Source: Sedimentisphaerales bacterium (lineage in GTDB: Bacteria; Planctomycetota; Phycisphaerae; Sedimentisphaerales; Anaerobacaceae). From it: a stretch of DNA of 64,000 nt. Below, one piece after another: positions 1 to 64,000 of this stretch. The notes under the pieces are model-generated. The model worked only from the letters and a program-made list of their open reading frames with translations. It ran no database searches and was not told where the DNA came from. The position numbers and the translations under genes were made by a program. Where the stretch lies: the NCBI GenBank assembly GCA_049509475.1, contig JBEKZW010000005.1, positions 1 to 64,000 of the forward strand, written 5' to 3'. Each line of letters begins with the position of its first letter. Position 1 is the first letter of the stretch.

Positions 1-507
1 CACCTGACAAACGTCTCGTATATTACGGCCGACCTCGCCGCCGCCGGCCTTCGGCTCGCAAATACCCATTTTATCCTCAGCGTAAACACGCTCATTATGC
101 CCTCGCTGGCCGCCCGGCTGCGCATTCTCGACGTTATGGCAGGCCACATCCTTAAAAATGGGCACCTGGTACTCGTTGTCCCCTCGCTGGAGTCGGCTAT
201 GCTGACCGATTTTTGCCTCATCCAGATAAATCTGCGTAACGGCTTCACTCCCGCGTCGGCTATCCGTTCCGGCTTTGAAAAAAACGGCCACTATCATCTG
301 CGCCAGGGTATTGTCCCCATCGATAATGTCCCTACCAAGCATTACCTCAAAGAGGAGCTTGTCTCGCTGCTGGAGCGAAGGGACCTGCGCATTATTAAAA
401 TCAGTAAAATCGAATACCCGTGGAATACCGAGTTCGATTCTCCTCCCCGCTGGTTGAAAGCTCCATTCCCATGGGATTGGCTCGTCGTTGCCCGGAAAAT
501 AAAATAA
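1..507 (+). CDS. SAM-dependent methyltransferase-like protein, C-terminal part (5' end outside window)
   Basis: Frame 1 is open from base 1 to the stop at 507. The translation looks like the C-terminal half of a class I methyltransferase fold. Assignment is by eye only. Confidence 0.4.
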   Translation, partial: HLTNVSYITADLAAAGLRLANTHFILSVNTLIMPSLAARLRILDVMAGHILKNGHLVLVVPSLESAMLTDFCLIQINLRNGFTPASAIRSGFEKNGHYHLRQGIVPIDNVPTKHYLKEELVSLLERRDLRIIKISKIEYPWNTEFDSPPRWLKAPFPWDWLVVARKIK

Positions 508-593
508 CGGCGGAAAGATTCACCCCTTGAGATAGGTGAAGCCGCCATCTAACGGGGTTAACGCGGATTGACACTGTTTCCTTAAAATACTTA

Positions 594-640
594 GCCCCGC
601 CATCTCCGCATTTTGGCGAGTGGCGGGGTTCTCTTGATTT
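594..640 (+). terminator. Rho-independent terminator-like hairpin after the methyltransferase gene
   Basis: GC stem GCCCCGCCA ... TGGCGGGG is followed by a T-rich tract (ttctcttgattt). Confidence 0.5.
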
Positions 641-666
641 GTCATTCCCGCGAAAGCGAGAATCCA
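638..666. repeat. Short hairpin repeat, TTGTCATT-CCCGCGAAAGCGAGAATC family member
   Basis: The motif tttgtcattcccgcgaaagcgagaatcc recurs with variation at 22691-22720, 33533-33562 (reverse complement), 51167-51198 and 51843-51857. Confidence 0.5.
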
Positions 667-829
667 GTTTAGTCTGGTTTTTCCGTCTTCTGTCCTCTGA
701 TTTCCCCCTCGCCGGAAATAAAACAATTCGTAATGACTCAATTTTCTGCTCTCTGTAGCTGAAACGATTTCAGTTATCTTACAGAAACCATTTTCTTCCA
801 AAGGTATTGAGGTTACAATCAAGATACTG

Positions 830-1483
830 ATGATGTGGCATGAAATTAAAACTTGGGCAAATGACAATCAAGGCCTGTTGGCTTTGATAGCTCTGTTTAT
901 GGCAATTATTCTTCCACTGACTTCGGTTTTGGTGAAGTGGCCTAAAAGGTTTTGGCCGAAAAGACGACCTAAAGTAGTTATCATCGCTAAGGATTTAAGC
1001 CGCAGAGAACAATGGAGGTCTGCATTTGAAGATTATTTTGTTAAGAGCGGCACCGAAGGGGATGAAAGACCGATGTTGATCAGAGATATAGATGGAATCA
1101 AACATTATCCAGAGAGCGCATGGTTCAAACTTTGGTTGGTTGGATTTTATCACAGTGGGTTATTACTGTCTTTTAATGTTTTATATAGTACACATATCAA
1201 GGCAGTGGAGGATCAAAAAAACTGGTATTACTGTGATAGCAAGGATGAATTTGGCATTAAAGTATTTTGTGTCGCCAAAATTTCGTACGATAGGATAGAA
1301 CATGTTGACTGGAAGGGGGACGAATACTGGCCATTTACGCATATATACTGCAAGTTCGACTCAAAAGATGATGATCCCTTCGAAGAAGTTGTTTATTGTG
1401 AACGGATTGAGCGAGAAGGGGAAGCCCCTTATTACCGGGAGATTGTCAAGCTAAATGATATGAGGAATAATAGGATATGTTGA
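830..1483 (+). CDS. Hypothetical membrane-anchored protein (low-GC insert)
   Basis: 217 aa ORF with an N-terminal hydrophobic helix (LLALIALFMAIILPLTSVLV). The region is markedly more AT-rich than its neighbours. No recognisable domain. Confidence 0.5.
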   Translation: MMWHEIKTWANDNQGLLALIALFMAIILPLTSVLVKWPKRFWPKRRPKVVIIAKDLSRREQWRSAFEDYFVKSGTEGDERPMLIRDIDGIKHYPESAWFKLWLVGFYHSGLLLSFNVLYSTHIKAVEDQKNWYYCDSKDEFGIKVFCVAKISYDRIEHVDWKGDEYWPFTHIYCKFDSKDDDPFEEVVYCERIEREGEAPYYREIVKLNDMRNNRIC

Positions 1484-1519
1484 GAACTGTAGTGTGCTAC
1501 GGTTACATTTTTTTGGGGG

Positions 1520-2593
1520 TTACTCTTTAATTACCACATTTCCTGTGCCGGAAGTGATTCTGCCAATCTTATAGACCTTCTCGCCGTAACCGGTGAGTTT
1601 TTCGGCAATCGAGTCGGCGAAGTCCTCCGCGACGACTAACACGTAACCAATCCCCATATTGAAAACGCGGAACATCTCTTCTTCTTCAACCGGGCCTTTT
1701 TCAGCTAAGAATTTGAAAATCGGCTGTATCGGCCAGCTATCTTTTTTCAAAACAGCGTCGCAGTTGCGGGGCAGCACTCGCGGGATATTGCCGGGCAATC
1801 CTGCGCCCGTGATATGCGCCATGCCGTGAATGACCTTTTTGACCTTGTATTGACTAAGCAATTTGATAATGGGCCTGACGTAAATCTTCGTCGGCTCAAG
1901 CAGAACGTCCCCCAGAATCCTGCCATCGAGTTCTGGGATATTATCCGTCGGCTGGTATTGATTGGTCTTGAAGCAGATATTGCGGGCGAGGGCATAGCCA
2001 TTGCTGTGCAGGCCGCTTGATGCGAGGCCCAGTATTACGTCACCTTTGCGGACCTGTTTTGCGCCCGAGACGATTTTTCTCCGCTCGACTACCCCGACCG
2101 CGAAGCCCGCCATATCGAAATCGTCCGTTTTATACGTATCGGGCATCTCGGCTGTCTCGCCGCCAATCAATGCGCAATCCGCGATTCGGCAGCCCTTCGC
2201 GACACCCTTGACCATTTCCGCCACGACGTGCGGGTCGAGCTTATTGAGCGCGATATAATCCAAAAAGAACAATGGCTCCGCCCCCAGCACAAGCATATCG
2301 TTTACGCTCATCGCGACCAAATCAATCCCCACGGTATCGAAGCGGTTCATCGTCGAGGCCAGAAGCACCTTACTGCCCACGCCGTCGGTGCAGGCGACCA
2401 GCACCGGGCTTTTGTAGTTTCTTTTGAAGAGGCGTTCATCGTAATCCAAACGGAATAGCCCCGCGAACCCGCCTTTGAGCGCCATCACGCGCGGGCTGAA
2501 CGTGCTCGCGATGTGCGGGTAAATAAGGTCTTCCATCTCGTCGCTGGCGTCGATGTTCACGCCGGAAGTGGCATACGTAAAATATTTAGCCAT
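1520..2593 (-). CDS. purM: Phosphoribosylformylglycinamidine cyclo-ligase (AIR synthetase)
   Basis: 357 aa with PurM-family hallmarks over its full length (DGVGSK...GIDLVAMSVNDM...GGETAEMP). Confidence 0.9.
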   Translation of the reverse strand: MAKYFTYATSGVNIDASDEMEDLIYPHIASTFSPRVMALKGGFAGLFRLDYDERLFKRNYKSPVLVACTDGVGSKVLLASTMNRFDTVGIDLVAMSVNDMLVLGAEPLFFLDYIALNKLDPHVVAEMVKGVAKGCRIADCALIGGETAEMPDTYKTDDFDMAGFAVGVVERRKIVSGAKQVRKGDVILGLASSGLHSNGYALARNICFKTNQYQPTDNIPELDGRILGDVLLEPTKIYVRPIIKLLSQYKVKKVIHGMAHITGAGLPGNIPRVLPRNCDAVLKKDSWPIQPIFKFLAEKGPVEEEEMFRVFNMGIGYVLVVAEDFADSIAEKLTGYGEKVYKIGRITSGTGNVVIKE

Positions 2594-2796
2594 ATAGACT
2601 TACAACTTATTCTGAAGTTCAAATCTAGATTCAGCTTTAAAAATCCAAATTTCTAAATCCTAAATCCGAAACAAATTCAAAATTCTAATCTTCAAATACT
2701 AAAAACACAAGGCGAGAGCCGTTTCGAATTTCGAGTTTTGGTAATTAGTGCTTGTTTAGAATTTAGAGATTAGTGCTTCGAATTTCAAGCAGATTC

Positions 2797-4299
2797 TTAC
2801 TGCGAATCCTCGAACATCCTCAACTGGTAGTGTTCGAGCGCGAATTTCGTCATAGCCACATCAACCGGTATTCTGTATTTGCCCGCCCAGCAGGCAGTGC
2901 AATAATGGTCAGGCGGTAAAGTCGCACAGCTAAGCAATCCCTCGAGGGACATATAGCCCAGCGATTCGACGCCGAGGAAGTCGCGTATTTGTTCGAGCGT
3001 CCGGTTGTTGGCGATAAGCTCTTCCTTGGTCGGGAAGTCGATGCCGTAAAAGCAGGGGAAGCGAATCGGCGGGCAGCTCACCCGCATATGAATCTCTTTT
3101 GCGCCTGCGTCGCGGAACGCCTTGATTTTACCTTTAGTGGTGGTGCCGCGGACGATGGAATCATCGACGACGACGATGCGTTTGCCTTTTACGACTTCCC
3201 TGATTGGCGCAAGCTTGATTTTGACGTCCAGTTCGCGCATTTGCGGGTCCGGCGAAATAAAAGTCCTGCCGATGTAGTGGCTTCGCACCATACCCATATC
3301 GAACTGGATTCCCGATTTTTCAGCGAAGCCGATGGCCGCCGATGTTCCTGAGTCGGGAATGGGGACAACAACGTCGGCCTTGACGGGATGCTCAGCCGCT
3401 AATCGCCGGCCGAGCTTTTTGCGGAATTCGTAAACGTTCTCGCCGAATATGCTGCTGTTCGGCTTTGCGAAGTAAATATGCTCGAACAGGCAGTGTGCGG
3501 GTTTGATACTGCCCGGCTTTATAAAGAACCTGCTGGATAGCCCATTTTTACTCAGCGTAACGATTTCTCCCGGCTCGACCTCGCGGATAAATTTCGCGTC
3601 GATGGCGTCGAGTGCGCAGGTTTCGCTCGCGAAGACGTATGCGCCCGCCGCGGTTTTGCCGATGCACAGGGGCCGAATGCCGTATGGGTCGCGCGCGGCA
3701 TCGATATGGTCGGGGAAAAGGAATAATAACGAATATGCGCCCTGCAAATGGTTGAGGACGTGGCCCAGCGGGTCGGGTTTCGAGACGTGGGTGGGTTTGG
3801 CTATAAGATGGGCGATTATTTCTGTGTCGGTGGTGGATTTGAATATGCTGCCGTATGCCTCGTACTCGTCGCGGAGGAGACCTGCGTTGATGAGGTTGCC
3901 GTTGTGGGCGATGGCGCATTGGCCTCGTGAGTATTCCACGAAAAACGGCTGGCTATTGGCCGCCTTCGATGAGCCGGTCGTTGAGTAGCGGACGTGGCCT
4001 ATGGCGATTGGGTTGGCAAGGTTTTCCATTATGCCTGTGCCTGCGCGGAAGACCCGCTGGACGTTGCCCATTGCCGTATAGCAGTTGATTGATTCGCCGT
4101 TGCTCGACGCGATGCCTGCGGATTCCTGCCCGCGGTGCTGCAGGGCGAAAATCCCATAGTATGTTTTCTGTACGGCTTCCGGGTCGCCGAATATGCCGAA
4201 CAGGCCGCAGTTTTCCTTCTTTTCACATGTAAAATCCGCACCGGCAAGGCCGATACCCTCGCCGCTATGCGGACAGTGTTCGCTTTCGTAATGCATCAA
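2797..4299 (-). CDS. purF: Amidophosphoribosyltransferase
   Basis: CGLFGIFG N-terminal glutaminase nucleophile region and a PRTase motif (VVVDDSIVRGTT). The ORF may carry a propeptide or start further downstream. Confidence 0.9.
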   Translation of the reverse strand: MMHYESEHCPHSGEGIGLAGADFTCEKKENCGLFGIFGDPEAVQKTYYGIFALQHRGQESAGIASSNGESINCYTAMGNVQRVFRAGTGIMENLANPIAIGHVRYSTTGSSKAANSQPFFVEYSRGQCAIAHNGNLINAGLLRDEYEAYGSIFKSTTDTEIIAHLIAKPTHVSKPDPLGHVLNHLQGAYSLLFLFPDHIDAARDPYGIRPLCIGKTAAGAYVFASETCALDAIDAKFIREVEPGEIVTLSKNGLSSRFFIKPGSIKPAHCLFEHIYFAKPNSSIFGENVYEFRKKLGRRLAAEHPVKADVVVPIPDSGTSAAIGFAEKSGIQFDMGMVRSHYIGRTFISPDPQMRELDVKIKLAPIREVVKGKRIVVVDDSIVRGTTTKGKIKAFRDAGAKEIHMRVSCPPIRFPCFYGIDFPTKEELIANNRTLEQIRDFLGVESLGYMSLEGLLSCATLPPDHYCTACWAGKYRIPVDVAMTKFALEHYQLRMFEDSQ

Positions 4300-4440
4300 G
4301 ATTTACCCCTGGATACCGCCCACACTTCGCCGGCAGGCAAGGGGTTGGCGGTAAAAGAATAGTTTACCTGAACCGGCTCCTTACGTCAAGAGCGGCGCTA
4401 ACTTAATATCTACGCCAGCGAGAGCGATTTGGCCCAAGGT

Positions 4441-4860
4441 TTACGCGTCGGGATACATAAATTCGGGCATCCGGCGGATTTTGCCTTTGTTATCGACGCA
4501 GGCAAGGACGCTTTCGGCCTCGGCCAATAATTCGCCGGTAGCAGGACGGATGAGTTTGTAAGAATGCTCGACTTTGCTGGCGGTAACGTTGATGCAGGTT
4601 GTTTCGAGGTTGAGTTTTTCATCATAAAAAGCGGGTCTGCGATACTTGATGCGCAGCTCGGCTATTACGAAAAAGACGCCCGCGGCCTCGAGGTCCTTGT
4701 AGGCCAGGCCGTTGGCGCGAAGCAGCTCGGTTCGGCCCATCTCGAAATAGACGGGATAGACACTGTGATGGATAACGCCGCCCTGGTCGGTTTCGCTGTA
4801 ACGCGGCTGGATGGTTATTGTGCAGGATTTAATCTTTGTATGGTCCGGGAAACTCATCAA
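4441..4860 (-). CDS. Acyl-CoA thioesterase, 4HBT/YbgC hotdog family
   Basis: 139 aa. The motif YSETDQGGVIHHSVYPVYFEMGRTELL is typical of YbgC/4HBT thioesterases. Confidence 0.75.
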   Translation of the reverse strand: MMSFPDHTKIKSCTITIQPRYSETDQGGVIHHSVYPVYFEMGRTELLRANGLAYKDLEAAGVFFVIAELRIKYRRPAFYDEKLNLETTCINVTASKVEHSYKLIRPATGELLAEAESVLACVDNKGKIRRMPEFMYPDA

Positions 4861-5041
4861 GTTATTGTCCTGAGTATATCATAATATCGTATTTAGTAAC
4901 TTCTGACGAACACAGAGGATACCAAAATCAGGACGGGTTTGTCAAAATATTCAATTGACTTTTGGGTGTTGTTGTGAGAAAATTGCCGCCTCGTGTTTTA
5001 ACGGAAATGTTCCGAATTTATACTCCACGAAAGGATGTTTT

Positions 5042-6343
5042 ATGAGAGTAACTATGAAATTAGTCGTGATGCTGGTTTTTGTATCGGCTGGATTGGTTTT
5101 TTGGGGTTGCCAGAAATCCAACGCACCGGCCACAGGCGTGAAGACTGAAGCCAAAGAAGCAAAGCCGGCGGCCAAAGCGGAGGTCAAGGAAGCCAAAGCG
5201 GAGGTCAAGGAAGCCAAAGCGGAGGTCAAGGAAGCCAAAGCAGAGGTCAAGGAAGCGAAAGCAGAGGTTAAGGAAACGAAGACAGAGACCAAGGCGGAGG
5301 TTCCGGAGACCAAGCCGGCAGCGCCGGAGGCGAAAGTTACGGTTGCGGAGCCGAACAAGGCTGCCGCGGAGGGTAACGACATAGCGGTGACAGTCAATGG
5401 AGTTGTTATTAAGGACGCCGATGTTGACGCGAAGGTAGATGCTTTTATGCAGAGAGCGGCGGCACAGATTCCGCCGAATATGGTTGAGCAGTATAAAACG
5501 CAAGTTCGGGGTCAGGCGCTCGAAAGTATGATTATGGAACAGCTTCTTGCTGAGGAGGTAAAGAAAAAGGGCATTGAGATAACGGATAAAGACGTCGACG
5601 ACAAGCTGAATGAAGTAGTAGCTGCCCAGCCGGGGATGACAATGGAGTCGTTCAAGGAGATGCTGGCCGCGCAGGGGCAGTCGTTCGACGTGGTAAGGGG
5701 ACAGATTAAAAAGACGCTTGGTTATGAGAAGCTTCTCGGCACAGTCGAAGTTAACGATGCCGAGGCAAAAGCATTTTATGATGAAAACAAAGACGATTTC
5801 AATATGCCCGAGCAGGTCAAGGCCAGTCATATACTGATAAAGGTTGCTCCGACAGCAACGCCCGAGGAGAAAACCGCGGCAAAGGCGAAGATAGACGGTT
5901 TGCTCAAACAGGCAAAGGCGGGCGGGGACTTCGCTGCGCTGGCGAAGGAAAATTCAGATGACCCGGGGTCTAAAATCAAAGGCGGCGACCTCGGATTTTT
6001 CGATAGAAGCACGATGGTCAAAGAGTTTGCTGATGCCGCGTTCGCAACGAAGGTCGGACAGTTAAGCAAGGTAGTCGAGACGCAATACGGCTACCACATA
6101 ATAAAGGTCACCGACCACAAAGATGGCGGCATGACGTCATTCGACAAGGCAAAGGCGGATATCGTCAAATCGCTTCAGGACAAAAAGAAAAACGAGGCGT
6201 TCAAGCAGCTAATCGAGAAGGTAAAGGCAGGGGCGAAGATTGAGTATCCGCCGGGCAAGGAGCCGAAGCCGCGGATGCCGAGGATGATGCCGAGACCGAA
6301 TACGCCGGCACCCCCGCCACAATCTGCACCAGCGACGAATTAA
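5042..6343 (+). CDS. PpiC-type peptidyl-prolyl cis-trans isomerase lipoprotein (PrsA/SurA-like) with N-terminal tandem repeats
   Basis: Signal peptide with lipobox (LVFWGC), an AKAEVKE tandem repeat block, and a C-terminal parvulin domain (ASHILIKV...GGDLGFFDRSTMVKEF...GYHIIKV). Confidence 0.8.
   Translation: MRVTMKLVVMLVFVSAGLVFWGCQKSNAPATGVKTEAKEAKPAAKAEVKEAKAEVKEAKAEVKEAKAEVKEAKAEVKETKTETKAEVPETKPAAPEAKVTVAEPNKAAAEGNDIAVTVNGVVIKDADVDAKVDAFMQRAAAQIPPNMVEQYKTQVRGQALESMIMEQLLAEEVKKKGIEITDKDVDDKLNEVVAAQPGMTMESFKEMLAAQGQSFDVVRGQIKKTLGYEKLLGTVEVNDAEAKAFYDENKDDFNMPEQVKASHILIKVAPTATPEEKTAAKAKIDGLLKQAKAGGDFAALAKENSDDPGSKIKGGDLGFFDRSTMVKEFADAAFATKVGQLSKVVETQYGYHIIKVTDHKDGGMTSFDKAKADIVKSLQDKKKNEAFKQLIEKVKAGAKIEYPPGKEPKPRMPRMMPRPNTPAPPPQSAPATN
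5171..5296 (+). repeat. Coding tandem repeat, 21 bp x about 6 (gccaaagcggaggtcaaggaa)
   Basis: Near-perfect 21-bp direct repeats encode (AKAEVKE)n inside the PPIase gene. Confidence 0.85.
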
Positions 6344-6367
6344 ACCGGCTGATGTAAACGTAAAACA

Positions 6368-6406
6368 AGCCGGGTTCCCGCAGTGAATGGGAACCCGGCT
6401 TTTTTA
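6368..6406. terminator. Bidirectional rho-independent terminator between the PPIase gene and nagB
   Basis: 12-bp stem AGCCGGGTTCCC / GGGAACCCGGCT followed by TTTTTTATT. Confidence 0.75.
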
Positions 6407-6420
6407 TTAGCATTTCATTT

Positions 6421-7233
6421 CTATTTCAGAAGTGAGGCGGGGTTAAGATTTTCGGATTCGATGTCCTTGAAGTATTTCACGGTGCCGTATTTCAATTCTA
6501 CGGCGGCATCTTCGTCGCAGACGATGATTGTTTTGGGATGCAACTGAAGGACGCTGACCGTCCACAAATGATTTACGCCCTGGTCGATTGCGTGATGCAG
6601 AGCGCGTGCCTTGCTGTGGCCTGAGGCGATAATCAGGACTTCTCTTGCATCCATCACGGTAGCGACGCCGACGGTAAGTGCGGTTTTGGGGACTTTGTTT
6701 GCGTCATCATCAAAGAAGCGTGAGTTGGCGATGATGGTGTCCTGGGTGAGGGTTTTAACTCGCGTTCTGCTTGCCAGCGACGAGCCGGGTTCGTTGAAGG
6801 CGATGTGTCCGTCGGGGCCTACGCCTCCGACGAAAAGCTCGATGCCGCCCAGTTGTTTCATTTTTTTCTCATAGCGTTCGCATTCGGCTTCGAGATTTTC
6901 GGCGTTGCCGTCGAGGATGTTGATGTTTTTGGCGGGGATGTCGATATGGCTGAAAAAATTGTTCTGCATATAGTAATGGTAGCTTGCGTGGTGGTCTTCG
7001 GGCAGGCCGACGTACTCATCCATATTAAAAGTGACAACGTTTTTGAACGTTACCTTCTTTGACGAGTTGAGCTTAATCAGGTCTTTATACATACCAAGCG
7101 GCGAAGAGCCGGTGGGCAGGCCGAGAAGGAAAGGTTTTGTTTTAGTCGGCCCAAAATCATTTATTTTTTTCGCGATGTAATGTGCCGCCCATTTTGAGGC
7201 GAGCTTGTAATCCGGTTGAATTATCACTCGCAT
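6421..7233 (-). CDS. nagB: Glucosamine-6-phosphate deaminase
   Basis: 270 aa that matches E. coli NagB along its whole length as recalled from memory ([33 protein letters not shown]). Confidence 0.9.
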
Positions 7234-7261
7234 AATATTTCCCTCCGAAGCCGAATCGGTA

Positions 7262-9259
7262 TTAATGAATTTTTTGCAATCTGCGTGTCAGCTCACCTGC
7301 CAGCCGGGATTTTTCTTCGATGTGCTGTTTGATTTCCCCGGCGACCGTATTTGTCTCGAATGCGCCGCGGACGTTAGCGAAGTCCGAGGTTCTTTCGACG
7401 AAACTGCCGTCGATGCCGTAGCTGGTCTGGACGGTCTCGGCAAATTCCTTTTCGGTGTCTGCCAGGAGCATATTATCAAGCTCAATTACGGCGGATTTCC
7501 ATTTGTTAATCATATCAATGATGTCGCTTGAGCTGATTGCGTCGGTTGTTTTGCCTAAACGCTGCTGGAGGACGTTTGCCGCCCAGGCCCATTCGTATGC
7601 GAGGTAATTTTCATGCATCGAGGTGAAAGCCGCCGTTATCTGGTCGAGAGTCGCCAGTTTGCCTGATTCGATGTCGTCGAGTATTTTGGCGATGGCTTCT
7701 TCCGGTGCGAACAATCCTGCCAGGTCTGCCCATTTGCCGGGCCCGATATCAGTTTGCGGTTTAAGCTCTGCCCGTAATTGCTGAACATTTGTGAATTGTT
7801 TGCCGTTGAGATGATGGATGAGACAGTTACCGAGGAATTTATCGATGCCGATTTCGTAAAGGCGGATGCCCTTGTCTAAGGAGTCGTGTTTTATTTTGAC
7901 GCCATGATAGGTGAAATATCCGGCAGTTTCGATTCCGGTGTCTTTGAGGTTTCGCAGGAGCTTGCAGCCGTTGAGCATTTTCTGAACGGTGTAGGGGCTG
8001 AGCAGCTTGAAATTGATGAGGTCGAGCTTTTTAGGGTCTTTGCGGTTGTCGCGAGTCGGCCATTTTTTGGCGTCGCGGACGGTCCCGACACTTTTAAGGT
8101 TTACGGCCGGGACGAGAACGCTTTCATCTTCGTGTTCGATGAGGTATGAGAAGGGCAAATCGGAGGTGTCGGAGTTGCGGTAGTGTCTGCCCATAACGAC
8201 GGTGAAAGCGCCGACCCTGGCGGGCCAGAGCATATAGGAATCGGAAGCGGTTTTTGAGCCGCGTTCGACGATACCCTGATGGACGGGGCCGAGTTTGTAC
8301 AGGTGGTTACTCTGGTTTGTGCCTGAGCCGGCATTGAGGAAGCTGAAAAGGCCCGCGATGAGGAGTGTTGATTTATGGTGGGTCACGGTATATGGGCCTG
8401 CGAAGACGGAGCAGGCCTCGCCGTGGAAGCCGACGCAGTTTGCGAAGAAGACGGAATTTTCGGCGGAGTATTGCCTGCCAAGTTCGGTGGACTGGCCTAT
8501 GAAGCATTTGTAAAGTGAGACGGCTTCGGTGATTTTTGAGCCGGAGCAGACGATGAAATCGCGCGCCAGAACGCCGGGTCCGATATAGACGGGGTCCTGT
8601 GGACAACTGTTGATGGAGCCGTTTTCGAGTCGGCTGGCGGCCTCGATTGTCGCAGCGGGGCCTATCTTGACGTTCTTGATAATTCTGCTGTTGAAGATTT
8701 TCGCGCCTGTTCCCACAACGCCCATCGATGAGGTGCCGGAAGCCGCATACCGACTAATCATCGCCCGCAACTTTTCGATGAGCTTTGGCCTATGGCGATA
8801 CAGGGCAATCACGTATCCCAGTTGAGCCGAAAGATTGTCATATATAGGGATTTCCCTGCCGCCCGCTTCGTTTATGACGGCGACATCGGTTCCGTTGCCG
8901 AAGCTTGTCTGGCCGTCGAGCGCCAGCAGGTCAACATTCTCGATAATCACATCATCTTCGATTGTGTAGTTAGCGATGTAGCTTTTGACCTGGTTGATAT
9001 AGACGTTGCTGCCTATTTGGCAGTTATGAATTGTGGCGTGAGAAATTCCCGATGGTTTTGTAAATCCGCCGCAGAACCGGACATCTTTGTTGAACAGTCC
9101 GAGGCGGATGTCTCCTGAAAAGGCGGTGGTTTTAACCTGTTCGGGGTTGAAACCGTCGCAAACCTGCACTTTTGACCAGTCAGGGCAGGTGCAGCCCTGA
9201 GAGGTCAGTTTGGAGATTTCAGCGGGTGATAAGGGTCGCCATTTAGAAGCCATTTTCAC
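7262..9259 (-). CDS. Conserved hypothetical protein (possibly DUF4954-like)
   Basis: 665 aa soluble protein with hexapeptide-like stretches. The family assignment is from memory only and is uncertain. Confidence 0.55.
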
Positions 9260-9479
9260 CTCATTTTATTATTGGACTATGCCGGTGGTAACCGCGTCAG
9301 CACCGGGTAATTGACCGCACGGTACAACCGCAACGAAAATGACTGTTTAACAGCCGGAAGGGGTCAGGTCAAGTAATTTCCGGCTGTATCGAAAATAGCG
9401 TTTGGAAAGGATGAATTTAATTTGAATAATTTAGTATATTTGCGCAAAAAAATTTACAGCCACACGTAAGGGGAAGCCG

Positions 9480-10100
9480 ATGAATCACTGTATAAACGAT
9501 TGTATTTGTGGAAGTCGTGTCATTATTGGTTTTTTTAACAGGCAGGGAAATATGCCAAATCAGTCGCGAGTAACGAGGGTATTGGTGGTGTTGCTCGTTT
9601 CGATGACGACAGGTGCGGTTGTGCTGATGGCTTTGGGTAATCATCCGCCGTCAGCGGGGCCGTTCTGTCTTTCGACTTATTATCGGCTTGACCCGATCCA
9701 GCAGGCAATTTGCTCTCGCGTTACACAGGCCCCGGGCCGATGGGAAAGCATCGAGGTTTACTACAGCGGCACAAAGGCGGGCAATATCGAGCAGATAGCG
9801 TCGCTGAGCGGCTTAGTCAACTCCGATGACATCAACTGTCACTTCGTCGTGTGCAACGGCTTGGGCGGCAGCGACGGCCAGATACAAACCACCGAAAAAT
9901 GGCAAAAGCAGTGGTCTGTAATACCGGACCATACATGGTATGGCTCAGGCAGGACGATTCGGGTTTGCCTTGTGGCTGACGGCAGGGGCGTCCGGCTGAG
10001 CGGCTCGCAGATTCAAAGGGCCGAGGCGCTGGTTGAGGCGCTGTCGATGAAGTTCAACGTCCCCGCGACCAAAATCTTCTATCCCACCAACTGGCGATAA
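9480..10100 (+). CDS. Amidase_2/PGRP-like domain protein (putative N-acetylmuramoyl-L-alanine amidase-like); start may be the Met at 9552
   Basis: N-terminal hydrophobic segment. Weak resemblance to the AmpD/PGRP core (HFVV..G...Q, TIRVCLV...FYPTNW). Zinc ligands are not clearly conserved. Confidence 0.35.
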   Translation: MNHCINDCICGSRVIIGFFNRQGNMPNQSRVTRVLVVLLVSMTTGAVVLMALGNHPPSAGPFCLSTYYRLDPIQQAICSRVTQAPGRWESIEVYYSGTKAGNIEQIASLSGLVNSDDINCHFVVCNGLGGSDGQIQTTEKWQKQWSVIPDHTWYGSGRTIRVCLVADGRGVRLSGSQIQRAEALVEALSMKFNVPATKIFYPTNWR

Positions 10101-10363
10101 ACCCTTCTAAGATTTTCGATTGCCGATTGTCGATTTCAAAAACCTTGCAGCCAGTGTTCTACAAGCGCAGCCAAGTCATCCAGATTGACTAAGCCGTCGC
10201 CGGTGAGGTCTTCCCCGCCGCAGTAAAGAGTTGAGTCAGCCTGCATCCATTTGTTGCCCATAGCAGCGAAATCAATGAAATTGACATCTTTATCATTATC
10301 AGAATCGCCGACGACAAACTGCCAGGCAAGCTCAGGATGAACAGACCCCGCCCTACGAAATGT

Positions 10364-11608
10364 TTACTTGAAATCCGGATTGGGGACGGGGTTCTGGCCG
10401 TATTGCTCGAGCATTTCGGGCTGGCAGACGGACTGGCGTTTGATGATGTATGAGTCACCCTCGATTCTGCCGCCGGTTTGCAGGATTGCTTTTTCGGCGC
10501 GCTTGAGTGAGCTGTTGATAAGGTCGGCATAAGTGTAATTAGTATGGCTGTATTTGTTATTGGGATATTTTTCGATTGATTCTTTCCACTGCTTGGGGAG
10601 TTTGTCGTAGCCGAGCATTGTCCCCACGATTGCGCCGGCGTTGGCGGGGTTGCAGTCGGAATCCTGGCCGCAGCGTATGGCATATTCGATGGTTTTTAAG
10701 ATGTCCCCGTCGCCGTAAAGAAGTCCGATAGTGATGAACGCGCCGTTGAATGACGCGGCGATTTTGAAGTTATCGCCTTCACTATTACTATTGCAATCGA
10801 CGGCGGTGTCGAGATATTTGTCGTTGATGAATTTCCAGCAGGCCTTGAAGTCGTCGGGGTTTTTATCGTGGAAGTCGATAACGTCTTTGATTGTCTGGTA
10901 GTATTGCGATTTTCGCGGCATTGATTCGATTGCCCGGCTGACGATTTTGTGAATGTCGTTACATTCGAAGGCGAGCGCAACCATCGTGCTGACGTAGCGG
11001 CCTCCGTAGACGCCGTCGCCGTAATTCATAACGTGGCCCACGCGGTCACTGAGCTGCGCCGCGGTCATCGGCATCGCCGGGCACATCAGGCCAATCCAGT
11101 CGCACTCAATCTGCCAGTCGATATCGTTGGCGCATTTGTTGAATCTTTTGCCCGGCCCCGCCCACATTCCGGTTTGCGGCGGTTTCATGCCTTTGCGGAG
11201 ATTTTCTCTGCCTGCTTTATTTGCGTGCCAGAGTTCGTAGCCGCTTTTTTTGAACGCCGCGCCATAATCATCCATAGTCGCCGCGAAGATTCCTTCGGGG
11301 TCGGCGAGTTTGGCGTCCATTGCGGAGATGAAGGTTATCTGCACATAGATATCATCCTGCGAGAAGCCGTCGTTGAGGTCTTGATACAGGTTGACCGCGC
11401 CTGTGAACATTTTGCCTTTGGCGTTGAATTCCGTCGGTCCCCCAATGCAGACGCCCGCTGTTTTGCCAAGCCAGCCGCCTTTTATTTTATCTTCGAGAGC
11501 TGATTTGCTGATTTTGAAATCACCTTTGCAGCGTTGCTGTTGCTGCCGGCAGCTTGCGCAAAAAACGACAACGAGTATCAAACCGGCAATCGCCAATTTT
11601 GTCCGCAT
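10364..11608 (-). CDS. ADP-ribosylglycohydrolase family lipoprotein
   Basis: Signal peptide plus Cys (FCASC). ADP-ribosylglycohydrolase motifs GGWLGKTAGVCIGGPTEF and CGQDSDCNPANAGAIVGTMLG. Confidence 0.8.
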   Translation of the reverse strand: MRTKLAIAGLILVVVFCASCRQQQQRCKGDFKISKSALEDKIKGGWLGKTAGVCIGGPTEFNAKGKMFTGAVNLYQDLNDGFSQDDIYVQITFISAMDAKLADPEGIFAATMDDYGAAFKKSGYELWHANKAGRENLRKGMKPPQTGMWAGPGKRFNKCANDIDWQIECDWIGLMCPAMPMTAAQLSDRVGHVMNYGDGVYGGRYVSTMVALAFECNDIHKIVSRAIESMPRKSQYYQTIKDVIDFHDKNPDDFKACWKFINDKYLDTAVDCNSNSEGDNFKIAASFNGAFITIGLLYGDGDILKTIEYAIRCGQDSDCNPANAGAIVGTMLGYDKLPKQWKESIEKYPNNKYSHTNYTYADLINSSLKRAEKAILQTGGRIEGDSYIIKRQSVCQPEMLEQYGQNPVPNPDFK

Positions 11609-11792
11609 GTCAAATCTCCTGTCAATTTACTGAATGACTGTTAAGCAGCGTATTCTGTAGGACAATATCAAAATCAGCATTGTTCGGCAAGCAAAAGAAA
11701 ATGTTGCTGGGCCGGTAAAAAAATGGCTGTGTGCCTCTCAATGGCACACAGCCAAAGCTCCAAAATAGTGATTAGGAGATTGAGTACTTTTT

Positions 11793-12530
11793 TTACCAGC
11801 CCCAATCCGGAGGCGGGACGTTGTGTCTTTCACGGTGAGGCATATTCCATTCCTGTTGCCCCATATTGTCCGTGCCTGGTCCCGGATTCCAGTTTTGCTG
11901 GAAACGATGCCCCCAGCCGCGCATCGGCCCGGGGCCACCTTGCTGAGGCGCCCAGTTATTCATGCCCATATAGCCCTGCTGACAGGGCATCTGTTCGCAT
12001 CCGCCTGCTGTTGGTCCAATACCGCCGCGATGGAATCCGCAGCAGCCGTTCATTGCTTCAAACTGCTGCCAGCGAGGGCCAGCCATTGGGTATCCCCAAT
12101 TACCAAACTGGCCTGGCATTGCCCAGCCCTGATTCCAGCCTGGGCCTGCCATTTGCGGGCCTTGACCCCAACCGGGACCTGCCATCTGTTGGCTCCAACC
12201 CCAGCCGAATCCCATCTGCCTCATCATTCGGCGATGTGCCCACCTGTGCCACCTGTTGAGTTTTACGAATTCCCGCATTTTTTCTCTGCGTTCCTGCATC
12301 TTGTTGATGATTTGACCCATTTTTTCTCTATCGTTGGCCTTATAGGCCTCGACCAGCTCATCGAGGAGCCGCTCGTGCCGGCCAAATCCCTGTGCGAATT
12401 GTTCGCCGACTTTTGCCTTTGAGGAGGCTTTTTCAGCGGATGCCTTTTCTTTCGCTTTTTCCGCGGCGAATACCGCTATAGTTACCAGTAAAACGGCCGC
12501 GATTATCCCTGTAACGATTTTTCTTGTCAT
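11793..12530 (-). CDS. Secreted low-complexity protein rich in Gly/Trp/Gln/Met/Pro
   Basis: Signal/anchor helix, a charged helical segment, then repeated MAGPGW / GWG / QQ units. No known domain. Confidence 0.55.
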   Translation of the reverse strand: MTRKIVTGIIAAVLLVTIAVFAAEKAKEKASAEKASSKAKVGEQFAQGFGRHERLLDELVEAYKANDREKMGQIINKMQERREKMREFVKLNRWHRWAHRRMMRQMGFGWGWSQQMAGPGWGQGPQMAGPGWNQGWAMPGQFGNWGYPMAGPRWQQFEAMNGCCGFHRGGIGPTAGGCEQMPCQQGYMGMNNWAPQQGGPGPMRGWGHRFQQNWNPGPGTDNMGQQEWNMPHRERHNVPPPDWGW

Positions 12531-12551
12531 ATTTCACCCCACTTAAAATTT

Positions 12552-12740
12552 TTGTTATTACCCAGTTCACGAATACAGACGTTTGACGAGTTAGTTTTAT
12601 TGCGATTTGATTTCGCTGCTATGGGCAGCAAATGGATGCAGGCCGACTCTAATCTTTACTGCGGCGGCTCAGACCTCACCGGTGACGGCTGGGTTGATTT
12701 GGAAGACCTCGCGGCTTTCGTCAACAATTGGCTGCAATAA
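12552..12740 (+). pseudogene. Orphan dockerin-like C-terminal fragment (likely gene remnant or mini-ORF)
   Basis: Encodes ...CGGSDLTGDGWVDLEDLAAFVNNWLQ, the calcium-binding-loop-like motif seen at C-termini of PVC-type secreted proteins. No upstream catalytic domain is present. Confidence 0.3.
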
Positions 12741-12857
12741 CCCAGCGTACCCAAATTCTTAATGTCCGAAAACACTTGCGAGTAGTCATCGTTCGAATTA
12801 AAATACACCTTAGCCGAATTAGGATACACCTTTCCTTAAAACTAAAACGAGGAACCA

Positions 12858-14387
12858 ATGCTGGCTAAATTATATAGTGTCGCGATTGAGGGTATCGAGG
12901 GAATCATTTGTGAAGTCGAGGTCGATGTCGCACGAGGCGGGTTCGACAAGACGTTAATCGTCGGACTGCCTGACGCTGCGGTAAAGGAAAGCGCCGAAAG
13001 AGTCCGAAGCGCAATCGTCAACTGCGGGTATAAATATCCGAAGACACAATCGCTGGTTAATCTTGCGCCGGCGGACATTAAAAAAGAAGGGCCTGCGTTC
13101 GATTTGCCGATAGCGCTGGGAATTCTTTTAGGGGAAAACGTTTTCAGCAGCGCTGTTTTGAAAGATTATACAATCGTGGGCGAATTGGCGCTAGACGGCA
13201 GGGTGAGGCCGGTCAACGGAGTGTTGAGTATGGCGATGACGGCCAAGACGGCGGGCTTTCGCGGGATAATCGTTCCCTTGGATAACGCGGCAGAGGCGGC
13301 GGTCGTCGAGGAGCTGGAGGTTTACGGCGTGGGGTCATTGACGCAGGCGGTTGATTTCCTGGGCGGGAAATTGCCTTTGCAGACCACGGCGATTGACGTC
13401 GACAAAATTTTCGGCGCCGAAAGCAAATACGACGTTGATTTTTCGGATGTTAAGGGACAGGAAAGCGTCAAGCGAGCGTTGACGGTGGCGGCAACGGGCG
13501 GACATAATATATTGATGATTGGTCCGCCGGGAGCGGGCAAGACGATGCTCGCGCAGCGGTTGGCGACGATTCTGCCTCCTTTGACATTAGCGGAGTCGCT
13601 TGAGACGACTCGCATATACTCTTCCGTCGGCCTTTTAGGAAAAGGCAAGGCGCTATTGGCGACGCGGCCTGTTCGTATGCCTCATCATACGGCGAGCGGC
13701 CCCGCCCTTGTGGGCGGCGGCGTAAACGCCAGACCCGGCGAATTGTCGTTTGCGCATCACGGGATATTGTTTCTCGATGAGTTCGCGGAGTTTCCGCGTC
13801 ACGTTCTTGAAATGATACGCCAGCCGTTAGAGGACGGCACGGTTACGGTTTCACGCGCCAAAAAATCTATCAAGTATTTCGCCGCGTTTTTGCTTGTGGC
13901 TTCGTGCAATCCGTGTCCCTGCGGGTATTTCGGGTCCGATTCGAGGCGGTGCAAATGCACGCCCGGGCAGGTAGAACGATATTTGTCGAAAATTTCAGGA
14001 CCGTTGATTGACCGAATCGATATTCATATAGACGTGCCCGCGGTGAGTTTCTACAAGCTGCGCTCGAGGGCGAACCAGCTTGATTCGGCGACGATAAGGG
14101 GGGACGTGATGAGGGGACGTGCGATTCAGGCGAAGCGATTCGACGACGGCAAACTAATAACCAACGCGAGAATGACGCACAAGCAAGTCGAGAAGTTCTG
14201 CAAGCTGGATGAATCGGGCGAGATGCTTCTCAAAGAGGCGATGATGGAATTCGGCTTGTCGGCCCGTGCGCACGACAAAATCTGCAAGGTCGCCCGTACC
14301 ATAGCGGACCTGGCCGGCTGTGAGGACATAAGGCCCGAACACGTCGCCGAGGCAATTGGCTATCGGAAATTAGACAGAAAACTCTAA
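12858..14387 (+). CDS. comM: YifB/ComM family Mg-chelatase-like ATPase
   Basis: 509 aa. N-terminal Lon-like domain, Walker A GPPGAGKT, Walker B LFLDEFAEF, and a C-terminal ComM tail. Confidence 0.9.
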   Translation: MLAKLYSVAIEGIEGIICEVEVDVARGGFDKTLIVGLPDAAVKESAERVRSAIVNCGYKYPKTQSLVNLAPADIKKEGPAFDLPIALGILLGENVFSSAVLKDYTIVGELALDGRVRPVNGVLSMAMTAKTAGFRGIIVPLDNAAEAAVVEELEVYGVGSLTQAVDFLGGKLPLQTTAIDVDKIFGAESKYDVDFSDVKGQESVKRALTVAATGGHNILMIGPPGAGKTMLAQRLATILPPLTLAESLETTRIYSSVGLLGKGKALLATRPVRMPHHTASGPALVGGGVNARPGELSFAHHGILFLDEFAEFPRHVLEMIRQPLEDGTVTVSRAKKSIKYFAAFLLVASCNPCPCGYFGSDSRRCKCTPGQVERYLSKISGPLIDRIDIHIDVPAVSFYKLRSRANQLDSATIRGDVMRGRAIQAKRFDDGKLITNARMTHKQVEKFCKLDESGEMLLKEAMMEFGLSARAHDKICKVARTIADLAGCEDIRPEHVAEAIGYRKLDRKL

Positions 14388-14580
14388 GGTGTAACCCAAT
14401 TTCCTTTTGCTTTTTGGGGTCCTAAAAACATCTGTTTTCCATCAAATCCCATATTCAATATATCCATCTAAGTCCTTCTGTGGCAAGGTATTACGTTTTT
14501 GTGTTTTTTGCTTAACCTGCCCTGTGCAGATGTCGATAGAAAGTATGCTGTATTAAGAACCAATTTTTGAGGGTTAAAAA

Positions 14581-14916
14581 ATGGGAATTCAGAACTGGTC
14601 GGAAAATATAGTTCTCGTTGACCTGCCTGCCGAACCGCTGATGGGCGATGAGCTGAAGACCGTCGCGGACATTATAAAAGACAGAGGCGATTGCGACGTG
14701 GTGGTTGATTTCTCTACCATTGACATTATAACATCATCGAGCTTATCGAAGTTTCTCAAGCTGCGAAAAATGTTGATGGATTGTGGCCACCAGCTCATCT
14801 TTTGCAATGTCTCGCCGGCCACAAAGGGCATCTTTGCCGTGACGGGTCTTGAGGGCGTCTTTAAGGTTGTTGAAGATAAATTTGTCGCCCTTGCGGGTCT
14901 TCAGTTAGTCAGGTAA
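14581..14916 (+). CDS. STAS-domain anti-sigma factor antagonist-like protein
   Basis: 111 aa with the SpoIIAA-like pattern (VVDFSTIDIITSSSLSKFLKL). Confidence 0.75.
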   Translation: MGIQNWSENIVLVDLPAEPLMGDELKTVADIIKDRGDCDVVVDFSTIDIITSSSLSKFLKLRKMLMDCGHQLIFCNVSPATKGIFAVTGLEGVFKVVEDKFVALAGLQLVR

Positions 14917-14971
14917 TCAGGGTCCAAAAGTATCCTGCGAAAAATCACCCCTGCCCGATAACGCTGTCCAG

Positions 14972-16144
14972 CTACTCGCTAATTTTCCCGCGCAGTGATG
15001 AGACTGAGTTACATATTCGCTCAACGGCAAAATCGATTTCCTGTTCCGCAGTAAAACGCCCCAGGCTGAACCGCACGGCGCTGGCTGCAGAATCTTCACT
15101 GACACCCATTGTTCTGAGGACATAGTTTGAGCCGGAGGTCCCGGATTCACAGGCCGAACTGGCTGAGGCGGCGACTTCAGGAGTTTTGCCGAGCAGGGAA
15201 ACGGCCTCAATACCTCCAAAGGAAACATTCACGGTGTTGGGCAGGCGTTCGGAGGGGTGACCGTTTATCTGTATATCAGGAATAGTTTTTTTCAGGCCTG
15301 TTTCCAGTTTATCTCGCAGTTCGGCCGACAGGGAAGGTTTGTCGCCGAGTTCCTCTTCGCACAATTCACAGGCCTTGCCTAGTCCGACAATTCCGGGGAC
15401 GTTGAGTGTTCCGCTGCGAAGGAAATGTTCCTGTCCGCCGCCGTCGATTTGGGCGGTCAGCCGGACTTTGGGGCTTTTGCCTCGCATGTAAAGAGCTCCG
15501 ACACCTTTAGGGCCGTAAATTTTGTGTCCGGAAAACGCCAGCAAATCGGCATTTAGCCGGTTCACGTTCACCGCGAGTTTCCCAATTGCCTGGGTGGCAT
15601 CGCAGAAAAACAGTATTCCGTGTTTTTTGCAGATTGCGCCGATTTCCTCCGCGGGGTTAATCGTTCCCACGACGTTATTGGCGAGCATAACGCAGACAAG
15701 TATAGTTTGTTTTGTAATCGCTTCGGCCACCTGCTCCTGTGAAATACGACCAAAGGAATCAGGACGAAGCACCGTCAGCGAGAAACCCTGCTGTTGGAGC
15801 CGTTTGCAGGGTTCGAGGACGGCTTTATGCTCAATGGCGGAGACAATAATATGATTACCTCTTTCGCGATACGCCTCTGCTGCGCCTTTAATCGCAAGAT
15901 TGCAGCCCTCCGTTGTGCCGGATGTGAAAATAATTTCCCTGGCGGATGCGCCGATAAGTTTGGCTGTCTGACTGCGGGCGGCCTCGACCATATCTCTCGC
16001 CTGGCGTCCCAGCGAATGACTTTCGCTGGAAGGATTCCCGAACGCTGAAGTGAGGGCGGGCATCATACTTTCGAGCACGCGCTTATCCAAAGGTGTTGTC
16101 GCGTTGTAATCGAGATATACGGGCTTATTTATTTTAGCTTCCAT
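14972..16144 (-). CDS. iscS: Cysteine desulfurase (IscS/NifS family)
   Basis: 390 aa. Class V aminotransferase hallmarks: PLP lysine region SGHKIYGPKGVGALY and active-site Cys loop SSASACESG. Confidence 0.9.
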   Translation of the reverse strand: MEAKINKPVYLDYNATTPLDKRVLESMMPALTSAFGNPSSESHSLGRQARDMVEAARSQTAKLIGASAREIIFTSGTTEGCNLAIKGAAEAYRERGNHIIVSAIEHKAVLEPCKRLQQQGFSLTVLRPDSFGRISQEQVAEAITKQTILVCVMLANNVVGTINPAEEIGAICKKHGILFFCDATQAIGKLAVNVNRLNADLLAFSGHKIYGPKGVGALYMRGKSPKVRLTAQIDGGGQEHFLRSGTLNVPGIVGLGKACELCEEELGDKPSLSAELRDKLETGLKKTIPDIQINGHPSERLPNTVNVSFGGIEAVSLLGKTPEVAASASSACESGTSGSNYVLRTMGVSEDSAASAVRFSLGRFTAEQEIDFAVERICNSVSSLRGKISE

Positions 16145-16152
16145 CAGGAGTT

Positions 16153-16929
16153 CTATGGCTCAAGGAACTCAAAATTTTTGTGAACACAGCAGGGACAATC
16201 GGCGTTCTTGTTCAGTTTCGAGACATCGATTTGCTTTGCAACATTATTCCATACGTCAAAAACAAGCAGGCATTGTCCTCCCTTGTCCGAATTGCCGGAG
16301 AGAATTTTTATTGCCTCCGATGCCTCGAACGCGGCCACCATTGCCACTGCCGGGCCAAGCACACCGGTTTGTCGGCAGGTTTGCCCGTTACACGCGGGAG
16401 GCGAACCGAGCAGGCAGCGAAGGCAGGGGGTTTTGCCTGGGATTATGGCCATCACCTGCGCCTCAGTGCCGAGGACGCCGGCGAACACCCACGGTTTTGA
16501 TTTTTTTATCGCGCAGTCGTTGAGGATGAACCTTGCGGGGAAATTATCTGTCCCGTCGATAATCACGTCGACACCTTCGGTCAGCCGGTTTGCAGTCAGC
16601 CGGTCTATTCTCGCGAAGACGGTTTCAATTTCGCAATTGCTGTTAATTTCACGAAGATGGTTTGCCGCTGCGTTTATTTTTAAAGTGCGTTGGTTCGCGT
16701 CTTTTTCAGTAAAAAGCGACTGTCTGTGTATATTGGTCAGCTCAACGTAGTCATCGTCCACGAGCCGGAGGCGCCCGACGCCTGCGCGGACGAGCAATTC
16801 CGCAACCCACGAGCCGAGTCCGCCGACGCCGACGATGAGGGCGCTGCTGTCGGCGAGACGACGCTGGCCTTCTTCGCCGAATGGTTTGAAGGTAATCTGT
16901 CTTGCGTAGCGTGAGAGATCCGGGTTCAT
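16153..16929 (-). CDS. ThiF/MoeB-family E1-like adenylyltransferase
   Basis: Nucleotide-binding GVGGLGS motif and CxxC pairs (CLRC, CPCC). Transcribed in tandem between mnmA and iscS with 2- and 9-nt gaps. Confidence 0.85.
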   Translation of the reverse strand: MNPDLSRYARQITFKPFGEEGQRRLADSSALIVGVGGLGSWVAELLVRAGVGRLRLVDDDYVELTNIHRQSLFTEKDANQRTLKINAAANHLREINSNCEIETVFARIDRLTANRLTEGVDVIIDGTDNFPARFILNDCAIKKSKPWVFAGVLGTEAQVMAIIPGKTPCLRCLLGSPPACNGQTCRQTGVLGPAVAMVAAFEASEAIKILSGNSDKGGQCLLVFDVWNNVAKQIDVSKLNKNADCPCCVHKNFEFLEP

Positions 16930-16930
16930 T

Positions 16931-18019
16931 TTATAGTGAGCTTGTCGAGCTATTTGTTTTTTCTTTTATCCACCCGCCTCCGAGAAGACAATCCCCGGAG
17001 TAAACCACGGCCGCCTGGCCTGGAGTAACCGCCTCTAATGGCTTGTCAAAACGCACCCTGAAGGTGTCTTTGCCTGTAATAATGACCTTTGCCGCGGCGC
17101 CGCGATGATTATAGCGGATTTTTACCGTTGCGTCGAATTCAGTCGGTACGTCAACCTGCCAGTTTGCGCCGTCGGCGGTCAGGCCGCCCGCAAGCAGGTC
17201 TTTTTTTTCGCCGATGGTTACGTCGGCTGTTTGCGGATTTATATCAGTAACATAAACGGGATGTCCCGCCGCGATACCCGTGCCGCGACGCTGGCCGATA
17301 GTGAACTTGCCGTAACCGTCGTGTTTGCCGATAATTTTGCCGGATGTGTCTATGAAATTTCCCGCCCGAAGCGCCGAGCTATTGTGCACCTCAAGCAATT
17401 TTGCGTAGTTACCGTCCGGGACAAAACATATATCCTGGCTGTCGGGCTTGTCGTGGACCTCCAGGCCCAGCTCTTTGGCAATATCTCTGACGGCCTGCTT
17501 GTTTTTCAACTGGCCGACGGGGAAAATAATCCTGTCTAATTTTTCGCGTGGTATGCTGAATAAAACGTATGACTGGTCCTTGCCCGGCGCGAGAGCGGGT
17601 GCAACGGCGTGTTGTTTTTTGTAGTCGATAATTCTGGCGTAATGCCCTGTTGCCACATATTGCACGCCTAAGGAATCTGCCAGCTCGAAGAGTTTGCCGA
17701 ACTTGATTTTCTCGTTGCATCGGACGCAGGGGTTGGGTGTTCGGCCTTTTTCATAATCATCGATAAAGTTTTTGATTATGGTTTCAAAATCTTTTGTCGC
17801 CGACAGGGAAATGAACTTCACACCGAGCTTTGCGGCGATTTGCCGGGCATCGGCTGCATCCTGCGGGGTGCAGCAGGAACGTGAGTTGCTCTCGAAAGCG
17901 TGTTCCATTTGCAAGCAAAGGAACACCGCAGTAACGTCGTATCCCTGCTTTTTGAGCAATGCCGCGGCCACCGCCGAGTCAACGCCGCCGCTAACAGCCA
18001 CCAGTACTTTTTTTCGCAT
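16931..18019 (-). CDS. mnmA: tRNA-specific 2-thiouridylase
   Basis: 362 aa. PP-loop SGGVDSAV, catalytic Cys regions, and MnmA-like length. Confidence 0.9.
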   Translation of the reverse strand: MRKKVLVAVSGGVDSAVAAALLKKQGYDVTAVFLCLQMEHAFESNSRSCCTPQDAADARQIAAKLGVKFISLSATKDFETIIKNFIDDYEKGRTPNPCVRCNEKIKFGKLFELADSLGVQYVATGHYARIIDYKKQHAVAPALAPGKDQSYVLFSIPREKLDRIIFPVGQLKNKQAVRDIAKELGLEVHDKPDSQDICFVPDGNYAKLLEVHNSSALRAGNFIDTSGKIIGKHDGYGKFTIGQRRGTGIAAGHPVYVTDINPQTADVTIGEKKDLLAGGLTADGANWQVDVPTEFDATVKIRYNHRGAAAKVIITGKDTFRVRFDKPLEAVTPGQAAVVYSGDCLLGGGWIKEKTNSSTSSL

Positions 18020-18256
18020 ATCCGTATTTCGTATCCTGTCAAGCCAACAGGCCGTGCGGAGATGAACCGCTGACGTTTCGCCTGTTCTACAATGATTTTA
18101 GCTTACCTGGATTTGTTTTCGAGGATTTTTTGGAATATCCGGCAGGGAACAGATATGAGTATGCGCAAAAAAAGACAATTGGAAGTTCCGATTTTTGAGG
18201 AACGCCAATTGTCGCTTTGGTCGGTGATGGCCGAGCCGAATAATAACTTTACGAGG

Positions 18257-18622
18257 TCAGGCGGAGGATTCTTTGTCTTTGGCTTTTCTCTTCCACCATT
18301 CCGGCTTGGCCGGTTCCTGCACCCTCTGCTCCCACTTCTCTCCCTGCTTATCGAACTGAACCTTGTCCGCCTTTATATCAAACACCTTGACGTCGTGGAT
18401 TATGTCGCCCTTGTGGAGCATCTGGTCTTCGATGAGAACAGTCGGAGTGTCGTCGCAATACAGGATAGCGGTTATCACTCCGAACCGTGGTTCGGGGCGT
18501 TCAACCACCGCCGCTGCATCTTTTTTCCCGTCTTTAGAGGCCTGTGTAGCAACTTTCCAGCCGAGCATTCCGCAGATGGCTATAGCCGCCAAGACGAGCC
18601 ATTTTATTGTGCTTTTATCCAT
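18257..18622 (-). CDS. Small secreted/membrane-anchored hypothetical protein
   Basis: 121 aa with an N-terminal hydrophobic helix. No known domain. Confidence 0.45.
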   Translation of the reverse strand: MDKSTIKWLVLAAIAICGMLGWKVATQASKDGKKDAAAVVERPEPRFGVITAILYCDDTPTVLIEDQMLHKGDIIHDVKVFDIKADKVQFDKQGEKWEQRVQEPAKPEWWKRKAKDKESSA

Positions 18623-18930
18623 AGATTCAAGTAAACAATAAGTCGTTCAAGATGCGTATTTTCGTCACGTCCGTGCCTCTTCTGCCAAAGTACTGTGCCC
18701 GAATGTGCCGACACTGAACCCATCGGCATTATCACACCTTCTCCTAAAATTCGTTCTTACCCATCACTGTTATTTGTACTCAAATCCTCAACGTCCGAGA
18801 AAATCCCGTCTGAACGGGCATAGATTCGGCGGTATTGCTCTAATTTATAATATACAATTCCCACGCCGAGTCCCTAACGGCTTTTGGAAAATAATTTAGA
18901 GAATAAATGATGCGGCCGGGGCCGGCGGAT

Positions 18931-19566
18931 TCATATCGTGTGTTCTTTTTGCCTTTTGGGGACAGATATTTCCAATCCATGGGGGGTTTGGAAAACAGGT
19001 GCGGAGTCGGCGGCATCCACCGTTTGGTGTCCCTCACGGGACTGTGGCGATTTACCCATCCGGCTGCGGCCCGGCTCATTCGTTGTTTCCGGGTTCTCAA
19101 CATCGCCTACGATGGCAGGAGTTCGTCCGGCCAATTCCGCCATCGCATGGCAGCGGATAACCTTGCCGTAAAATCCGTCTTTGTCCAGCGTGTAAACTTT
19201 CAGGGCACTGCTCGCCACCGCCCCAAGCTCGCCTCTGCGGGCAAGCTCGGCGAAACACAGCCGGCGCATTTCGATATCTCGCTGGTCAGGTGAATCGGCC
19301 TGCTCAACAAGGCCTACTAAAAAGTTTCTGGCTAAAAGCTCCATACCGCTGGAGAGGTTGCGTTTTTTAACGAGCGGTTTAGGGGGCTCGACGATGGTCT
19401 CGATTATTTCATCGTGGGCTTCCTGCTCGACGCGTTTGGCGCGGGATTTGACTAGGCCGTAAATGCCAACGCCGGCGGCCAGGATGACCACCATCAGCAG
19501 TTGAATCCAGAATGTCCCTTCGTCCTCAACCGCTCCAAGAACAATAACCGCAAGACACCGGCTCAC
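18931..19566 (-). CDS. Membrane-anchored hypothetical protein, paralog B of a tandem pair
   Basis: About 80 aa core (GMELLARNFLVGLVEQAD...MRRLCFAELARR...YGKVIRCHAMAEL) is shared with the upstream ORF 19591-19989. Confidence 0.5.
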   Translation of the reverse strand: MSRCLAVIVLGAVEDEGTFWIQLLMVVILAAGVGIYGLVKSRAKRVEQEAHDEIIETIVEPPKPLVKKRNLSSGMELLARNFLVGLVEQADSPDQRDIEMRRLCFAELARRGELGAVASSALKVYTLDKDGFYGKVIRCHAMAELAGRTPAIVGDVENPETTNEPGRSRMGKSPQSREGHQTVDAADSAPVFQTPHGLEISVPKRQKEHTI

Positions 19567-19590
19567 AGGCCCTCGCTTGGCATACGCCGA

Positions 19591-19989
19591 TTAACCCTTT
19601 TGCTCAGTCCGACGGGTAAGCTCCTTCATCGCTGCGCACTGAATGTCCTTGCCGTACAGGTTTTTTTCGTCCACGGAGTAAACCATCAGCGAGGAGCTGT
19701 CTATTTCGCTTTGCTGATTTCGGCGAAGCACCTCATTGAAGCTGAGCCGGCGCATCGCGACGTCGTTTTTGTCTTCGCCGTCGGTGTTTTCGATTACGCC
19801 CAGCAGGAAATCCATTTCGAGCATTTCCATGCCGCCCGCCAGGTTTCGCCCCGTTCTGGTCTTTTTTTCCATCGTCGCCTCTCCTGAAATCTCTTCTGTT
19901 TGGCCCAGTTCAACAATCCTTGTTCCTGAGCTTTTACGGACTTCGAATTTTCTGTCTCCGATTCCAAATGCCATCGTCGTATCCTCCAA
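19591..19989 (-). CDS. Hypothetical protein, paralog A of a tandem pair
   Basis: The same core domain as 18931-19566 (GMEMLEMDFLLGVIENTD...MRRLSFNEVLRR...YGKDIQCAAMKEL). Confidence 0.5.
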   Translation of the reverse strand: MEDTTMAFGIGDRKFEVRKSSGTRIVELGQTEEISGEATMEKKTRTGRNLAGGMEMLEMDFLLGVIENTDGEDKNDVAMRRLSFNEVLRRNQQSEIDSSSLMVYSVDEKNLYGKDIQCAAMKELTRRTEQKG

Positions 19990-20139
19990 AAAATAATACC
20001 TGCCACCCTGAATTACCGGGGCAGCTTCATTTCCATATTGCCCAGATTATACACCCGTGCCGGTAATCATATCAAACAAAATTCCAAATCCGCCGGTTCC
20101 CGGTCGGATTATTTGCGTTGAGGAAAGAATTCTGGTATT

Positions 20140-21051
20140 TTGGCGGTGATGGATGCGTTGGAGCTTAATGGTGTGTGTAAAACGTTCGGGCAGGTTCGCG
20201 CGGTCGATAACTTAGGCGCGAAGATTCCGGCAGGGAGCATTTATGGTTTTCTTGGGCCTAACGGCGCGGGCAAGACCACGACTTTGCGGATGATTATGAA
20301 CATTATCCGCCCGGACGCAGGCAGCATAAGCGTGTTCGGGAACAATTTAACCGAAAAGGCCAAGAGTCATATCGGCTATATGCCCGAAGAAAGAGGCCTG
20401 TATCGCAAGATGACGGTCAGCGGGACGCTCGCTTTTTTTGGCGCTCTCAAGGGATTGGCTTCGAGGGAGCTGGCCGAGGTTGTTTCCGTGTGGTTAAAGC
20501 GAATCGAGCTGAACGACCGAGCGAATAAGAAGGTCGAGGACCTTTCGCGTGGTATGCACCAGAAGCTGCAATTCGCAGCGACGATAATAAATGAGCCGGA
20601 TTTGCTTATACTCGATGAGCCGTTTTCCGGGCTTGACCCGCTGAACCTCGATTTGCTCAAGGGCATTATCCTTGAGATGAAAGACAAAGGAAAAACCGTC
20701 ATTTTTTCCACTCACGATATGCACGGGGCGGAGACGCTTTGCGATTACATCCTGCTCATAAACAAAGGCAAAATCATCCTCGACGGCAAACTGGGCGATA
20801 TCCGTTCGCAGAGGGCGTCCAACGCGGTCATTGTCGAGGTCGAGGGCGACCCGGATTTTATAAACACACTTCCAATGGTAACGAAGGTCGAGCAAGGGCA
20901 AAATACGATTGAAATCACACTCGGTAAAGGCGCTGACCCGCAGGATTTGCTCAAGGCCATTGTGGCCAAGGTGCGCGTGCGGAAGTTCGAAGTGAAGATG
21001 CCTTCGCTGCATGAGATTTTTGTTGAGCTTGTCGGGGGCAGCAATGCGTAA
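20140..21051 (+). CDS. ABC transporter ATP-binding protein (ABC-2/NatA-like)
   Basis: Walker A GPNGAGKTT, signature LSRGMHQKL, Walker B LILDEP. Confidence 0.9.
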   Translation: MAVMDALELNGVCKTFGQVRAVDNLGAKIPAGSIYGFLGPNGAGKTTTLRMIMNIIRPDAGSISVFGNNLTEKAKSHIGYMPEERGLYRKMTVSGTLAFFGALKGLASRELAEVVSVWLKRIELNDRANKKVEDLSRGMHQKLQFAATIINEPDLLILDEPFSGLDPLNLDLLKGIILEMKDKGKTVIFSTHDMHGAETLCDYILLINKGKIILDGKLGDIRSQRASNAVIVEVEGDPDFINTLPMVTKVEQGQNTIEITLGKGADPQDLLKAIVAKVRVRKFEVKMPSLHEIFVELVGGSNA

Positions 21052-22312
21052 AGTTTTTGAAATTGCCCGGCGTGAGTACATCGATACCGTCAAGACAAGG
21101 ACATTTGTGTTCAGCTTGCTGTTTACTCCCGTTCTTATCATTTGCATTGGTCTTTTTGCAAGCAGGATTTCCCGTGTTGAGGGGGGACGCCCTCCGGTCA
21201 AAGTGGTCGTAACGGACTTAACGACGCAACTCGCAGGCGAAATAGAGGCGGCGATAAATAAGCACAATCAGTCAAACCCTAAAAGACAGATTATTTTTGA
21301 GTCGCTGCCTGTTGGGGGTGATGCCAACGCGGTTGAGGAACAGGGCAGAAAGCAACTGCGTTTGGGTGGGGCCGAGGCCTATATTGTTATTGACACCAAT
21401 ATAATCGAAGGCAGCGGCAGGACGTATGTTTATACTTACAAATCGAAACCAACTATGATGGACGCGACCTGGGCCGTCGAGGAGTTTATCCGTAACGCCG
21501 TAGTTGCCCAGAGGTGCAAAGCCCGGAACGTTTCCCAGAAGCTTCTCGATGAGATTCGCAATGTTCCGGTCGAGCGGGTAGAGATTGGCGAAGCGGCCGG
21601 CGAACAGCATGTGCAAAGCCGGAATCAAGCTAATATAAAAATGATGGTCCCCTTCTTTTTTATGTTCATGATATACATGGGAATCATCGGTATCGGCCAG
21701 CAGATGCTAAGCAGCGTAATCGAGGAGAAAAACTCGCGGATTATCGAGATGCTGCTTTCGGCGGTCAGCCCGTTCGAGCTTATGGCGGGCAAGATTCTGG
21801 GGCTGGGGGCAATAGGTCTGACAATTATTGGTCTGTGGACCGCGGTATCTTACGGTTCGGTCCTGTGGCAGGGTATCAGCGTGGATATTACCGGCAAGCT
21901 GCTGTTTTTCTTTGTGGTTTACTATATTCTCGGGTTCCTGCTGTTCAGCTCGCTGCTGGCGGCGATTGGCTCGGTATGCAATACGCTCAAAGAGACACAG
22001 GAGCTTATGATGCCCGTTATTTTAATACTCATACTTCCGATGATAGCGTGGTTCAAGCTCGTTCAAAGCCCCGACGGCGTTTTTACGAGGGTTTTATCGA
22101 TTGTTCCGCCTGTGTCGCCGCTTGTGATGCCCTTGCGGATTTCAGCCGGCTCAAACGTGGGCATCGTCGAGATTCTCGCCTCGGTGGGATTATTGGCTGC
22201 ATCTGTGCTTTTAATGATGTGGCTGGCAGGCAAAATTTTCAGGACGGGTATCCTTATGTATGGCAAACGCCCCTCGTTGCGTGAAATATACCGCTGGTTA
22301 AAGGCAAGTTAA
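21044..22312 (+). CDS. ABC-2 family transporter permease (NatB-like)
   Basis: ATGCGTAAAG start/stop overlap with the ATPase gene. N-terminal TM helix, a large extracytoplasmic loop, and a C-terminal multi-TM bundle. Confidence 0.8.
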   Translation: MRKVFEIARREYIDTVKTRTFVFSLLFTPVLIICIGLFASRISRVEGGRPPVKVVVTDLTTQLAGEIEAAINKHNQSNPKRQIIFESLPVGGDANAVEEQGRKQLRLGGAEAYIVIDTNIIEGSGRTYVYTYKSKPTMMDATWAVEEFIRNAVVAQRCKARNVSQKLLDEIRNVPVERVEIGEAAGEQHVQSRNQANIKMMVPFFFMFMIYMGIIGIGQQMLSSVIEEKNSRIIEMLLSAVSPFELMAGKILGLGAIGLTIIGLWTAVSYGSVLWQGISVDITGKLLFFFVVYYILGFLLFSSLLAAIGSVCNTLKETQELMMPVILILILPMIAWFKLVQSPDGVFTRVLSIVPPVSPLVMPLRISAGSNVGIVEILASVGLLAASVLLMMWLAGKIFRTGILMYGKRPSLREIYRWLKAS

Positions 22313-22343
22313 ACCGGCAGGCGGCGGAAATGCGATTCCTTAT

Positions 22344-23189
22344 TTATCGTTGCTTAACTATTGCGTCGGGGCCGCGGATGTAATTGGGCGTGAGGGTAAG
22401 GGGGTCGGCGAATTGGCGTTGCAGGGCGAGTTGCCAGCCGAGGCGGTGAATATTGGCGGCGGAGGGGTTCCAGAACTTTTCATCAAGCACGCGAATGTTC
22501 GGGTTGGTGAATTTGTCTTTGTAAAAAACCAGGCCTTCGCCAATCAGGGCGGTCAGTTTATCGGAGAACCGGGCGAGGAATTCTTCGGGAGTCATTAAGC
22601 AATCGGGAAGAATTTTTATTAGCGGATAGCGGGTAGTGGACAGCGGACAGTCGGTTTTTAGTTTTGAGTGTTTAGTTCTGAGTTGATTGAGATTGCTTCG
22701 CTTCGCTCGCAATGACAAATCAGATTGCGACACAGATTCATATACAGCGATGAAGAACTGGCCTCGTTTGGCGTCGAGGATTGTTGCCAAACGTTCGTTT
22801 GGCAACAACAGCGAACAGCGTTCAGCGTTCGGCGTACAGGCAAGGTTAATCACATTGGCGGCGATGCAATCGAGGGTATCAACTGCGACGATTTTTGCGT
22901 CGTTTGCCAGGGCCATAGTTTTTGCGAGGGTCACGGCGATTCGCAGGCCTGTGAAGCTGCCGGGGCCTGCGGAGATATAAATGTGCTCGATTTGGTCCGG
23001 CTTTTTGTTGAACCTACCCAATAAATGAGTAATAGCGGGGAAAATCTCTGCACTGTGGCGCATTGGACCTGAGAAGCTGGTTTCAGACAGGAGTTTATCG
23101 CCATGGGCGAGCGCGACCGAACCCAGCCGGCCGCTGGTCTCGATGGCCAATATGAGAGGATTATCGAAATTGGCTGTATCTGTCGTCAC
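22344..23189 (-). CDS. tsaB: tRNA threonylcarbamoyladenosine biosynthesis protein TsaB (YeaZ) carrying an in-frame repeat insertion
   Basis: N-terminal TsaB core (ILAIETSGRLGSVAL...GPGSFTGLRI) and C-terminal PNYIRGPDA tail. The middle 45 aa are encoded by dispersed-repeat sequence. Confidence 0.75.
   Translation of the reverse strand: MTTDTANFDNPLILAIETSGRLGSVALAHGDKLLSETSFSGPMRHSAEIFPAITHLLGRFNKKPDQIEHIYISAGPGSFTGLRIAVTLAKTMALANDAKIVAVDTLDCIAANVINLACTPNAERCSLLLPNERLATILDAKRGQFFIAVYESVSQSDLSLRAKRSNLNQLRTKHSKLKTDCPLSTTRYPLIKILPDCLMTPEEFLARFSDKLTALIGEGLVFYKDKFTNPNIRVLDEKFWNPSAANIHRLGWQLALQRQFADPLTLTPNYIRGPDAIVKQR
22615..22737. repeat. Composite short repeat inserted inside tsaB (AGCGGGTAGYGGACAG...TTTTGAGTTTAG unit plus GTCATTGCGAGCGAAGCGAAGCAATC hairpin)
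   Basis: The first unit recurs at 32835-32885. The second belongs to the TTGTCATT hairpin family (636-668, 33533-33562, 51167-51198). Confidence 0.55.
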
Positions 23190-23280
23190 TATGGTTTTAC
23201 GCCCTTAATTCAAAATAATAGTCAGACGGGATAATACCCTTCAGACGAACACCGGGCAACCCTTCCGGTGGGCGGCAAAT

Positions 23281-23320
23281 CAAAAAAAACAGGCCCGGAG
23301 GTTATGCTCCAGGCCTGAAA
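23281..23320 (-). terminator. Rho-independent terminator of the repeat-protein gene
   Basis: Minus-strand hairpin CAGGCCTGGAG...CTCCGGGCCTG followed by an 8-T run. Confidence 0.6.
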
Positions 23321-23386
23321 ATTCATCAAAACTGCTGTTTTCACTAAGACCGTCTCATTACCTAATGATGGCAGGGTATCGCGTAA

Positions 23387-24031
23387 TTATTTCTTGCTGT
23401 TCGGGTCCGCTGGTTTGTTTGCGTCTTTATCCTTTTCGCAGCCTTTAACCTTCTCTGCGCCTTCGGTCTTTTCGGAAACTGCGCACATCTTGCTTTTGTT
23501 CGGCTCTGCCGGCTTATTTGCGTCAGCGGGCTTGTTTGCATCGGCTAAGGCGCCGAAATCGCTCGCTCTGATGATGGTGGCTTTGTTCGGCTCGGCGGGC
23601 TTATTCATATCGGCGGGTTCGTTCGGGTCTTTCTTGTGGTGTTTGCCTTTTTTGCCCTTTTCAGCCGGCTTATTTGCGTCTGCGTATGTGCCGAAATCGC
23701 TCGCGCTGATGATGGTGGCCTTGTTCGGCTCGGCGGGCTTATTCGTATCGGCGGGTTCGTTCGGGTCTTTCTTGTGATGTTTGCCTTTTTTGCCTTCGGA
23801 GGCGGCGAGCTTGCTTTTGTTCGGCTCCGCCGGCTTATTTGCGTCAGCGGGCTTGTTTGCATCAGCTAAGGCGCCGAAATCACTTGCGCTGATGAGGGCG
23901 GCCTTGTTCGGCTCAGCCGGTTTGTTCGCATCGCCGGGTTTATTGGCGTCAACTGTTGCCGCGAGGCAGTTAGTCGCAACGAATGCGACTGCAACGATTG
24001 CCAGCACTGTTAGTAGTGTTCTTGTATTCAT
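23387..24031 (-). CDS. Secreted repetitive protein with ANKPAEPNK / ISASDFGALADANKPA repeats
   Basis: Signal peptide followed by about 5 degenerate 40-aa repeats rich in Lys/Pro/Ala/Asn and KKGKHHKKDPNEPAD blocks. Confidence 0.65.
   Translation of the reverse strand: MNTRTLLTVLAIVAVAFVATNCLAATVDANKPGDANKPAEPNKAALISASDFGALADANKPADANKPAEPNKSKLAASEGKKGKHHKKDPNEPADTNKPAEPNKATIISASDFGTYADANKPAEKGKKGKHHKKDPNEPADMNKPAEPNKATIIRASDFGALADANKPADANKPAEPNKSKMCAVSEKTEGAEKVKGCEKDKDANKPADPNSKK
23400..23990. repeat. Coding tandem repeats (about 120 bp units) within the repeat-protein gene
   Basis: Near-identical DNA blocks, e.g. ttgttcggctcggcgggcttattc.tatcggcgggttcgttcgggtctttcttgtg.tgtttgcc, recur. Confidence 0.7.
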
Positions 24032-24372
24032 TCCCTTGTCATCCTTAAAAATCTTGAGTAAAGTTCAGCCTGAATCGGCCAAGACACGTCCGAAAATCAT
24101 ATACCTTTTTCAGGAGGTAGCAATAAAAATCTGATAATTTCAAGCATTTTTTTTTAATAGCCGGCGTCAGGGCGGGCAAACCCTCGTTTTTAAGCTGAAA
24201 ACGGGGTTTCGTGGATTTTCTGGGGGGCAGAAACGAAAACCCGGTAATCATAAAATCATCAAAAAATAATCCGCATTGACTGCGGGATGGCGAGGTGCAT
24301 ATAATTTGCGAATCGAGGAAGGTTGCAAAGGAACTTAAAGACAAGGGTTTTTTTAAGTGAAGGAGAGCCGTT

Positions 24373-26388
24373 ATGAACGTTCAATTCTTACAGGATAGTA
24401 TTGTTGCGGTATCCGGGGCAGGGGTTGTGGTGGTTTACTTTTTGATTTTGCTGTTGCTGGTAATTATTTTGCCGTCGTTTCGGGTGATAGGGCCGACGCA
24501 GGTCGGGCTTGTAATGAAGAGGTTTTCGTTTAAGAAGCTCCAGGAGGATAACCCGATTGCGTTCAATGGCGAGGCGGGTTATCAGGCGGATTTGCTTATG
24601 CCGGGCTGGAGGTGGAAGTTCTGGGTTTTATACAGCGTGCGGAAATTTCCGTGGGTGCAGATACCGGCGGGGCAGATTGGTGTGGTGCTTGCGCAGGTTG
24701 GGCAGCCCCTGCCGATTGGGGCGAAATCGGCGGTTTTCAAAAAGGAGTTCGCTAATTTCAGCAACGTTCGCTCGTTCATAGAAAATGGTGGGCAAAAAGG
24801 TGTTCAAAGGCCGGTGCTATCGCCCGGAACGCTTGTGCCGATGCACCCTGTAGCTTTTATGGTGATTACGAAATTCCAAACATACGGGGTTCCGATATCG
24901 CCAGATTTGGAAGGGCTGGCTAAAAGGTCGGGCAATCTTACCGCGGCATCATTTGGTCTTGCTGCTGAGCAATTGGACGTTGTGCGGATTGAGCCGCAGT
25001 CGCGGGGCGATAAGGGGCTGATTGATATGGTCGGGATAGTAACGACATACGAAGGTCAGCCCCTGCCAGGCGGCAGCATCGCCGGCAGGTTGGGCGGGTT
25101 CTCGGATATTGAAGAGCTTGAGCAGAAAGGCGCGGACAATTCGCAGCTTATCGAGGTGGTGCTGGGGAGCAAAAACGAGCTGCACAACAACTATCAGGAT
25201 TTCCAGTTGTTCCTGGATAACGGCGGCAAAATCGGTTTGCAGCACGACCCGCTGCTTTACGGTGCTTACAACCTTAACCCGTTCCTCGTTTCGGTGGAGC
25301 TTGTGCCGATGCTGGTTGTCGAGCAGGGCGAGGTCGCGGTGATAAAGTCATACGTGGGCCTTGTCAGCGAGGATACATCGGGTGCGGAGTTCAAGTTCGG
25401 GACGCTTGTTAAGCCGGGGCACAGGGGAATTTGGGAAGAGCCGATTAGAACGGGTAAATACCCGATTAACCCGCATTGCTATCGGGCGGAAATCGTCCCG
25501 ACGTGCATACTGACGTTAAACTGGGCGGAGGCCGTCTCGGAGGCGCACAAACTCGACCAGCATTTGAAAACGATTGTCGCGAAAAGCCGGGAAGGTTTCA
25601 TTTTCTCAATCGATTTACAGGTGCAGATACACGTGGCGGACACACAGGCGCCGAAGGTTATTTCGATTGTCGGCACGATGAGCAACTTAGTCAGCGAGGT
25701 TCTTCAGGCGGCTGTTGGCAACCATTTCAGAGACAAGATTCAGAGTATGCCCGCGATAAGATTTATCGAGACGCGACAACAGGTCCAGGAAGAGGCGTAT
25801 CAGCATATCGAGCTGAAACTGCGTGATTACAAGATTGAGACGAAGGGCGTGTATATACAGGACGTTATTTTGCCCGAGGCGCTTGTGCAGGTTTTGACCG
25901 ACAGGGAAATCGCAAACCAGGAAAAGCAGACGTACAAGATGCAGCAGGAGGCGCAGGAGCAGCGAATCCTTACGGAAAAATCCAAAGGCACGGCGGATAT
26001 GCAGGCGGACCTCGCCAAATCGCAGGTTGGAATCGACATCAAGACCAATAATGCCAACGCCAGACAGGCCGAAGGTCGAGGCGAGGCGGCGTATATCGAG
26101 CAGACGGGTAAGGCACAGGGCGCGCAGGTCGAGGCGATTGGTATGGCGCGGGCCAAGGCCTACGAGGCACAGGTAAGGGCACTTGGTCAATCGCAGACGG
26201 CGCTGGTTAACGTGGCGACGGTGCTTTCGGAAGGCAAGGCGAAATTTGTGCCCGATGTTCTTGTCGCGGGCGGCGGCGGAAGCGTGGAAGGATTGGCCGC
26301 GACGCTGATTAAGCATTTTGAGAAAGGTTCCGGTCAGCAGACGGTCGTGCCGGTTCAGCCGGTTAAGACAGATGTGAAAAGGATGTAG
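24373..26388 (+). CDS. Flotillin/SPFH (band 7) domain membrane protein
   Basis: 671 aa. N-terminal TM helix, an SPFH region, and a long coiled-coil C-terminus (QEAQEQRILTEKSKG...AKAYEAQVRALG). Confidence 0.8.
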   Translation: MNVQFLQDSIVAVSGAGVVVVYFLILLLLVIILPSFRVIGPTQVGLVMKRFSFKKLQEDNPIAFNGEAGYQADLLMPGWRWKFWVLYSVRKFPWVQIPAGQIGVVLAQVGQPLPIGAKSAVFKKEFANFSNVRSFIENGGQKGVQRPVLSPGTLVPMHPVAFMVITKFQTYGVPISPDLEGLAKRSGNLTAASFGLAAEQLDVVRIEPQSRGDKGLIDMVGIVTTYEGQPLPGGSIAGRLGGFSDIEELEQKGADNSQLIEVVLGSKNELHNNYQDFQLFLDNGGKIGLQHDPLLYGAYNLNPFLVSVELVPMLVVEQGEVAVIKSYVGLVSEDTSGAEFKFGTLVKPGHRGIWEEPIRTGKYPINPHCYRAEIVPTCILTLNWAEAVSEAHKLDQHLKTIVAKSREGFIFSIDLQVQIHVADTQAPKVISIVGTMSNLVSEVLQAAVGNHFRDKIQSMPAIRFIETRQQVQEEAYQHIELKLRDYKIETKGVYIQDVILPEALVQVLTDREIANQEKQTYKMQQEAQEQRILTEKSKGTADMQADLAKSQVGIDIKTNNANARQAEGRGEAAYIEQTGKAQGAQVEAIGMARAKAYEAQVRALGQSQTALVNVATVLSEGKAKFVPDVLVAGGGGSVEGLAATLIKHFEKGSGQQTVVPVQPVKTDVKRM

Positions 26389-26494
26389 TAAAAGCAAATT
26401 GAATAACCAAAGTGACTGAATGAGGTTTTGTAATCTCGTCGGCCCCATTTTTTTGTTAGAGGCAAAAGTGGTCAGGCGGTTTTTGGACTCGGCT

Positions 26495-26630
26495 GGGGCG
26501 AAAAAGAGACCTGCGCCAATCAGTAAAGCGGAGACGGGGCAATAGAACGTATCAGCGGTTGATTTTACTCAGTAACTCTTTACTGGCCTGGACGCGGAGC
26601 TTGGCGTTCTCGTAGCGTCTTTTTTCATCC
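26495..26630. repeat. Dispersed 3'-end repeat, copy 1 (downstream of the radical SAM gene)
   Basis: About 130 bp shared with 28518-28630 and 30490-30575 (aacgtatcagcggctgattttactcagcaaatctttyctggcctggacgcggagtttggcgttctcgtagcgtcttttttcatc). Confidence 0.75.
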
Positions 26631-28166
26631 GTTGTCAACGGCTGTGCCGCATTTGTTCATTGAGCTGTCGGCGATTTCTTTCATTTGAGGGTAAATATTT
26701 TTTAACATCTTACGGAAATGGAATCCATATATAGACAGGCGAACAGCCATCACCAGACGGCGCGGGCTCCTGATTGCCCAGAACAGCAGCATCCAATAAT
26801 ACATCTTGCCCTTATCTATTATGCCGATTTTCCAGATTGACCTTAGAAACGCCCTGATGTCGCTGTATCGCAGTTTTAGTTTTGCCTTATTACTGAAATT
26901 GTAATTCTTAAGAAACGTTTTGATGCGTTTGCAATAGTATTTCTGCGAGTAAATGGTATTCAGCACTTTGAGATACCCGTGCATAAGTTCGTGGATATCC
27001 ATCCTCGGAATAAAATTCATTGTGCAGTCCATGTTGTCTCCGGATGCCGGCATTGTTAATCTGTTTTCACTCATCAGCTTCTTATGGAGTTTTGTTCCTG
27101 GAGGGGCGTTGAGCAGTCCGACCATCGCGGTGACCACGCCACTGTCCTGAATCAGGCTTATCAATTTATCAAACACACTTGGCTTATCATTGTCAAAACC
27201 GAGAATAAAGCCGGCCTGCACCTGTATGCCAAACCGCTGGATTTTTTTAACCGCCGCGACAATGTCACGTCCGGTGTTTTGCATTTTGTTGCATTCAGCC
27301 AGACTCGATTCATTCGGGGATTCGATGCCGATAAATACACTGCTGAAACCGGCGCCGGCCATCATTGTCATAAGCTCCTCGTCGTCCACCAGGTCGATAG
27401 AGGTCTGTGTATTGAAGGAGAACGGGCGTTTTCTTTTGTTCATCCAGTTTGTGATTGCCGGCAGCAGTTCGTTTTTAAGCTGCTGGCGTTTTCCTATAAA
27501 ATTATCGTCCACAAAGAAAACGTCGCCTCGCCACTTATGAACATAAAGGGCTTCAAGCTCATCGATTATCTGGCTGGTTGTCTTTGTTCTCACCTTATGG
27601 CCAAGCAGGGCCGTGATATCGCAAAAATCACAATTAAACGGACATCCGCGGGAAAACTGAATGCACATCACGGCATATTTTTTCATGTTAATTAAATCCC
27701 ACTGCGGGACCGGCGTATTTTTCAGGTCAGGTTTTTCGTGAGTAGTATAAAAAGGTTCGGGGCATCCTTTTTCGAGGTCACTTAAAAAAGCAGGCAGCGT
27801 GATTTCCGCTTCTTTTAATACGAGGTGGTCAATATTCAAATATCCTCCGGGAAACACGGTAAACAGCGGACCTCCGGCGACGATTCTGGCGTTCAGTTTT
27901 TTACAGCGTTCGATAATCTGGTCAACGGATTTTTTCTGAATCACCATTCCTGTTATGAATACATAGTCTGCCCATGTGATATCCCGGTCGCGCAGAGCGG
28001 TTACGTTCATATCAATTAGTTTTTTCTCAAAAGATTCCGGCAGCATTGATGCAACAGTAAGCAGCCCGAGGGGCGGAAGAAGCGCCTTTTTTGAAACGAA
28101 TTTCAGGGCGCTTTTCAAACTCCAGAAAGTATTTGGGACTTCGGGATTTACAAGCAGGATTTTCAT
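26625..28166 (-). CDS. B12-binding domain radical SAM protein (class B, DUF4070-type C-terminus)
   Basis: N-terminal B12-binding-like region, CxxxCxxC cluster (GCPFNCDFCD), and a C-terminal DUF4070-like tail. Confidence 0.85.
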   Translation of the reverse strand: MKILLVNPEVPNTFWSLKSALKFVSKKALLPPLGLLTVASMLPESFEKKLIDMNVTALRDRDITWADYVFITGMVIQKKSVDQIIERCKKLNARIVAGGPLFTVFPGGYLNIDHLVLKEAEITLPAFLSDLEKGCPEPFYTTHEKPDLKNTPVPQWDLINMKKYAVMCIQFSRGCPFNCDFCDITALLGHKVRTKTTSQIIDELEALYVHKWRGDVFFVDDNFIGKRQQLKNELLPAITNWMNKRKRPFSFNTQTSIDLVDDEELMTMMAGAGFSSVFIGIESPNESSLAECNKMQNTGRDIVAAVKKIQRFGIQVQAGFILGFDNDKPSVFDKLISLIQDSGVVTAMVGLLNAPPGTKLHKKLMSENRLTMPASGDNMDCTMNFIPRMDIHELMHGYLKVLNTIYSQKYYCKRIKTFLKNYNFSNKAKLKLRYSDIRAFLRSIWKIGIIDKGKMYYWMLLFWAIRSPRRLVMAVRLSIYGFHFRKMLKNIYPQMKEIADSSMNKCGTAVDNG

Positions 28167-28435
28167 TTTATTTTCCTAAGCTGGACGCCGGCGGATTGGC
28201 TTGTGATTCGGGTTTTGAATCAGCATTCTTAATCAACAGAAGAGAATTGGTTTTTGCTATGTTTAATAAAATAACTAATACGCCTTTTGTCTGTGGCCCT
28301 TAATGGTTTTTAAGCAGCATTCGGGATGAGCGGATGGCTTACCTAAAGATGATTATCGGTTTGGCAATGAACAATGCAAGAGCAAATTGCCTAATTCAGA
28401 CATCTCAAAAGCTTATAGTTCAATCGCCGAGGGCT

Positions 28436-28485
28436 AAAAAGGGCGTTAATCAGCGTCTAAAGCCCTTTTGGTTTTAGGAATTTTG
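28436..28485. terminator. Hairpin terminator-like element between the pectinesterase gene and the radical SAM gene
   Basis: AAAAGGGC ... GCCCTTTTGGTTTT; works as stem plus U-tract in either orientation. Confidence 0.45.
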
Positions 28486-28517
28486 AATAATTTTTTATTA
28501 TTTTGGTGCGACGGGAG

Positions 28518-28630
28518 CGGGCGAAAAAGAAATCAGCGCCCATTAAACGTATCAGCGGCTGATTTTACTCAACAAATCTTTCCTGGTTTGGATACGCAGT
28601 TTGGCGTTCTCGTAACGTCGTTTTTCATCC
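28518..28630. repeat. Dispersed 3'-end repeat, copy 2 (immediately after the pectinesterase stop codon)
   Basis: On the minus strand it continues in frame after the TAG stop, encoding DEKRRYENAKLRIQTRKDLLSKISR-stop. Confidence 0.75.
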
Positions 28631-30435
28631 TACTTCACTGTCAATGAAGCCGGCTGGCTCGTTACGCGGCCCAATCCATTCATCACGGTGACGGTATAGG
28701 TCGCCGCATCCCTGGCGCGAACATTTTCTATTTTTAACATCGCATCCGTTGCGCCGCTGATAGCGTTACCGTTCTTGAACCATTGACAGGTCGCTGTCGG
28801 AATAGCTTCGGCCTTGACACTGAAGGTTGCTGTTTGCCCAGCCGTTGTAATTACTGCCGCCGGCTGCGACAATATTAGCGGAGCCATCGAAGGAGACCAT
28901 CCGCCAAGCACATAAGAAGGATTGCTGTAGTTGGCGATTATCTCGGCGTCTTTGTCTTTGGTCAGTTGTCTGGAGGCGGGATGCCGCCGGCTGACATCAA
29001 CCGGTTTGCCGTCGCTGATGTTGGAACTATTGTATTCCCAATAATGAATATTCGATGTGTCGGGGCCTACCGGACCCCACCCCGCGGAGCTGATGCCCGC
29101 AAGGGCGCAATTGAGCAATACTGCTTCGCAGTATGGGTAATCCTTGCCTTTGTTCGTGGGCGCACGGGCGATTTCAGTCTCGCGTGCCCCTTCAGTTTGA
29201 AACCTGCAATTGAGAAAGACATTACCGTGGTTAGCGGATGTGTTGCGTATCCACATATAGGCGCCGCCATGTGAAATGAGCTGGCAACGGTTGAGGAACG
29301 CCGGCCCGCGGCCGAGGATTATATCTCCGTCGCCTGTAATCCGGCAATCGGTCAGGTAAACCGAGCCGTTCACCTGTAAGGCATCTCCTGAGCCTTCAAT
29401 ATTAACATTGCTGACGATATTTTGCCCGCCCGCCAGAAGCAGCCCTTCGGCCTGACCTTTCGCTGTGGTTTTGACCGTGAAGTTGACGAGGTGAATCCCT
29501 TTTGAATTATCTCCCATGAACGCAGCGCGACGGGAAGGAAATGTACCCGGCATCTCGTTGGTGGCTACGTTCGACGGATGCGGATTAAAGACTTCATTAT
29601 TGGCGTAACACACAATTGTCTTGTCCCGGTCTTCGCCGAGGAATGTGATGTTCGTCTTGTTGCGGAAATAAACGATTTCCTCATATGTGCCGTTTTTGAT
29701 GAATATAGTTACGCGATTGGGATTGTTATCGGGGAGAAAATCGACCGCGCCCTGCACGGTGCTGAAATCGCCAGAGCCGTCGCCAGAGACCACGAGCCGC
29801 TGGGGATTCCCTGGAAGCGGATTTTTTTTGGTTTTGAAAGTCCATCCGGTTTTGCCTGTGATTCCGGAGAAGCTGCCGTCGCTGAGGCTCAGTACTCCGG
29901 GGTCGATCTGCACGTAATATGTCTTGTTATACTCCAGAAGATTATTGTGAGGGTATATTGTCGCCACGGTGTCATGGATGATGACAGGGTAAAAGTGAAA
30001 CGCATCGGTGAAGCCTCCGATGATCGTAAGCTGATAGTTATCCGGCGTGGCAAGCGCAGTGCCGGATGGAGTCCCCGGTTTAGTGTTGGCATTGGTGAAA
30101 CGGCCTGAGACGTATTCGTAAGGAGTCGTTGTGTAAGACACCTGGGTCCTGTCGCTGGTTGTCGGGCCTGCTGGGATGTTCATGTCCAGGACGTCAACCA
30201 GACGGTCATCTGCTGCGTCATAAATACGAATCTGTCCCGAATTGCCTAATGTCGGCTTGCCGGGGAAAATGAGCACCAGATGTGTGTCCGGATTTACTTC
30301 CTTAGCTTTGTCCGCGGGCCAACACGAAATAGTTTGGCGGAGTTCTTCTTTTTGTGCAAAAAGTAAATTGCATAAAGTAAGAAGAGCGGCGACCTTAATG
30401 GCGATATACGTGTTTCGAGTCATGGCTGTCTCCAT
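28630..30435 (-). CDS. Pectinesterase (CE8) with signal peptide and C-terminal Ig-like domain
   Basis: Pectinesterase signature FIKNGTYEE plus the beta-helix catalytic region (GDGDIILG). C-terminal I-set-like Ig domain. Confidence 0.85.
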   Translation of the reverse strand: METAMTRNTYIAIKVAALLTLCNLLFAQKEELRQTISCWPADKAKEVNPDTHLVLIFPGKPTLGNSGQIRIYDAADDRLVDVLDMNIPAGPTTSDRTQVSYTTTPYEYVSGRFTNANTKPGTPSGTALATPDNYQLTIIGGFTDAFHFYPVIIHDTVATIYPHNNLLEYNKTYYVQIDPGVLSLSDGSFSGITGKTGWTFKTKKNPLPGNPQRLVVSGDGSGDFSTVQGAVDFLPDNNPNRVTIFIKNGTYEEIVYFRNKTNITFLGEDRDKTIVCYANNEVFNPHPSNVATNEMPGTFPSRRAAFMGDNSKGIHLVNFTVKTTAKGQAEGLLLAGGQNIVSNVNIEGSGDALQVNGSVYLTDCRITGDGDIILGRGPAFLNRCQLISHGGAYMWIRNTSANHGNVFLNCRFQTEGARETEIARAPTNKGKDYPYCEAVLLNCALAGISSAGWGPVGPDTSNIHYWEYNSSNISDGKPVDVSRRHPASRQLTKDKDAEIIANYSNPSYVLGGWSPSMAPLILSQPAAVITTAGQTATFSVKAEAIPTATCQWFKNGNAISGATDAMLKIENVRARDAATYTVTVMNGLGRVTSQPASLTVK

Positions 30436-30489
30436 TTATCCTGAATTTTCCATATTAAACTATTCCTATCAGAATAGCCGAGGCAAGTT

Positions 30490-30575
30490 GAACATATCAG
30501 CGGCTGATTTTGCTCAGCAAATCTTTTCTGGCCTGGACACGGAGTTTGGCGTTTTCGTAGCGTCTTTTTTCATCA
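30490..30575. repeat. Dispersed 3'-end repeat, copy 3 (forms the C-terminal coding end of the thioesterase gene)
   Basis: Encodes the genuine C-terminal tail PETPDEKRRYENAKLRVQARKDLLSKISR of the YciA-like thioesterase. Confidence 0.75.
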
Positions 30576-31000
30576 GGTGTTTCCGGCAATATCGGCGGTA
30601 CAGGACAGGGGTGTTTATCTTTATCAAGTGCGACAAAAGTCAGATGAGCGGTCGTAGCGATAACCTGTTTGGCATCGTAAGGGTCTTCGCGAATGACGCG
30701 AACGCCGACTTCCATTGAAGTATGGCCTACATAATTAACAGAGGCCTTCAGCACAACGTGGTCGCCGACGCGAACCGGCTCTCTGAACGATAGCGAATCG
30801 ATGCTTGCCGTTACGACCTCTTTGCCGCAATGCCTCTGGGCGGCCATTGAGGCGACCATGTCAATCCAGGCCACAATCGCCCCGCCCAAAGCGGTCCCGT
30901 AAGGGTTCGCCTGATTAGGCATCAGCAGATACCTGCTCTCAACGGCGCTGTCTGATGGTTTTTTGCCTGCCATATTTTCTGCCATTTCTAAAAACTGCAA
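30497..31000 (-). CDS. Acyl-CoA thioester hydrolase, YciA/BFIT-like hotdog family
   Basis: 167 aa. The hotdog core (YLLMPNQANPYGTALGGAIVAWIDMVA) and a basic EEKRRFEE-like C-terminal tail are typical of this family. Confidence 0.8.
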   Translation of the reverse strand: MQFLEMAENMAGKKPSDSAVESRYLLMPNQANPYGTALGGAIVAWIDMVASMAAQRHCGKEVVTASIDSLSFREPVRVGDHVVLKASVNYVGHTSMEVGVRVIREDPYDAKQVIATTAHLTFVALDKDKHPCPVPPILPETPDEKRRYENAKLRVQARKDLLSKISR

Positions 31001-31009
31001 AGTTTCTTA

Positions 31010-31290
31010 GCCATAGAGTATTTTAGCCACAGATTCCACGGATTGACACAGATTTATTTTAGACGCTGATTGCGCTGGTTACGCTGTTTTTTCAGACACG
31101 GATTAACACTGCATTTGCTCGGTTTGGCGTTCTGCGGCTAAGGGTATTCTCGATGCAAGCATCTGCGATACCCTTTCGCCTTGTCCGCGAAGGCCTTTGG
31201 CCTTCATTTTTGAGCCGAGCACACGGAAGCGAAGTGACGGGCCTGCTTCAGAAATAACACGGATTTAGACGGTTGAACAAGCCCTTCGAC
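31010..31290. repeat. Cluster of short degenerate dispersed repeats (TAGCCATAGAGTATTTTAGCCACAGA; CACGGATTAACACTG units; GTTGAACAAGC...GGGAACTGCTTA)
   Basis: Units recur at 31806-31880 and 32881-32927, flanking the small RF-1-domain gene. Confidence 0.6.
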
Positions 31291-31352
31291 GGTTCGACGA
31301 CGCTCACCGTAGACATGCTCAGGGTGGGTATTGAATACGCAGCGGGAACTGC

Positions 31353-31700
31353 TTACGAGGAGGTTCTGCGTCTATTCCTGTCTTTCTGCTTTCGAATCTT
31401 TTCTATCCTTTTTGCTTCCGGGCTTTCTTGCCCAAATAGTTTATTCTCAAGCAGCTCACACATCCTTTTTCTGGCATAATAACGATTAAGTCCCTGGCTG
31501 CGGCTCTTTTGAATTTTTACTGATAATCCGCTGGGGATATGTTTCAGATGAACACAGGAGGAGCTCTTATTGACCTTCTGGCCTCCTGAACCAGCACTTT
31601 TGACAAATTTTTCTTCTATATCTTTTTCGAACAAATTGCATTTTTGCATACGTTGTTCGAGTTCTTCTTTTTTTTGTTCTGTAATTCCAAAGTTAATCAT
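31353..31700 (-). CDS. Peptidyl-tRNA hydrolase / RF-1 domain protein with GGQ motif (ArfB-like)
   Basis: 115 aa. SGGQKVNKSSSCVHLKHIPSGL matches the class I release factor GGQ domain, and the basic C-terminal tail matches ArfB-type rescue factors. Confidence 0.7.
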   Translation of the reverse strand: MINFGITEQKKEELEQRMQKCNLFEKDIEEKFVKSAGSGGQKVNKSSSCVHLKHIPSGLSVKIQKSRSQGLNRYYARKRMCELLENKLFGQESPEAKRIEKIRKQKDRNRRRTSS

Positions 31701-31805
31701 AGGTTCTCAGCGTTTCCCATAGCCCCCGCGTCTCGTTTTGCGAGGCCCGGTTCGGACCGAGTGCAAAACGGCGGGGGTTCTAACCATCACCACGCCAAGG
31801 CCGAG

Positions 31806-31880
31806 CGAAAATATTCAGACACGGATTAATACTATTTTACACTGTTGAACAAGCAATGGGAACTGCTTATAATGGCAAAA
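31806..31880. repeat. Second copy of the CACGGATTAATACT...GTTGAACAAGC...GGGAACTGCTTATA repeat
   Basis: Direct repeat of 31256-31350 on the other side of the RF-1-domain gene. Confidence 0.55.
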
Positions 31881-31939
31881 CAGGCGGTGTTTGGCGGTTT
31901 ATGCAGACTGCGTAATCATTAATAGGGATTCAATAGAAC

Positions 31940-32401
31940 ATGATAATGGCGTCTAACCTACAAATTTATCTTTCAATAGCTAAAGACTCTTTGGCAAAGT
32001 CGGATAGAATAAGTGCAGCTCAGACGAGACCTAAACCTAACGGCGAGAAAGGTTCAATTATAACCTATGATTTTAAACACAAGTCCTTCAAGCACAGTCT
32101 TGTCGCCATTGTATTCGCTGGTATTTATCTCGAAGCCTTCCTATACATCAAAGGTGTCAAACTTCTGGGTAAAGCTGCCTACGATAAAATAGATTTTAAA
32201 ACCTATGAAGAGAAGCTTAAGGTGCTGAAGATAACCGACCCTCATCTACTTGACACATGTAAACGTTTCCGCATAGCTCGTAAAGAGCTAGTGCACGACA
32301 AGCCATTTCAGCAGAGTGAGGTAAGGTTTGCACAAATTGAAGCACGCAAGGCGATAGATTTGATTGATCGCATAACTCATCTTCTAACAGACAACCCCTA
32401 A
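31940..32401 (+). CDS. Hypothetical protein (low-GC island gene)
   Basis: 153 aa ORF in a markedly AT-rich segment. One hydrophobic segment. No known domain. Confidence 0.45.
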   Translation: MIMASNLQIYLSIAKDSLAKSDRISAAQTRPKPNGEKGSIITYDFKHKSFKHSLVAIVFAGIYLEAFLYIKGVKLLGKAAYDKIDFKTYEEKLKVLKITDPHLLDTCKRFRIARKELVHDKPFQQSEVRFAQIEARKAIDLIDRITHLLTDNP

Positions 32402-32834
32402 CCAAGCGGTGCGGGAATCGTGGACACCATACTTATTTCTTCTGATATCCTCAATTTAAACTACCTGCTCTACGCTGATCCTATATCTGCTGAATTTCGA
32501 GATGACATCGGGCGATTAAAGAATCCCTTCATATGTTCATTCTGAAAAATTCACAAGAAAATTAGCCGAAAGACAAAAAGTCACAAAATTTCCTTCTTGA
32601 AGCAAACTCCTGAAAATCCTCGTTATTGGGCTGAAAAGGGGGTTTTTAGCAGTCTGCTTGTTTTGTAAATAGTTAATAATAATATATTTTCGTTTATTTA
32701 CGAATAAACACTTGACATTAGTTAAGATGGATATAAAATACGACGCCGTTGTTTGGTTAATATATAACAACAAGCGAGCAGAAGGTGAAAGGCCCATTCG
32801 ACAAAGCTCAGGGCGGGCAGCCGAAGGGGACGGA

Positions 32835-32927
32835 GTGTAGACAGCGGACAGCGTGTAGCGGGTAGCGGACAGTTTTGAGTTTAGCCATAGAGATTTTTAG
32901 CTACAGAAGTCACAGAGGACGCAGAGA
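32835..32927. repeat. Dispersed repeat copy (GACAGCGGACAG...AGCGGGTAGCGGACAGTTTTGAGTTTAG + TAGCCATAGAGATTTTTAGCTACAGA)
   Basis: Matches 22615-22670 (inside tsaB) and 31015-31050. Confidence 0.6.
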
Positions 32928-32977
32928 AATAATAAGAAGGAAAAAGCAAAAAGTGGAAAATAAGGAAGGGGAATACT

Positions 32978-33412
32978 ATGGCGAGGAGCAGGACGTTTCA
33001 GAGGATTGATGGGGGCGGAAGAGTGGAAGCAGAAACTGCGGGGAGAATCGACCTTCTGCGGAGCAGGGCGGGGCTTTTGAGGGGCAAGGACAGCGCCCTG
33101 ATGCAGATGTACCTGAACGGCTCGGGGACATTGGGCCAGATGGCGCGGCTGGCGGGCGTAAATGAGGCGAATGTTGCCAGAAGGATTCACAAATTAGTTC
33201 GCCGGCTTCTGGACGGGCAATACATCACCTGCCTGCGCAGCCGCGACAAATTCAGCGATGAGCAAATCGAAATGGCGAGGGACTATTTTGTCGACGGGCT
33301 GCCTATGAAGGAAATAGCCGACAGGCACGAAACGACGTATTACGAGGTGCGAAAAACGATGCGGAAAATTCAGCGGCTGACAACTGTAACACGGACTCAC
33401 ACGGATCATTAA
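32978..33412 (+). CDS. Small DNA-binding protein with two sigma-70 region-4 / HTH-like segments (putative island regulator)
   Basis: 144 aa. HTH-like segments LGQMARLAGVNEANVARRIHKL and LPMKEIADRHETTYYEVRKTMRKI. Confidence 0.45.
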   Translation: MARSRTFQRIDGGGRVEAETAGRIDLLRSRAGLLRGKDSALMQMYLNGSGTLGQMARLAGVNEANVARRIHKLVRRLLDGQYITCLRSRDKFSDEQIEMARDYFVDGLPMKEIADRHETTYYEVRKTMRKIQRLTTVTRTHTDH

Positions 33413-33532
33413 AGATTGCCAATTTTTGATTGTCGATTGCCGATTTAATTTCGGATTTCGGATTGTAGATTGCAGATTTTAACCACAGGTTTTACAGATT
33501 GCGCGGATAGTTTTTGGTTTTGATGAGGAAAT

Positions 33533-33562
33533 GGATTCCCGCGTTCGCGGGAATGACAAATG
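33533..33562. repeat. Hairpin repeat GGATTCCCGCGTTCGCGGGAATGACAAATG (TTGTCATT family, reverse orientation)
   Basis: Near-perfect palindrome GATTCCCGCG / CGCGGGAATC, related to 638-666. Confidence 0.55.
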
Positions 33563-33599
33563 TTAAACTTTATTTTTAGAAACTATTTGGGATTAAGCG

Positions 33600-34271
33600 A
33601 TGCGTAAATTTTCAGTGGCGAAACAATTCGAGGTGAATCCGCAAAGAAGCGAGCGTGTTACGACGGTGATGCGGATGTTCGGCGTCGGTATCGACCGGCT
33701 CAAAGACCAGCAAACGACGCACAGTTGCGAAGTCGAGGTCAAGGATGGGGACATCGTTTACATAACCGGGCCTTCCGGCGCGGGTAAAAGCGTGCTGCTT
33801 CGTGAAATGCAGGCGGCGGTGGCCGACGACGAGAAAATTATTATCGAGCAGATAGCTTTGCCTTCGGACAAAGCGGCGATTGATTGTGTGGGTGGTTCGA
33901 CAGAGCTCACCACAGGCGGGACGGGGGTTATTGGCGCATTATCGCTGCTGAGCTACGCGGGATTGAGCGACGTGTTTTGTATGCTCAATGCGCCGACGAA
34001 TCTCAGCGAGGGACAGAAATATCGCTTTCGACTGGCTTGTGCGATGGCTTCGGGCAAAAAATTTATCTTCGCAGACGAGTTTTGCAGCAACCTGGACCGC
34101 ATCACCGCGGGCGTAATCGCATACAACGTCCGCAGGTTCGCGAAACACAACGGAGTTACGTTTTTCCTCGCGTCGGCCCACGAGGACATATTGGCGGATT
34201 TGCAGCCGGATGTGCTGGTCGTAAAAAACTTCACGGGAGAGGCGGAAGTCACATATAAAAGTAAAAAGTAA
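33600..34271 (+). CDS. Standalone ABC-type ATPase (nucleotide-binding domain only, no permease partner)
   Basis: Walker A GPSGAGKS, ABC signature-like LSEGQKYR, Walker B FIFADEF, H-loop ASAHED. 223 aa with no TM domain and no adjacent permease. Confidence 0.6.
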   Translation: MRKFSVAKQFEVNPQRSERVTTVMRMFGVGIDRLKDQQTTHSCEVEVKDGDIVYITGPSGAGKSVLLREMQAAVADDEKIIIEQIALPSDKAAIDCVGGSTELTTGGTGVIGALSLLSYAGLSDVFCMLNAPTNLSEGQKYRFRLACAMASGKKFIFADEFCSNLDRITAGVIAYNVRRFAKHNGVTFFLASAHEDILADLQPDVLVVKNFTGEAEVTYKSKK

Positions 34272-34308
34272 AAGGTAAAAAGTAAAAAGGGAAGAGCAAA
34301 AAGCAAAA

Positions 34309-35049
34309 ATGGAAACATGTACCGTAACTAAAAATCTGGGAATTGTCCCCGGTACGAGGGCGGATTATGAATCGCTTTCGCATTATCATTACCGCGAAGG
34401 CCATTCGGGGCCTTGTGTGGCGATTTTCGCACTGAAGGGCAAATTCAGAACAGCGACGAAGCTCGAAACCGTTGGCGTGATTGTTTATTCGATGCCGACA
34501 GCGGGGGCGCAGATGCGAAATGTCGCGACGGGCGGAGTTTTCGCGGGGCTGGAGAGGGGCACGCAGTTGAAACTCATCAACAGGAATATCCGCACAATCA
34601 GCAGGGTGATTATCGAGCCGAGGTTTCGCTCGCTGGGGCTTGCGGTTCGATTAGTCAGAGAAACGATGTTTTTGCTCAATGTCCCCTTCGTCGAGGCGCT
34701 GGCGGTGATGGGCAGGGCGAACCCGTTTTTTGAAAAGGCGGGTATGACCCGATACGATGCACCGATTTCGGCTTCGTGCGTTCGGCTGATTGAGGCGTTC
34801 AGTGCGGTCGGCGTTGATGAGCAGGATTTGATTGACCCGGTAGTTGTGCAGCAAAAGCTCGACAAAGTCTTGTCCGACAAATCAAGTTTTATCGAAAGCG
34901 AAATGACACGATTTCTTCAAAGTTATGGCCAAAGGCGGCTGATGCAGCCCGGCATCGTTCGCACAAGATTCGTCCTCAGCAAACTCACCGACAGGCCCGT
35001 GTATTATCTTTGGAAAAACCCAAACATAGAATTGATTATTGATGATTGA
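34309..35049 (+). CDS. Hypothetical protein, possible GNAT-like acyltransferase fold
   Basis: 246 aa. IIEPRFRSLGLAVRLV resembles GNAT motif A (R/QxxGxG/A). Assignment is weak. Confidence 0.35.
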   Translation: METCTVTKNLGIVPGTRADYESLSHYHYREGHSGPCVAIFALKGKFRTATKLETVGVIVYSMPTAGAQMRNVATGGVFAGLERGTQLKLINRNIRTISRVIIEPRFRSLGLAVRLVRETMFLLNVPFVEALAVMGRANPFFEKAGMTRYDAPISASCVRLIEAFSAVGVDEQDLIDPVVVQQKLDKVLSDKSSFIESEMTRFLQSYGQRRLMQPGIVRTRFVLSKLTDRPVYYLWKNPNIELIIDD

Positions 35050-35711
35050 TTATTGGAAATTTTATGAAGCACATAACACAATCAATCGAATTGAATAAAC
35101 TTGTGGCACATCCGGATAATCCCAACGTGATGAGCGAGGCGACGTTTCGCAAGCTGGTTCGCAATATCGAGCGGACGGGGCTTTATGAGCCGATTGTCGT
35201 CAGGCCGCACCCCCAAAAACAGGACTGCTTCGAGATTATTAATGGCCATCATCGGGTAAAGGCCCTCGAATGGCTGGGGCGTAACGAGGCGGATTGCGTT
35301 GTCTGGGACGTGGACGATGAGCAGACGGCGATTTTGCTGACGACGCTAAATCGTTTGGCGGGTTCGGATACGCTCGCGAAAAAGATTGAACTGCTGAAAA
35401 AACTTACGCAGCGGATGGGGACAGCCCAGCTTGCCAAATTACTGCCTCAGACGGCCAAGCAGATTGAGCGGCTTACTAACCTGAAACTGAATAGTGTCCC
35501 TGTAAAGTTAAACGCCGAGAGTTTCGCTGTTCCGCTTGTGTTTTTTGTGACAAAGCAGCAGCAGGGGGTTATCGAGAATGCAATTGAGGCAGCAGCGTTC
35601 AGCGAACAGCGTACAGCGGACAGGACACAAACGACAAAGGCACAGCGTCGCGCCAGGGCGATTGCGGAAATAGCAGGCCAGTTTATGGAGGGTGAAAGAT
35701 GCCGGATGTAA
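35046..35711 (+). CDS. ParB-like nuclease domain protein
   Basis: ParB/Srx N-terminal domain motifs (LVAHPDNPN...EPIVVRP...IINGHHRVKA). Its ATGA start overlaps the upstream stop. Confidence 0.75.
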   Translation: MIIGNFMKHITQSIELNKLVAHPDNPNVMSEATFRKLVRNIERTGLYEPIVVRPHPQKQDCFEIINGHHRVKALEWLGRNEADCVVWDVDDEQTAILLTTLNRLAGSDTLAKKIELLKKLTQRMGTAQLAKLLPQTAKQIERLTNLKLNSVPVKLNAESFAVPLVFFVTKQQQGVIENAIEAAAFSEQRTADRTQTTKAQRRARAIAEIAGQFMEGERCRM

Positions 35712-36112
35712 AACCACTTACAAAAAAACAACTCGCAGTAATTGAGGATTTGTTTGTGGGCGAGCTTGAGGAGCAGCAGATTTTAGAAAAGCACAAAATT
35801 GACAGGCGGACTTACGATAAATGGCTGGCGGAAGAGAATTTCGCGGGGGAGTTTGACCGGCGAATTAAATCCGCACATCGGCGAGGCGAGCTGATAATCG
35901 CGAGATTCGCTAATGTGGCTGCGGCCAAACTTGTCCAGTTGACTGAATCAGAAAACCAGGAAACCTCTCGCAAGGCCTGTTTGGACGTTATAAATTATCT
36001 CCGGCAAAAAGCCGAACCCGTGTCCGACGACCAGCCTGAAGCTGAGAAATTGCCGGATTTGTCGCCGGAACTCGCAAGTCGGTTATTAGCTGCTCTGGCT
36101 GCGAGCGAATAA
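35699..36112 (+). CDS. Putative phage terminase small subunit-like protein
   Basis: 137 aa. The N-terminus (LTKKQLAVIEDLFVG...) resembles the HTH of Terminase_2-type small subunits. It overlaps the ParB-like gene by 13 bp and lies upstream of the large subunit. Confidence 0.35.
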   Translation: MPDVKPLTKKQLAVIEDLFVGELEEQQILEKHKIDRRTYDKWLAEENFAGEFDRRIKSAHRRGELIIARFANVAAAKLVQLTESENQETSRKACLDVINYLRQKAEPVSDDQPEAEKLPDLSPELASRLLAALAASE

Positions 36113-36749
36113 AAACGAAGGGAGACACTCGCTCATTTAAGGTACGCATAATTTGCCGAGCGGTCTCCCTTGTATCATCATCGCCTTCTTATTATCGCTT
36201 CTTTGAGGCTTCGTGCCTCGCGGACCCGCGGGTCCCCATCACCATCCTCCATAGAAAGTATAAGTCATATTTTTAATAATGCAAAATGGCAGTTCGCAAG
36301 GATTGATAATTGTTTATTGATTATTGATTATTACAGACGACAGGAATGTGATTGATAAGTGTTAATCATCAATAATCACTCTGTGTTTTAATGTCTTAGT
36401 GGTTACGAGGATAGTCACATAATGACTATTTAAGGGGACATTTAAAAATAAAGAAAGAGAGACGCAGGCCCGAAATATCTCGCCCTCACTTTCTTCCAAG
36501 GGGCATCGTCTCTCTTTATGAAAAGCTTTTTGGCACTAACCCCGCACCTATTTTGGAATCACCACAGGTTTCCGCACCCATCGGCACGGCAAATCCGACA
36601 TCCCAAAACAGGTGCGAGGCATTCTTCCACTTAGAATATACGTTTGATTTTTAGGGGCCCAAAATTAATGCAGCGGAAATTTTTTGAGCCGGCGGGCGAT
36701 TGCCGTTATAATCAGACGCTCGGCGAAACAGCCGGAAAGGATACGATTG

Positions 36750-37181
36750 ATGAAAATAGCTATTGGCGCAGACCAGGCAGGGTTCAAATACAAGGAAATC
36801 ATAAAGAAGTTTCTTATCGAGAAGGGGCATACCGTTGACGATTTCGGCACGGATTCGGAAAAGCCGTGCGATTACCCCGATATTATGAGGCCTGTGGCAA
36901 AGGCCGTCGCCGCGGGCAAATACGACCGAGGTATCATACTTGGCGGCTCAGGCAACGGCGAGGCGATGGTCGCCAACAGGGTCAAGGGCGTGCGATGCGC
37001 CTTGTGCTGGGATTTGCGTTCCGCCCGGCTCAGCAGGGCGCACAACGACGCGAATATACTGGCGATGGGCCAGCGTATGATTGCGATTGAGGAAGCCCTC
37101 GAAATCGTTGAGCTTTGGCTCAATACCCCCTTCGATGGCGGCCGACACCTCACCCGCATCCAGAAAATCGACGCGGAATAA
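36750..37181 (+). CDS. rpiB: Ribose-5-phosphate isomerase B (RpiB/LacAB family)
   Basis: 143 aa that matches E. coli RpiB along its whole length as recalled from memory (MKIAIGADQAGF...GILLGGSGNGEAMVANR...NDANILAMGQR...GGRH). Confidence 0.85.
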   Translation: MKIAIGADQAGFKYKEIIKKFLIEKGHTVDDFGTDSEKPCDYPDIMRPVAKAVAAGKYDRGIILGGSGNGEAMVANRVKGVRCALCWDLRSARLSRAHNDANILAMGQRMIAIEEALEIVELWLNTPFDGGRHLTRIQKIDAE

Positions 37182-37248
37182 AGCCGGGTTTAGTTAAGAT
37201 TCAAATTATAAATTTTCAATTTCCACATCTGGAATTCGGAGGCATACT

Positions 37249-38733
37249 ATGACTAACGGTATCATTCTGCCGGCAAATGCGCAGGCCCAAAGTGTTTCCC
37301 ATTTGTATGAGTCGCTGCGGCGGGCAAGGCCGACGACAAAAGACGACATGAAAAACTATATCAAGGTCTTTTTGGGAATCGACGTGCCGGATAAGCGAAT
37401 CTGCCCTGAGCACAACAGTCCCCTCGATTATCTCTGGCACAGTTTTAATTGTGATTTTGCAAATCCGAAACTTGCCAATGCTGATTGCATTGTCTGGGCG
37501 AATCGGGGCGGGGGCAAAACCGACCTTGCGGCTGTGGCGACGCTACTGGACTGCGTCTTCAAGCCGAATTGCCAGGTTCGGATATTAGCCGGCTCAGAGG
37601 AACAGGCGGGCAGAATGTATCAATACCTCACCGCCTTTTTGCGTAAAGGTTACGAGCAGTTGCTTTCGGAGCCAATCAGGAAGACGGGGTGTCGATTTGC
37701 TAATGGTTCGGCTGTTGATGTTCTCACGCAGTCGCAGGCGAGCGTTCGAGGCCAGCACATTCAGAAACTCCGCTGCGATGAGGTTGAGCTTTTTGATAAC
37801 GATGTATTTAATGCCGCGAAATTCACCACTCAAAGTAGTGATGACATAATCGCCGGTATGGAGACAATCAGCACAATGCACAAACCCTACGGCCTTATGC
37901 AAAAGCTCGTTTCCTCAGCGGCCAAAACAAACACTCCCGTTTTCAAATGGTGCGTCTGGGAGACAATTGAGAAATGCACAGACCGGAATTGTTCACAGTG
38001 TTTGCTGTGGGGCGATTGCGCGGGCAGGGCGAAACAGGCAGCAGGGTATTTGAAAATTGACGATTGCATTACGCAGATGCGGCGCAGCAGCAGGGCGGGC
38101 TGGGAAGCCGAGATGCTGTGCCTGAAACCTAATCTCGAAAACGTTGTCTTTGACCAGTTCGACCCGGCTATTCACGTCAGGCCCGTCGAATATGACGCGA
38201 ATTTGCCTTTGTATCGTTCGCTGGATTTTGGGTTTGCCAATCCCTTTGTCTGCCTGTGGATTCAGATCGATAGCGAAGGCGTAGTGCGGGTGATTGATGA
38301 ATACGTACGCTCTCGCGCGACAATCGATGCTCACGCGGCTGAGTTGAAGAGCAGAATCTCTGGAGGTGAGTCGCGAGTCATAGCGACATTTTGCGACCCT
38401 GCCGGTGCGGGAGCAAATGATGTTACCGGCACAAGTGCGGTTCGTGAATTGCGTTCGCTGGGCATAAACGTACGGTATCGCAGAAGCGGCATCGCGGAAG
38501 GTATCGAGTCAATCCGCCGGGCGATACGTGATGGCGCAGGCAAAAGCCGATTTGTTGTCTCACCCAAATGCGCCCGCCTTATCGAGGCCCTGACCTGCTA
38601 TCACTATCCTGATACGCCAACAGGCGACGAATTACCTCTGAAAGACGGCGTTTACGACCACCCTATCGATGCCCTGCGTTATTTCTTCGTAAATTACGAA
38701 CACAATACGCAAACAAGGCATAGGATTTATTGA
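37249..38733 (+). CDS. Phage terminase large subunit-like protein
   Basis: Walker A-like ANRGGGKTD, ATPase coupling DEVELFD, and a C-terminal RNase-H-like nuclease domain (SLDFGFANPFVCLW, FCDPAGAG, DHPIDALRYF). Confidence 0.8.
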   Translation: MTNGIILPANAQAQSVSHLYESLRRARPTTKDDMKNYIKVFLGIDVPDKRICPEHNSPLDYLWHSFNCDFANPKLANADCIVWANRGGGKTDLAAVATLLDCVFKPNCQVRILAGSEEQAGRMYQYLTAFLRKGYEQLLSEPIRKTGCRFANGSAVDVLTQSQASVRGQHIQKLRCDEVELFDNDVFNAAKFTTQSSDDIIAGMETISTMHKPYGLMQKLVSSAAKTNTPVFKWCVWETIEKCTDRNCSQCLLWGDCAGRAKQAAGYLKIDDCITQMRRSSRAGWEAEMLCLKPNLENVVFDQFDPAIHVRPVEYDANLPLYRSLDFGFANPFVCLWIQIDSEGVVRVIDEYVRSRATIDAHAAELKSRISGGESRVIATFCDPAGAGANDVTGTSAVRELRSLGINVRYRRSGIAEGIESIRRAIRDGAGKSRFVVSPKCARLIEALTCYHYPDTPTGDELPLKDGVYDHPIDALRYFFVNYEHNTQTRHRIY

Positions 38734-38764
38734 AGAGGGTGGGCTTTCGGCGCAGAAAAAAACA

Positions 38765-38808
38765 GGACTGGGTCGGAGGGAGGGGAGAAAGCGAGATATC
38801 CCAGCCCT
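38765..38808. other. Stem-loop element with GGAGGGAGGGGAG loop, copy 1
   Basis: GGACTGGG...CCCAGCC stem. A paralogous hairpin lies at 39073-39116. Confidence 0.45.
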
Positions 38809-39072
38809 GTTGTTGGTACAAAAATCACGAAAGTTGGCGCATAAGTGCCTATTGGTGTGGGAACCTTTCGGCAAACTCTCGCCTTAATAATATAACGAAA
38901 TCATCCTACCATACTCAGCCGGGTTCGACAAGGAAAATTTTCGCGAAAAACACGTATTTTTTGCTTTTCTGGCGAAAAACGACCTCCCAAATCTGCCATT
39001 TCCAGATATCCCTGCATTCGCGTAAAACCCATCAGTTCTGCGTATAACAGCACTATTTGCGGGAAAAAGATT

Positions 39073-39116
39073 GGGCTGCGGTCAGGAGGGAGGAGAGGAG
39101 AGAATTACCGCAGCCC
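39073..39116. other. Stem-loop element with GGAGGGAGGAGAGGAG loop, copy 2
   Basis: GGGCTGCGG...CCGCAGCCC 9-bp stem. The purine-rich loop is related to copy 1. Confidence 0.45.
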
Positions 39117-39559
39117 GTGGTCATCGTTCACAGCATATACGCAGACAAGTCAAAGCAGGTTCGCATCTTTGAAGGCATATTGCTGAAAATCATCGGCTCG
39201 CTTAAAAATCGGATAATAAGGGAATTGTAATACGGGGGTTGCGCAAAGGCAAATTAAATTGTTAAAAGAACGGGTATCTGATATTCCCCTTAATCATCAT
39301 AGGCATTAAATTTCATCTCCGCCGGCACGAAATGGCCGCTTGGACTTGTTAATCGAACCCGGGCAATCCGTCTTTGTTCTGAAGACGTATAAATAAATGA
39401 AGAAGGTTAATACGAAAGTGAGGTTTTTATGAAGAATAATTGTGCTCAAAGGTTGCCGAATGTTACAATTGCCATCGAGATTAGCAAGACAAATCAAGAG
39501 CAGCAACGCGGACCGTGAGAACGGAGCGATGAAAATAAAAACCGTCAAAGAAAGGCGGT

Positions 39560-40912
39560 GTGACAATGTTTACCAAGTTTAAAAAAAGTTTGATTATGCT
39601 TTTAATGTTTTCGGGCTTAGTTTTGTACACTGAGCCGGCATATGCCAGAGGCGAAGGAGGCGGCAGTCGAGACGGTGAAATGGGAATGGGGCACTTCAAT
39701 GGTGATGGTGGCCATGGTGGTGGAATGAGCCACTTTAGCGGCGGCGCTATCTGGAACAACAACTTCAGAGGCGTTGGTGTTATTAGTGGGGGCAGCATTG
39801 GTGTCAGAAGCGGCGGTTTCGTAAGTAGTCCTTCCGGCATGAGAAGCGGCGGCTGGAGCAGCGGCAACGGCGGTTCTCAGAGAGATATGGATGTCCATGA
39901 ATCTCATAGCCAAGGTTTTCACAACGACGCCTTTAACAGAGATATGGGCGGCAGGGAATTTAACGGCGGGGAAGGACATGGGCATGTCGGGTTCAGAGAT
40001 TTTGACCATGGCCATGATTTTGACCATGACAGAGGTCACTTCTCCGACCAGGACCGTGATTTCCACCACAACCATTTTTTCTTTAACCCAGTTTTTGACA
40101 GTTTCTTCTTTAACCCATTCTTTGAGACGGGTGTGTTCTATAACCCCTGTTTCAATGGGTATTACTATGGTTCGCCCTGGTACGGCTACTATCCATACTA
40201 CGATTATTACCCTTATGGGTATAGCTATGGCACAGGCGGGAACAGTTATTACAACACGTATAATTACTACACCAACCCGATAGTCGGAACAGAGAATGGT
40301 GCCGGAGCAGCCGGTTCGACGACGTCTGCGGACAATTATTTCAATGAAGGTGTCAGGATGTTCGGGAACGGCAATTTCACCTTCGCAGCGGAGAAGTTCA
40401 AAGCGGCTATGTCGCTTGTACCGCAGGACAAGGTTTTACCTTTTGCTTATGCCCAGGCGGTTTTCGCCAGCGGTGATTACGTTACGGCCGCAACAGCAGT
40501 TCGCGATGCGGTTGCAAGAATCACGCCCGAGACCGAAGGGATTTTTTATCCTCGCAGAATGTATTCGAGCGATGTGGTTCTCCAGCATCAGATAAAAGCG
40601 CTTGCCGGAGCCGTGCAAATGAACGAGAACAATGCGAGCCTGCAGCTTCTGCTTGGATATAATGAGCTTGGGATAGGTGAGCTTGACAAGGCGGAGGCGG
40701 CTTTAAAGATTGCCAGCACTGACCAGGCAAACGGGCCGACAGCAACAGCGCTTCTGAAGCTGGTTGCTAAGCTTCGGACAGCAGGCGCTGAAACACCCAA
40801 GGCCGTAACACAAAAGACGGAGAATACGGCGCCGGGAATTCCAAAGACACAGAATCCGATGACGGAAACTGCGCCGCCGGCAGCACCGAAGGCGGAAACG
40901 CCTGTATACTAA
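39560..40912 (+). CDS. Secreted Gly/His/Asp/Tyr-rich low-complexity protein with C-terminal TPR-like helical domain
   Basis: Signal peptide, GG/HG/DHD/FN repeats (HGHDFDHDRGHFSDQDRDFHHNHF), a Tyr-rich block (YYPYYDYYPYGYSYG), and a C-terminal helical region. Confidence 0.6.
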   Translation: MTMFTKFKKSLIMLLMFSGLVLYTEPAYARGEGGGSRDGEMGMGHFNGDGGHGGGMSHFSGGAIWNNNFRGVGVISGGSIGVRSGGFVSSPSGMRSGGWSSGNGGSQRDMDVHESHSQGFHNDAFNRDMGGREFNGGEGHGHVGFRDFDHGHDFDHDRGHFSDQDRDFHHNHFFFNPVFDSFFFNPFFETGVFYNPCFNGYYYGSPWYGYYPYYDYYPYGYSYGTGGNSYYNTYNYYTNPIVGTENGAGAAGSTTSADNYFNEGVRMFGNGNFTFAAEKFKAAMSLVPQDKVLPFAYAQAVFASGDYVTAATAVRDAVARITPETEGIFYPRRMYSSDVVLQHQIKALAGAVQMNENNASLQLLLGYNELGIGELDKAEAALKIASTDQANGPTATALLKLVAKLRTAGAETPKAVTQKTENTAPGIPKTQNPMTETAPPAAPKAETPVY

Positions 40913-40961
40913 GCCGTAACTAAAAGCTGAGTGAAAAGCCGGAGAGAGGGGGACAAAATTG

Positions 40962-40995
40962 TGGAGCCTTGCTCCATTTTTTTATTTGTCCGGAG
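40962..40995 (+). terminator. Terminator-like hairpin between convergent genes
   Basis: GGAGCCTTGCTCC followed by ATTTTTTTATTT. Confidence 0.4.
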
Positions 40996-42073
40996 CGGGT
41001 GCATCAGCCGGTTTTGGCACAGGGGCGGAACTGCCGTGAGCGAGAATCTCGTGGAGCAAACTGTAGCCAACAGCCAGCAGGGTGGGCCCAAGAAAAACGC
41101 CGATGAAGCCGAACGCCACTAAACCGCCAAGCACGCCGATAAACGTTACGATGAATGACAGCTTGGAGCCGCGGCTGATGAGATAGGGCTTGATAAAATT
41201 ATCGATGCCGCTGATGCCGAAGATACCGTAAATAACCATAAAAACGCCCCAGCCGGTACGCCCCTCAGCTAAAAGCCATATGGAGGCGGTTATCCAGATA
41301 ACCGGCGGGCCGAAGGGAATGAAACCGAGGATAAAAGTCATCGTGGCAAGCAGCATCGGTGAAGGCACCCCGGCGATACTGAATCCAATCCAGGCCGCCA
41401 AACCCTGGGCCAGAGCTGTGCCTATGGTACCATAAACAACGCTTCGCACGGTTGTTTTTACGACATCCATCAGGTGCTGAGCAGAGTCGCCGCTTATCCT
41501 CTGAAAGAGCTCACTAATATTTTCCACAATCCCGTTGCCGTCACGGTAGAGGAAAAACGCAATCAGCACACTCATCGCGAGGGTGAAAACGCCCTGTGCA
41601 AAATTGAAACTGTATTTCAGCAGCCACAAACCCGCTTGCTCAAACCACGGTTTGAGCCGGTTTAGGGCGGGTTCCGCATCTTCAGCCAGGCTGGACCAGT
41701 ATTCAGTAATCTTCGCACCAACGAGGGGAATGCGTTCGACCCACGCGGGCGGCGGGAGGAAGCCTGTTTCCTTCTGTGTGTCGAGCCATTGCATCGCGGA
41801 GCTAATGCTGTCTGTAAAGGTGAGGCCGACGACGAAGAAGGGGACGAAAAGCACCAGTAAAAGTAAGACAGTCATAATCGAGGCGGTAAGGTTGTACCGG
41901 CCTCGAAACCATTTTAATAACAGCTCACGCAGCGGCCATGTGACAAAACACAGGATAGCCGCCCAGATAATAGCCAGGGCAAAGGGCCGCAGCACAAGCG
42001 CACAGCCGACAATTAGCACGCCGATAAGGATTAGTCCCGCTATCTGTTCGATTCTTTGCTGATTCTTTATCAT
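40982..42073 (-). CDS. AI-2E family transporter (PerM/YhhT-like)
   Basis: 363 aa. Eight predicted TM helices with the AI-2E-type conserved central loop. Confidence 0.8.
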   Translation of the reverse strand: MIKNQQRIEQIAGLILIGVLIVGCALVLRPFALAIIWAAILCFVTWPLRELLLKWFRGRYNLTASIMTVLLLLVLFVPFFVVGLTFTDSISSAMQWLDTQKETGFLPPPAWVERIPLVGAKITEYWSSLAEDAEPALNRLKPWFEQAGLWLLKYSFNFAQGVFTLAMSVLIAFFLYRDGNGIVENISELFQRISGDSAQHLMDVVKTTVRSVVYGTIGTALAQGLAAWIGFSIAGVPSPMLLATMTFILGFIPFGPPVIWITASIWLLAEGRTGWGVFMVIYGIFGISGIDNFIKPYLISRGSKLSFIVTFIGVLGGLVAFGFIGVFLGPTLLAVGYSLLHEILAHGSSAPVPKPADAPAPDK

Positions 42074-42324
42074 TTACATTTCCCTGTTTGTCAACCTGCG
42101 TAAGTATACAAATCTGGCTGCCGCATAGCAACCGCTAAACCATTGCTTGTGAATTGCCAATCGGTTCAGCAGTTATAGTGATGTCCTGTTCATGCCTCTT
42201 ATCAGGTCGCGTCGTCGTTTCGGAAGCCAAAAACTGTTATCGGCGGAAATTGCTGATTGACGTGTGCCTGCAGCAATAATAAACTTACGATTTTACGCAC
42301 ATTAACTTTTTTGGAGATGCAGGC

Positions 42325-43200
42325 GTGGAAGAAGCTATTACCAAGGCCCAGGGGCTTATCGAGGCGATGGCGTACATTCGCAAGTTCCGGGGCAAGATAG
42401 TGGTGGTGAAACTGGGCGGCAGCGTTCTGGACGATGAATGTCTGCAAAAAAAGATGCTTACCGATGTGGCGTTTATGTCAACGGTCGGTATCAGGACGAT
42501 AATCGTCCACGGAGGCGGCAAGGCGATAACCCGTGCGATGAACGAGGCGGGGCTGGAGCCGGTCTGGGTGCAGGGCAGACGCTATACCGACGAGCGGACG
42601 CTGCGAATCGTCGAACATACGCTGGTTCACAGCGTAAATGACCCCGTTTGCAAAGTCCTCGGTGATTTGGGCTGCCGGGCAATGGCGCTGCACACATTGA
42701 GCAGTTGCGTGCTGTTTGCAGAACAATTGCGATTAGACGGCCCTGACGGACGCAAAATCGATTTGGGTTTTGTCGGCAAAGTGACTGAAGTCAACGGCCA
42801 GCTTTTGAAGACGCTTTGCGCCGACGGGACGATACCGGTAATAGCATCGGTCGCGATGGACCAGTTTGGCGGAACACTCAATGTCAACGCCGATACCGCG
42901 GCGGGAAAAGTCGCTGCGGCGGTCGAGGCCGAAAAGCTGGTAATGGTCAGCGATACGCACGGGATTCGCAGGGATATGAAGGACCCCAATAGCTGGGTTT
43001 CGAGCCTGAATGAGCAGCAAATTAAGGAAATGATTGACGCGAAGATTATTACCGACGCGATGTTCCCCAAGGTCGAGGCGTGTTTAATCGCCCTTGAGGC
43101 AGGCGTCAAAAAGGCGCATATTATCGACGGGCAGATTGAACATTCGCTGCTATTAGAGATTTACACCGATAAGGGCGTTGGAACCGAAATTGTTAAGTAA
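42325..43200 (+). CDS. argB: Acetylglutamate kinase
   Basis: GTG start. The N-terminus matches ArgB (YIRKFRGKIVVVKLGGSVL, IIVHGGG). Confidence 0.9.
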   Translation: MEEAITKAQGLIEAMAYIRKFRGKIVVVKLGGSVLDDECLQKKMLTDVAFMSTVGIRTIIVHGGGKAITRAMNEAGLEPVWVQGRRYTDERTLRIVEHTLVHSVNDPVCKVLGDLGCRAMALHTLSSCVLFAEQLRLDGPDGRKIDLGFVGKVTEVNGQLLKTLCADGTIPVIASVAMDQFGGTLNVNADTAAGKVAAAVEAEKLVMVSDTHGIRRDMKDPNSWVSSLNEQQIKEMIDAKIITDAMFPKVEACLIALEAGVKKAHIIDGQIEHSLLLEIYTDKGVGTEIVK

Positions 43201-43237
43201 GTAAAAAGTAAAAAGGTAAAAGGAAAAAAAGAGAAAA

Positions 43238-44419
43238 ATGACGACACAGGAAACGATAGAGCTATACAGTAAATACGTAATCGCGAATTACAAGCGGCTG
43301 CCGCGGGTGATTGTTAAGGGTGAAGGGTGTTATCTTTACGACGCCGAGGGCAATAAGATTCTCGATATGTTCCCCGGCTGGGCGGTCAGCGGAATCGGTC
43401 ATTGCCATCCGAAAGTGGTTGCGGCGATTCGCAAGCAGGCGGGCGAGCTTCTGCATATCGATAACACATTTTATTCGGAGCAGCAGGGCGAACTGGCGAA
43501 ATTGCTCAGCGAACGCGGCTTCGGCGGCAAATGCTTTTTCTGCAACAGCGGCGCGGAGGCAAACGAAGGCGCATTGAAACTGGCGCGTCTGGCGACGCCT
43601 GATGGGAAGTATAAATTTATCACAGCCGAAGGCAGTTTCCACGGCCGGACATTTGCCACGGTTACCGCGACTGCGCAGCCCAAATATCATGAGGGTTTTT
43701 TGCCTTTGCTGCCGGGTTTTGTTTACGTGCCTTACAACGATATAAGCGCTCTCGAAAAGGCGTTCACCGATGAGGTTTGCGCGGTGATGATTGAGCCGAT
43801 TCAGGGCGAGGGCGGCATAAACGTCGCGACGAAGGAATATGTCGAGACGATTCGTCAGTTGTGCGACGAAAAAGGCGCGGTAATGATATTCGACGAGGTG
43901 CAGACCGGTATGGGACGAACGGGCAAATGGTTCGCGTATCAGCATTATGATGTTGAGCCGGATATTATTACGTTGGCCAAGGCGCTCGGCGGCGGCGTCG
44001 CAATCGGGGCAATGATGGCGAAAGAGGAGCTTGCCGCCAAATTAGTCCCCGGCAAGCATGCCTCGACATTCGGCGGCAACTGCATCGCCTGCGCGGCAGG
44101 TATCGCGGTCGTTGACGCGATTGAAGAAGACGGCTTAATCGAAAACGCCGTGAAGATGGGCGAATACGCGAAGCAAAAGCTTGAACAGCTCGGCGAGAAA
44201 TACGACATCATCAAGGAAGTCCGCGGTAAGGGCCTGATGATTGGCGTGCAGTTAGCGTCGCCGGGGGCGGCAATTGTCGATAAGTGCCTAGCGCGGGGCC
44301 TGCGAATCAACTGCACGAATAATACCGTGCTGCGTTTTATGCCCGCGATGATTGTCACGAAAGAGCAAATTGATGAGGCGATAAATATCCTGGACAGTGT
44401 AATGGGTGAAAGCAAATGA
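43238..44419 (+). CDS. argD: Acetylornithine aminotransferase
   Basis: Class III aminotransferase (GWAVSGIGHCHP, PLP-lysine region FDEVQTGMGRTG). Confidence 0.9.
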   Translation: MTTQETIELYSKYVIANYKRLPRVIVKGEGCYLYDAEGNKILDMFPGWAVSGIGHCHPKVVAAIRKQAGELLHIDNTFYSEQQGELAKLLSERGFGGKCFFCNSGAEANEGALKLARLATPDGKYKFITAEGSFHGRTFATVTATAQPKYHEGFLPLLPGFVYVPYNDISALEKAFTDEVCAVMIEPIQGEGGINVATKEYVETIRQLCDEKGAVMIFDEVQTGMGRTGKWFAYQHYDVEPDIITLAKALGGGVAIGAMMAKEELAAKLVPGKHASTFGGNCIACAAGIAVVDAIEEDGLIENAVKMGEYAKQKLEQLGEKYDIIKEVRGKGLMIGVQLASPGAAIVDKCLARGLRINCTNNTVLRFMPAMIVTKEQIDEAINILDSVMGESK

Positions 44420-45327
44420 AACATTTTTTGTGTATAAGCGATTGTTCGACGGAAGAATTGAATGAGCTGCTCGATTTAAGCACCTCGCTGAAGAAGCTCT
44501 ATAAGTCCGGCGGGCGGGACGTATGTCTGGCGGGCAAGGTCCTGGCGATGGTGTTCGAGAAGCCGAGCTTGCGGACGCGAATCAGCTTTCAGGTAGCAAT
44601 GACCGATTTGGGGGGCTCCGCGATATTCATCCGTCCCGAAGACATAGGCGGCATCGGCGCGCGCGAGCCGATTAAGGATATGGCACGGGTGCTGAGCCGA
44701 TATGTTGACGGAATAATGGCGCGGACGTTCGCACATAACACCGTTGTTGAACTCGCAAAATACGCGACGGTTCCCGTGATAAATGCGTTGACCGAATTAT
44801 CGCATCCCTGCCAGGCGATGGCGGACGTGCTTACGATAAAAGAGCACCTGGGCCGATTGTCAGGCGTAAAAATCGCATTCGTCGGCGACGGCAACAACGT
44901 CGCTCGCTCGCTCGCGTTCGCGGCTGCCAAACTGGGTATGAAAATGGTTGTCGCTTCGCCCAAGGGCTACGAGCTTGACTGGGGCACAGTCGAGAAGGCC
45001 AACAGCATCAAGGCTGACAGTGTCTCGATTGGCAATGACCCCGTAAAGGCAGTCGCAGGTGCCGATGTCGTCTATACCGATACATGGGTCAGTATGGGCC
45101 AGGAAGCTGAAAAGAAAAAACGCATCAAGGCCTTCAAAGGTTTCCAGGTCAATGCCGAATTGCTCAAATCGGCCCCGGCAGGTGTAAAGATTATGCACTG
45201 TCTGCCTGCATATCGCGATTATGAAATCACCGATGAGGTTGTCGAATCGCCGAATTCGATTATATTCGACCAGTCCGAAAATCGCCTGCACTTCCAGCGT
45301 GCGCTTGTTAAAAAACTGATGAGCTGA
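44416..45327 (+). CDS. argF: Ornithine carbamoyltransferase
   Basis: STRTR-like SLRTRISF motif, HPCQAMAD, HCLPA motifs. 4-bp overlap with argD. Confidence 0.9.
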   Translation: MKHFLCISDCSTEELNELLDLSTSLKKLYKSGGRDVCLAGKVLAMVFEKPSLRTRISFQVAMTDLGGSAIFIRPEDIGGIGAREPIKDMARVLSRYVDGIMARTFAHNTVVELAKYATVPVINALTELSHPCQAMADVLTIKEHLGRLSGVKIAFVGDGNNVARSLAFAAAKLGMKMVVASPKGYELDWGTVEKANSIKADSVSIGNDPVKAVAGADVVYTDTWVSMGQEAEKKKRIKAFKGFQVNAELLKSAPAGVKIMHCLPAYRDYEITDEVVESPNSIIFDQSENRLHFQRALVKKLMS

Positions 45328-45373
45328 TCTTGTGACGCATTGAATATCAGTCCAGATCACAGGAGGGAATGGT

Positions 45374-45937
45374 ATGAACTTCAAAATTAGCTATATCCAA
45401 AATTATATATCACCAAGCAATTTGGATACAAATGCGATTCTCAAGATATACGGAACTTCTGTGGATTCTTTGGAGAGCGCTTTGAAAAATACCTTATTTA
45501 TTTATCAAAACATCACTAAAGGATTCCAAAAAGAGTTGGCTAAACAAATCGAAGATGTTCTTAAGAAACACTTTCAAGGAGTGGGGGGGCAGTTATGTTT
45601 TGGTAGGTTATATTCGCCAGTATTGGGCGAAAAACCAGATGTAGCTATTGGCCTAAAAGGACGCTCTAAAAAAATATTCATCGAAATAGAGTTCCGACCA
45701 AACGAGCACAAAGACATTGTGAAATTTCTCATTGGGCACAAAAAACAAACGCTTGAACTCGCTATTCTGATAGTCCCTGTTGATAGAAAAACCATAACTA
45801 AGTATTATCCTAAGAGATATAAGACGAAATATCACACTATGACTGAATTTGGGAAATGCGTGAAAATCATCGAGGAGCTACAGTCCGATTGCCCTATATG
45901 GGTTATGGGATTTGATGGTAAATGGGTTTCAGCGTGA
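45374..45937 (+). CDS. Hypothetical protein (AT-rich insert; possible PD-(D/E)xK-like nuclease fold)
   Basis: 187 aa in a low-GC segment between argF and rdgB. KPDVAIG...IFIEIEF pattern. No confident domain. Confidence 0.45.
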   Translation: MNFKISYIQNYISPSNLDTNAILKIYGTSVDSLESALKNTLFIYQNITKGFQKELAKQIEDVLKKHFQGVGGQLCFGRLYSPVLGEKPDVAIGLKGRSKKIFIEIEFRPNEHKDIVKFLIGHKKQTLELAILIVPVDRKTITKYYPKRYKTKYHTMTEFGKCVKIIEELQSDCPIWVMGFDGKWVSA

Positions 45938-45992
45938 TGATAGAAATACGAACTAAAGGCAGACTGAATCTAAACTTCGGGCATATGGAATA

Positions 45993-46271
45993 ATGGACAA
46001 AGATTGTTCTCCCATTTATATAAAAGAATTCCCTGAGGTTTTCGACAGGTTCACTTTTGATTATCTGTTCAAAAGGTTATTGTTTGATGGTTACGACCAG
46101 GAAGCAGCGAAGGAAATCATCTTGTACAACTGTGCATTAAGTTTGCTGGTAATGCAAGAACGGGTAGATAACAAGTATTATTTGAAGATGAAAGCAAACG
46201 ATGGCGTTGCCCCAGACCTTCTTGCTATGTTGCATGAAGAGTTAATGAAAAAAACATATCGTTGGAATTGA
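45993..46271 (+). CDS. Hypothetical small protein (AT-rich insert)
   Basis: 92 aa ORF adjacent to 45374-45937 in the same low-GC block. Confidence 0.4.
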   Translation: MDKDCSPIYIKEFPEVFDRFTFDYLFKRLLFDGYDQEAAKEIILYNCALSLLVMQERVDNKYYLKMKANDGVAPDLLAMLHEELMKKTYRWN

Positions 46272-46289
46272 TGGAACAGGCCTTGAGCG

Positions 46290-46910
46290 ATGGTGATTCA
46301 CAGAAAGATACTCGTAGCCAGCACGAATCCGGGGAAGCTAAAAGAGTTGCGAGAGATGCTCGATGGCGATATTGAATGGGTTGGCTTATCGGATTTCCCC
46401 AGCGTGGGTGAGATTGAGGAGGACGGCAAAACATTTGCCGAGAACGCCCGCAAAAAGGCGCTCGGCTACGCGAAGGCGACAGGCCTGTGGACATTAGCGG
46501 ATGATTCGGGGCTGGTCATTGATGCGCTGGGCGGAGAGCCCGGCGTAAAGAGCGCAAGATTTTCCGGCGACAAAGAGGCAAACCGAGGTCTTCTCGACCA
46601 CAAGAATATGGCCAAGGTCTTGAACCTTCTGCAAGGTGTGCCAAAAGAAAAAAGGACCGCTCGATTTATGTGCTGTCTGTGTTTGGCAAGTCCTGAAAAA
46701 GTTTTGGTTGAGACGGAAGGGAAATTAGAGGGGTTGATTATCGATAAGCCAATGGGCGAAAACGGTTTCGGATATGACCCGATATTTTTTGTGCCAGCGT
46801 TGGACAAGACGGTTGCCCAGATGACTTCCGAAGAAAAAAACGCCATTTCCCATCGCGGCAACGCAATTCGGAAATTTAAACCGAAACTCGAGAAACTTCT
46901 CAGGGGTTAA
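46290..46910 (+). CDS. rdgB: dITP/XTP pyrophosphatase (Ham1/RdgB family)
   Basis: ILVASTNPGKLKE, FGYDPIFF and SHRG motifs. Confidence 0.9.
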   Translation: MVIHRKILVASTNPGKLKELREMLDGDIEWVGLSDFPSVGEIEEDGKTFAENARKKALGYAKATGLWTLADDSGLVIDALGGEPGVKSARFSGDKEANRGLLDHKNMAKVLNLLQGVPKEKRTARFMCCLCLASPEKVLVETEGKLEGLIIDKPMGENGFGYDPIFFVPALDKTVAQMTSEEKNAISHRGNAIRKFKPKLEKLLRG

Positions 46911-47352
46911 TCAATCCGAAATTTTCTTTTGGTGTCAGAACGACCCATGCGCGCCAGTCGAATTTTTTTATGAATCGATGAGGGATCGGCTGCACATCTT
47001 TTAACCAGACGAGAACCCCGTATCGCGAGTTTGCTTTTTGGCGCCAGTGTTGGTCATCGCCGAGGACTTGCTGATTGTATTGCTTTTGCATTTCTAAAAT
47101 CTGTTCTGCAGTCAGGTTCTCGTAATATTTCACCTTGTCCACTGTCGCGGTCGCCATAACGGGACCTGAGCTTGCCTTAAGGAAGATTTTGTCGCCAGCG
47201 CTTATCTGCGAAAGCCATTTCTGCCTTGTCTGGTAAAGACGCGACTCAATTGTCTTGCGTCCCGCCAGTATCAGGTCCAAATACGGTTTTTTCAAAATTG
47301 CCAGGTGATGGTTCATTTCGTCTTTTATAGTGACAAAGACGTTGTTTGGCAA
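46900..47352 (-). CDS. ASCH domain protein
   Basis: 150 aa. The DLILAGRKTIESR beta-barrel motif is characteristic of ASCH/PUA-like domains. Confidence 0.75.
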   Translation of the reverse strand: MPNNVFVTIKDEMNHHLAILKKPYLDLILAGRKTIESRLYQTRQKWLSQISAGDKIFLKASSGPVMATATVDKVKYYENLTAEQILEMQKQYNQQVLGDDQHWRQKANSRYGVLVWLKDVQPIPHRFIKKFDWRAWVVLTPKENFGLINP

Positions 47353-47397
47353 TAACTTTGACCGTTCGCGGTGGCTGGTTTATAATCGCCGGGGAAA

Positions 47398-47658
47398 ATG
47401 AAGACAATAGTGAAGTCAATAATTAAAAAAGTAATCGGCGTAATTCTGATTATCTATGGGATTTTTGCTTTATTGACGCCTTTCACACCCGGCTCGTGGC
47501 TTGCGTTAATAGGGCTTGAGCTTGTGGGGATTAGGCAATTTATTTTCAGGAAGTTTCTCAACGACAAACAAAGGGCCGTCGCTGAGGCATTTATGGAAAA
47601 GCTGAAATCCAGGTTCAAAAAGAAAACCGACAACAAGACCGACGAAGAACAATCGTAA
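47398..47658 (+). CDS. Small membrane protein
   Basis: 86 aa, two TM helices, and a basic C-terminal tail. Confidence 0.45.
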   Translation: MKTIVKSIIKKVIGVILIIYGIFALLTPFTPGSWLALIGLELVGIRQFIFRKFLNDKQRAVAEAFMEKLKSRFKKKTDNKTDEEQS

Positions 47659-47662
47659 TCAG

Positions 47663-47845
47663 AATACTCAGGCGTACCACTGACGCTGTCTTTCTTTTGT
47701 TTTTTCGAGGACTTCGCGGACAATGCCCGCGTCTTCGGCAATCTGGAAATCGAACATACCCACGGCAATGAAATCCGCGCCGTTTTCAAAGGCGTATTTG
47801 AAGCCGCTTTTAGGCGATGAGACCCCGACGAGTCATCTTGTGAGA
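47663..47845 (-). pseudogene. Remnant of an OMP-decarboxylase/HPS (KGPDC)-family TIM-barrel gene (C-terminal 47 codons only)
   Basis: Translation SSPKSGFKYAFENGADFIAVGMFDFQIAEDAGIVREVLEKTKERQRQWYA-stop has no start codon and lies 30 nt after the HAD gene stop. GADFIAVG...AED resembles the PyrF/HPS C-terminus. Confidence 0.35.
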
Positions 47846-47876
47846 CATAATATCGTTCTTTCCGGGTGCAACAGTA

Positions 47877-48491
47877 TTATACAATATTCGGGAAAAATCC
47901 GGCTATGTCTTTTTTGAAATTGCAGGTGTTTTCGAAGAGAATCGTTTGAAGGCCTATCCGTTTTGCCCCGTCGATATTTTCCTGTTTGTCATCGATGAAT
48001 AATGCCTGCCGGGCCGGAATACCGAGCCGGTCGAGGGCGATTTCGTAAATTTTTCTTCCGGGTTTGGCTGTGCCTTCGAGGCAGGACAGGACCGTTACGT
48101 CGAAAGAGCCGTATCTTTGCTTGTTTATTATTTCGACAACGGGTTTTTCGGTATTGGACAATATCGCGGTTTTGCAGCCGGCCTTTCGCAGACGGGACAC
48201 CAGCGAGAACATTTCCTGTCTCGGTTTATACGCTGCCCTGAATGCCTCTGTCCAGAGCGAATTTACTTTGGGCATCGGCACGTTGAGGCGCTGAGCCATA
48301 TTCGACCAGAACTGCTGTTCGGTAACTATTCCGGTCTGGAAATCATTGATACAAATATCGAAGGCGGTTACATATTGCTCGATGCTTACGCCGAAGGCGT
48401 TTGCGCAATATTTGAACAGCGCAGGCGCCGGGTCCTCGATTAAAACACCGCCCCAGTCAAAAATTACCGCGTTTATTTTTTCCATAAGCAC
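47877..48491 (-). CDS. HAD-IA family hydrolase
   Basis: DxDGVL motif I (VIFDWGGVL), motif II/III (LSNT, FIDDKQEN). Confidence 0.85.
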   Translation of the reverse strand: MLMEKINAVIFDWGGVLIEDPAPALFKYCANAFGVSIEQYVTAFDICINDFQTGIVTEQQFWSNMAQRLNVPMPKVNSLWTEAFRAAYKPRQEMFSLVSRLRKAGCKTAILSNTEKPVVEIINKQRYGSFDVTVLSCLEGTAKPGRKIYEIALDRLGIPARQALFIDDKQENIDGAKRIGLQTILFENTCNFKKDIAGFFPNIV

Positions 48492-48614
48492 AAGAGCATA
48501 TTTACAGAGAAAGTTAATATCAACTGAAAAGTGAGTTTCAAATGATTATTGATGATTGATTAGGCAGTTGATGACGGTTACAATCACCGCTTCTTTTGCG
48601 GAACAGATTGAGAT

Positions 48615-49847
48615 ATGAAACAGAAACTCGACAAACATAAATTAAGTAACGGGATGATACTGCTTGGCGAACGTATGGAAGCGGTGGAATCGGTGGCATT
48701 TGGTTTTATGCTGCCGGCGGGCGCAGCGGTGCTGCCGGCGGGCTGCTGCGGCGCGGCCAATGTAATATCTGATTGGATATTCCGCGGCGCAGGCGAAAGA
48801 GACAACAGGCAATTAGGCGACGCCCTCGACGGGCTGGGCCTTCAGCGTTCAGCAGGTGTCGATAGCGCACATATCTCTGTTGGAGCCGCCCTTGAGGCAA
48901 GCAACTTGTCGGCGGCGATTGATTTGTATGGCGATATCATACTTCGCGCAAAACTTGAGGATGAGCAGTTTATCCCGGCCAGACAATTGGCAATCGAGGG
49001 GGTAAAGGGACTTGATGATGACCCCCGGCAAAAGGTGATGCTTAAATTGCGGGAGCAGTTTTATCCTGAGCCGCTTGGCAGAAGCACCGCCGGGGAAATC
49101 GCAGACCTCGAAGCGCTTACGCCCCAGACGACCAAGAAAATTATCGCCGAGAGATTCAATCCCGCGGGGACGATTTTTTCGGTTGCGGGAAAATACGATT
49201 TTGACGCGGTCGTGCGACAGGCGGAAAAGATATTCGGCGCAAAAAGCGGCAGCCGGTTCAGGTCGCCCAAAACCGGCGAAGCCGGCGGGCGATATAAACA
49301 TATTCCCAATGACGGCGCACAGGTGCACATCGGACTTATGACGCCGACGGTAGTTTTGAAAGACAAAAATTACTATAACGCGCGTGTCGCCGTGGGGGTG
49401 CTGTCAGGCGGGATGGGCGCGAGGCTGTTTACGGAGGTCAGGGAAAAACGCGGGCTTTGTTACGCAGTCGGCGCACAATATCACGCGATGAAAGAAGCGG
49501 CTGGTGTAATGTGCTATGCGGGGACGACGCCCGATAAGGCGCAAGAGACTTATGATGTAATAGTCGCGGAATTTAACCGCCTCGCGGAGGGCATAAGCGA
49601 AGAGGAGCTTCAGCGGGCCAAAGTCGGGTTGAAATCGGCGATGATTATGCAGAGCGAGTCATCGAGCAGCAGGGCGGGCTCAGTCGCTGGCGATTATTAT
49701 ATGTTAGGCAAAGTGCGGACTCTCGATGGAATCAAAAAGGCAATTGATGGTACAACCGTCGATTCGGTGCTGACTTTCCTGCGAGAAAATCGTTTCAAGG
49801 ATTTTACGGTCGTAACAATAGGCCCGAAGGAAGTGAAAGTTGGATAA
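48615..49847 (+). CDS. M16 family peptidase-like protein (no HxxEH; probable non-catalytic subunit)
   Basis: Insulinase-fold sequence that lacks the zinc-binding HxxEH motif. Paired with the downstream M16 gene. Confidence 0.75.
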   Translation: MKQKLDKHKLSNGMILLGERMEAVESVAFGFMLPAGAAVLPAGCCGAANVISDWIFRGAGERDNRQLGDALDGLGLQRSAGVDSAHISVGAALEASNLSAAIDLYGDIILRAKLEDEQFIPARQLAIEGVKGLDDDPRQKVMLKLREQFYPEPLGRSTAGEIADLEALTPQTTKKIIAERFNPAGTIFSVAGKYDFDAVVRQAEKIFGAKSGSRFRSPKTGEAGGRYKHIPNDGAQVHIGLMTPTVVLKDKNYYNARVAVGVLSGGMGARLFTEVREKRGLCYAVGAQYHAMKEAAGVMCYAGTTPDKAQETYDVIVAEFNRLAEGISEEELQRAKVGLKSAMIMQSESSSSRAGSVAGDYYMLGKVRTLDGIKKAIDGTTVDSVLTFLRENRFKDFTVVTIGPKEVKVG

Positions 49848-49930
49848 TAAAAAAATTGCCAATTACCAATTTCCAATTGCCGATTTTTTTACAATTGGCA
49901 ATTGACAATCGAAAATCGGAAATTTGCTTT

Positions 49931-51157
49931 ATGGAATTCAAAAGCCACAAGCTGAAAAATGGACTGACGGTCATAGGCGAGGTGAATAAGAGCGCCAAAT
50001 CGACCGCTGTCGGGTTTTTTGTGAAGACCGGCTCGCGCGATGAGGATTTAAAAATCAACGGCGTGTCGCATTTTCTCGAACATATGGTCTTCAAGGGCAC
50101 GCAGCGCCTGAGTCCCTTCGCGGTCAACGAGGCCTTCGACAAAACCGGGGCGCAATATAACGCCTTTACCAGCGAGGAGAACACCGTATTTTGGGCGGCG
50201 GTGCTGCCTGAATACATCGAGGAAATTACAAAGCTGTGGATTGAGATGATGAGGCCCGCTCTTCGCACAGAGGATTTTACAATCGAAAAAAATGTCATCA
50301 AGGAAGAAATCGCGATGTACAAGGACATGCCCAATTTCGATGTTATGGACCGCTGCCGGGAGCTTTATTTCGCCGGGCATCCCTGCGGTCACAGCGTCCT
50401 GGGCAGCGAAGAGTGCATCGATGCGATGACAGCCGAGCAGATGCGCGGGTATTTTGCCAGCCGTTACGCGCCGAATAATATGGTCGCGGCGGTCACCGGC
50501 AATTTCGACTGGGAGCCGATTCGCGATATTATTGAGGCGGGCTGCTCAGGCTGGCAATACCAGGATACCGGAAGGAAACTGGCCGATACACGCGGAGGTC
50601 GCGACAAAAAACGGCTGGAAAAAGCCAATCTTTCCCGCGAGCATATCTGCATAGTAAGCCCCTCGGTATGCGCGCAGAGCGATAAGCGGTTCACGGCCGC
50701 TCTTTTGAATATGATTATCGGCGACGATGTCGGCTCACGGTTTTTCTGGGAGCTTGTCGATAAGGCAATCGTCGAAACGGCGTCTTTCGACTTTGCCCCT
50801 ATGGATGGCACCGGCGCAAATTATACCTATATCAGATGCTCCAGCGAAAACACCGGCAAAGCGATGGAAATCATCAACAGGATATTTGCCGACCTGACCA
50901 AAACAGGCGTCACTGAAGATGAATTGACCAAGGCCAAAAACAAGGTCCTTAGCTCATTAGTTATAAAAAACGAATTGCCTATGGGCCGGCTCGTTGATTT
51001 GGGATTCAACTGGACGTATCTCGGCAAGTATCGCAAAATCGAAGATGATGTTCAGGCGATAAAGGCCGTTACAGTCGCTGAAATAAACACACTTCTAAAA
51101 GAATACCCCCTCGGCGAATTCGCCCAATTCTCCTTATCCCCCGCACAAAACAGCTAA
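49931..51157 (+). CDS. M16 family zinc peptidase (catalytic subunit)
   Basis: HFLEHMVFKGT inverted zincin motif. The ORF may start at the upstream Met at 49856. Confidence 0.85.
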   Translation: MEFKSHKLKNGLTVIGEVNKSAKSTAVGFFVKTGSRDEDLKINGVSHFLEHMVFKGTQRLSPFAVNEAFDKTGAQYNAFTSEENTVFWAAVLPEYIEEITKLWIEMMRPALRTEDFTIEKNVIKEEIAMYKDMPNFDVMDRCRELYFAGHPCGHSVLGSEECIDAMTAEQMRGYFASRYAPNNMVAAVTGNFDWEPIRDIIEAGCSGWQYQDTGRKLADTRGGRDKKRLEKANLSREHICIVSPSVCAQSDKRFTAALLNMIIGDDVGSRFFWELVDKAIVETASFDFAPMDGTGANYTYIRCSSENTGKAMEIINRIFADLTKTGVTEDELTKAKNKVLSSLVIKNELPMGRLVDLGFNWTYLGKYRKIEDDVQAIKAVTVAEINTLLKEYPLGEFAQFSLSPAQNS

Positions 51158-51166
51158 ACGTCGATT

Positions 51167-51198
51167 GTCATTGCGAGGAGCAAAGCGACGAAGCAATC
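51167..51198. repeat. Hairpin repeat GTCATTGCGAGGAGCAAAGCGACGAAGCAATC
   Basis: Same family as 22691-22720 and 638-666. A partial copy lies at 51843-51857. Confidence 0.5.
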
Positions 51199-51358
51199 TC
51201 ATGCTCCGAACGTCATGCTTTTCAACAGTTCCGCTGTCCCTATTTATTCCGACAGCAACGAAAAAGGCCCGGGAAAAATCCTCCGAGCCAATCTAAATGC
51301 CACAAAAGCACTGAACCATTATACCGAGCCAAGTTAAGACCTGAAATCCACTAAAATA

Positions 51359-51661
51359 CTATGTTTTTTTTGCCAGCGTGAATCCCCAAGGACTCTGTAA
51401 TATTTTATCTTCATCTCCATCAGGTGCTTCATCAAAAGAATCTGGTGCACCACAGTTCGGACAATTCACGGTTTCTGATATGTTCAACCCATACAACGCT
51501 CGTTGTGATAAATCATCTGGGTTCAAAAAAATAAACGAAATCTCTTCATCATATAATGCGTATGAACCACACCTGTTGCACTTTAGAATATATAATCTTG
51601 CATTGTCAGTATAACCACCTCGGCTTGTAATCTCTTTGTTATTCTTTGCTCTTACTGCCAT
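51359..51661 (-). CDS. Small zinc-ribbon protein (CxxC...CxxC), AT-rich
   Basis: 100 aa with CNRCGS and CPNCGA pairs. Low-GC local composition. Confidence 0.45.
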   Translation of the reverse strand: MAVRAKNNKEITSRGGYTDNARLYILKCNRCGSYALYDEEISFIFLNPDDLSQRALYGLNISETVNCPNCGAPDSFDEAPDGDEDKILQSPWGFTLAKKT

Positions 51662-51970
51662 ATAGTTCCCTTGAAATCAGAGCTATTTTACATTAATAAA
51701 TAACAAATAAATAAGGACAGCTCCACAGCCACCTATTATTTTCCACAAGCTCGGTCCGACGTCCCTTAGCCGAAATCATTATATTCCAAATCTCCCGATT
51801 TAGCAAATCAGCAACTTCTTTTCCCCGCCACAGGCGGGTAAACCTCGCAATGACAAAAAGGGGAGAATTTTCAAAAAAACGTGAGTAATGGAAGCATTCT
51901 GCGCATAATATCTTATGAAAACCCTACTTCGCCCTGCGGGCTACGCAGGGCAGGCCGGCGAAAAAATTGA

Positions 51971-52567
51971 ATGAGTAAGGGACAGGTGGAACAGGAGCCG
52001 AAAAAACACGCGTGTTCGGGGCTTGTCGAAGGCGACAGCGGGGCTTGGCAGCAGCTTCTACAGCAGATTATTCCGCAGCTTTATGGGATGTTCCTCAAAA
52101 GCTGGCCAAACCCGTCGCTTGCAGAAGAATTAGTGCAGAAAACCGTCTTCGACGCGGTCCGCGGGCGGACCACCTTTGACCCCGAAAAAGGCGCCTTCGA
52201 GGAATGGATATTCGGCATCGCCCATAACAACATCCGGCTTGAAATACGAAAACGGGCGGCCAGGCCCACTGTGGATGGTGACATCAGCGATTATATCGAC
52301 GTAATGGATACAGAGCCGCTGCCTGATGAGCTGCTGGAAAATAAAGAGACCGCCGATATCGTGCGGAGGGCCTTAGGGCAGCTTGACCAAAAAGAGCAGA
52401 TGACGTTACGGGCGATGTATATCGAAGGTCTCTCGGCACGCGAGATTGCCGAACGGATGGAACTGACGGAAAAAGCTGTGCACAGTATTCTTTACAGGGC
52501 AAGAAATTCTCTCCGCGCCAAGCTTAAGCAATTGGCGCGTTTGGATAAACAGGAGTATGACAAATGA
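51971..52567 (+). CDS. ECF-type RNA polymerase sigma factor
   Basis: Sigma-70 region 2 (FDAVRGRTTFDPE) and region 4 HTH (LSAREIAERMELTEKAVHSILYRARNSLR). Confidence 0.85.
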   Translation: MSKGQVEQEPKKHACSGLVEGDSGAWQQLLQQIIPQLYGMFLKSWPNPSLAEELVQKTVFDAVRGRTTFDPEKGAFEEWIFGIAHNNIRLEIRKRAARPTVDGDISDYIDVMDTEPLPDELLENKETADIVRRALGQLDQKEQMTLRAMYIEGLSAREIAERMELTEKAVHSILYRARNSLRAKLKQLARLDKQEYDK

Positions 52568-54666
52568 AACCGGAAAATAACAATCTTGAAAACAATATCT
52601 CGCGGCTGGTGAAGCTGGCCGGCGATTCGAATCAGCCCCCAAAGGCGTTTACCGACTCTCTTGTTAATAAGGCAATCGATGAATTATCGCAGCCCAACGC
52701 CACGCGAGAACGAAAGAGCAAAATTATGACTGCTAATAAACGATTAAAAATATTTGCAGAAGCCGCAACGGTTCTTATCGTCTGCGGCGTTCTGGCTGCG
52801 ATAATGATGCCGCCTCTCAGTAAAACCAGGGAACACGCTCGTCGTGTCGCAAAACTTTCGGATGAGAAGCAAAGTAACTTACAGAAATCTTTTGAGGCAC
52901 AGCAGCCGCAAACACAGGCGATGCCTCAAGGCGAGCAAAAAGGGGCTAATGTCCCGCTACCTTCGGCAGCTTCAGCGCCTTTAGAGTACACACAAGGCAA
53001 AAACAAACCTTTAATTGCTTCAGACATAAAAGCTACACGTGAATTAGGCAAGGCTGAACAACTGTATTGGCACGGACAGCCGCAGCCGGGCGACCATTTC
53101 ATAAGTGGGGAAGAGGCAAAGGGTGTTAGGGGTTATGGAGTAGTACAACAAAGGGCATACGACCTTTGTATGCCTTATCCACCTCCCTGCAAGTTGCCGA
53201 TACCTTCTTGTCCGCCGCCGATGGCGCATGGCGGGTCGGTGCCGCCGAACGGCGAGGATGTAGATGCGATGTTCTTCAAGAACTATGGCGTCAATCCTTT
53301 CATCGATACGGAGGACGACCATTTGTCGACCTTTGCGATGGATGTCGATACGGCGAGCTACACGCTTATACGCGGGTATCTGCACGACGGGCATATGCCG
53401 CCGAACGATGCGGTTCGTGTAGAAGAGTTCGTGAATTACTTCAAATACAATTATCCAGCCCCGAAAAAGGACGACTTCGCGGTATATTCTGAGGCGTCGC
53501 CCTGGCAGTTCGGCGCAGATAGAAAGAACAGCTATCTGCTTCGGCTGGGGCTAAAGGCAAGACAGATAAGCGAAGAGAACCGCAAACCCGCGATTTTGAC
53601 TTTTGTGATTGATGTCTCCGGCTCGATGCAACGCGAAAACAGGCTGGGGCTTGTCAAAAAGTCGCTGCGCCTGCTCATCGATAATTTGAAACCCGATGAC
53701 AAAATCGGAATCGCTGTCTATGAAACGAGAGGCCGCAAGGTGATGGACTATAAAGGCCTCGTTGAGAAGGACGATATTCTGGCGATAATCGATTCCCTCA
53801 CTGCAGGCGGTTCGACCAATGCCGAGGAAGGAATCAGGATTGGTTACGAAATGGCCGAAAGGGCATTCAAACCCGGCTATATCAATCGCGTTATACTTTG
53901 CACCGACGGCGTCGCCAACGAAGGTCAAACTGCTGCCGAAGACATCCTGAAGGAAATTAAAGAAAAAGCGGACAAGGGAATTACGCTTTCCGCAATCGGC
54001 TTTGGAATGGGTAACTATAATGACGTGCTTTTGGAGAAGCTCGGCGACAAAGGCAATGGCCATTACGCTTACGTCGATACAATCGCCGAAGCCAAACGCA
54101 TCTTCGAGGAAAACCTTACAGGTACGCTTCAACTGATAGCCAAGGACGCCAAGATTCAGGTTGATTTTAATCCTGATGTTGTTCGCAGTTACCGGCTGAT
54201 TGGTTATGAGAACAGGGATGTCCCCGACGATAAATTCAGGGATGACAAATACGACGGCGGTGAAGTAGGAGCGGGGCATTCTGTGACCGCGCTTTACGAG
54301 CTTAAGCTGTGGCCCGAAAAGAAAGGCAAAATAGCCACGACTTATGTGCGATACAAAAACGCCGAGAGCGGGGCAGTTACTGAATTCAAAAGTGAATTTA
54401 ACAGCAGCCAGTTGAGTCGCAGTTTTGATGATTCGAGCAAACAATTCCGGCTTGCGGCGACCGTGGCGGAGTTTGCGGAGATTCTTCGCAGCAGTTACTG
54501 GGCCAAAGGCGCGACGCTCGAGCCGGTTCTGCAGCAGGCACAAACGCTTTGCGGCGAATTTAAAGGTAATGCTGATGTGATAGAGCTTGTCGATTTAGTA
54601 TCGAAAGCAAAGCAATTGACGCTAAAGTCACCCGTCCAGCCGGCCGAAAATTCACAAAGCGAATAA
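52564..54666 (+). CDS. Anti-sigma-like N-terminus / single-TM / von Willebrand factor A domain protein (YfbK-like)
   Basis: 4-bp overlap with the ECF sigma gene. TM helix at about aa 70. VWA MIDAS region FVIDVSGSM...T.G..N. DUF3520-like C-terminus. Confidence 0.8.
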   Translation: MKPENNNLENNISRLVKLAGDSNQPPKAFTDSLVNKAIDELSQPNATRERKSKIMTANKRLKIFAEAATVLIVCGVLAAIMMPPLSKTREHARRVAKLSDEKQSNLQKSFEAQQPQTQAMPQGEQKGANVPLPSAASAPLEYTQGKNKPLIASDIKATRELGKAEQLYWHGQPQPGDHFISGEEAKGVRGYGVVQQRAYDLCMPYPPPCKLPIPSCPPPMAHGGSVPPNGEDVDAMFFKNYGVNPFIDTEDDHLSTFAMDVDTASYTLIRGYLHDGHMPPNDAVRVEEFVNYFKYNYPAPKKDDFAVYSEASPWQFGADRKNSYLLRLGLKARQISEENRKPAILTFVIDVSGSMQRENRLGLVKKSLRLLIDNLKPDDKIGIAVYETRGRKVMDYKGLVEKDDILAIIDSLTAGGSTNAEEGIRIGYEMAERAFKPGYINRVILCTDGVANEGQTAAEDILKEIKEKADKGITLSAIGFGMGNYNDVLLEKLGDKGNGHYAYVDTIAEAKRIFEENLTGTLQLIAKDAKIQVDFNPDVVRSYRLIGYENRDVPDDKFRDDKYDGGEVGAGHSVTALYELKLWPEKKGKIATTYVRYKNAESGAVTEFKSEFNSSQLSRSFDDSSKQFRLAATVAEFAEILRSSYWAKGATLEPVLQQAQTLCGEFKGNADVIELVDLVSKAKQLTLKSPVQPAENSQSE

Positions 54667-54730
54667 TCCCGCCTCCCGTAAGGGACGCCTAACGGCGTAT
54701 GGCGGATAAGTCCAGCCGATTAACAGACGA

Positions 54731-54764
54731 GGGCCTGCGAGGAGGGCAGGCCCTTATTTTTTTG
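54731..54764 (+). terminator. Rho-independent terminator after the sigma/anti-sigma operon
   Basis: GGGCCTGC gaggagg GCAGGCCC followed by TTATTTTTTT. Confidence 0.7.
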
Positions 54765-54859
54765 CCCCATAACTTACCTCGCCTTTTGCGATTCCTACTT
54801 GAATCATACCTGTCCTGATGTTAAGATAGATAAGTTGGCATAGACGGGATAAATAACAA

Positions 54860-55231
54860 ATGGCCGAGACAGACAGACAAGCTGACGAATATAAGACGCC
54901 CCGCAGGCCTGTCCTGCGAGCAAAGGACATAATACCCGGAGCCGCCAGTCCAGCGGGCAATGATGAGGGCGTTAGCAATACTGATATCCCGCGTTTTGAC
55001 CTGGCGGAAGACATAATGGCAGAGCAGCGCCGGCTGACCGCTGTGCGCCGTAAAGGGCCGGGCAGCCCCGAACTGGCTAATCTTCCCCCGTCTCCCCGAT
55101 TGCCGATGGCTATAAGTCCGTCCCAAAGCATTCATAGCTTTTCAGGAGGCTTTAATTACATCAGTGACCCTATCATAGCGGATATCGTGGCCAGAGATAT
55201 TGAACGGTTCTGCGGCGGTTTCCGGGCATAG
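54860..55231 (+). CDS. Hypothetical protein
   Basis: 123 aa ORF with protein-like composition. No RBS or domain support. Confidence 0.3.
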   Translation: MAETDRQADEYKTPRRPVLRAKDIIPGAASPAGNDEGVSNTDIPRFDLAEDIMAEQRRLTAVRRKGPGSPELANLPPSPRLPMAISPSQSIHSFSGGFNYISDPIIADIVARDIERFCGGFRA

Positions 55232-55341
55232 GTCAAAAATCGCGGTTTTTGCTTCGTAGAGAATTTTCTTTGTTCCCACTTGCTTTCTGCGCGATAAAAG
55301 TCCTATAATCAGCGATGCGAGTTTAGTTTTTTGCTGCTTGA

Positions 55342-55590
55342 TTGAAAAATAAATACATGGCATTTGCATTATGGGGAGAGGAAATGAAACACACTTATAC
55401 ATATTGCAAGGATTGCAAGTGGTGGAGCCAGCTTGCAGATCATGGGCCAAAGAGAAATCAGGGTGAATGCCGCAGGTATCCGCCGGCGGTATTTTTCACC
55501 GGACGGGTGTATCAGACCTTCTGCGAGGTGTCGGAACGCGGTTTTCCGATTACCGCCGAGGACTGGTGGTGCGGCGAATCGAAATTTTAA
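55342..55590 (+). CDS. Small Cys/Trp-rich hypothetical protein
   Basis: 82 aa (CKDCKWW...C...C...WWC). Confidence 0.35.
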   Translation: MKNKYMAFALWGEEMKHTYTYCKDCKWWSQLADHGPKRNQGECRRYPPAVFFTGRVYQTFCEVSERGFPITAEDWWCGESKF

Positions 55591-55726
55591 GCTGGCTTCG
55601 GGAAATTTGGGTTTGGAAGACGACATGATATCCGTCAAAAAAATCATAAAACCGATTGCAGAAATCGGCGAAATCGCGCATAATTATAAGTTCGAAATTC
55701 TGGCACGCAATTTTGAAAGGCAATAG

Positions 55727-56461
55727 ATGGGTTCGGTATTACAGGCGCTGGTAAAGCTTCAGAGCGTGGAGAACCGCCTGCGGGCGGCGAAAGCGAAGCT
55801 TGCCAGATGCAGAAGAAACGTCATCATACAGGAAAATCAGATTCGCACGCTTCAAAACGCCCTCGAAGCAAAGAAAGAAGAAGTCCAGCTCACAACGATA
55901 CAATCAGACCGGCTTGAGCTTGAGCTTAAGACCCGGGACGCGGATATTGCCAAGTTAAGGGCGTCGCTGAATACGGCCAGGACCAACAAGGAATATGCGG
56001 CGGTGTTGACGCAGCTGAACACGACCCGGGCCGACAATTCCAAAATCGAGTCGCAGATTCTCGACCTGATGAAGGATATCGAGGTTGATAACACGGAATG
56101 CCAGAAACTTCAGCAGCAGATTGACGAGCAAAAAGGAAAACTCGAGCAGGTCCGCAAGGAATCGGAACAACTGGCGACCAAATACGAAGCCGAGACAGAC
56201 CAGATTCAGTGCGAGTGGGACGCGGCGGCCGGTCAGGTGCCCCCTGAGCAGCTTGAGATATTCAAACGCGTTGCCGAGACATACGACGGCGAGGCAGTCG
56301 CCATTATCGAGCATGGCCAGGGCAGGACGGGCGCTTACACCTGCGGGGGCTGCTTTATGGGCGTCACCGACGAGTGCGTCAATCAACTGATGACCAAAGA
56401 CGATATAATCCGCTGTCCCAACTGCACGCGAATACTGGTGCTCAATCCTTCGCAGGAATAA
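55727..56461 (+). CDS. Coiled-coil protein with C-terminal C4 zinc ribbon (COG1579-like)
   Basis: Long coiled coil followed by C..C...C..C (YTCGGCFMGV...IIRCPNC). Confidence 0.8.
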   Translation: MGSVLQALVKLQSVENRLRAAKAKLARCRRNVIIQENQIRTLQNALEAKKEEVQLTTIQSDRLELELKTRDADIAKLRASLNTARTNKEYAAVLTQLNTTRADNSKIESQILDLMKDIEVDNTECQKLQQQIDEQKGKLEQVRKESEQLATKYEAETDQIQCEWDAAAGQVPPEQLEIFKRVAETYDGEAVAIIEHGQGRTGAYTCGGCFMGVTDECVNQLMTKDDIIRCPNCTRILVLNPSQE

Positions 56462-56464
56462 AAA

Positions 56465-56535
56465 AGATTGATTATTGATAATTGATTATTAATGAATATG
56501 GCCGGTGTTTTTAATAATCAATTATCAATCATCAA
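56465..56535. repeat. AT-rich 24-bp inverted repeat (ATTGATTATTGATAATTGATTATT / AATAATCAATTATCAATCATCAAT), TTGATTATTGAT family
   Basis: Related palindromic units lie at 35031-35058, 36307-36380 and 48541-48565. Here it sits where an intrinsic terminator for the upstream gene would be. Confidence 0.6.
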
Positions 56536-56561
56536 TAAACAATGAACGCGGAGGCAAGGCA

Positions 56562-57647
56562 TTGGCAGATAGTGTGATAGCTCACATCGACGGCGGAAGC
56601 AGAGGGAATCCGGGACCTGCGGCGGCAGCGTTTGTGCTGACGGATTCACGCGGGAAACAATTGCAGGCCAAAGCTTTTTTTCTCGGTTCAGCGACCAATA
56701 ACTTTGCGGAATACACCGCTATTCACAAGGCGGTTGAGGCGGCCAAATCGCTCGGCGCGGCGCAAATCACCATTTACAGCGACAGCGAATTATTAGTCAG
56801 ACAGATAAACGGACAATATAAGGTAAAAAGCGAACAGATAAGACCGCTCTTCGCTCGGGCCGTCGAGATGCTCGCCGGATTCGAGAACTGGCAGGTCAGG
56901 CATGTTTTCAGGGAGGATAATAAACAGGCCGACGAACTTGTAAATCGCGCCCTCGATGGTAAAAAAGATGTCGAAATGAAGGTTGATAAGGCAAAAAAAG
57001 TAAAGCCCGTCCGCCTCGGCGTTTTAATAAGCGGCGGCGGCACCACGCTGATAAATCTGGTTGAGTGCATCAAGCAGGGTAAACTTGACGCCGAAGTGGC
57101 TGTCGTGATAAGCTCGCGTTCAACCGTCGCCGGCGTCGAAAGGGCTAAAGCCGCCGGCCTCAATGTCAAAATTATTCGCACAAAGGACCATCCTTATATA
57201 GATGAGTTCAGCCAGTGTATAGAACGGGAGTTGGTCGTCGCGAAGGTTGACCTTGTTGTGCAAGGGGGCTGGCTTTGCCTTTGGAAGATTCCGTCGCGTT
57301 TTAAGAACAGGGTGATGAACATACACCCGGCGCTTTTGCCGAGTTTTGGTGGGCAGGGAATGTGGGGACATCACGTTCACGAGGCGGTTTTGAAGGCCGG
57401 GTGCAAGGTCAGCGGCTGCACCGTGCATTTTTGCACGAACGAATACGACAGCGGGCCTGTTATCGTCCAGCGGTGCTGTCCCGTGAAAGATGACGACACG
57501 CCGGATACGCTGGCCGCAAGGGTGTTCGAGCAGGAGTGCGTCGCTTACCCGGAGGCAATTCAGCTATTCGCCGAAGGCAAATTGGTTGTGGAAGGGGGGC
57601 GGGTGAGAATATTATCGCAGGGTAAAACACGGGTGGTGCGGATATGA
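56562..57647 (+). CDS. purN: Bifunctional RNase H-like domain / phosphoribosylglycinamide formyltransferase (PurN) fusion protein
   Basis: N-terminal RNase H domain (HIDGGSRGNPGPAAAAFVL...YTAIHKAVEAA...IYSDSELLVRQ). C-terminal PurN (LGVLISGGGTTL...NIHPALLPSFGG...). TTG or GTG start after GGAGG. Confidence 0.75.
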   Translation: MADSVIAHIDGGSRGNPGPAAAAFVLTDSRGKQLQAKAFFLGSATNNFAEYTAIHKAVEAAKSLGAAQITIYSDSELLVRQINGQYKVKSEQIRPLFARAVEMLAGFENWQVRHVFREDNKQADELVNRALDGKKDVEMKVDKAKKVKPVRLGVLISGGGTTLINLVECIKQGKLDAEVAVVISSRSTVAGVERAKAAGLNVKIIRTKDHPYIDEFSQCIERELVVAKVDLVVQGGWLCLWKIPSRFKNRVMNIHPALLPSFGGQGMWGHHVHEAVLKAGCKVSGCTVHFCTNEYDSGPVIVQRCCPVKDDDTPDTLAARVFEQECVAYPEAIQLFAEGKLVVEGGRVRILSQGKTRVVRI

Positions 57648-58093
57648 CCAAACTACAGAGGCAGATTCTGGTGAATTTCGTTGTTGTGACGATAATTACC
57701 GGCGCTGCGGTTGTCGGGATGGTTGAGCTGAAAAATCAGGTTAACCGTTCCGAGGCGATGCGTGCGATGGAAAGTTTGGGGCAGGTGGTCAGCGCCTATA
57801 AGCAGAAGAACGGCTCGATACCGCCAGAATCGTATGTGGACGGGATTATAAAATCGTTCGAAGGGCAGCTCCGGCTCGGTGACCTGCATTACAGGGCGCA
57901 ATGGATAGCGTTCGATTCGCCGCCGGATACCATTCTTGCTTATGTAAGAAAGAACTATCATTCCCTGTTTTTCCGTCCCGGGGCGATTGTTCTTCGGTTT
58001 GATGGTCGTACCGAGTGGATTAACAAGGCAACTTTCGACAAGCTTATCGCGAGCCAGCAAATGCCGATGGAGCGGGAAATGGCGCCCAAATAA
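57644..58093 (+). CDS. Membrane-anchored hypothetical protein
   Basis: 149 aa with an N-terminal TM helix. 4-bp overlap with the upstream gene. Confidence 0.5.
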   Translation: MTKLQRQILVNFVVVTIITGAAVVGMVELKNQVNRSEAMRAMESLGQVVSAYKQKNGSIPPESYVDGIIKSFEGQLRLGDLHYRAQWIAFDSPPDTILAYVRKNYHSLFFRPGAIVLRFDGRTEWINKATFDKLIASQQMPMEREMAPK

Positions 58094-58112
58094 TCGCCTG
58101 TACGGTTTCGAT

Positions 58113-60617
58113 TTAGACGACCGCTTTTTCGTTCTTGGCCGGCTGAGGTGTTTCGAATCCCTCGAGTTTGAGGTGCTCCTCGTCCTGCACGTCGATTCTG
58201 ATTACGTTCTTGCCCTTGAATTCGCCTCGCAGCACTGCTTCTGCCAGCGGGTCTTCTATGTAGTGCTCGATGGCTCTTCGCAGCGGCCGCGCGCCGAATT
58301 CGGGGTTATAACCCTTTTCAATGACGAATTCCTTGGCCGCGTCGGTCAGTTCGAGCTTCAGGCCGTGCTCTGTCAGCCGTTTGAATACCTTGACAAGCTC
58401 GTAATCGACTATCGTTCTCAGGTTTTCCTTTGAGAGCGGCTTGAAAACAATTATGTCGTCGATGCGGTTGAGGAACTCAGGCCTGAAGTGACGCTCGACC
58501 TCTTTGTGGAGCATGTCCCTCATCTTCTCATAGTTTGCCTCGGGGGTCTTTTTGCCGAAGCCAAACCCGCTGTTGTTCTTAATCAGTTCGGCGCCGATGT
58601 TGCTTGTCATAATGACGACAACGTTCTTGAAGTCGATGATTCTGCCGAAGCTGTCGGTGAGACGCCCCTCGTCCATTATCTGCAGCAGGATATTGTAAAC
58701 GTCCGGATGCGCTTTTTCGATTTCATCGAGCAGCAGCACCGAGTACGGTCTGCGTCTGATTCTCTCGGTGAGCTGTCCGCCCTCTTCGTAGCCAACGTAT
58801 CCCGGAGGAGCGCCGACAAGCCGGCTGACATTGTGCTTTTCCATGAACTCGCTCATATCCAGCCGGACAAGGGCGTTTCTGTCGCTAAACATAAATTCCG
58901 CCAGTGCCTGCGCCAGCAGCGTTTTGCCCACGCCGCTGGGGCCTAAGAAAATAAAGCAGCCCATCGGGCGGTTGGGGTCTTTCATTCCGCTTCTGCTGCG
59001 GCGAACCGCCTTGGCGATTGCGGCAACCGCGTCATCCTGCGAAACGACCTGCTTGTGTATCTCGGCCTCAAGCTCGAGAAGCCGCTGTGTTTCCTTTTTC
59101 TCTAATCGCGTCAGCGGCACGCCTGTCATATTGCTTACGACCTCGGCGATTATCTCCGGGTCAACTATGCCTGTTGTCTCCTTATTCTCATCGTACCAGC
59201 TCTTCTGCATTTGCGTCTTTTCGTTGAGCAGCTGCTGGGCTTCGTCTCGCAGCGACGCTGCGCGTTCATAGTCGGCGTTGCGGACCGCCTCGTCCTTTTC
59301 ACGCTGGAGATTCTCTATTTTCTTCTCAAGCTCCGCCATATTTGGCGGGGGCGCCATATTTTTCAGCCTGACCCTCGCGCCCGCCTCATCGACAACGTCA
59401 ATTGCCTTGTCGGGCAGGCATCTGCCGGTGATATACCGCGTCGACAGCTCTACCGCCTGGAACAGCGCCTCATCGGTGAACTTGACCCTGTGGTGCGCCT
59501 CGTAGCGGTCCTGAAGTCCCCTGAGTATCTCGACCGTTTCTTCTTTTGAGGGCGGTTCGACGATAATGGTCTGGAATCTTCGCTCAAGTGCGCCGTCCTT
59601 CTCGATGTGCTTTCTGTATTCATCGAGGGTGGTTGCGCCTATGCACTGCACCTCGCCGCGGGCTAAAGCGGGCTTAAGAACATTCGATGCGTCGATTGCG
59701 CCTTCCGCTCCGCCCGCGCCGACCAGCGTGTGCAGCTCATCTATAAATAATATTACGCTTTTTGCTCTTCGCACCTCGTTGATTACGGCCTTTATTCGCT
59801 CCTCGAATTGTCCACGGTATTTTGTCCCCGCTACCATCATCGCAAGGTCGAGCACTACGATGCGCTTGTCCTTCAAAATCTCCGGCACCTGCTTATTGAT
59901 TATCTGCTGGCCCAGTCCTTCGACTATTGCGGTTTTGCCCACGCCCGCCTCGCCCAGCAGCACAGGATTGTTCTTTGTGCGTCTGCACAGTATCTGAATC
60001 AGGCGCTCTATCTCGCGTTTTCTGCCTATGACCGGGTCAAGCTCTCCGTCGATGGCTAATTGTGTCAGGTCCCTGCCGAAACTGTCGAGCGCCGGTGTTT
60101 TGCTCTTGGGTTTGCCTCCCATTGCCGCGGCAGGCCCGCCCATCTTCATATCAAGCCCGGTCGGCTCATTGGTATCGACGCCGGCCCCAAGCAGATTCAG
60201 CACTTCCTGGCGAACGTCCTCCAGCCGAAGACCAAGATTCATCATTACCTGTGCCGCGATGCCTTCGGTCTCGCGCAGCAGGCCCAACAACAGGTGCTCT
60301 GTTCCGACATAATTATGATTCAGCGACCGAGCTTCCTCTATCGCGAATTCGATTACCTTCTTTGCCCTCGGCGTATGAGGCAGCTTGCCCATTGTGACCA
60401 TATCCGGGCCGCTCTTAACTAACTTCTCAACTTCCAGACGCAGTTTCTTTATATCCACGTCGAGATTTTTAAGAACGGTTGCGCCGACGCCGCTTCCTTC
60501 CTTGACCAGACCAAGAAGGATGTGCTCGGTCCCGATGTATTCGTGGTTGAAACGCTGCGCTTCCTGATTGGCAAGCGCCATTACCTTGCGTGCCCTGTCT
60601 GTAAATCGCTCAAACAT
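58113..60617 (-). CDS. clpC: ATP-dependent Clp protease ATP-binding subunit ClpC
   Basis: Two Clp-N repeats, two AAA+ modules ([16 protein letters not shown]), and a UVR-like coiled coil. 834 aa. Confidence 0.9.
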
Positions 60618-61210
60618 TTTTTACCTCGAGTTAGCAGTATTCAAAGTTTGTTCAAACGCCTTAACCCTTGTGTTCTCCGCAGTTGCTATTCTACCCTGTT
60701 TGCTCGTCCTGTCAACGATTACCGAATGTTGCACAGGACTTTCCTTATATTTATATTGCCGTTTGGCCTTTGATGTTCATTTATCAGACCATAAGCCGGA
60801 CACCCTGCCTTGATATCGGCCAAAACAGGGTTTGACTTTTTCATAAAAGAACGCGAAAAACCCTATTCTTGCATAAAAAAATGCCAAGTCCCAAAACATT
60901 ATTTATCTGCTTGCCACGGCGTCCTGTCCGGCGTAGCTCTTAGCGAACTCGGAAGCCCTTAGACGAAGCCGGATCCTCATTCCCAAATCGCCGTTTACCA
61001 TCCCATTTTGACAGTGCGAAATATCTGCTAAGTGATTCGGCCCATCCGATTAAGTAATTCCCCTATTTGCAATCCTATCATACTTAGCGGAAGATTATGC
61101 CGTTATCATCTTTAATATTTCTTAGCATTGAGTTTTTCGTTAGCAAATCGCGAGACTGCATCGCTAGACGAAGGTGAAAAGATAATAACACATTGTCTGA
61201 AAGGATCTCA

Positions 61211-64000
61211 AATGAAATTGCATGCATTTCTGACGGTTTCGTTAAGCATTCTGATATCAAATACTGTCGGATGGAGCCAGGCCGCGCCGGCGATTCAGCT
61301 CGACGTGGTGCCACTGGGTCCGCTGGTCGCCACGGGCGGCGGCCACTATGAGATAGCCCCGCTGATCACCAAAGATGGCAGCCGCGCCGTCGTTGTCGTC
61401 TCCAAAGGCAGCCGGGTGCAGGCGTATGTGGACGGCGTGCCCGGCCCCATCGTGCGCGACGTTCGCGCCCTGCAAGCGAACCCGACCAGCGGCTCGGGCT
61501 CCCCGGCCTTCAGTTCCGACCAGAAACGCGTCGCCTACATCGTCGGCCTCGACGGCGGCAAGCAGGCCGTCGTCGTCGATTCAACCCAAAGCCCCGCGTA
61601 CGACGGTGTCGCTTGGCTCGGCTTTGCCCCTGTCGGCCACCATTTCGCCTACATTGCCCAGCGCGCCGGCAAGTACTTCGTCGTCGATAACGGCCAGGCT
61701 GGTCTCATGTACGACGGCATCCAGCCCAACATGGCCACCTTCAGCCCCGATGGCGCCCACTGTGCTTACGTCGCCTTCGCCACGCCCACCACTACCCTCC
61801 CGCCTGCCCAGCAACACGGCCTGCAACCGCAGCGTTTCCGGGTCGTGCTCGATGGCAAGGAACAAAAACACTTCGAACCCGCGGGCAAGCTCACCTTCAG
61901 TAACGATGGCAAGCACTTTGCCTATCTGGCCGGCACCAACGGCCTTGCCCTCACCCGCGCCGTCATCGACGGCCAGGAAGGTCCCGTCTATGACCTCGTC
62001 AATCAGGTTATCTTCAGCGACGACGGTTCCCGCTCAGCCTACATAGCTACCAAGGATATGCAACACCTCGCCGTCGTCGACACCGGCAAGGAAGGCCCCG
62101 CATATAACGACATCAAGAACCTCGTCGTCAGCCATGACGGCCAACGTGTCGCCTACATTGGTGTGAATACCACCAGCGGCCAGATGCAATCCGTCGTTGT
62201 GGACAATGGAAAGCCCGGCATCCAGTACGTCATCTGTGAAAACCTGCAATTCAGCCCCGACGGCAAAACTCTAGTCTACACCGCCCATGCCGCGCACGGG
62301 GAGTTCCTGGTTTCCAACGGCGATGAGGCCGGCCCGTTCACCGCCGTCAATTCCAACATCGTCTTCAGCGAGGACAGCAAGCACTGGGCCGTCTGCGTCG
62401 ATCCGCCCACCGGCGGCCACGCCGTCGTTGAAGATGGCAAAACCATCCCGCTCAATCCCGCCGTCACCCCCGGCCCCCTCACATTCCAGCCAGGCACCGA
62501 CCGCCTGATCCTGCAAACCCGCAGCGCCTACAGCGGTGGCCCCGTCACCGTCGAAGTCGGTGCTCCTGCCGACTCTATCGGCATCGTCTCCACCCTCATC
62601 TACAGCCCCAACCTACAGCATTGCGTCAAAATCTCCACCGCCGGCTCTGGCACGTCTGAAGTCAAAGAGCAAATCGCTATCGACGGCCAGCCTGCATCGG
62701 GCAATAGCTACATGAACATCAACCACGTCGCCATCAGCGATGACGGCAAGCACGTCGCCTTCATCGGCACCTACTACGGCGGCGGAGCAGGTGCATCGAC
62801 CCACGCTATCTTCGACGGCAAGGAAGGCCCCGCTTACCAAGCGATCGACGATCTGCTCCTCAGCCCCGACGGCCAGCATGTCGCCTACGTTGCCGAAGAC
62901 CACATCAATCATGCCGGCAACTGGTTCGTCGTTCTCGACGGTCTCGCCAGCCCAGCTTTACAGGACATCCTCCCTCTCACCTCCTACCAGGACGGCGACC
63001 ACCGCCTCCGCTTCGCGCCCGATGGCTCGCTGCACTTCATGGCTCTCCTCAATGGCCAGTTGCATCGCTGCACCTACTCCGCCGGTGTTTTCAAATCCCT
63101 GCCATCGCTAGCCACCACCGAAGCCGCCAAGCCCGGCCTGCGCATACTGCACTCGTTCACCGGCACCGCCGTCCAAATGATCCTCGCCCCTGATGAAACC
63201 CTCTTTGGTATCAGCACTCGCGACGGAAAATTCAACAAAGGCACGCTCTTCCAAATGAAAACCGATGGTACCGGCTTTACCGTCCTGCATGACTTCTTCG
63301 GCGGCGATCTCGACGGCGAAAATCCGCTCTCTCTTCTGCGCAGCCCCGAAGGCACCCTCTTCGGCACCCTCGATCGCAAGGTCTTTCGCTACGATCCCAA
63401 ATCGCAACAATACTCCATCCTCAACATCAACACGCGAGATGTTCTTGGCGGCTATTTCGCTGGCTTTGCCGCCGATGGCGCCATCGTCGGCATCACCGGG
63501 GTTTTGAGCGGTGCCGGTAGCGTTTTCAGCATGATGCCCGACGGCAGCAACTATGTGTCTGTCGACAACAGCCAGTTCAGCAAGCCCCTGCGCATGTACA
63601 GCCAGATAGTCCCCGCTAAAGACGGATCGTTCTTCGCCGTCAGCTTTGCCAGCGGTAATTGCCTCGTGAAATTCAAGAAGATCACCGATGCCGCGAACAT
63701 AGTGCATAAGTTCGTCAACGCGCCCACCGACGGCACCAACCCCGAACCCGATCTGACTCCCGATAGCAAAGGCAATTTCTACGGCACCACCGTCCAAGGC
63801 GGGATGTCCCAGAAGGGCGTGATCTATAGAATTGACGCCGATGGCTCCAACTACCAGATCATCTACAACCCCGATCAGTTCACGTTCCCCAAAAGATTCG
63901 CCGTCGGCAACGATGGCACCCTCTACGCCGTCTCTCGCGAAGGTCTCTCAACGCTTGCCCCCGGCGCACCCCAGTCCACCATTGTTCTTCCCTTCCAAAA
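61211..64000 (+). CDS. Large secreted repeat protein (PD40/TolB-like repeats then GloVer-like repeats); 3' end outside window
   Basis: Hand translation of frame 2 from the ATG at 61211 is open to the window end. Signal peptide MKLHAFLTVSLSILISNTVGWSQA. Repeats of FSxDGK..AY.A...VVDGKEGP.YD. Later LHSFTG...GTLFGT... units. Local GC is clearly higher than the surroundings. Confidence 0.6.

Follow-up and report, generated by a model that had tools for sequence, protein, structure and literature searches.

When a gene for an ABC-type ATPase stands without a transport partner in a bacterial chromosome and is followed 37 bp further on by a gene for a GNAT-like protein, the question arises of what the two proteins do together. 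Such a pair is present in a Sedimentisphaerales bacterium (assembly GCA_049509475.1, contig JBEKZW010000005.1), in a stretch of 64,000 nt that was analysed as a whole and is referred to here as the window. The original prediction regarded the combination as one not recognised from elsewhere and proposed that it may be a toxin/immunity or anti-phage module. The evidence discussed below indicates instead that the pair probably modifies DNA during packaging and probably acts neither as a transporter nor as a toxin. The genes concerned lie on the forward strand in the order sigma-like HTH, ABC, GNAT, ParB, TerS, (RpiB), TerL.

The ATPase gene (33600..34271) encodes a protein of 223 aa that consists of one nucleotide-binding domain whose helical sub-domain is shortened. 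It displays the canonical order of ABC motifs, including the catalytic Glu, on a nucleotide-binding-domain fold: Walker A (G57PSGAGKS64), signature (L135SEGQ139), Walker B (F155IFADE160), D-loop (S163NLD166) and H-loop (H194). In sets of 36 and 63 homologues, the core positions of all these motifs vary little or not at all, and the Pfam family ABC_tran matches the protein with 44 bits (cut-off 25). The coordinates, the completeness of the motifs and the gap to the GNAT-like gene were as first described. The simplest reading of such a protein would be an ordinary ABC transporter subunit whose permease is encoded at a distance and whose GNAT neighbour is coincidental. The best sequence and fold matches are indeed transporter nucleotide-binding domains, for example FtsE, MetN and LolD, but the scores do not exceed 58 bits (57.9 for the best NCBIfam transporter family) against family cut-offs of at least 214. 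Further, no ABC permease or binding protein was found within ~9 kb on either side of the gene, as had been noticed at the outset, and from Walker A to the signature the protein is ~29 residues shorter than FtsE, which affects the helical sub-domain with which permeases make contact. Structural neighbours of the ATPase also include PhnK/L and MCR A2.

The product of the second gene (34309..35049, 246 aa) is a GNAT-fold acyltransferase-like protein that combines a basic GNAT core (residues 1-152, pI 10.1) with an acidic helical C-terminal domain. The GNAT call from sequence alone is weak, since the Pfam family Acetyltransf_10 matches with E = 0.069 and 13.6 bits against a cut-off of 23.6; three homologues (P0252, P0340 and P0377) just reach the cut-off of Acetyltransf_1, with 20.9-21.3 against 20.7. 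At the expected motif A, the residues R107-S-L-G110-L-A112 fit the pyrophosphate-binding loop R/Q-x-x-G-x-G/A, and the family-wide consensus of this motif, PR.RGLGLA, is conserved over 131 cluster representatives. The predicted structure is of moderate confidence (pLDDT 72, the other four models lying at 48-56), and its top structural neighbours are the protein N-terminal acetyltransferases RimI and Naa10/Ard1. Although the Pfam score stays below the cut-off, the GNAT alpha/beta fold initially suspected in this product was confirmed in the structure model, together with motif A. The protein also matches phrog_886.

Whether the two genes belong together can be judged from their relatives. In 66 of 69 related genomes both genes share a strand and the ABC gene is located 5′ of the GNAT-like gene; among 29 viral contigs, 28 have the ABC gene immediately 5′ of the GNAT-like gene or fused with it. 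Fusions with the ABC domain at the N-terminus and the GNAT domain at the C-terminus are represented by P0295, P0346, P0377, P0388, L098 and L038, and Pfam searches verified the fusion in homologues. In one viral ORF (1260 aa), PolB (exo and pol), ABC and GNAT are combined. The pairing is far beyond chance and the functional link is real. The fusions to GNAT and PolB, and the adjacency of the GNAT-like gene in related genomes and in phages, also argue against the transporter reading, which is effectively refuted and retains only a negligible probability; the initial view that the ATPase is not a routine transporter domain is thereby upheld.

The same gene families are found in phages, where their surroundings are informative. 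A set of ParB, ABC and GNAT genes beside the terminase occurs in SSU5, Nickievirus, RHEph10-like and Stenotrophomonas phages, and likewise in S. pyogenes 315.4, Gordonia Sisko (genes 1-4) and Leptospira LE3. Overall, the set is found beside the terminase in phages of Proteobacteria, Firmicutes, Actinobacteria, Spirochaetes and Planctomycetota. TerL is encoded within ~1.5 kb in 21 of 29 IMG/VR contigs. The ABC protein of the window is 34-40% identical to its counterparts in SSU5, nickie and RHph, and the GNAT-like protein is 22-30% identical to them. In phiE255, gp29 lies just 3′ of the tail-fibre genes and adjoins a formyltransferase; in phage Mu, mom has a similar place at the late end. The JGI annotation names the window ATPase and its relatives 'ABC-type ATPase with predicted acetyltransferase domain', and phage annotators name the SSU5-type gene 'ABC-type ATPase fused to a predicted acetyltransferase domain', which is the name of COG2401. 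A fused viral relative matches, with its ABC part only, the ABC gene of Tenacibaculum phage pT24, and this phage is named in a study that predicts DNA nucleobase acylation in phages for a GNAT coupled to an ABC ATPase (Iyer et al., 2021; PMC7824862). The belief that the combination had no recognised precedent did not survive these fused proteins, family names and published description. The genes of the window are adjacent, split and homologous to the phage representatives, and very probably they are a phage-type ABC-ATPase/GNAT-acyltransferase module of phage origin that is divided over two genes.

The neighbouring genes extend this picture. On the 5′ side, a small basic HTH protein with weak similarity to sigma-70 region 4 is encoded at 32978..33412 (144 aa; 33023-33412 and 129 aa according to JGI; pI 10.2). 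Its matches are weak for Sigma70_r4_2, UPF0122 and Phage_antitermQ; it also matches NCBIfam sigma70-ECF (E 3e-6) and the transcriptional regulator family phrog_323 (E 9e-7). The HTH gene is found 5′ of the ABC gene in 61 of 62 related genomes, and an ArpU regulator occupies a comparable position ~1 kb 5′ of ParB-ABC in the S. pyogenes prophage 315.4. The HTH protein is likely a regulator of a late or packaging operon. On the 3′ side, a ParB/Srx-fold protein of 221 aa is encoded at 35046..35711, its start overlapping the GNAT stop codon or, if the ATG at 35064 chosen by JGI is the true one, lying 14 bp past it. The Pfam family ParB_N matches it with 35.1 bits (cut-off 26.3), as do many PHROG ParB families and ParB-methyltransferase entries. 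Conserved residues in 78 sequences comprise H22-P23, N27, Y47-E48-P49 and G67-x-x-R70-x-x-A73, with G67 present in at least 98% of them and R70 and A73 in at least 90%; the last motif is presumably of the kind found in nucleotide-binding ParB proteins. Its N-terminal domain and the G-x-x-R-x-x-A motif place the protein, as far as sequence can tell, in the ParB/Srx superfamily. A ParB gene follows the GNAT-like gene in all 65 of 65 genomes, so that the tie of the ATPase to both a GNAT-fold and a ParB-fold protein, already pointed out at the beginning, holds well beyond the window.

The start of the next gene (35699..36112, 137 aa) overlaps the ParB stop by 13 bp and encodes a TerS-like small terminase subunit (phrog_2538, E = 3.5e-9), which was found in 39 of 41 genomes with enough downstream sequence. 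The large subunit, TerL (37249..38733, 494 aa), is apparently intact: it matches Pfam Terminase_6C (E = 2.3e-9) and phrog_2 (E = 5e-22), and its Walker A (GGGKT), Walker B (CDEVE) and nuclease acidic motifs are readable in the sequence. TerL lies within 10 kb in 33 of 41 genomes and is 62-91% identical across genomes. Between the two subunits is the host housekeeping gene for RpiB, ribose-5-phosphate isomerase B (36753..37181; Pfam LacAB_rpiB, E = 4.5e-57), which stands directly 5′ of TerL in ~21 related genomes; it is outside the mechanism and marks a long chromosomal residence. The terminase genes, 0.6-2 kb 3′ of the pair, had escaped the original prediction, and their presence changes how the pair is read.

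The wider surroundings are those of a chromosome. The flanking genes encode arginine biosynthesis functions, an AI-2E transporter, a pectinesterase, a radical-SAM enzyme, a thioesterase and an RF-1-domain protein, and the base composition of the module is that of its flanks. Rfam found no structured RNA in the window, tRNAs are likewise absent from it, and a promoter and terminator scan of the stretch from ABC to TerS gave no signal above chance. GATTG(Y)(M)GATT repeats located 5′ of the ABC gene were considered as a module-specific site and rejected because they also occur at 10118-10135, which makes them a genome-wide repeat.

The role first proposed for the pair was in conflict: ABC and GNAT, perhaps with ParB, would sense or poison a phage, or a GNAT toxin would be curbed by its partner. 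ParB-fold proteins are found in defence contexts, and the modules of relatives contain inserted restriction-modification and DNA/nucleotide-modification genes (an MmeI/Eco57I-type methylase with SPL, a kinase-dCMP deaminase, and DUF488 with DuOB) that suggest a hotspot of conflict genes. PADLOC gave a match of the ABC protein to mad3 (E 5e-14), but this match is partial and generic, covering only the C-terminal half of the ABC domain, and the mandatory MADS components MAD6-8 are missing among the PADLOC matches of the seven proteins scanned from the module and its flanks, the one exception being a weak match of the N-terminal P-loop of ABC to mad8. PADLOC returned no match for the GNAT-like protein. 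MADS and other known defence systems were accordingly rejected, the matches being limited to generic ABC/P-loop similarity and the GNAT having none. A toxin–antitoxin system of the TacT/AtaT type, in which a small GNAT toxin is accompanied by an adjacent small antitoxin gene, was also rejected, since no small conserved ORF lies beside the pair across 78 loci; PADLOC, Pfam and NCBIfam contained no TacT/AtaT-type match. The trio is moreover fixed beside the terminase in bona fide phage genomes, lytic as well as temperate, and is conserved vertically across an order at one syntenic position, unlike the patchy distribution of defence systems. A defence or toxin/immunity role is thus improbable. 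Of the original interpretation, the non-transporter nature of the ATPase and its functional linkage to its neighbours stand, whereas the novelty of the pairing does not, and a role in toxicity or defence appears unlikely.

A phage-type module in a chromosome could be a decaying prophage remnant that no longer has a function. The window contains no integrase or lysis genes, and portal, capsid and tail genes are absent from the window and from the sequence adjoining it (8.5 kb on the left, 6.6 kb on the right); in addition, host genes interrupt the set. Against decay, the gene order of the module recurs in 78 species-level genomes of Sedimentisphaerales/Phycisphaerae, with host genes inserted between its members, and all six genes are intact in these genomes. 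The dN/dS values over the module range from 0.07 to 0.18 (ABC 0.13, GNAT 0.18, TerS 0.12, TerL 0.07), the catalytic motifs are invariant and the base composition does not differ from the flanks. A functionless remnant is therefore highly improbable. The dS of the module genes relative to close relatives equals that of the housekeeping gene RpiB, and the identities of the module proteins co-vary with those of RpiB (Spearman 0.7-0.8). Searches of IMG/VR found no relative with more than 43% identity over most of the protein and no relative of the window TerL. An ordinary prophage was rejected on the basis of the interleaved host genes, a dS equal to that of RpiB, the lack of integrase and lysis genes, and the lack of a close relative in IMG/VR. 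The set looks like an old domesticated phage element that is inherited with the chromosome and kept under purifying selection.

In one sub-clade an arm with portal, SU10-type capsid (MCP) and tail genes adjoins the module, and the capsid arm is very strongly conserved. Phage-derived head and packaging genes are fixed in the lineage, inherited vertically and under purifying selection, with the head arm adjacent in that sub-clade, and the domesticated element is possibly a GTA-like particle system. The GTAs described so far are not known to include one with a ParB/ABC/GNAT module or one from Planctomycetota; a literature search for a GTA in this phylum found nothing.

What the module would do to DNA can be proposed from its parts. 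A link with DNA comes from the PolB-ABC-GNAT ORF, the constant presence of ParB, the basic pI of the GNAT core and the position of phiE255 gp29. The link with packaging comes from TerS and TerL located 3′ in the window and from the terminase beside the set in phages and IMG/VR contigs, and the invariant ABC motifs, the family-wide GNAT motif A and the low dN/dS of both genes speak for predicted catalytic competence. On this basis, the ABC domain would dimerise on ATP and act as an ATP-driven clamp or switch, which would bring the basic GNAT domain into contact with DNA bound or loaded by ParB. An acyl group, taken from acyl-CoA or possibly, as Mom does, from an aminoacyl-tRNA, would then be transferred by the GNAT domain to a base in the DNA. 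If acylation were timed around packaging by the terminase, the packaged DNA would bear a protective or identifying mark. The DNA base as substrate, the source of the acyl group, the part played by ParB, the tie to packaging and the production of particles are all inferred. Iyer et al. reportedly made the same prediction of DNA-base acylation by an ABC plus GNAT family in 2013. Literature searches for experiments on any member of the module found only computational prediction, the SSU5 papers being genome descriptions, and searches on COG2401 and on ParB/ABC/acetyltransferase/terminase found nothing. Counting against DNA acylation, the module has no conserved companion that would read modified bases or act in restriction. 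The mechanism of DNA-base acylation is put forward tentatively, with a somewhat less than even chance of being right; the whole explanation, in which a phage-type module acts with ParB and packaging genes in the acylation of DNA bases within a domesticated element, is about evenly balanced between right and wrong.

The adjacency of the terminase could equally indicate a role in packaging itself. The GNAT would then acetylate a protein, for which the terminase, portal, capsid, ParB and a host nucleoid protein are candidates, or would act as an adaptor without catalytic activity, while ABC and ParB recognise DNA, condense it or pass it to the terminase, and the DNA would stay unmodified. This accords with the protein N-terminal acetyltransferases being the closest structural neighbours of the GNAT model, with the terminase as the most persistent neighbour across unrelated phages, and with the ability of ParB-fold proteins to load onto and bind DNA; the ABC dimer could function as a clamp. 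Such a packaging accessory or protein acetyltransferase is rather unlikely, though not negligibly so. The most far-reaching form of the preferred reading is also doubtful: it would make the set part of an order-wide, vertically inherited GTA-like particle system of Sedimentisphaerales in which an ATP-dependent, ParB-guided GNAT acylates the packaged DNA, and the pair of the window would be the enzyme of a novel base modification shared with many phages.

The ParB/ABC/GNAT set is among the more widespread phage gene sets that are still without an experimentally known function, and its chromosomal version offers a genetically stable setting in which that function can be studied. If DNA is acylated, the reaction would bring a new chemistry to DNA modification in phages, along with a novel route, driven by ATP, for presenting a base to a GNAT, with possible uses in restriction evasion and DNA labelling. 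A chromosomal version fixed across an order, together with a terminase and, in part, a capsid arm, suggests a domesticated particle system of a kind not known in the phylum; if the GTA-like system is true, it would be the first in Planctomycetota.

Comparison with known systems shows where the module conforms and where it departs. With the phage ParB/ABC/GNAT set the window shares both protein families, the partners ParB, TerS and TerL and the gene neighbourhood; it differs in having two split genes, a single ParB placed after the pair instead of before it, a location in a bacterial chromosome, vertical inheritance across an order and interleaved host genes. RcGTA-type gene transfer agents likewise consist of lineage-fixed phage head and packaging genes that are split over loci among host genes, whereas the window is without structural genes. 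Non-transport ABC ATPases that serve soluble complexes, such as PhnK/PhnL in the C-P lyase, component A2 in methyl-CoM reductase activation and ABCE1, provide a precedent for the ATPase, although their partners and pathways are unrelated and they have no specific sequence relationship to it. Mom of phage Mu is a GNAT-fold protein that modifies adenine N6 in dsDNA using Gly-tRNA, with R111 and S124 as catalytic residues, but its sequence similarity to the window GNAT is undetectable and it has no ATPase or ParB partner. TmcA/NAT10, an RNA cytidine N4-acetyltransferase with an ATPase domain and a GNAT domain, shares the logic of combining an NTPase with a GNAT for the ATP-dependent acylation of a nucleic-acid base; it differs in its helicase-type P-loop and RNA substrate, and the homology is confined to the folds. 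Finally, 5mYOX systems have an Fe/2OG dioxygenase in place of the GNAT and no ABC ATPase, yet in phages a ParB homologue is needed to activate the DNA T-dioxygenase 5mYOX, and ParB and the terminase are among the commonest neighbours of these enzymes (PNAS 2026; PMC13229309).

The window carries, at 32978-38733 on the + strand, a run of co-oriented ORFs. The first encodes a basic HTH protein of 144 aa (32978-33412) with weak matches to sigma-70 region 4 and to antiterminator Q-type proteins. It is followed by the ABC ATPase of 223 aa (33600-34271; ABC_tran, E 4e-11) and, 37 bp further on, by the GNAT-like protein of 246 aa (34309-35049), a pairing already noticed in the original prediction and confirmed here. 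Next comes a ParB-fold protein of 221 aa (35046-35711; ParB_N above the cut-off) with a conserved G-x-x-R-x-x-A motif. Its TTG start at 35046 overlaps the stop codon of the GNAT-like gene; the JGI call places the start at an ATG at 35064 instead. The gene for the 137-aa TerS-like protein (35699-36112; phrog_2538 'terminase small subunit', E 3.5e-9) shares its first 13 bp with the end of the ParB gene, and RpiB (36753-37181) lies between TerS and the large terminase subunit TerL of 494 aa (37249-38733; Terminase_6C, E 2.3e-9; phrog_2, E 5e-22). A site scan of the ABC-to-TerS stretch found no terminator-like site above chance. The base composition of the gene set is the same as that of its flanks, where the chromosomal genes encode ArgB/ArgD/ArgF, an AI-2E transporter, a pectinesterase, a radical-SAM enzyme, a thioesterase and an RF-1-domain protein, with no ABC permease or binding protein among them. 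No tRNAs or Rfam families were found across the window. Tandem GATTG(Y)(M)GATT repeats occur in two intergenic regions, 33428-33478, immediately before the ABC gene, and 10118-10135 (6 matches, where 0.29 would be expected). They appear to be an intergenic repeat of the whole genome and not a site specific to the module. A separate A-rich run of (A/G)GTAAAAA-like repeats (34255-34308) spans the last ABC codons and the spacer before the GNAT-like gene. Downstream of TerL, a 450-aa protein (39560-40912, +) has a low-complexity N-terminal half rich in Gly/His/Asp/Tyr/Asn and a C-terminal TPR region; none of 80 related loci has a counterpart at E 1e-5.

The view that the ATPase is a stray transporter subunit was rejected. 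Against curated transporter families its best scores do not exceed 58 bits, with cut-offs of 214-517, and alignment offsets make it about 29 residues shorter than FtsE between Walker A and the signature motif. The residues without counterpart probably correspond to the permease-contacting helical sub-domain. Its tight linkage or fusion to the GNAT domain completes the case, leaving a transporter role with a negligible probability. The profile of the GNAT-like protein retrieved 1466 clusters at 50% identity, many of them proteins of 480-580 aa matched in their C-terminal half, and Pfam identified five homologues (P0295, P0346, P0377, P0388 and P0344) as fusions with ABC at the N terminus and GNAT at the C terminus. 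In IMG/VR, the ABC domain is directly upstream of, or fused to, the GNAT-like gene in 28 of 29 loci. One contig (L098) encodes a single 486-aa ABC-GNAT protein immediately after TerL. Another (L102:6926-10708, +; IMGVR_UViG_3300037137_000553) joins a family-B DNA polymerase (exonuclease and polymerase), ABC and the GNAT-like domain in one ORF of 1260 aa, next to Prim-Pol (primase), RecA-like and SbcC-like genes. The earlier proposal that the ATPase works with the GNAT-like protein and ParB rather than in transport was right.

By sequence alone, the GNAT assignment is not significant (Acetyltransf_10, E 0.069), and no PDB entry was matched by sequence with the GNAT-like profile. The assignment is supported because the R107-S-L-G110-L-A112 loop fits GNAT motif A and is kept as PR.RGLGLA in 131 diverse family representatives, and because some homologues barely attain the Pfam Acetyltransf_1 cut-off. 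With a pI of 10.1, the core of the GNAT-like protein (residues 1-152) is strongly basic, and the helical C-terminal domain is acidic. Alignment of the homologues also revealed three hot spots of variable insertions that keep the reading frame, after about residues 33, 43-50 and 186. Identical insert sequences, such as '...AEHAENAEKKIVKNNLRG...' and '...CHCERSEAISKYSKERDCHGPSNDD...', reappear in different homologues and have the appearance of repeat elements that are translated.

With each species represented by one genome, GNAT-like relatives were located in 410 genomes. The best 80 of the 410 are Phycisphaerae/Sedimentisphaerales MAGs with 50-84% identity to the GNAT-like protein, many labelled 'Pirellulales' and one Aegiribacteria by NCBI. 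Gene order, counted in 78 distinct loci, is conserved: ABC lies upstream of the GNAT-like gene on the same strand in 66/69 loci (at 150 bp or less in 51 and at more than 1 kb in 11), ParB lies downstream in 65/65 and the HTH gene upstream of ABC in 61/62, TerS is present in 39/41, and TerL is found within 10 kb in 33/41. Variable host or accessory genes are inserted between members of the set, including glycoside hydrolases, a sulfatase, an FAD oxidoreductase, a glucuronyl esterase and RpiB. Because the housekeeping gene rpiB immediately precedes TerL in about 21 related genomes, even distant ones (61-97% identity), its insertion must be old. Other insertions are related to DNA or nucleotides and include HNH-type genes. 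Relatives with such cargo inside the module (L010:10829-14429, L032:10851-14451, L006:10781-11950, L035:7790-9124 and L066:7074-8808) carry an SPL-like radical-SAM enzyme and an MmeI/Eco57I-type N6-methylase between GNAT and ParB or, in the ABC/GNAT gap, either a fusion of a P-loop kinase with a dCMP deaminase or a pair of DUF488 proteins together with DuOB. The intergenic gaps of the module behave like cargo hotspots. The same DUF488/DUF488/DuOB trio found inside the L066 module occurs on the window's own contig (L127:14017-15808), some 5-7 kb before the window begins and about 40 kb from the module, adjoined by a DUF4238 protein and a methyltransferase.

The neighbourhood of the module is strikingly constant in phages. 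The window proteins retrieved the pair by tblastn in 28-33 phage records, and a fused relative as query retrieved 87. SSU5-like phage-plasmids, Pseudomonas Nickievirus, Rhizobium RHEph10-like and Stenotrophomonas BUCTxx99 phages share the order helicase (-), ParB, ParB, ABC, small ORF(s), GNAT-like, small ORF, TerS-like, TerL and portal. Streptococcus pyogenes prophage 315.4 has an ArpU regulator and, further on, ParB, ABC and, after intervening genes, TerL and portal. Genes 1-4 of Gordonia phage Sisko encode ParB, an ABC-like protein (406 aa), a methyltransferase and terminase, and Leptospira LE3 has ParB-like, a 366-aa gene and, later, TerL and portal; the 366-aa gene carries a GNAT acetyltransferase annotation, and the fused query aligns to it with its ABC part as well as its GNAT part. 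These gene orders identify ParB and, most often, terminase as the stable partners. In the BcepMu-like Burkholderia phage phiE255 (L122:3426-5158, gp29-gp30), the ABC-GNAT-type gp29 follows the tail-fibre genes, a position resembling that of mom, which lies at the late end of the phage Mu genome. The formyltransferase that comes next could point to a pathway with a formyl donor or another one-carbon/acyl donor.

The combination, initially described as unrecognised, has in fact already been named. JGI labels the window ATPase and its relatives 'ABC-type ATPase with predicted acetyltransferase domain', and phage annotators call the second gene of the SSU5-type pair 'MK0520 protein, ABC-type ATPase fused to a predicted acetyltransferase domain', the latter part of which is the name of COG2401. 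A computational prediction of DNA-base acylation by a GNAT coupled to an ABC ATPase also exists, which names Tenacibaculum phage pT24 and cites Iyer et al. (2013) (Iyer et al., 2021; PMC7824862). Because a fused viral relative of the window proteins matches the pT24 ABC gene, the window pair belongs to the same broad family. The pairing is a known, computationally predicted phage module, and literature searches found no experimental study of it. The suggestion of a toxin/immunity or anti-phage module fares poorly, and a defence or toxin role is improbable.

Ten close relatives gave dN/dS values of 0.13 for ABC, 0.18 for GNAT-like, 0.18 for ParB, 0.12 for TerS, 0.07 for TerL and 0.06 for RpiB, with similar dS in RpiB and the module genes. 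Identities co-vary (Spearman 0.68-0.82 for pairings involving TerL or RpiB). In IMG/VR, no relative of the GNAT-like protein exceeded 43% identity across the greater part of the sequence, and the window TerL had no relative. Together with the conserved gene order, these results argue for a domesticated phage gene set and against an ordinary prophage. That the genes are a decaying remnant is highly improbable, being opposed by the low dN/dS, the co-divergence with RpiB and the gene order.

A sub-clade (L034, L037, L039, L041, L042, L045, L046, L048, L050, L051, L116 and other loci) has a divergent structural operon 3-8 kb from the HTH gene, for example L034:109-3455 (-), L042:3-7092 (-) and L116:7785-19616 (+), with host genes such as a PfkB kinase in between. 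It encodes a portal (phrog_64, E 8e-25; SPP1_portal), a 174-aa protein, an SU10-type major capsid protein (PF17236, E 8e-88) and about 10 further proteins, including Gp80-domain, Laminin_G_3 and tail-spike-like beta-helix proteins. The tail-spike assignment is uncertain, since these polysaccharide degraders commonly have beta-helix enzymes. The capsid protein, present in only two IMG/VR contigs, is 87-100% identical and always 384 aa among the 120 closest clusters, whereas the adjacent module genes of the same genomes are merely 50-60% identical to those of the window. The 64-kb window contains none of these structural genes, and neither do the adjoining 8.5 kb on its left and 6.6 kb on its right.

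The module combines an intact ABC ATPase with an intact GNAT bearing a cofactor loop, and the two are fused in relatives; purifying selection acts on the set, and its association with terminase is persistent. Very probably this is an ABC-GNAT module of the phage type, lying in a packaging arm that has been domesticated. What appears to be new is the setting, a split version fixed across a Planctomycetota order within a phage-derived packaging arm, in part with a capsid arm alongside; a literature search found no description of this chromosomal setting. The element may be a GTA-like system, and no gene transfer agent is known in this phylum. The module chemistry is directly testable. In the proposed mechanism, the ABC domain would dimerise upon ATP and place the basic GNAT domain on ParB-bound DNA, where it would acylate a DNA base at or before TerS/TerL packaging. 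Base acylation by itself falls somewhat short of an even chance, and the composite of module identity and base acylation, the best explanation, reaches one. Protein acetylation or a role as packaging accessory is unlikely. Two contexts, the polymerase fusion and the position in phiE255, suggest that the module is directed at DNA and not at packaging as such. The proposed mechanism has precedents in known systems. Mom of phage Mu is a GNAT that modifies adenine in dsDNA with Gly-tRNA. Phage ParB homologues activate DNA thymine dioxygenases, whose genes often neighbour terminases (PMC13229309), and there are soluble enzymes driven by ABC nucleotide-binding domains.
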